Positions 1 through 27,636 of a stretch of DNA of 27,636 nucleotides are shown here, in pieces; positions within the stretch are counted from its first letter, which is position 1; the number at the start of each line of letters is the position of its first letter. Under the pieces are notes generated by a model. It was given only the letters and a program-made list of their open reading frames with translations, was not told the origin of the DNA and made no database searches. The translations under genes were made by a program, and so were the position numbers. This stretch comes from Sandaracinaceae bacterium (GTDB taxonomy: Bacteria; Myxococcota_A; Polyangia; Polyangiales; JAFGIB01): the NCBI GenBank assembly GCA_043752225.1, contig JAYUYY010000538.1:1-27636 (forward strand). Reading direction: 5' to 3'.

Positions 1-441
1 CGTGCGGATCACCAACACGACGTCCTCGAGCGCGGCTTCCTTGCCCCAAATCGCCAGCGTCTCCTCCGCAGACTTCGAGTAGCCGAAGTCGCGCATGCGC
101 GTGAAGCGCTGCTGCGCGGCGTCGAGCGCGCGCGCGGCGAGCAGCTCGTGGGTGCGCAGCGAATCGAGCAGGTCGTCTTGCTCGCGGCCGATCAGGTTCT
201 GTCCGCCTCCGCCGCGCGTCATCGACAGGTACGCCGCGCCGACGTGCCGCGCGTTCGCGAGATACGCGAGCAAGCGCGTGTTCTCGTCATCGGGATGCGC
301 TGCGATGTAGAGCACGCGGCCGGTGCTCGAGAGCCGGTCGAGGGAGTGCGCGAAAGTGCCAGCATTCATCGGGATCTCGTCAGCGTGCGCCGTCCATGCG
401 AGCACGAGTATGAGAAGACAACAGATCGCAGCGCGCGTCAT
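1..441 (-). CDS. PIG-L/LmbE-family deacetylase with N-terminal signal peptide; 5' part only, runs off the left edge of the window
   Basis: Not in the ORF track; translated by hand. ATG at 441 overlaps the bshA stop (ATGA). Reads MTRAAICCLLILVLAWTAHA-DEIPMNAGTFAHSLDRLSSTGRVLYIAAHPDDENTRLLAYLA...SMTRGGGGQNLIG...RTHELLAAR...DFGYSK. AHPDDE is the PIG-L zinc motif. The frame stays open to position 1. Confidence 0.9.
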   Translation of the reverse strand, partial: MTRAAICCLLILVLAWTAHADEIPMNAGTFAHSLDRLSSTGRVLYIAAHPDDENTRLLAYLANARHVGAAYLSMTRGGGGQNLIGREQDDLLDSLRTHELLAARALDAAQQRFTRMRDFGYSKSAEETLAIWGKEAALEDVVLVIRT

Positions 442-1613
442 GTCGACCTTTCATGTGAAGTTCGCGATAGAACGCGCCGAAAGAGCGCTTCGTAGCGTTC
501 GATCGCCGGGTCTCGCCGGAAATGCGTGACCGCGCGCGCTCGTGCGCCGCGAGCGAGCTCCGCGCGGGCATCGGGATCGGAGACGACTCGCACGACGGCT
601 GCTGCGAGCGCATCGACGTTGAAGGGCGCGACCAGCACGCCAACATCGTCGGTGACGACTTCAGGTAAACCGCCCACGCGATAGCCGAGCACCGGGACGC
701 CGCAGCTGAGCGCTTCGAGCGCCGCCAGCCCAAAGCTCTCGCTCTCGCTCGGCAGCACGAAGGCGTCGGCGTGTCGCAGCAGCTCGGCGGGCGCCGCGCG
801 CTTGCCCAAGAAACACACGTGCGCACCCAATCCGAGCGCGTTCGCCTTCTGCTCCGCGTGATCGCGATCGGGGCCGTCGCCGACGAGCACGAGCCGCGCC
901 GGCGCGCTCTTGCGCACGCGCAAGAGCACATCGATCAAGTCGCCGGTTCGTTTGACCGGGCGGAAGTTCGACACGTGAAAGAGCACGGGGTTCGATGGCG
1001 CGGCCGGCTCTTTGAAGAGCGCGTGCAACACATCGCGATCGGCAGGCTGGGCAGGCGCGAACAGCTCGGTGTCGACGAAATTCGGAATCACGTCGATCTC
1101 GCGCTTCGAAGGCTCGTCGAGCCATCCGGTCGCCTTTTGCGCGAGGTAGCCGGACGGCACCGTGACCGCGCTGGACGCGCGCACCGCAAAGCGTGTGATC
1201 GCGCTGTAGCTCGGATCGGCGCCGAGCACCGTGACGTCCGTGCCGTGCAGCGTGGTCACGACGCGTGGCGCGTGCTCGCCGAGCGCTTGGCAAGCTAGGT
1301 ACGCGCTTGCGGCGTGCGGCACCGCATAGTGCACATGAAAGAGGTCGACGCGTTGTTCGTTGGCCAGCTCGATCAAGCTCGATGCCAGCGCGAGCGTGTA
1401 CGGCGCGTGCTCGAAAATCGGGTAGCGCGTGGTTTTTACTTCGCGAAAGAACAGCCCCTCGAGCTCGGGCAACGCGCGGCTCGGCGGCGCGCTCGCGACG
1501 ACGTGCACGGTGTGACCGCGGCGTGCGAGACCTACGGCCACTTCGCTCGCGATGATCCCGCTGCCGCCAAAGCTCGGGTAACACGCGACCGCGATCGACA
1601 TCGGGGCGCTCAT
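438..1613 (-). CDS. bshA: N-acetyl-alpha-D-glucosaminyl L-malate synthase (GT4), bacillithiol biosynthesis
   Basis: CYPSFGGSGIIASE, HVHYAVPHA, TTLHGTD, HVSNFRPVKR and ESFGLAALEA match the BshA signature. Adjacent to bshC with an ATGA overlap. Confidence 0.95.
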   Translation of the reverse strand: MSAPMSIAVACYPSFGGSGIIASEVAVGLARRGHTVHVVASAPPSRALPELEGLFFREVKTTRYPIFEHAPYTLALASSLIELANEQRVDLFHVHYAVPHAASAYLACQALGEHAPRVVTTLHGTDVTVLGADPSYSAITRFAVRASSAVTVPSGYLAQKATGWLDEPSKREIDVIPNFVDTELFAPAQPADRDVLHALFKEPAAPSNPVLFHVSNFRPVKRTGDLIDVLLRVRKSAPARLVLVGDGPDRDHAEQKANALGLGAHVCFLGKRAAPAELLRHADAFVLPSESESFGLAALEALSCGVPVLGYRVGGLPEVVTDDVGVLVAPFNVDALAAAVVRVVSDPDARAELARGARARAVTHFRRDPAIERYEALFRRVLSRTSHERST

Positions 1614-3226
1614 GGAAACAAGTCCTTTGCTGCGGGACCGAAAGGCTCGATCGCCTCGAGCACGCGCTCGATGAACGCCCGCTCGCCATATCGAGCGGCG
1701 AAATACGCAAAGCCGTAGACACGCTCTTGCGGCGCGCCGTTCGGATGCAGCGCATGGCGCAGCCGCTGCACGTCGCGCACGAGCTCTTCGTTCTGATGCA
1801 TCACCGCGCGCCGATACTTCTCCGCCAGCTTGGCTGCGCTCGTATGCACGATGCTCTGGGTCTTCTCTTCTGCGCTTTGCAGCACGCTGCGCAGCGCGCC
1901 GGTCGGAGCGAGCGCGGCATCCATGGCCGCGTCGAAACGCGCTTTCAGATCTCGCTCGAGCGCTTCGCTCGAGAGCCGATCGGTGCGCCGTGCCGCGAGC
2001 TCACCCAAGATCTCGTCCTCGCTTTTCGCAGCATCGTCGGCATGCAGGCCGAGCCGCTCGAGCAGGCGCACGGTTTTCTCCTCGAGCACGCGAAAGCGCG
2101 CGCGCGGCACGATCAACGGCATCGCCAGCCCGAACGCTGCGTAGAGCGGTTGCAGCTGCGCGAAATACTCGACCTCGCTCGGACCACCCACGTATGCAGC
2201 CGTCGGCAGCAGCGTGTCTTGAACGATCGGCCGCAGCAGCGCGCTCGTGCTGAAGCGCAGCGGATCGCGATCGAGAACCGCCAGCAGCTCCGCCGAAGTG
2301 TGCTCGGCCTGTGTGCCGACCTCGGCGTAACCCCGCTCGCATGGCACGAGTCGCGTACGCTGCGCGTCTGCGCGCTCGGGATGAAAAAAGCACAGTGGTG
2401 CTCCGGGACGCACGTGCACTTGCGCCGTGAAGCCCGCTTTGCGCAACGCCTCGACGCGCGCGCACAGCCCCTCGGCCAGCTCGGCTGCATCGCCGAGCGC
2501 GCGCCGATGTACGAGCGATGCGTGGCGCGCGAGCACCGGATCACGCGGATCGATCACGATCAGGCCTTCGGGCGCGAACAACGCTGCGAGCGTGTGCGCG
2601 AACGCTTTGGCCCAAGCCTCACCCGGTCGATAGGCACGCGCGATGCGCTCAAGATGCGCTGCGGCATGCGGCAAGCGCGCAAGCTCTTCGCGCAGCGTCT
2701 CGACACAGGTGCTGACCTCGTCGGGCAACACGGCATGCGCGATCGAGATCCGCGCTTCGATATCGCTCGGCACGCGCAGCTCGATCGGCGCGTGCCCGTC
2801 GCGCGGCACGCTGCAGGTTGCGACCTCGGGCACGTCGTGGTCTTCGGTCTGAAGCCAGAAGATCGGAACGACGTTGCGGCCCGTCTCGCGCGCGAGCGCA
2901 CGGCTCACGGCGATCGCAGTGGCTGCTTTGTAGAGCGTGTAGAGCGGCCCCAAGAAGAGCCCGACCTGCTGACCGGTTACGACCGCTGCGGCGCCGCTTT
3001 CGAGCGCGGTGAGGTTAGTCTCGCGCGCGGAGCTCGCTGCAAGTAGGGCGTTTTGAGCGCGCAGCGCGCTCGCGATCTCTGTCGCAAGCGGCCGCACCGC
3101 CCGTTCCACCGATGCGGCGCGCGCATGCGCATCCGCAGGGTGGTGCTCGTAGAACGAGCTGGCGCGGCCCGCGATGTAAGCCTGGAAGAGGCTCGCGGCT
3201 GCAGCAGCTATGGCTTCTTCTTCCAA
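1610..3226 (-). CDS. bshC: Bacillithiol biosynthesis cysteine-adding enzyme
   Basis: VTGQQVGLFLGPLYTLYKA, VPIFWLQTEDHD, YVGGPSEVEYFAQL and a C-terminal PQERV motif. The TTG start at 3226 overlaps the end of the upstream gene; the exact start is uncertain. Confidence 0.93.
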   Translation of the reverse strand: MEEEAIAAAAASLFQAYIAGRASSFYEHHPADAHARAASVERAVRPLATEIASALRAQNALLAASSARETNLTALESGAAAVVTGQQVGLFLGPLYTLYKAATAIAVSRALARETGRNVVPIFWLQTEDHDVPEVATCSVPRDGHAPIELRVPSDIEARISIAHAVLPDEVSTCVETLREELARLPHAAAHLERIARAYRPGEAWAKAFAHTLAALFAPEGLIVIDPRDPVLARHASLVHRRALGDAAELAEGLCARVEALRKAGFTAQVHVRPGAPLCFFHPERADAQRTRLVPCERGYAEVGTQAEHTSAELLAVLDRDPLRFSTSALLRPIVQDTLLPTAAYVGGPSEVEYFAQLQPLYAAFGLAMPLIVPRARFRVLEEKTVRLLERLGLHADDAAKSEDEILGELAARRTDRLSSEALERDLKARFDAAMDAALAPTGALRSVLQSAEEKTQSIVHTSAAKLAEKYRRAVMHQNEELVRDVQRLRHALHPNGAPQERVYGFAYFAARYGERAFIERVLEAIEPFGPAAKDLFP

Positions 3227-4077
3227 TCTGCGACGGCCTTCGTCACCTCGGCCTTGAAGAAGTTTTCGAACACGGCATCGCCTTGGCCGAGCGCGGTAGC
3301 CTTCTCGGCAGCGGTGATCGCATCGGTCTTTTGACCCTTCTTAGCGAGCACCTGCGCGCGCACCCAGTTGTTCCACCACGTAGGCTTCACCGCGATCGAG
3401 GCGTCGATCAACGACAGCGCTCGGCCAAGCTCGCCGCCGCTCTCGAGCAAATAGCGCGCAGCAACGAATTGCGGCCGCCACGCTTCGTCGACCGCCTTGT
3501 CGATGTTGGCCAACGCCTGCGTCTTGGTATCGACCGCGAGCGGGATCGCGATGCGAATCTTCTCCCACTCGAGCTCGAGTCGCGCGCTCTCATCGGTCGT
3601 CGCCGAGAACAAGAACGTCAGCCGCTCGCGCATCTTGATCGGCGCAGGCTTCACCGTGATGCGCGCGACATCGAGCTTCGTGTCGAAGCCATCGTTGCCC
3701 CACGCCGCAAGTGAAGAGCTCAGCACGACGGTCCAGCTGGACTTACCCGGGATCGTATAGAGCGCGTAGCTGCCCGCCGGCACCCGCTTATCGCCGAACG
3801 TGAAGTCTTTGCTCGCCGTGAGCTTCGTCGCCGCGTTCGCGCCGGTGCGCCACGGGCGATCGTACGGAACGAGCGCTCCAAAAATCGGGCGCTTCTTCAC
3901 GCCTGGGCTCGAATAGTCGACCGAGAAGTCGGTCAGGCCGACGCGCTGGTCGACGCGTGCTTTGGGACTCGCTGCGGGGAGCTCGGGAGCTTGCGCCTGG
4001 GCGTAAGCGGTCGACAGCGTGGAGAAGGTGCAGGCGCCCGCGAGGGCAAGCGCGGCGAAAGAAGAGATCAAGCGCAT
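3208..4077 (-). CDS. DUF2911 domain-containing exported protein with C-terminal TPR-like helices
   Basis: Start moved to ATG 4077 (AGGAG SD upstream). Signal peptide MRLISSFAALALAGAC...AYAQ. ASPKARVDQRVGLTDFSVDYSSPGVKKR, LVPYDRPWRTGANAAT and AGSYALYTIPG are typical of DUF2911. Confidence 0.85.
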   Translation of the reverse strand: MRLISSFAALALAGACTFSTLSTAYAQAQAPELPAASPKARVDQRVGLTDFSVDYSSPGVKKRPIFGALVPYDRPWRTGANAATKLTASKDFTFGDKRVPAGSYALYTIPGKSSWTVVLSSSLAAWGNDGFDTKLDVARITVKPAPIKMRERLTFLFSATTDESARLELEWEKIRIAIPLAVDTKTQALANIDKAVDEAWRPQFVAARYLLESGGELGRALSLIDASIAVKPTWWNNWVRAQVLAKKGQKTDAITAAEKATALGQGDAVFENFFKAEVTKAVADWKKKP

Positions 4078-4138
4078 CGTCGGTGTCTCCTGGTGATTCG
4101 AGAGCTGTTCGCTTCGCAAGCGGGATCGCTTCGCGAGC

Positions 4139-4168
4139 GGTCTATGGAGTCGGAGAAGCGTCGCGCAA
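4139..4168 (-). promoter_or_regulatory. Possible sigma70-type promoter of the DUF2911-bsh operon
   Basis: TTGCGC-N18-TAGACC on the minus strand, about 60 nt upstream of ATG 4077. Weak match to consensus. Confidence 0.3.
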
Positions 4169-4284
4169 CTCGGTCGAGCGACCTTGTTTTTGCGCCGCGT
4201 CTGCAATCCGGACCGCAACCTCGCTTTCGCGGCTTCGATTCCGCAACTTTATCGGTCGCGTCGCTTTGTCCGGCGGTGACGAGA

Positions 4285-4968
4285 CTACGGTGTGGGCTTA
4301 GCTGCTCGCGCAGCCTTCTCGTCGAGCCCCGACATCCCAAAGCGGCGCGCGAGCTCGGCTTGCACGGCGGTCAGGGCCACGCCGCGGCTCAGCAGCCCCA
4401 CCAGCACGTGATAGAGCACGTCCGCCGCTTCCGAAACCACGCGCTCATCGGTCTCGCCGGCGATCGCGTCCGAGAGCTCACCCGCTTCCTCGCGGATCTT
4501 CGCGCCGATCAACGGCGCTCCGGCATCGAGCAGCTTCTTGGTGTAGCTCTTCGTTCCTTCGCTGCTGCGGCTGCGCTCTTCGAGCGCTTGCCACAAGCCT
4601 GGCAGCAGCGCCGAGCCGTGCTTGGTCGCGTCGTCCGCGAGCGCGCCGTCTCGGCCGAGCCTTCGGAAGAAGCACGTCGCGCGCCCCGTGTGGCAGGTCG
4701 GCCCGGCGGGATCGACGAGGTACAGCACGGCATCACCATCGCAATCCGCCCAGACCTCGTGGACGCACAGCACGTTGCCGCTGCTCTCGCCCTTCTTCCA
4801 GAGCGCACCGCGGCTGCGGCTGTAGAAGTGCGCATCGCCAGTCGCGAGCGTGGCCTGCAGCGCTTCGCGATTGGCGTGCGCGAGCATGCGCAGCTCACCG
4901 GTCAGGCGGTCTTGGGCCACGACCGTGAGCAGACCGCGTTCGTCGTACTTGAGCTCCGCGAGCGTCAT
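4285..4968 (-). CDS. hisIE: Bifunctional phosphoribosyl-AMP cyclohydrolase / phosphoribosyl-ATP diphosphatase
   Basis: SRSRGALWKKGESSGN, DCDGDA, GPTCHTGRATCF (HisI); SYTKKLL, KIREEAGE, EAADVLYH (HisE). Confidence 0.95.
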   Translation of the reverse strand: MTLAELKYDERGLLTVVAQDRLTGELRMLAHANREALQATLATGDAHFYSRSRGALWKKGESSGNVLCVHEVWADCDGDAVLYLVDPAGPTCHTGRATCFFRRLGRDGALADDATKHGSALLPGLWQALEERSRSSEGTKSYTKKLLDAGAPLIGAKIREEAGELSDAIAGETDERVVSEAADVLYHVLVGLLSRGVALTAVQAELARRFGMSGLDEKAARAAKPTP

Positions 4969-5024
4969 GCCCGCGGCTTTACACCAAGCCTCAGGCGCGA
5001 GCTATCGATCCCTAACGAGCGCTC

Positions 5025-5546
5025 TCAAGCGCCGACGGGCTGCTTCGCGGTCGGCTCGGATCCGAGCGCGATCGCGATTTCCTTCTCGACCTTCTCGACC
5101 GGCACGTTCCGCGCGAGCGAAAGCTCCGTCACCACCAACGATCGCGCTTGCTCGAGCAAGCGGCGTTCGCTGAACGACAGCTCTTTCTCGGTCTTCACGC
5201 GATGCAGATCCCGCAGCACTTTCGCGACCTCGAACGCCGAGCCGCTGCTGAGCATCTCGGTGTATTCGCGATAGCGCTTGTTCCAAGGCTGAGCGGTCAC
5301 AGCGACGGTCGGATCCTTGAGGATCTCGATCACCTGTTTGGCTTCCTTCTTGGAGATGACGTCCCGCAGGCCCGCGCGCAGAGCGCCGTCGGTTGGGATC
5401 ATCAGCTTCATCTCGGTGTCGAGGATCTTGAGGATGTAGAATTCCTTCTTAGTCCCCGCGATCTCACGGCTTTCAATGCCCATGATCTTCGCAACACCGT
5501 GTGCCGGGTATACGGCGTTGTCTCCCACTTGAAACTTCGGATTCAC
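5025..5546 (-). CDS. cdnL: CarD/CdnL-family RNA polymerase-binding transcription factor (CdnL-like, no HMGA domain)
   Basis: Start moved to GTG 5546 (AGGAG SD). FQVGDNAVYPAHGV, GLRDVIS, conserved Trp in QPWNKRYREY, LSFSERRLLEQARSL. 173 aa. Confidence 0.9.
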   Translation of the reverse strand: MNPKFQVGDNAVYPAHGVAKIMGIESREIAGTKKEFYILKILDTEMKLMIPTDGALRAGLRDVISKKEAKQVIEILKDPTVAVTAQPWNKRYREYTEMLSSGSAFEVAKVLRDLHRVKTEKELSFSERRLLEQARSLVVTELSLARNVPVEKVEKEIAIALGSEPTAKQPVGA

Positions 5547-5654
5547 GAGGAATGTCTCCTGTGCGATCCCGCACCCTCGACTTCGACCCACTCGCTTGCA
5601 GTCGGGCTGTGTACCAACCCGACGCGGAGCGGTGTCACGTCGTGTAAGTCATGT

Positions 5655-5683
5655 ACGATAGCACTGGAACGCTACCGGAGCAA
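5655..5683 (-). promoter_or_regulatory. Probable sigma70 promoter of cdnL
   Basis: TTGCTC-N17-TATCGT with an extended -10 TG (GTGCTATCGT), about 110 nt upstream of the GTG. Confidence 0.5.
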
Positions 5684-5839
5684 CCGCGCCACAGCGTCCC
5701 AAAGTAAGGTCATAGCGCGTCAAATTTCTTCAACCGTTGAGACTTCCAACCGCACCGAAGAGTATTCACTTGTGCAGCCCTGCTGTGCGTCCGCCAAACG
5801 GGTGCCCAACGGCGCACGCGGTCACCCAGGAAGGATCGA

Positions 5840-6892
5840 ATGAAGATGCGACGATTGGGCCTACGAGCGGGCAGCAAGCGGCTCTCCACTCTGAAGTTGT
5901 GGATTTCGAGCGCGGTGCTGGTTTGCGGATCGAGCTTGGGCGCGTGCAGCAGCCACAAGCAGGAGCTGATTGACGGCGGTGCAGGCGCGAGCGCCACGGC
6001 AGGCTCCGGCGCATCCAGCGGCTCCAGTGGATCGAGCGGCTCCAGTGGCTCCGACGGATCGAGCGGCAGCGGTGGCTCAGGCTCGGGCGGCACGACCGGC
6101 ATCGACGCGGACGGCGGCGAGACCGACGGCGCCATCACGTACGCGGACGGCGGACTGATCCCGAACGAGCTCTTGTTGTGCGGCAGCGTCGCGTGCAGCT
6201 GCGCCGACGGCATGGACAACGATGAGGACGGCCAAGTCGACGGCTTCGACACCGAGTGCACGGGTGCGAACGACGATGATGAAGGCAGCTTCGCGACCGG
6301 CATCCCCGGCGATAACCGTGATCCGAATTGGCAGGACTGCTTCTACGATGGCAACTCGGGCGCGGGCGACGACGACTGCCGCTATCACACCGATTGTTTG
6401 ACCGGTGACCTGCCTGCCGATGATGCCGACTGCGTACTGACCGACGACTGCGTCGAGTTTTGCCAGCAGCGCACGCCGAACGGCTGCGATTGCTTTGGCT
6501 GCTGCGAGCTTCCGGATGGAAACGGTGACTTCGTCACGGTGGTCATCGCCGCCGGCTGCAGCGAAGAGAACCTCGACGAATGCACGGCCTGCGTGCCGTC
6601 GACCGCGTGCGGCAACGAGTGTGGCCGCTGCGAGCTGTGCGTCGGCAAGACCGTCGAAGATCTTCCTGACGACTGCACGCCGACTGACCCTCCTCCGACT
6701 GGTGGCAGCGGCGGCACAGGCGGCAGCGGCGGCACAGGCGGCAGCGGCGGCACGGGCGGCAGCGGTGGCACGCCGTCCGATCCTCCGCCCTATCAATGCG
6801 AAGGCGGCGCAACGGCGTGCGCATCGCAAGGCGATTGCACAGATGGTTTTTACTGTTCGTTCGGGTGTTGCTTACTCAGCGGACCGCAGTGA
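5840..6892 (+). CDS. Cys-rich, Asp-rich myxobacterial-type lipoprotein with Gly/Ser linkers
   Basis: AGGAAGG SD; lipobox LGAC; GSS linker; Dx[DN]xDG-type Ca-binding loop DNDEDGQVDG; many Cys pairs; GGSGGT repeats; Cys-rich C-terminal module. Confidence 0.75.
   Translation: MKMRRLGLRAGSKRLSTLKLWISSAVLVCGSSLGACSSHKQELIDGGAGASATAGSGASSGSSGSSGSSGSDGSSGSGGSGSGGTTGIDADGGETDGAITYADGGLIPNELLLCGSVACSCADGMDNDEDGQVDGFDTECTGANDDDEGSFATGIPGDNRDPNWQDCFYDGNSGAGDDDCRYHTDCLTGDLPADDADCVLTDDCVEFCQQRTPNGCDCFGCCELPDGNGDFVTVVIAAGCSEENLDECTACVPSTACGNECGRCELCVGKTVEDLPDDCTPTDPPPTGGSGGTGGSGGTGGSGGTGGSGGTPSDPPPYQCEGGATACASQGDCTDGFYCSFGCCLLSGPQ
6701..6772 (+). repeat. 4 x 18-bp in-frame tandem repeat encoding (GGSGGT)4
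   Basis: Units GG(T/C)GGCAGCGG(C/T)GGCAC(A/G) start at 6701, 6719, 6737 and 6755. Confidence 0.9.
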
Positions 6893-6904
6893 ACGGAGCT
6901 CAAT

Positions 6905-7828
6905 ATGAATGCTTTCTTACGACCTATCGCGACTTTGCAGTGCGGACTCTCGCTACTCGCGTGCTCGGCTCTCAGCGCGTGCTCGGACGAGCCTCCTCTT
7001 TCGAAAACACCATACCCGTACGAGGCCGGTGAGACGCGCATCATCGGTGGCGGCGAGTTCGACAATGCGTCGGGCGGCGGCGCGGGCGACTCCGCGAGCA
7101 GCGATGGCGCGGGCATCAGCTCGATCACGACCGTCGCGAGCGGCGGAGTGTGTCCCGAGAACCTCGACGAAGTGTGCACGCAGCCGCTGACTGACTGTGG
7201 CGAGGACGCGACCTCCGACGTGATCGTCGACGCAGACGGCAACGTCCTCTCGATCCTTTGCTATCCGAACAGCGATTACGAAATCGTCGTGGTCGGTGGC
7301 GATTCGCCGGCGGTCGATCCGGTGCTCGGCAACAAGACGGTGATCGTGCTCGACGGCGACGTCGATGGTGCGGACGTCGAGGGCGACCTCACCATCGCGG
7401 GCAATAACGTCATCGTGTACGGACAAGGTCCGGACACCTCGGTGATCTCCGGCAACCTCGCGATCGACAAGAACAACGCGATCGTGCGCGGCGTGCGCAT
7501 CCAAGGCGACGTCACGATCACGAAGAACGGCGCAGCGCTCGTCTACTGCGTGATCGAGGGCGACCTCGAGATCACCGGCAACAACGTGAGCTTTGCGCTG
7601 TGCGAGGTCTGGGGTGAAGTGCGGATCCTCGGCAACAACGCCGTGTTCGTCTCGAACGTGGTGTCGGGCGATCAGCCGATCTCCGGCGTCAACCTGCGCT
7701 GCAACGACAACTTTCGCTTCGTCGACAGCGACGACGATGGCGTCGTGGACGACGACGAGATCGGCGAGTCGATCGCCTGCGAGTCGCGCGATGACGTGGT
7801 CGTCGACGATCCGAATCTGATGCCGTAG
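6905..7828 (+). CDS. Acidic lipoprotein with predicted right-handed beta-helix-like region
   Basis: GGAG SD; lipobox LSAC. Repeats such as VEGDLTIAGNNV / ISGNLAIDKNNA / IQGDVTITKNGA / IEGDLEITGNNV / VWGEVRILGNNA. EF-hand-like DSDDDGVVDDDE near the C-terminus. Confidence 0.7.
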   Translation: MNAFLRPIATLQCGLSLLACSALSACSDEPPLSKTPYPYEAGETRIIGGGEFDNASGGGAGDSASSDGAGISSITTVASGGVCPENLDEVCTQPLTDCGEDATSDVIVDADGNVLSILCYPNSDYEIVVVGGDSPAVDPVLGNKTVIVLDGDVDGADVEGDLTIAGNNVIVYGQGPDTSVISGNLAIDKNNAIVRGVRIQGDVTITKNGAALVYCVIEGDLEITGNNVSFALCEVWGEVRILGNNAVFVSNVVSGDQPISGVNLRCNDNFRFVDSDDDGVVDDDEIGESIACESRDDVVVDDPNLMP

Positions 7829-7857
7829 CCGCGACTGCAGCGAGCTGCGAAAACACG

Positions 7858-7897
7858 AAACCCGGTGACGGCTCTCGCGAGCTGCGCACCGGGTTTT
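7858..7897. terminator. Bidirectional intrinsic terminator between the convergent lipoprotein and recA genes
   Basis: AAACCCGGTG...GCTC-TCGC-GAGC...CACCGGGTTTT long hairpin, with A-rich left and T-rich right flanks. Confidence 0.75.
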
Positions 7898-7939
7898 GTT
7901 TGGAGCTTGGAAGCTCGCTCACTCACTTAGCGAGGCAGG

Positions 7940-9037
7940 TTATGCGCGCGGGCGGGGGCGTTGGGCTGGCTTGCTCTTGGCGGTCTCTTCACCGTCCGAC
8001 TTGGTGCTCTCGGCTTCGGTCGTGGCGGCTCCCACTGGCGCGGTGATCAGGCCCTTCTGGATCAGCACGCCGCGCTCGATCTCCGCCAGCATCTCGGGGC
8101 GCTCTTTGATGTACATGCGCGCGTTGTCGCGGCCTTGGCCGATGCGCTCGCCCTTGTAGCTGAACCACGAGCCCGACTTCTCGACCACGCCGATTTCGGA
8201 CGCGAGGTCGAGCACGTCGCCGCTGCGGCTGATGCCCTCGTTGAACAAGATGTCGAACTCGCAGGTGGCGAACGGCGCGGCCAGCTTGTTCTTGACCACC
8301 TTCACGCGCGTGCGGTTGCCGATCGCGAGCTCGCCGACCTTGATCGCGCCGACGCGACGCACGTCCAGGCGCACGCTCGAGTAGAACTTGAGCGCGTTGC
8401 CGCCGGTCGTGGTCTCGGGCGAGCCGAACATCACGCCGATCTTCATGCGGATCTGGTTGATGAAGAACAGCATCGTGTTGGAGCGATGCACGTTGCCGGT
8501 GAGCTTGCGCAGCGCTTGGCTCATCAGGCGGGCCTGCAAGCCGACGTGGCTGTCGCCCATCTCGCCTTCGATCTCGGCCTTGGGCACGAGCGCGGCGACC
8601 GAGTCGACCACGATCATGTCGACCGCGCCCGAGCGCACGAGCGTGTCGGCGATCTCGAGCGCTTGTTCGCCGTAGTCCGGCTGCGAGACCAGCAGCTCTT
8701 CGGTGTTCACGCCGAGCTTGCGCGCGTAGCCGATGTCGAGCGCGTGCTCTGCGTCGATGAACGCCGCGACGCCGCCCTTCTTTTGGCACTCGGCGATCGC
8801 GTGCAGGGTGAGCGTGGTCTTGCCGCTCGACTCCGGACCGTAGATCTCGATGATGCGGCCCTTCGGGTAGCCGCCGACGCCGAGCGCCAAGTCGAGCGAG
8901 AGCGAGCCGGTCGAGCTGGTCTCGACGGGCTGCGCTTCGCGCGCGCCGAGCTTCATGATCGCGCCTTTGCCATAGGACTTCTCGATCGATGCCAGTGCCA
9001 GATCGAGCGCTTTGCCGCGGTTCTCTTCGGTCGCCAT
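7940..9037 (-). CDS. recA: Recombinase RecA
   Basis: [63 protein letters not shown]. Confidence 0.99.
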
Positions 9038-9096
9038 CGGTTCCTCAGTTTCTCAAGAGCTCTCTGCGAGGCTCGTAAATGATTCGGCCAGTACTA

Positions 9097-9112
9097 CTGA
9101 AAACTAGTTCGT
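9097..9112 (+). promoter_or_regulatory. Putative LexA (SOS) box 1 upstream of recA
   Basis: CTGAAAACTAGTTCGT = GAAA-N4-GTTC, a one-mismatch version of GAAC-N4-GTTC, about 60 nt upstream of the recA ATG. Confidence 0.5.
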
Positions 9113-9140
9113 TGAGTCACGACACACGCGTCAAGCTTGA

Positions 9141-10427
9141 TCACGTGTGAACAGGTTTTCGGCTGAGGTGCTCGGACGTAGCACGCGCGATCAGCTCGAG
9201 CGCGACGTACGCGGAGAGCACGCGTACGCGGTTGCGTTCGCCGCTCAGTTGTCTGCGTTCTGCAAAGGTTTTTTGGCCGCGCACCGCTAACCCGAAGCAC
9301 ACGGTTCCGACCGGTCTCGAAGCGGATCCCCCGCCCGGCCCCGCGACGCCGGTGATGCTCACAGCCAGATCTGCGCCCGACTTTTCGAGCGCTCCTTCGG
9401 CCATCGCGGCGGCGACCTCGACGCTCACCGCGCCGTGTTGCTCGAGCAGCTCCGCGCTCACGCCGAGCAACCCGCGCTTGGCCGTGTTCGCGTACACAAC
9501 CGCGTCGAGCACGAAGTAGGCGGAGCTGCCCGCTGGATCGGTGAGCAGCTTGCCCAGCATGCCGCCCGTGCATGACTCCGCGAGCGCGAGCTTGAGGCCG
9601 GCATCGGTGAGCAGCTTGGCGACGTGCGCGGGGTAGCTCTCGTGCCGACCGCCGTACGCGTGATGGCCGAGCAGATCGCGCGCTTGGGTCGCGACCTCTT
9701 GGGCGAGCGCGATCGCGGCCGCTTCGTTTTCGGCGCGCGCATGCACTTTCACTTCGATTTCAGGGAACTGCGCGCGGTAGCCGATGGTTATGCCCGACTT
9801 GCTGGCGCTGCCCTTCGGACTGGCGAGCGGGTCAATGCTCGCGAGCCGCTCCGCCACCTCCGACTCAGGCAGGCCGACCACACGCAGATGGATCTGATGA
9901 GTCGTGCGTTGCACCCGGTGCGCGAGGTCGGGCACCAGATAGGTCTCGAACAGATGCTGCATCTCGACCGGCGGACCAGGCAGGAAGTAGCTCTCGGCTT
10001 GGCCGATCCGCACCGCGAAGCCGGGCGCGGTGCCGACGCTGTTGTCGAGCACACGCGCGCCCTCGGGCAGGTCCGCCTGCTTGGCGTTGATCGCCGGCAT
10101 GACCCGGTTGTGCTTCTTGAAGCGATCCTGGATGCGCTGGAGCGTCCCCGCATGACGCACGAGCGGAACGCCCATCACCTGGGCGACCACCGCGGAGGTC
10201 AGGTCGTCGCTCGTCGGGCCGAGGCCGCCGGTGCAAACCACGAGCTTGACCTCGCGACCAAACCTAGCGAGGGTGCTTGCGATTCGCTCGGAATCGTCCG
10301 GAACGACCGCGTGCTCGATGACCTCGAAGCCCAGCTCGGTGAGGCGTTCGGAAAGCCAAGCGGCGTTGCCGTTCACCAGCTCGCCGCGGGTGAGCTCCGT
10401 ACCAGTTGCGAGTAAGGCGGCGCGCAT
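9141..10427 (-). CDS. cinA: CinA: MoCF-like domain fused to a PncC NMN deamidase domain
   Basis: ATGTELTRGELVNGNAAWL, TGGLGPTSDDLT, GTAPG, LPGPPVEM; C-terminal AESCTGG, GSSAYF, HGAVSVEVA, SITGVAGPGGG. Canonical position upstream of recA. Confidence 0.95.
   Translation of the reverse strand: MRAALLATGTELTRGELVNGNAAWLSERLTELGFEVIEHAVVPDDSERIASTLARFGREVKLVVCTGGLGPTSDDLTSAVVAQVMGVPLVRHAGTLQRIQDRFKKHNRVMPAINAKQADLPEGARVLDNSVGTAPGFAVRIGQAESYFLPGPPVEMQHLFETYLVPDLAHRVQRTTHQIHLRVVGLPESEVAERLASIDPLASPKGSASKSGITIGYRAQFPEIEVKVHARAENEAAAIALAQEVATQARDLLGHHAYGGRHESYPAHVAKLLTDAGLKLALAESCTGGMLGKLLTDPAGSSAYFVLDAVVYANTAKRGLLGVSAELLEQHGAVSVEVAAAMAEGALEKSGADLAVSITGVAGPGGGSASRPVGTVCFGLAVRGQKTFAERRQLSGERNRVRVLSAYVALELIARATSEHLSRKPVHT
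9147..9162 (-). promoter_or_regulatory. Putative LexA (SOS) box 2 inside the last codons of cinA
   Basis: Minus strand CCGAAAACCTGTTCAC = GAAA-N4-GTTCA. Confidence 0.5.
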
Positions 10428-10435
10428 GGGGACTG

Positions 10436-10464
10436 AGCGTATGAGCAGGTATGTGACTCGTCAA
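10436..10464 (-). promoter_or_regulatory. sigma70 promoter of cinA, probably leaderless
   Basis: TTGACG-N17-TACGCT, then 8 nt, then the ATG; no SD. Confidence 0.65.
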
Positions 10465-10500
10465 GACTTTCGACTCGCACTCTTCAAAGGAAACATCCCG

Positions 10501-12105
10501 ATGATCGATCGAGCCTCAGGCAACCGACCCCGTGGGTCAGAGCTTCGCGCGTACCTCGCGCTGCTTTGCGCGACCGCGCTAGTCGGTGTGAGCGCCTCCG
10601 CGTTCTCGCAACCGCCAGCGGTCACCCTTCCGGCAACGCCGACTTCTTCCGCGCCCGCCGCTGCTGCGGTGCCCGCGCCCGCCGCCAAGCCTGCGCCGAC
10701 CGCCGCACCGGCTGCGGCTCCCGCTGCAACGCCCGCTGCAGCTGCGCCCGCCGCATCGGCCACGCCGACCGCGAGCAGCGTGAAGCTCCCGATCCTGCGC
10801 GACAAGCTCGCGAACGGCCTGCGCATCGTGATGAGCCCGGACCACAGCGTCCCGACCGTCGCGATCACCGTCTACTACGACGTCGGCTCGCGCAACGAAG
10901 CCAAGGGCAGCTCGGGCTTCGCGCATCTCTTCGAGCACATGATGTTTCAAGGCTCCGAGAACGTGGGCAAGGGCGAGCACTTCCAGCTGGTCATGAACCG
11001 CGGCGGCTCGATGAACGGCACCACGAGCCACGACCGCACCAACTACTACCAGACGATGCCGAGCCACGAGCTCGAGCTTGCGCTGTGGCTCGAAGCCGAT
11101 CGCATGCGCTCACTCGCGATCACGCAGGAGAACTTCGAGAACCAACGCCAGACGGTCATGGAGGAGCGGCGTCAGAGCTACGACAACCGTCCGTACATGC
11201 AGTCGATGCTGCGCATCAACGAGCTCGCCTACGGCGAATACTTTCCGTACGCGCACAGCACGATCGGCGACATGCAGGACCTCGTGAACGCGCAGCTTCC
11301 GGCGGTGCAGCAGTTCTTCGAGATGTATTACGCGCCCAACAACGCCGTGATCAGCCTCGCAGGCGACTTCGATCCGGCACGCGCGAACAAGCTGATCAGG
11401 AAGCTGTTCGGCGACATCCCCTCGGGGGTGACGCCGCCGTACACGCCGGGAACGCTCGCGCCGCAGACCGCGGAGCGCGTCGAGTCGATGCAGGATCCGC
11501 TCGCCGAGCTGCCCGCCTTCCACATCGACTATCACATCCCCGCCGACCGCGAGCCCGACCACTATCCGCTCGACATCTTGTCGATCGTGCTCGGCGACGG
11601 TGAGTCTTCGCGGCTCTATCAAAAGCTCGTGAAGGGCGAAGAGCTGGTGCAAGAGATCGAGGTCTCGACCGACGGCCGTCGGGGACCGGACCTGATGGCC
11701 TTTTGGGCGATCATGGCCAAGGGCAAGAAGGCCACCGAAGCGCGCAAGCTGATCTACGCCGAGCTGCAGAGCATCGCGGACAAGGGCATCACGCAGCGCG
11801 AGCTCGAGAAGGCCAAGAACCGCATTCGCTCGAGCTTCATCATGAGCTTGCAGAGCAACCAAATGCGCTCGATGCGCGTCGGCGAGTTCGAGCTGTACTG
11901 GGGCGACGGCAACCTGTTGAACACGGAGGCCGATCGTTACTTGTCGATCACCGCCGCCGATGTGCAGCGCGTGGCCAAACTATATTTCGCGGCCGCAAAT
12001 CGCACGGTGCTGGACGTCGTGCCCGCACCCGGCCAGCCGCAAGCCACGCGCGCGGGCGCGGCGAGCAAGACCGAATCGTTTGCAGCAGTCGGAGGAAAGC
12101 CATGA
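10501..12105 (+). CDS. M16B zinc peptidase, catalytic subunit (exported)
   Basis: Start moved to ATG 10501 (AAAGGA SD). Signal peptide, then an Ala/Pro/Thr linker. Inverted zinc motif GFAHLFEHMM (HxxEH), NGTTSHDRTNYY, third ligand in ERQTVMEE-like QRQTVMEERR. Confidence 0.92.
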   Translation: MIDRASGNRPRGSELRAYLALLCATALVGVSASAFSQPPAVTLPATPTSSAPAAAAVPAPAAKPAPTAAPAAAPAATPAAAAPAASATPTASSVKLPILRDKLANGLRIVMSPDHSVPTVAITVYYDVGSRNEAKGSSGFAHLFEHMMFQGSENVGKGEHFQLVMNRGGSMNGTTSHDRTNYYQTMPSHELELALWLEADRMRSLAITQENFENQRQTVMEERRQSYDNRPYMQSMLRINELAYGEYFPYAHSTIGDMQDLVNAQLPAVQQFFEMYYAPNNAVISLAGDFDPARANKLIRKLFGDIPSGVTPPYTPGTLAPQTAERVESMQDPLAELPAFHIDYHIPADREPDHYPLDILSIVLGDGESSRLYQKLVKGEELVQEIEVSTDGRRGPDLMAFWAIMAKGKKATEARKLIYAELQSIADKGITQRELEKAKNRIRSSFIMSLQSNQMRSMRVGEFELYWGDGNLLNTEADRYLSITAADVQRVAKLYFAAANRTVLDVVPAPGQPQATRAGAASKTESFAAVGGKP

Positions 12106-13772
12106 GTCGCGCGATGAAGCTTCTCGTGTTGTGCTCGCTCGCGCTCGTCTTGAGCTGCGCGACGACCAGCACGCAACAACCGCCCGCAGCCGGTGCATCG
12201 CAGGACTCGACCCAGGTGGTGGTCGAGCGCTTCGACGTGCCGAAGAAGGCGCCGCCACCCGAATCGGGCAAGCGCGCCGAGGTGCGCTTCCCGGCGATCG
12301 CGCGCGCGACCACCGCGAGCGGCCTCGAGCTCAACACGGTCGAGATGCACACGCTGCCGATCGTTAAGATCAAGCTGGTCGTGAAGTCGGGCAGCGCGAG
12401 CGACCCCGAGACGATGCCGGGCATGGCGGACCTGACTGCCGCGATGCTCAAAGAGGGCACTTATAAGAAGAGCAGCGCGAAGCTCGCCGAAGCCGTGGAC
12501 TTCCTCGGCGCGCAGCTCAACGTGGGCAGCGACGAAGACACGCTCGTGATCGACTTTCAGGCGCTTACCGAGCAGCTCGACACCGCGCTCGACTTGGTCG
12601 CCGAGGTCGCGCTCCAGCCGGCGTTCTCACAGGACGAGCTCGACAAGCTCAAGAAGCGCGAGCTGGTGCGTTTGTCGCTCCAGAGCCAGGACCCGCAGTT
12701 CTTGGCCGAGCGCGAGTTTCGCGCGGCGCTCTACGGCAAGCACCCGTACGCGCACGTCGACACCACGCCGGCGGTGGTGCGGCGCGTGAAGCGCCAGGAT
12801 CTGATCCGCTGGCACAAGCGCGCGTTCGTCCCCAGTAACGCCTTCTTGGTCGTGACCGGCGACGTCACCCCGGAGCGCGTGAAGGCGGCCGCCGAGCGCG
12901 TGTTCGGCGCGTGGAAGGGCAAGCCGGTGGCTGTCTCGACCGCTGCGCCGACCGCGACGCCCGAAAAGGCTGCCCGCCGCGTGATCATCATCGACCGCCC
13001 CGAGTCGGTGCAGTCGATGATCTACTACGGCAACCTCGCGATCCCGCGCGGCGATGCCGACTTCATCCCGCTGACGGTCGCGAACCAAGTGCTGGGCGGC
13101 TCGGCGACTTCGCGGCTGTTCATGGACCTGCGCGAGAAGCGCAGCCTGACGTACGGCGCCTACAGCGATGTCGAGGAGCACGTGCAGGTCTCGCCGTTCC
13201 TCGCGACCGCGGCGGTGCGTACCGATGTCACCGCTGAAGCGGTCGCCGCGTTTACCGAGCACCTCGATCGCATCATCCAAGAGCCGGTGGCAGCCAGCGA
13301 GCTGGCGGACGCGAAGCGTTTCCTGACCGATCGCTTTCCGTTGCGCATCGAGACCGCGGGCAAGATCGCTCAGCTCGTGAGCGAGCTGCGCGTGTTCGGT
13401 TTGCCCGACGAGTACTGGGACCGCTTCCGCGGTGAGATCGAAGGCGTCACCGCCGAAGCCGCGCTCGCGGCAGCGAAGCGGCACGTGCGGCCGAGCGAGA
13501 GCTTGCTGGTGGTCGTCGGCAAGGCCGCCGCGTTCAAAAGCGCGCTCGAAAAGTACGGCCCGGTCACCGTGGTCGACACGAATCGAAACGTGTTGGTGCA
13601 GGCCAAGTCACAATCGACAGCGCAGACGGCGACTCCGCCGGTCGCGCCTGAGGGAGCGGCTCCGGCGCCTGCAAACCCGGTGAGCCCTACGCTACCGACG
13701 AGCGCTCCGCCCACAAACGCTGCTACAACCGTCCCGGCACAGCCGGCGCCCGCGCCCGCTAAACAACCTTAG
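12102..13772 (+). CDS. M16B peptidase non-catalytic partner subunit, lipoprotein
   Basis: ATG 12102 (GGAGGA SD, ATGA overlap). Lipobox VLSC. No HxxEH. R/Y motif LGGSATSRLFMDLREKRSLTYG. Ala/Pro/Thr-rich C-terminal tail. Confidence 0.88.
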   Translation: MSRAMKLLVLCSLALVLSCATTSTQQPPAAGASQDSTQVVVERFDVPKKAPPPESGKRAEVRFPAIARATTASGLELNTVEMHTLPIVKIKLVVKSGSASDPETMPGMADLTAAMLKEGTYKKSSAKLAEAVDFLGAQLNVGSDEDTLVIDFQALTEQLDTALDLVAEVALQPAFSQDELDKLKKRELVRLSLQSQDPQFLAEREFRAALYGKHPYAHVDTTPAVVRRVKRQDLIRWHKRAFVPSNAFLVVTGDVTPERVKAAAERVFGAWKGKPVAVSTAAPTATPEKAARRVIIIDRPESVQSMIYYGNLAIPRGDADFIPLTVANQVLGGSATSRLFMDLREKRSLTYGAYSDVEEHVQVSPFLATAAVRTDVTAEAVAAFTEHLDRIIQEPVAASELADAKRFLTDRFPLRIETAGKIAQLVSELRVFGLPDEYWDRFRGEIEGVTAEAALAAAKRHVRPSESLLVVVGKAAAFKSALEKYGPVTVVDTNRNVLVQAKSQSTAQTATPPVAPEGAAPAPANPVSPTLPTSAPPTNAATTVPAQPAPAPAKQP

Positions 13773-13787
13773 ACTAGGAGCGCAAAC

Positions 13788-15620
13788 GTGTGCGGCATCG
13801 TTGGGTACGTTGGTGATGCGGACGCGGCCCCGATCTTGGTCGATGGGCTGCGGCGCCTCGAGTACCGCGGCTACGACTCCGCAGGGCTTGCGGTGCATGA
13901 CGGCCAGCGCGTGCGCATCCTGCGCGCGGTCGGCAAGCTGCGCGAGCTCGAGCTTGCTCTGAGCAAGACGCCGCTCGCGGGCAAGCTCGGTATCGGTCAC
14001 ACGCGCTGGGCGACGCACGGCAAGCCGACCGAGGTGAACGCGCATCCGCACGTCGCCGGCCACATCGCGCTGATCCACAACGGCATCATCGAAAACCACA
14101 TGCCGCTGCGCGCGCGCTTGGTCGCAGCCGGCGTGAAGATCTTGAGCGATACCGACACCGAGATCGTCGCGCACTTGGTCGACGAACAGGTGAAGACCGG
14201 TCTCGCGCTCGAGCCGGCGGTGCGCAAGGCGCTCGCGCAGGTCGAAGGCGCGTACGCGATCGCCGTGATCTCCGAGAAAGAGCCCGATCGGATCATCGTC
14301 GCGAAGAACGCCTCGCCGCTCGTGCTCGGCATCGGTGAAGGCGCGATGCTCTGCGGCAGCGACATCCCCGCGCTGCTCCCATACACGCGCCGCATGATCG
14401 TGCTCGAGGACGGCCAATTCGCCGTGCTCACTAAGCTTGGCGCGGTGGTCACGACGCTCGACGGCAAGCCGGTCGATCCCGAGATCCGCACCATCGATTG
14501 GTCGCCGGTGATGGCCGAGAAGGCCGGCTTCAAGCACTTCATGCTCAAGGAGATCTTCGAGCAGCCGCGCGCGATCGAAGACACGCTGCGCGGGCGCTTG
14601 GATCGCGAAGCCGGCGACATCTCGATGGCCGAGGTCGGCCTCTCGCCGGAAGACGCGACGCGCATCGATCGCGTGGTGCTGGTCGCGTGCGGCACGAGCC
14701 ACCACGCCGCGCTGACCGGGCGCTACTACCTGGAGAAGCTCGCGAAGATCCAAGTCAGCGTCGAGCTGGCGAGCGAGTTCCGCACGCGTGAGCCGGTGAT
14801 CGGGCCGCGCGACTTGGTGATCGCGATCAGCCAGTCCGGCGAGACGCTCGACACGCTGCAAGCCGCCAAGCTCGCGAAAGAACGCGGCGCGCGCATCCTC
14901 GCGATCGCGAACGTGATGGGCAGCGCGATCCCGCGCATGGCCGACGCTGAGCTGTACACGCGCGCCGGCCCCGAGATCGGCGTCGCATCCACCAAGTGTT
15001 TCTCCGCGCAGGTGATCGCGCTATTGATGCTGTCGGTCGCGCTCGGCCGCGCTCGCGGCGCGCTCTCCGCAGAACGCGCGCGCTCGCTGGTCGAGGACAT
15101 GGCGCGCTTGCCGCACTTGATGCGCGACACGTTGCAAGGCGTGCGTCAGCTGGTGCTCTCGCTCGCGCGCCGCAACCTCGATGCGCGTGACGTGCTCTTC
15201 CTTGGCCGCGGGCTGTCGTTCCCGATCGCGCTCGAAGGCGCGCTCAAGCTCAAAGAGATCTCGTACGTGCACGCCGAGGGATACGCCGCCGGCGAGATGA
15301 AGCACGGCCCGATCGCCCTAATCGACAGCTCGGTGCCGGTGGTGGTGCTCGTGCCGCACGACGAGTGCCGCGAGAAGAGCCTGAGCAACCTTCAAGAAGC
15401 CAAAGCGCGGGGCGGACGCATTCTCGCCGTGTGCAGCGAGGGCGACGAAGAAGTGCGCTCGCAAGCTGACGACGTGATTGAAGTGCCGCGCTGCGCGAGC
15501 GAGCTCACGCCGTTCGTGACCGTGCTGCCGCTTCAGCTCTACGCGTATTACGTCGCGGACCTCAAAGGCACCGACGTCGACCAGCCGCGCAACCTCGCGA
15601 AGACCGTTACGGTCGAGTAG
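13788..15620 (+). CDS. glmS: Glutamine--fructose-6-phosphate transaminase (isomerizing)
   Basis: GTG start with [70 protein letters not shown]. Confidence 0.99.
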
Positions 15621-16376
<756 letters not shown>

Positions 16377-16413
16377 CACACCGCGTGAGCAACCGTGCGA
16401 GACTCGCGCGCGC

Positions 16414-17619
16414 GTGCGCATCGGTCTCCTCACGACGAGCTTTCCGCGCTTTGAAGGCGACATCGCAGGCTCCTTCGTGCTCGGCTTCGCGCGCGCGCTC
16501 GTGCAGCGCGGCCACAGTATTTGCGTGCTCGCACCCGAGCCGCCCGTCGAGCAGGCCGCGCCCGTGTGGCCTGCGATCGAGACGCGTTACGTGCGTTATG
16601 TGCGGCCGCGCAGCCTCGCGACCACGTTCTACGGCGCGGGCGTGCTCGACAACGCACGCGACATCCGCGCCTGGCCGGGCCTTGCGACGTTCGCGCCCGC
16701 GCTGCTCGCGGCGGGCGCGCGTGAGCTCTCGGATTGCGATGCGCTGGTAAGCCATTTCGGCTTGCCTTGCGGCCTGGTCGCAGGTGCGCTGCGCCGCGGT
16801 CGTCCGCATCTCGCGGTGCTGCACTCGGCGGACTTGCACGTGCTCGCGCGCATGCCCGGACGCGCCTTGCTCGCGAGCGCGCTCGCGCTCGGAGCGCATC
16901 ACCTGACCTGCGTCTCGGAAGCGCATCGCGCAAAGCTGATCGCGCACTTGCCGAGTGCGGTCGCGTCGCGCGTCTCCGATCGCGTGCACGTGCAAGCGAT
17001 GGGGGTCGACACGGCCACGCTCGCGCTCGCGGGTGCTCCGCACGCGCGGCAGGAGGCTCGCGCGGCGCTCGGCGTGCGTGGCTTCACGCTGCTTACGCTC
17101 GCGCGCCTCGTTCCGGTGAAGGGCTTGTGCGAAGCGCTCGACGTGCTCGCACGCCGCCCCGACATCGAATGGGTGATCGCAGGCGACGGCCCGCTGCGCG
17201 CTGAGCTCGAGGCTCGTGCAGCGCGCGCTCGGCGTGATCACAGCGCGCGCATACGGCTGGTCGGCGAGGTTCGCGGCCCGCAGAAGGCTCGATGGTTGGC
17301 CGCAGCCGATGCGTTTCTGCTGCCGTCGCGCGTGCTCACTTCCGGTCGTACCGAGGGCATGCCGCATGCGCTGCTCGAGGCGATGGCGGCGGGACTGCCC
17401 GTCATCGCCTCGAATGTCGGAGGCGTGCGCGAGCTGGTGCACGATCGCGAAAACGGTCTGCTGTTCGACTCCGAGTGGCCCGACAGCTTGCTCGCCGCGC
17501 TCGACGCGCTCACCAGCAGCCCACAGCTCGCGACTACGCTTGCGCAGCGGGCGAGTTACACGGCGCAGCCGTATGACTGGCGATCGATCGCACCCCGACT
17601 CGAAGCTTGGCTTGAATGA
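16414..17619 (+). CDS. Glycosyltransferase family 4 (GT-B)
   Basis: IGLLTTSFPRF...AGSFV, LARLVPVKG, GDGPLR, EGMPHALLEAMAAGLPVIASNVGG. GTG 16414 chosen as start; the frame is open upstream to 16303. Confidence 0.88.
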   Translation: MRIGLLTTSFPRFEGDIAGSFVLGFARALVQRGHSICVLAPEPPVEQAAPVWPAIETRYVRYVRPRSLATTFYGAGVLDNARDIRAWPGLATFAPALLAAGARELSDCDALVSHFGLPCGLVAGALRRGRPHLAVLHSADLHVLARMPGRALLASALALGAHHLTCVSEAHRAKLIAHLPSAVASRVSDRVHVQAMGVDTATLALAGAPHARQEARAALGVRGFTLLTLARLVPVKGLCEALDVLARRPDIEWVIAGDGPLRAELEARAARARRDHSARIRLVGEVRGPQKARWLAAADAFLLPSRVLTSGRTEGMPHALLEAMAAGLPVIASNVGGVRELVHDRENGLLFDSEWPDSLLAALDALTSSPQLATTLAQRASYTAQPYDWRSIAPRLEAWLE

Positions 17620-19337
17620 CGAGCAGCTCGGATAAGCTCATCGCGGTGACGAACCCAAGGGCTCTGCTGCTCGGCTGTGCCTTACTCGCGCTGAGCGTGG
17701 TCGCTGTGTTCGGTCGCGTCGTCGAGTTTCCGTTCATCGCGTTCGATGACGCCGAGCTGATCGTGCGCAACCCGCTCGTTCATTCGGCCGACGTCGCCTT
17801 CGCGGATCAGCTGATTACGCCCACGGTCGGCTACGTAGTTCCGGTCACCATTGCACTGGAACGCGCGCTGTTCGCGTTCTCAAACGGTGCGCCGTGGTCC
17901 TTTCACGCGATGGCGCTCGCGCTCCACGCCTTGTGCGTGTGCCTCGTGTACGCGTTCTGTTTGCGCCTGGGCGCTCGCGCACTGCCCGCGTTCGCGGCGG
18001 TCGCGTTGTTTGCGATGCACCCACTGGTCGTGCAGCCGGTCGCGTGGGCGATCTGTCTCAAAGACCTGCTCATGGCATGCTTTGCGTTCGGCGCCGTGCA
18101 CGCGTTCTGGACCGCGTTGCACGCAGCGCCACAAACCGAGCAGGGTGAGGCCTCAAGCGATCGCGTTGCCCTCGTGAGCGCGGTCGTGGCCGTGCTGCTC
18201 GCGCTGCTCTCGATGCTCAGCAAGCCGACCGCGACCTTGCTCGGGATGGTCTTCGTCGCTGCGGTCTTCGTGCGTCATCGCGAGCCGGCATTCGTGCCGC
18301 GCTCGACGCGGCTCGCCGCACTCTTGACCGCGGGAGGCGGTGTGCTGATCGGCTTCATCAGTCGCATCGCGCACGACGCGCACATGGGGGTCGAGCGAGT
18401 CGCGGGTTGGACGCCTTGGTTTCCACTCAGCGTGCTCGGCCGGCACGTCGCGCACGTGGTTGCACCCGGCAATCTGCTCGTGCTCTATCCCGAGCCGCCG
18501 GGGACCCCCGACGTCTACGCGTGGCTCGGCGTCGCCTGTGTGCTCGCGTGGCTCGGCTTGATCTTCGTCGCTCGCCGCTCGAGCGGAAGCGTCCTGCTGC
18601 TCGCGCTGGTAGCCGCGCTGTACTTACCCGTCAGCAATTTGCTGCCGTTCGGCCGCGTGATGAGCGACAGTTATTTGTACGTTCCGCTCGCGGCGCTGAG
18701 CGCGCTGCTCGCGCTGCAGATCGATCGGCTCGCTTCGAGCATGACTCGTTTCGTGCCGCGTGCGCGCGTCGTGTTGGTGGCGAGCCTCTTGGCGCTTTCA
18801 CTCGTGCTCGCGCTTTCGTCCTATCGGCAGCTGCCGCGATATCGCGGCGGCGATGCGCTCTGGGGACCGGTGGTGCGCGCGTATCCAGGGCTCTATCGCG
18901 CGCACAAGCTCTACGCCGACGAGCTCTTGCTGCGCGGCGACCCGGAGCGCGCGGCCAAGCGCTTCGTGCACGCGTTTTCGCTCGACTACGACCCCAACGA
19001 CCTGCTCGAGCTCGGCTCGCTTCTCAGCATCGCAGGTCGCATCGCCGATGCTGAATGCGTGCTCATCGAAGCGACGTTGCTAGGCACCAAGCCCGGCTAC
19101 GCCGCGTTCAACTACGCCGTGTTGCTCGCATTCAACGCGCGCTACGCGACGGCCTATCCTGCCATCGCAAAGACCCTTCTCACCGACGTCGAGCGCTTGC
19201 GCAGGGCCGGCAAGCTCGCGTTTCCACCGCCGATCGTGACGGGGCTGCACGCTCGACTCACAGAGCTCGGCTCGATCGAGGCCAGCATGCCGCCCTGGCC
19301 GATGCGCAACTGCCCGGTGCTGAAGCGTCCTCGCTGA
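17616..19337 (+). CDS. Multi-pass membrane GT-C protein, TMTC/protein-O-mannosyltransferase-like, with short TPR-like tail
   Basis: First-loop FDD...IVRNPLV, LHALCVCLVY, LFAMHPLVVQPVAW, LSKPTA, LYLPVSNL, SDSYLYVP, then xLW and helical repeats. ATGA overlap with GT4. Confidence 0.7.
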   Translation: MTSSSDKLIAVTNPRALLLGCALLALSVVAVFGRVVEFPFIAFDDAELIVRNPLVHSADVAFADQLITPTVGYVVPVTIALERALFAFSNGAPWSFHAMALALHALCVCLVYAFCLRLGARALPAFAAVALFAMHPLVVQPVAWAICLKDLLMACFAFGAVHAFWTALHAAPQTEQGEASSDRVALVSAVVAVLLALLSMLSKPTATLLGMVFVAAVFVRHREPAFVPRSTRLAALLTAGGGVLIGFISRIAHDAHMGVERVAGWTPWFPLSVLGRHVAHVVAPGNLLVLYPEPPGTPDVYAWLGVACVLAWLGLIFVARRSSGSVLLLALVAALYLPVSNLLPFGRVMSDSYLYVPLAALSALLALQIDRLASSMTRFVPRARVVLVASLLALSLVLALSSYRQLPRYRGGDALWGPVVRAYPGLYRAHKLYADELLLRGDPERAAKRFVHAFSLDYDPNDLLELGSLLSIAGRIADAECVLIEATLLGTKPGYAAFNYAVLLAFNARYATAYPAIAKTLLTDVERLRRAGKLAFPPPIVTGLHARLTELGSIEASMPPWPMRNCPVLKRPR

Positions 19338-19360
19338 GACCGCTCCAGCGACGACGCCGG

Positions 19361-20122
19361 TTACATTTGTACGCGGCGCGTACCCTTGGGCGGCGCGAAC
19401 TTGAACGAGCTTGCGTCGACCTTGCCGTTGAACTTGAGGCCGGTGAAATCGAAGCGATTGCGATTTCCGCTCGAGTCCACGATCAACAACCGCCGCACCA
19501 ATCCGCGCACCGCGGCGGCGCGCTCGACGTAGAACAAGATGCGATCGAAGTGCGGCGTCGGCGTCTTGGGGCGCAGCTCGAGCACGTCGCCGGTCGTGAA
19601 GCCTTCTGTCGATGCATCGAGCAAGCGAAACGTGAAGTCGTCCTCGAGCTTGCCTGTGCCCATCAAGAACGCGAGCGCTTGCGGGAGCTGCGCTTGCGCG
19701 ATCGTTTGCTCGATCACTTGGCCGGGCTCGCCGTCTTCACCCGGCTCGAACACAGTGAGCGACTTGCCCGAGCTCGCGATCACCTTGCCGCTCGGCTTCT
19801 CGTAGTCCCAGCGCATCATGCCGGGCTTCTTGAACACGACGCGACCCGCGGAACGATCGGTTCGCTTGTAGAGCTTGTTCACGTACGTCTGATGGAAGGT
19901 CGCGCTGACGTCGAGCGTTTGGTCGTAGAACGCTTGCACTGCTTGCGCGACCGCGCGTGCCGCATCGCTGTGGTGCGCGACCACGGGCGCAACGGGCGCA
20001 GGAGCTGCGGGCTGAGCGACGGCGGGCTGAGCGACCGAATGCCCCGCGCCGAAGATCGCCCCGCACGTGATGAGCCCGATGACTGCCAATACGCTTTGCG
20101 TGCCCTGCTTGCTCGATCCCAC
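19361..20122 (-). CDS. lolA: Outer-membrane lipoprotein carrier LolA
   Basis: Start moved to GTG 20122 (AGGAGG SD). Signal peptide. SATFHQT, GRVVFKKPGMMRWDYEKP, PQALAFLMG, GNRNRFDF, FKF-PPKG. Confidence 0.88.
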   Translation of the reverse strand: MGSSKQGTQSVLAVIGLITCGAIFGAGHSVAQPAVAQPAAPAPVAPVVAHHSDAARAVAQAVQAFYDQTLDVSATFHQTYVNKLYKRTDRSAGRVVFKKPGMMRWDYEKPSGKVIASSGKSLTVFEPGEDGEPGQVIEQTIAQAQLPQALAFLMGTGKLEDDFTFRLLDASTEGFTTGDVLELRPKTPTPHFDRILFYVERAAAVRGLVRRLLIVDSSGNRNRFDFTGLKFNGKVDASSFKFAPPKGTRRVQM

Positions 20123-20452
20123 GTTGCCTCCTTCGTCCACTGTGCTCGCGTCTGGAGAGAGCGACTCGTCGCGACCCCATCCTGATTCACCCGGCTCTTC
20201 AACCCGTGCCGGCGTGCCGGCGTTCCCAAGGGCTGGAATTTCCGAGAATCCGACCCAATCGCGGTGCGGGGTTATGCGACCGAATCGCGGCCCCGGTCAA
20301 TTCGGCCCCCAACACCATGTTTCAAGCTCGGATCGATCGCGGGCGAGCGTTGCGATCGCAGATTTCGTTTGCGAGCCTGATCGCGCGGAGCTTGGACCCA
20401 GATTGGCTTAGCGACTCGAAGTCAGCGCCACCTGAAACCAGCGAGGGAACGC

Positions 20453-20653
20453 ATGCGACAGCGAAAGAGCAATCCGGACGCCTTGGTCGGTCGACTTCAA
20501 CGCAAGCACGGCGATTTGGCCGATCGCGTCGCGACCTTGGACAGTCGCCCGCATCTCTTGACTTCGGATGAAGCCGAGCTCGGCTCGCTCAAGCGCGAAA
20601 AGCTCGCTGCGAAAGATGCGCTCGACGCGCTCCGCGTGATCGATCGCGACTAG
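20453..20653 (+). CDS. Small coiled-coil protein, DUF465/YdcH family
   Basis: 66 aa, GAGGGA SD. RLQRKHGDLADRVATL...ELGSLKREKLAAKDAL matches the YdcH pattern. Confidence 0.75.
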   Translation: MRQRKSNPDALVGRLQRKHGDLADRVATLDSRPHLLTSDEAELGSLKREKLAAKDALDALRVIDRD

Positions 20654-20673
20654 CGTCACGACCGCAACAACAA

Positions 20674-21069
20674 CTAGCCCCCGACGGGAGCCGCGCTCCC
20701 CGGCGAGTACATCACCGGCGCCGAGCCGCCGGGACCCAGCGCTTCGAGCGTGCGTTCGAGCACCGGACGCCAGGGCGGCGGTATGTCCGCGGGGTCGTCG
20801 CTGAACAGCACTTGCGCCAGCGCGAGGTAGTGAAGGGCGTCGGCGCGCTGGCCCAACCGAAACGCGCTCATACCGCGCAGATAATAGAATCGCGCGCGCT
20901 CACCCGCGGACATCGTAGGCAGCTCGGCCTCGAGGCCGTCGAGCCATGCTGCGGCCTGCTCGTAGCGGGCGTCGCGATACAGGCTCTGTGCGGCGAGCAG
21001 ATCGGTGTGGGGCGAGGTGCAGGCCGAGAGCGCCAGTACGCAGAGGCCGCGGAAAATGAGAGCGCGCAC
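20674..21069 (-). CDS. Small TPR-like lipoprotein
   Basis: GTG start; lipobox LSAC. Helical AQSLYRDARYEQA and FYYLRGMSAFRLGQRADALHYLALA, which are TPR-like. Confidence 0.7.
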   Translation of the reverse strand: MRALIFRGLCVLALSACTSPHTDLLAAQSLYRDARYEQAAAWLDGLEAELPTMSAGERARFYYLRGMSAFRLGQRADALHYLALAQVLFSDDPADIPPPWRPVLERTLEALGPGGSAPVMYSPGSAAPVGG

Positions 21070-21157
21070 GCGCGCAGGATAGCCGCGAATCGCGTCGAAC
21101 CGCGACGACGTTGATAGCGCGCGAGGATCGTCGCGCGCGAGAGCTTGCTAGAAAGGC

Positions 21158-21192
21158 AAAAAGGACCCCGGCGTGTTCGCCGATGGGTCCTT
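21158..21192 (-). terminator. Intrinsic terminator for a minus-strand transcript
   Basis: RNA sense GGACCC-AU-CGGCG-AACA-CGCCG-GGGUCC-UUUUU. 11-bp GC-rich stem with a 2-nt bulge. The U-tract exists only in the minus orientation. Confidence 0.85.
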
Positions 21193-21300
21193 CGTGCCGA
21201 ATCGCGGAGCTAAGACTGAAGCCGAGCCAATCGAGATGAAGCTCAAACGAGACAAGCTAGGAACAAGTTACGAGCTGAACAGCGTTGGCCAAGTGAGCAC

Positions 21301-21342
21301 AAGCGAAGTTGGCAAAGCGAAGTTGGCAAAGCGAAGTTGGCA
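21301..21342. repeat. Perfect 3 x 14-bp tandem repeat AAGCGAAGTTGGCA
   Basis: Identical units at 21301, 21315 and 21329, with no spacers. Confidence 0.95.
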
Positions 21343-21505
21343 AACAGAGCGCGCGAGAAGCAGACAAAAGAAAGCGTTCAGTCAAAGCCAAGAACCCACG
21401 CGCGCTGTGCCGAGAGCTGAAAAAAGAAGTTAGTAAAAAGCGTCAGGCTAAGAGCGAAAGAGCTAAGTCGAGATAAGCCAAGCCAGCCGATGTCAGCCCC
21501 TCTTC

Positions 21506-21521
21506 GCAACGCTTGTGCCAG
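21506..21521 (-). promoter_or_regulatory. sigma54 (RpoN) -24/-12 promoter
   Basis: CTGGCAC-AAGCG-TTGC matches TGGCAC-N5-TTGC with exact GG-N10-GC spacing. Predicted +1 is near 21494. An AT-rich AAAGAAATCAAA tract lies just upstream. Confidence 0.75.
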
Positions 21522-21715
21522 CGCTCGGCGCCTTTGATTTCTTTCGAGAAGCTCGATCAGGAGCTGTGTGATTCCAGCTACTTGCGGGCTCGACATTCGT
21601 TCGATCCCACAGTGTTATGGGTCTCGATCGCCGCGTCTGGGGGTTGGTTCAGAGCTTGGGCTCGGCGCTTCATCTGACATCCGTGTCGCGACGAACGATG
21701 AAGTCGTTCACTCGC

Positions 21716-21743
21716 TTGCACAGTTAGATTTTTGCACAGTGCA
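21716..21743. promoter_or_regulatory. Direct repeat TTGCACAGT x2 with overlapping TGCAC-A-GTGCA palindrome; candidate regulator-binding site
   Basis: Copies at 21716-21724 and 21732-21740, separated by an AT-rich spacer. Confidence 0.35.
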
Positions 21744-21775
21744 TCCGGGTCGCGTGCGCTCGGAGGAGCCGGGGT

Positions 21776-22765
21776 ATGCTTCGCCCCGTGTCGTCGGCCA
21801 GCGATGCCGCGCCCGGGACCCCAACGGACGCGAGTCCACCGGAGCCTGCGAAGCGCTCTGAGTCGCGGCGCGAGTCGGGTGAAGTGCCGATCGTCGAGAT
21901 CGCGAGCCCAGTCGAGCCTGTCATTCCGCTCGAAGACCGCGTGCGTCGGCCCACGCCCGCGATCGGACAGGCGAGCGCGCCGCGTCCGCCGGTGCTCGCA
22001 TCGGAAGCGTTGCGCCGCGATCTCACGCCCGCGACGCCTGCGCCACGCGCCACGCGTCGCGTAGCGGTGTTGGTGGGCATTCTCGGCGCCGTACAGACGA
22101 TCTCATTGGCGGGCGCGCAGGGCGTTGCCATTCCGTTGGCGGGTGCGTTCGCCGCGCTGGCTGCGCTTGGGCTCGTGCCGATGGCGTACGTGTCGCGTGC
22201 CGCGGCGCTCGCGACGGTCGCCGGTGCGGGGCTCGGCGTGGCGTCGTTTGCCGAGGTTGCCGAGACGCACCGGGTCGAGCCGCTCGTGCTCGCCGCCGGG
22301 GTGACCACGCTCGCGGCTGCGCTGCTGTTTCGCGCCTGGCATCGCGCATCGTGGCTCTCGCGGGCGCTCGTCGCGCTCGGCATCGTGGTGTGCGCAGGCT
22401 TTCTCACGATGAGCCAAACCCTGCAGCGGCTGCCGATCGTCGACCCGTCGTGGCAGACGTGGTTGCCCCAGGTCTTGCAGCTCGTGCTCGTGCTGCTCCT
22501 GCTCTTGAGCCTGCTCGCGTTCATGGACGCGAGGTCGACCGGCGGCTGCGACGCGTGGGCCGTCTGCATCGTGGGTTGGTACGTCTGGTTTGGCGCGGTC
22601 GAGATGCTCGCGGTGCGATATCCGGCGACGGCATCGCAGATCGCGACTGGGCCTGCGGGCACGGTCGCTGCGCTGCACGTGGCCGCACCCTTGCTCACCG
22701 GAATGCTGGCGCTCTCACTGGCTCAGATTTGGGCTGCTCGCGCTGCGGCCCGCACCGCGCAGTGA
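21776..22765 (+). CDS. Hypothetical multi-pass membrane protein with Pro-rich N-terminal cytoplasmic region
   Basis: GGAGGAG SD. About 90 aa of Pro/Ser/Arg-rich N-terminus, then about 7-8 hydrophobic segments. Confidence 0.7.
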   Translation: MLRPVSSASDAAPGTPTDASPPEPAKRSESRRESGEVPIVEIASPVEPVIPLEDRVRRPTPAIGQASAPRPPVLASEALRRDLTPATPAPRATRRVAVLVGILGAVQTISLAGAQGVAIPLAGAFAALAALGLVPMAYVSRAAALATVAGAGLGVASFAEVAETHRVEPLVLAAGVTTLAAALLFRAWHRASWLSRALVALGIVVCAGFLTMSQTLQRLPIVDPSWQTWLPQVLQLVLVLLLLLSLLAFMDARSTGGCDAWAVCIVGWYVWFGAVEMLAVRYPATASQIATGPAGTVAALHVAAPLLTGMLALSLAQIWAARAAARTAQ

Positions 22766-22774
22766 GCAGGCGTA

Positions 22775-23824
22775 CTAGTTTCCGACGAAGCGGGGCCAGG
22801 CGGCGAGCAACACGACCAGGCACACGCGGCCTCGGTCATCCCGCGCTTCGCCGATGCCGACGTCGGTGAAGCCGCGCTCGAGCAACGTCATGCGGTGCGA
22901 GGGACTTTGCAGCATGCGAGCCAATGCGCTTTGCGCATCGCGGTCGCGGGCGATTGTCTCTCCTACGCGCCGCGCGACCACGCCTTGTGCCCGCAATCGC
23001 GCTTCCGGATCGGCGCCTGGCTGGAGCTCGTGCGCGATGCGGCCCTCGGCGCACACGCGCTGCGCGTGCGCGTCCGCGGCTTGGTCGAGCAGCGTATGCG
23101 CGCGCAACGTGCGCAGCCCCGCGTCGCCGCGCGCGATCGCGAGCTGGCTAAGCGGCTCCAGATCAGGCGCCGTCAACAGCGCCTCTTTGTTCTGCGCATC
23201 GAGCTTGCCGAGCACGCGCTCTGCGAGCGGCCGCGGCCCGGCCGGCCCTTTGGCGACCAGCTGCACGCGCACGGGTCGCGGCAGATCCGGATCGATCGAA
23301 ACTCCGGCTGCGAGCTGCCGCCGGGACAGCTCGATGCGCTGCGATCCGCCTGCGCCATCGACCACCACGAGCGACGGCTCTGCAAAGCCTTCCGCGAGCG
23401 TCCCGCGCACGACCGGATCCTTGCCCGAGATCGGCGCCAGCGTTCCGGCGCGCGGCGCGAGCAAGAACAGCTGACCATGCTCGGATTGCGCCGCACCGCA
23501 CGCGAGCGGCGAGTCCGCACGCGCCTGCGTTTCCGTCAGCCAGCGCACGTACGGCGTGCCGCTCTGCCCGCTGGTCGCGCCGCTCGAAGGCGCCACCGTG
23601 TAGAGCGCTCGAACCAACACCGCATCCGACCCCGCCCGCCGCACCGCGATCGCAAGATCATCGTCATTCGGCGCGTGCCCTTCCAGAAGCAGCTCCGCCG
23701 CCGCCTCCGACAGCGCCGATTCATCCACACAAGTCGCTGGCGGCGCGGGGGCGCTAGCTGGCGGTTTCTCCGCCGCGGCACCGACCGGCCAACCCAGAAG
23801 CACGCATAGAGCTAGACGTCGCAC
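22775..23824 (-). CDS. Exported CAP (SCP-like) domain protein
   Basis: Signal peptide. C-terminal LDQAADAHAQRV...IAHE, GETIA, MLQSPSHRMTLL...FTDVGIG is the CAP signature. Confidence 0.8.
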   Translation of the reverse strand: MRRLALCVLLGWPVGAAAEKPPASAPAPPATCVDESALSEAAAELLLEGHAPNDDDLAIAVRRAGSDAVLVRALYTVAPSSGATSGQSGTPYVRWLTETQARADSPLACGAAQSEHGQLFLLAPRAGTLAPISGKDPVVRGTLAEGFAEPSLVVVDGAGGSQRIELSRRQLAAGVSIDPDLPRPVRVQLVAKGPAGPRPLAERVLGKLDAQNKEALLTAPDLEPLSQLAIARGDAGLRTLRAHTLLDQAADAHAQRVCAEGRIAHELQPGADPEARLRAQGVVARRVGETIARDRDAQSALARMLQSPSHRMTLLERGFTDVGIGEARDDRGRVCLVVLLAAWPRFVGN

Positions 23825-23898
23825 GCGTCGAGCCTAGTTGCGCCCGACCTCGCCGCGCCAATTCGCCGCCACGAGCCTCTGACTCAGGACACTAGAGT

Positions 23899-27069
<3,171 letters not shown>

Positions 27070-27108
27070 GGAGGCGCAAAGGTCCGATCTGGGCTAATCC
27101 CGGGACGG

Positions 27109-27137
27109 TTTCTAGACGGGGGGCACGTACAGCGCAA
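27109..27137 (-). promoter_or_regulatory. Possible sigma70 promoter of secA
   Basis: TTGCGC-N17-TAGAAA, about 40 nt upstream of the ATG. The -10 lacks the final T. Confidence 0.3.
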
Positions 27138-27233
27138 GCTTGCCGGCGCCACCGTCGGTAGTGAGCGTGCGGGATCAGCAGCCAATCCACCGCCTCCCCG
27201 GTTCTATTCCCGGGAATCGCCCACTGCTAACCA

Positions 27234-27636
27234 CTAACCGCGCGCGATCAAGTAGAGCGCGATCGCGAAGAACGCCAGCAAGACGCTGACCGCGACCGCC
27301 ACCAAGCGCAGCGTCATACCGAGCTTGTCGCGCGCGAGGTTCTCGTGTCCGACGCCCGAGGCGCGCAGCACGCGTGTCGCCTCTTCCGAGCCGCGCAGGC
27401 CGCGTTGCACCAGCAGCAGCACCAAGCTCGCGGCCGCGAGCGCGATCACGATCAGCGCGAGCTTGCGGACCTCGCTGCGCTGCGCACGCGCGCGAGCTTG
27501 TGCGAGGGGGAAGCCGCTCGCCTTTGCGGGCAGCTCGTACACGCCATCGTCGAGCACCGCGAGCAAATAGCGGCTGGTCAGATCGAACGGCACGCTCGCT
27601 ACGAGCTCGCGCGGATCGCGCTCGTCAGTGTCATCG
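27234..27636 (-). CDS. 3' end of a membrane protein of unknown function; truncated by the right edge of the window
   Basis: The frame is open to the window end (DDTDERDPRELVASVPFDL...). Two hydrophobic segments, KLALIVIALAAASLVLLLV and LRLVAVAVSVLLAFFAIALYLI, precede TAG 27234. Confidence 0.65.
   Translation of the reverse strand, partial: DDTDERDPRELVASVPFDLTSRYLLAVLDDGVYELPAKASGFPLAQARARAQRSEVRKLALIVIALAAASLVLLLVQRGLRGSEEATRVLRASGVGHENLARDKLGMTLRLVAVAVSVLLAFFAIALYLIARG

Follow-up and report, generated by a model that had tools for sequence, protein, structure and literature searches.

The systems described so far that come closest to the locus reported here are regulatory RNAs that carry several copies of a short word, either as separate transcripts or in the leader of a gene. 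The CsrB/CsrC and RsmX/Y/Z RNAs are stand-alone sRNAs of 100 to more than 400 nt that end in an intrinsic terminator and bear many copies of the word GGA, mostly placed in hairpin loops, which is retained in variable copy number despite poor sequence conservation; they are transcribed from a GacA/UvrY-dependent sigma70 promoter. CrcZ and CrcY of Pseudomonas, which sequester Hfq/Crc, are about 400 nt long and have a sigma54 promoter served by an enhancer-binding activator, and CrcZ itself is a decoy with several single-stranded copies of an A-rich motif (AAnAAnAA). The enterobacterial RapZ decoy GlmY is a sigma54- and enhancer-dependent sRNA as well, linked to cell-envelope homeostasis, and acts by protein mimicry through a defined fold of three hairpins that has a single binding determinant; the sites of GlrR read TGTC-N10-GACA. 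Among leaders, the TRAP-bound trp leader and the HutP-bound hut leader are untranslated and carry repeated short words in front of a terminator and a gene, the repeats being 2-4 nt apart, fixed in number and overlapping an antiterminator. In Myxococcota, post-transcriptional regulation is almost unexplored beyond Pxr, a regulatory sRNA of Myxococcus.

The window analysed in this work is a stretch of 27,636 nucleotides from the genome of a Sandaracinaceae bacterium, a MAG that is 73% complete and whose relatives carry the taxonomic labels Myxococcota, Polyangia, Polyangiales or Sandaracinaceae. On its minus strand, a predicted sRNA of about 337 nt (21158-21494), pyrimidine-rich and AUG-free, is enclosed between a sigma54 promoter and an intrinsic terminator. 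The promoter, TGGCAC-N5-TTGC at 21520-21506, is a perfect match with exact spacing of its -24 GG and -12 GC, and its position sets the transcription start near 21494, where a preliminary description made from the letters of the window had also placed it; the strong terminator with a U-tract at 21162-21158 that the same description had named is likewise present (21158-21192), as a hairpin at about 21192-21163 followed by UUUUU. Both ends of the RNA, as given here, are predictions from these two elements. Also borne out are the strand-biased body, with 38.3% U and 11.7% A over 21241-21480, the three copies of CUUAGC, which occur next to 12 GCUU and 25 CUU, the lack of any AUG, and a perfect, GC-rich 8-bp stem that pairs 21406-21399 with 21355-21348, encloses a motif-bearing loop of 43 nt (21348-21406 in all) and is predicted by RNAfold too. 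The GC content of the body is 50%, against 66.6% for the genome. In addition, 21301-21344 consist of 3.1 perfect tandem copies of a 14-nt unit that reads UUGCCAACUUCGCU in the RNA, each with the motif in it; the preliminary description does not mention this repeat.

Several earlier statements about the composition needed adjustment. For 21208-21487, the counts of 22 GCU, 12 GCUU and 2 GCUG are reproduced, but GCUC is found seven times instead of the eight reported, the eighth copy being located just beyond this interval. The absence of GGA outside the terminator is a property of the window but not of the family, in which GGA is observed 79 times against 74 expected. The expectation that the body should pair poorly with itself failed: its fold is at -73.5 kcal/mol, compared with -70.3±4.7 kcal/mol in shuffles, and therefore the body is not unusually unstructured.

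Downstream of the RNA lies a gene for a TPR lipoprotein of 131 aa belonging to a Myxococcota-specific family (20674-21069, minus strand), and beyond it lolA (19361-20140, minus strand), a conserved member of the neighbourhood, with a convergent DUF465 gene (20453-20653, plus strand) between the two. The divergent upstream gene (21776-22765, plus strand) encodes a conserved multi-pass membrane protein without family match. A minus-strand ORF at 21724-22698 was rejected as a gene and is regarded as the shadow of this plus-strand gene, the best E value in tblastn against relatives being about 1e-39 for the plus-strand frame versus about 1e-21 for the minus-strand frame. The claim of a self-contained non-coding sigma54-type unit is supported, and we regard the unit as very probably genuine and conserved. 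It is not, however, a detached one, because it always immediately precedes the gene of the TPR lipoprotein and/or lolA. The 88-nt spacer between the terminator and the TPR gene showed no sigma70-like promoter, and in the homologous loci L003, L004, L006 and L009 the start codon follows the terminator after only some 10-40 nt; given so small a gap in several genomes, the TPR lipoprotein gene is probably expressed through read-through of the terminator.

By nucleotide similarity the unit stands isolated, as BLASTN against 40 relatives and its own genome returned nothing beyond the unit itself. When gene order was followed instead, in same-family genomes, further GTDB genomes and a 151-genome sample of the order, 40 distinct syntenic loci were found in Polyangiales genomes of at least 14 families (f1, f2, f4, f6, f8, f12, f13, f14, f16, f18, f19, f22, f23 and f24). 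Common to the homologues is an architecture of palindrome, TGGCAY-N5-YTGC promoter, pyrimidine-rich body and strong terminator; the bodies are rich in GCUUGGC, CUUAGC and CGCUU, and a strong hairpin with a U-tract closes the unit in nearly all of them, the exception being L007, which has no clear one. Within the family of the window, orthologues of the TPR gene occur in 12 of 14 relatives and in the window's own genome, and the promoter is located upstream of this gene in all 13 loci (13 of 15 same-family genomes) at a distance of 220-470 nt. Most other Polyangiales families have the same promoter in front of the TPR gene as well.

The TPR gene itself was found in 111 of the 151 sampled genomes, a tally that includes the unpublished G122, on which none of the other results depends, and its association with the RNA varies among lineages. 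In f7 an RNA of about 125 nt stands directly before lolA and there is no TPR gene, and in G040 a short RNA is directly followed by lolA. Sampled members of f5, f10, f11 and f17 did not show the arrangement in front of their TPR gene, and in three genomes of f16 (G120, G148 and G073) the TPR gene and the palindrome have been retained, with promoter and RNA both missing. This is an sRNA family that is invisible to sequence searches and can be recovered by synteny and motif statistics.

The second conserved element of the control region is a 20-bp palindrome with the core GACA-N4-TGTC (21672-21691, minus strand), located 171 nt upstream of the -24 element and presumed to be the upstream activating sequence bound by an enhancer-binding protein. 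Every one of the 40 loci has GACA-N4-TGTC at 95-171 nt ahead of its -24 element, compared with 0.35 loci in shuffled sequences; the consensus is CCATGACAnnnATGTCATGG. G003, a nearly complete genome of 7.1 Mb, contains the strict 16-bp form only once, at the RNA locus. The window's own assembly contains 20 strict sigma54 promoters, among which only that of the RNA locus precedes a low-GC, GCTT-dense stretch; the runner-up, on contig C665, drives an ordinary lipoprotein gene, and the search of this assembly for paralogues of the RNA found none. Across the phylum, the pair of palindrome and sigma54 promoter was detected in 95 of 401 genomes, versus about 7 matches in 802 control strand-scans. As a phylum-wide marker of the RNA the pair was rejected, since outside Polyangiales it precedes ordinary protein genes. 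Therefore, the type of site is widespread, while the RNA as its target is specific to the order. An IHF-like AATCA box between palindrome and promoter is found in only 9 of the 40 loci and is thus lineage-specific, and no gene for an enhancer-binding protein was identified adjoining the locus. From the promoter and the palindrome together we infer that transcription in vivo depends on sigma54 and an activator. A pattern search for additional copies in five complete genomes proved unspecific, with as many matches in the control as in the real sequences, and what it returned in these genomes were coding repeats and a tRNA array.

The preliminary description had put forward GCU(U/C) as the repeated motif, on the counts in the window alone. 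Under dinucleotide shuffling, GCUY in the window is enriched at p=0.015, but GCU itself, with 22 copies against 18.6±2.2 expected, is near chance (p=0.09); GCUU occurs 12 times versus 8.3 and GCUC 7 times versus 5.3, and the sole clear excess is that of CUUAGC, with 3 copies versus 0.24 (p=0.0008). The RNA nevertheless ranks among the three 250-nt stretches of its genome with the most GCTT/CTTRGC words, 16 compared with a mean of 1.5, while the other GCTT-rich stretches of the assembly are the antisense strand of Lys/Ala-rich coding repeats.

Statistical support for the motif comes from the family and not from the window. Over the 40 distinct loci, with 10,089 nt of RNA bodies and dinucleotide shuffles as the expectation, GCUU is observed 327 times against 142±9.7 expected (z=19), above expectation in every one of the 40 loci and with z > 2 in 31 of them, so the predicted conservation of motif density despite sequence drift is confirmed on the syntenic loci. 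CUU is observed 708 times against 459 expected, the leading 7-mers are UUCGCUU (57 versus 6) and CUUCGCU (57 versus 7), followed by UUGCUUG, UUGGCUU and GCUUGGC, and successive GCUU words are spaced by 5 nt in 41 cases versus 1.9 expected, as in CUUCGCUU and CUUGGCUU. CUC, UUU, CUCU and CUCC are depleted across the family, which, together with the excess of GCUU, indicates a specific word and not general pyrimidine richness. The orientation is strict, with 327 GCTT against 16 AAGC on the transcribed strand, as a signal at the RNA level would give. A locus has between 4 and 25 GCUU copies and a body of 93-705 nt. The signal thus consists of a core CUU, usually within (S)GCUU and often paired as CUU-N2-GCUU; the GCUU half of the proposed motif is retained and the GCUC half falls outside it. 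As GCUC is not enriched, an MqsR-like GCU-cleaving RNase, which would also recognise GCUC, is disfavoured as the partner of the RNA. In thermodynamic folds the GCUU words showed no preference for single-stranded positions, their unpaired probability being 0.46 versus 0.45 for the remaining RNA.

A hint of expression comes from public sequencing data. Among the public RNA runs, words of the RNA sequence were found only in X9, in a single matching contig of 228 nt from a related strain, less than 90% identical, which aligns with 21203-21413 only and continues inside the RNA; the depth of X9 is zero on both flanking genes. Soil DNA run X3 covers nearly all of the region compared, and on the TPR side sediment run X1 reaches to about 21364. 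The X9 contig is consistent with an abundant short transcript, as a weak indication in view of its low depth and possible DNA carry-over in the library.

Runs X9 and X3 also reveal that the repeats change in number; tandem duplication adds GCUU copies, both within a strain and from one strain to another. The strain of the X9 metatranscriptome has 14 nt fewer than the window, equal to one repeat unit and aligned as four adjacent deletions of 1, 4, 7 and 2 nt, the soil strain in X3 has 10 nt more, and in L097 a motif-bearing unit of 12 nt is repeated four times. A further kind of evidence of selection on the RNA itself is an invariant 15-nt element, UGCUUGCCCGGCAUG, common to eight lineages that do not include that of the window. 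This element folds into a hairpin of 5 bp closed by a UGCCC loop, on top of longer helices that are unrelated in sequence from one lineage to another, and the folding of this hairpin on its helix is predicted in 8 of 8 lineages.

Based on these findings, we propose that the locus encodes an sRNA under enhancer control that serves as a decoy with many sites for a CUU-recognising single-strand RNA-binding protein, with some read-through into the TPR gene, a reading to which we assign a probability of about 45%. A dedicated enhancer-binding protein would bind the palindrome at 21691-21672 and activate sigma54-RNA polymerase at 21520-21506, as sequence and conservation suggest, and transcription would end at 21192-21158 to yield the RNA of about 337 nt with its dozen GCUU words, often arranged in CUU-N2-GCUU pairs. 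The RNA would then most likely act in trans, titrating a protein that recognises the CUU-containing word, for which RRM-type or cold-shock-domain proteins are candidates, while a minority of transcripts may pass the terminator into the TPR lipoprotein gene and so tie the RNA to the same envelope-related signal. What computation shows, and what this proposal starts from, are the promoter, the palindrome, the terminator, the missing coding capacity, the order-wide architecture and the selective retention and amplification of the motif. It is the short and degenerate word, the many duplicated copies in variable number, the drift of the remaining sequence and the strict strand orientation that point to sequestration of a protein; many copies of one short word kept while other sequence drifts is also what marks decoy RNAs as a class. 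Against the proposal, the GCUU words are no more exposed in the folds than the remaining RNA, enrichment in the window alone is marginal, and the place of the RNA in front of the TPR gene or lolA never changes, which fits a cis-acting leader equally well.

Such a leader or attenuator, belonging to the TPR gene (or lolA), would leave the short RNA as a by-product, and a factor bound to the repeats, for example a cold-shock-type antiterminator, would set the passage through the terminator. The invariant order of promoter, RNA and TPR gene and/or lolA speaks for it, as do the short version before lolA in G040, the narrow gap between terminator and start codon in L003, L004, L006 and L009 and the lack of a sigma70-like promoter in the spacer of the window. 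However, the terminators are strong and stand-alone, minimum-free-energy folds of 25 homologues revealed no conserved alternative antiterminator pairing, and the words extend over 100-700 nt, far from the terminator, in 4-25 copies, unlike those of the TRAP, HutP and PyrR leaders. In addition, the TPR gene is kept in the three f16 genomes together with the palindrome but without the RNA, and in the sampled members of f5, f10, f11 and f17 without palindrome or RNA; from the existence of such lineages it follows that the gene does not need the leader. We hold a leader function, the chief rival of the decoy, to be unlikely, if far from negligible. More clearly improbable is a base-pairing regulator or RNA sponge, in which GCUU and CUUSGCUU would be redundant seeds for AAGC-rich RNAs, such as Lys/Ala-rich coding regions or purine-rich spacers. 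Complementary AAGC-rich stretches are indeed common in the coding regions of the genome, and the spacers of the tRNA array of G123 read AAGCGAAGCG on the tRNA strand. A base-pairing sRNA typically retains a single longer seed, whereas the conserved unit here is only 4-8 nt long and degenerate (CUUAGC, CUUGGC, CUUCGC, CUUAUC); the anti-Shine-Dalgarno-like CUCC is depleted, with 55 copies versus 101 expected, no specific target was identified, and a search for targets with 14-mers would give chance-level matches only.

That the stretch has no function, being a compositional oddity or degenerate intergenic repeat DNA in which promoter and terminator look-alikes arose by chance, agrees with the near-expected GCU count of the window and is strongly disfavoured by the rest of the evidence, namely a strict promoter expected about 0.006 times per 1.5 kb and found in 13 of 13 same-family loci, a palindrome in all 40 loci, a motif enrichment of z=19 and hairpins that covary. 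We likewise give hardly any credence to a small protein encoded on either strand. Both strands contain ORFs of 35-86 aa that start with GTG or TTG, but the RNA strand has no AUG, and AUG is under-represented across the family (51 versus 90 expected); the repeat unit of 14 nt and the strain indels of 14 and 10 nt are no multiples of three, the homologues span 93-705 nt with no alignable sequence, and the GC content is 50% versus 67% for the genome.

The multi-site decoy can be extended to a global switch proper to Polyangiales, in which an envelope signal would act through one dedicated enhancer-binding protein and sigma54 to produce the GCUU RNA, and this RNA would titrate an abundant single-strand RNA-binding protein of the RRM or cold-shock type and so alter how numerous mRNAs are translated or how stable they are. 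The extension was suggested by the sampled Polyangiales being without Hfq and mostly without CsrA, and we offer it as a tentative and rather doubtful possibility. If true, the switch would correspond in function to the Csr and Crc systems but use another motif and another partner, and the TPR lipoprotein and LolA would link it physically to the sorting of lipoproteins. With an RNA found across the order, built of repeated motifs, controlled by an enhancer and given one sharply defined input, a single palindrome and a single sigma54 promoter, the locus is a handle on the RNA-binding protein that acts as global regulator in these bacteria, on the signal sensed by the activator and on the relation of both to lipoprotein trafficking.

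As context for a decoy, the RNA-binding proteins of the order were surveyed in five complete Polyangiales genomes: Hfq (PF17209) is present in none and CsrA (PF02599) in one, which is neither G003 (f1) nor G056 (f22), both carriers of the RNA, and RRM_1 is present in all five with 3-5 copies each. RRM proteins occur also in lineages without the RNA, and the phylogenetic correlation of the RNA with CsrA, Hfq or RRM proteins was uninformative. The RNA is not described in the literature according to full-text searches, and its standing outside the known Rfam families is upheld: with 4227 families, the window gave no match either at gathering thresholds or with E relaxed to 10, and ten homologous loci gave none but a sub-threshold ctRNA match, which was taken as spurious.

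With Pxr, which was not recovered by the Rfam searches of the window and the homologous loci, the RNA shares the status of a myxobacterial regulatory sRNA, and it differs in size, in architecture and in its taxon, Polyangiales. The motifs of the Bacteroides RbpB system bear no resemblance to GCUU. The TRAP- and HutP-bound leaders resemble it in their repeated short words on an untranslated RNA before a terminator and a gene, and their close, fixed repeats overlapping an antiterminator differ from 4-25 words over 100-700 nt with no alternative pairing seen. GlmY is similar in its sigma54 and enhancer control, in the decoy action that is proposed here, in its link to the envelope and in an activator site built from TGTC/GACA half-sites, but the half-sites are arranged here as GACA-N4-TGTC, and in place of three defined hairpins with one determinant there is a repeat array without Rfam match. 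CrcZ and CrcY resemble it in layout, combining a sigma54 promoter, an enhancer-binding activator and a similar length, and CrcZ is itself a multi-copy decoy; its motifs are A-rich, whereas the RNA here has 12% A, gives no Rfam match to that family and comes from an order in which Hfq was found in none of the five genomes. CsrB/CsrC and RsmX/Y/Z, finally, share the stand-alone form, the size range, the intrinsic terminator and the many copies of a short word that outlasts the surrounding sequence in variable number. They differ in the word, which is GGA there and GCUU/CUU here, with no GGA in the body of the window and no enrichment of it in the family, in the preferential looping of that word, which the present one does not show, in the promoter, which is sigma70-type and GacA/UvrY-dependent there and sigma54-type with an enhancer here, and in a covariance model and a cognate CsrA, since no Rfam match was obtained and CsrA is present in only one of five genomes. 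The locus thus represents a new sRNA family that joins a known kind of architecture to a new motif.

A palindrome of the form GACA-N4-TGTC, the presumed enhancer-binding-protein site of the predicted GCUU-repeat sRNA (palindrome at window 21672-21691, RNA at 21158-21494, both on the minus strand), recurs well beyond this locus. A pattern search over 401 genomes from the phylum placed the palindrome 86-116 nt 5′ of a sigma54 promoter in 95 of them, versus about 7 control matches, and the genes following these matches (loci L114-L143) were lipoprotein or secreted-protein, kinase and sigma70-like genes. The pattern suggests a class of enhancer-binding-protein sites that is widespread in the phylum. 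In three genomes of the Polyangiales family f16 (L107-L109; G120, G148 and G073), the palindrome is kept about 130 nt 5′ of the TPR lipoprotein gene, while neither a sigma54 promoter nor a GCUU RNA was found upstream of that gene, and the RNA looks to have been secondarily lost there.

Strain variation is visible in a close relative from soil, represented by one 8.8-kb contig of the DNA run X3. Its RNA differs from that of the window at only about 13 positions; in the interval between promoter and palindrome (window 21533-21634), 100 nt are swapped for 90 unrelated nt, and an insertion at window 21151 lengthens the spacer from terminator to TPR gene by 24 nt.

Upstream of the RNA, and divergent from it in many relatives, is a conserved multi-pass membrane protein gene (window 21776-22765, plus strand), the real member of an overlapping ORF pair, whose product has no match in Pfam or NCBIfam. 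The minus-strand ORF at 21724-22698 was rejected as a gene, being a shadow frame of it. Downstream, a DUF465 (PF04325) gene of 66 aa (20453-20653, plus strand) separates the TPR gene (20674-21069, minus strand) from lolA (19361-20140, minus strand) and is convergent with the former; therefore, lolA cannot share a transcript with the RNA and the TPR gene in this genome.

Elsewhere in the same assembly, contig C828 carries five tandem copies of the about 17-nt unit GGTTGGGCTTGGCGTTC (about 3350-3535, minus strand), with a sigma54-like TGGCAC-N5-TTGC just downstream and then a Ser/Thr-kinase-like ORF. A large tRNA gene array occupies about 3,457-3,462 kb of G123:C1 (L144/L150); its spacers read AAGCGAAGCG... 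on the tRNA strand, a sequence complementary to the sRNA family's GCUUCGCUU words, which may be coincidence.

Within that family, the 15-nt element UGCUUGCCCGGCAUG, absent from the window's own RNA, is invariant across eight lineages (L021, L026, L029, L033, L061, L062, L064 and L068), in which it lies about 60-120 nt past the promoter. It folds into a hairpin whose 5-bp stem carries the loop UGCCC, the underlying helices being unrelated in sequence between lineages, and this hairpin could seed a covariance model.
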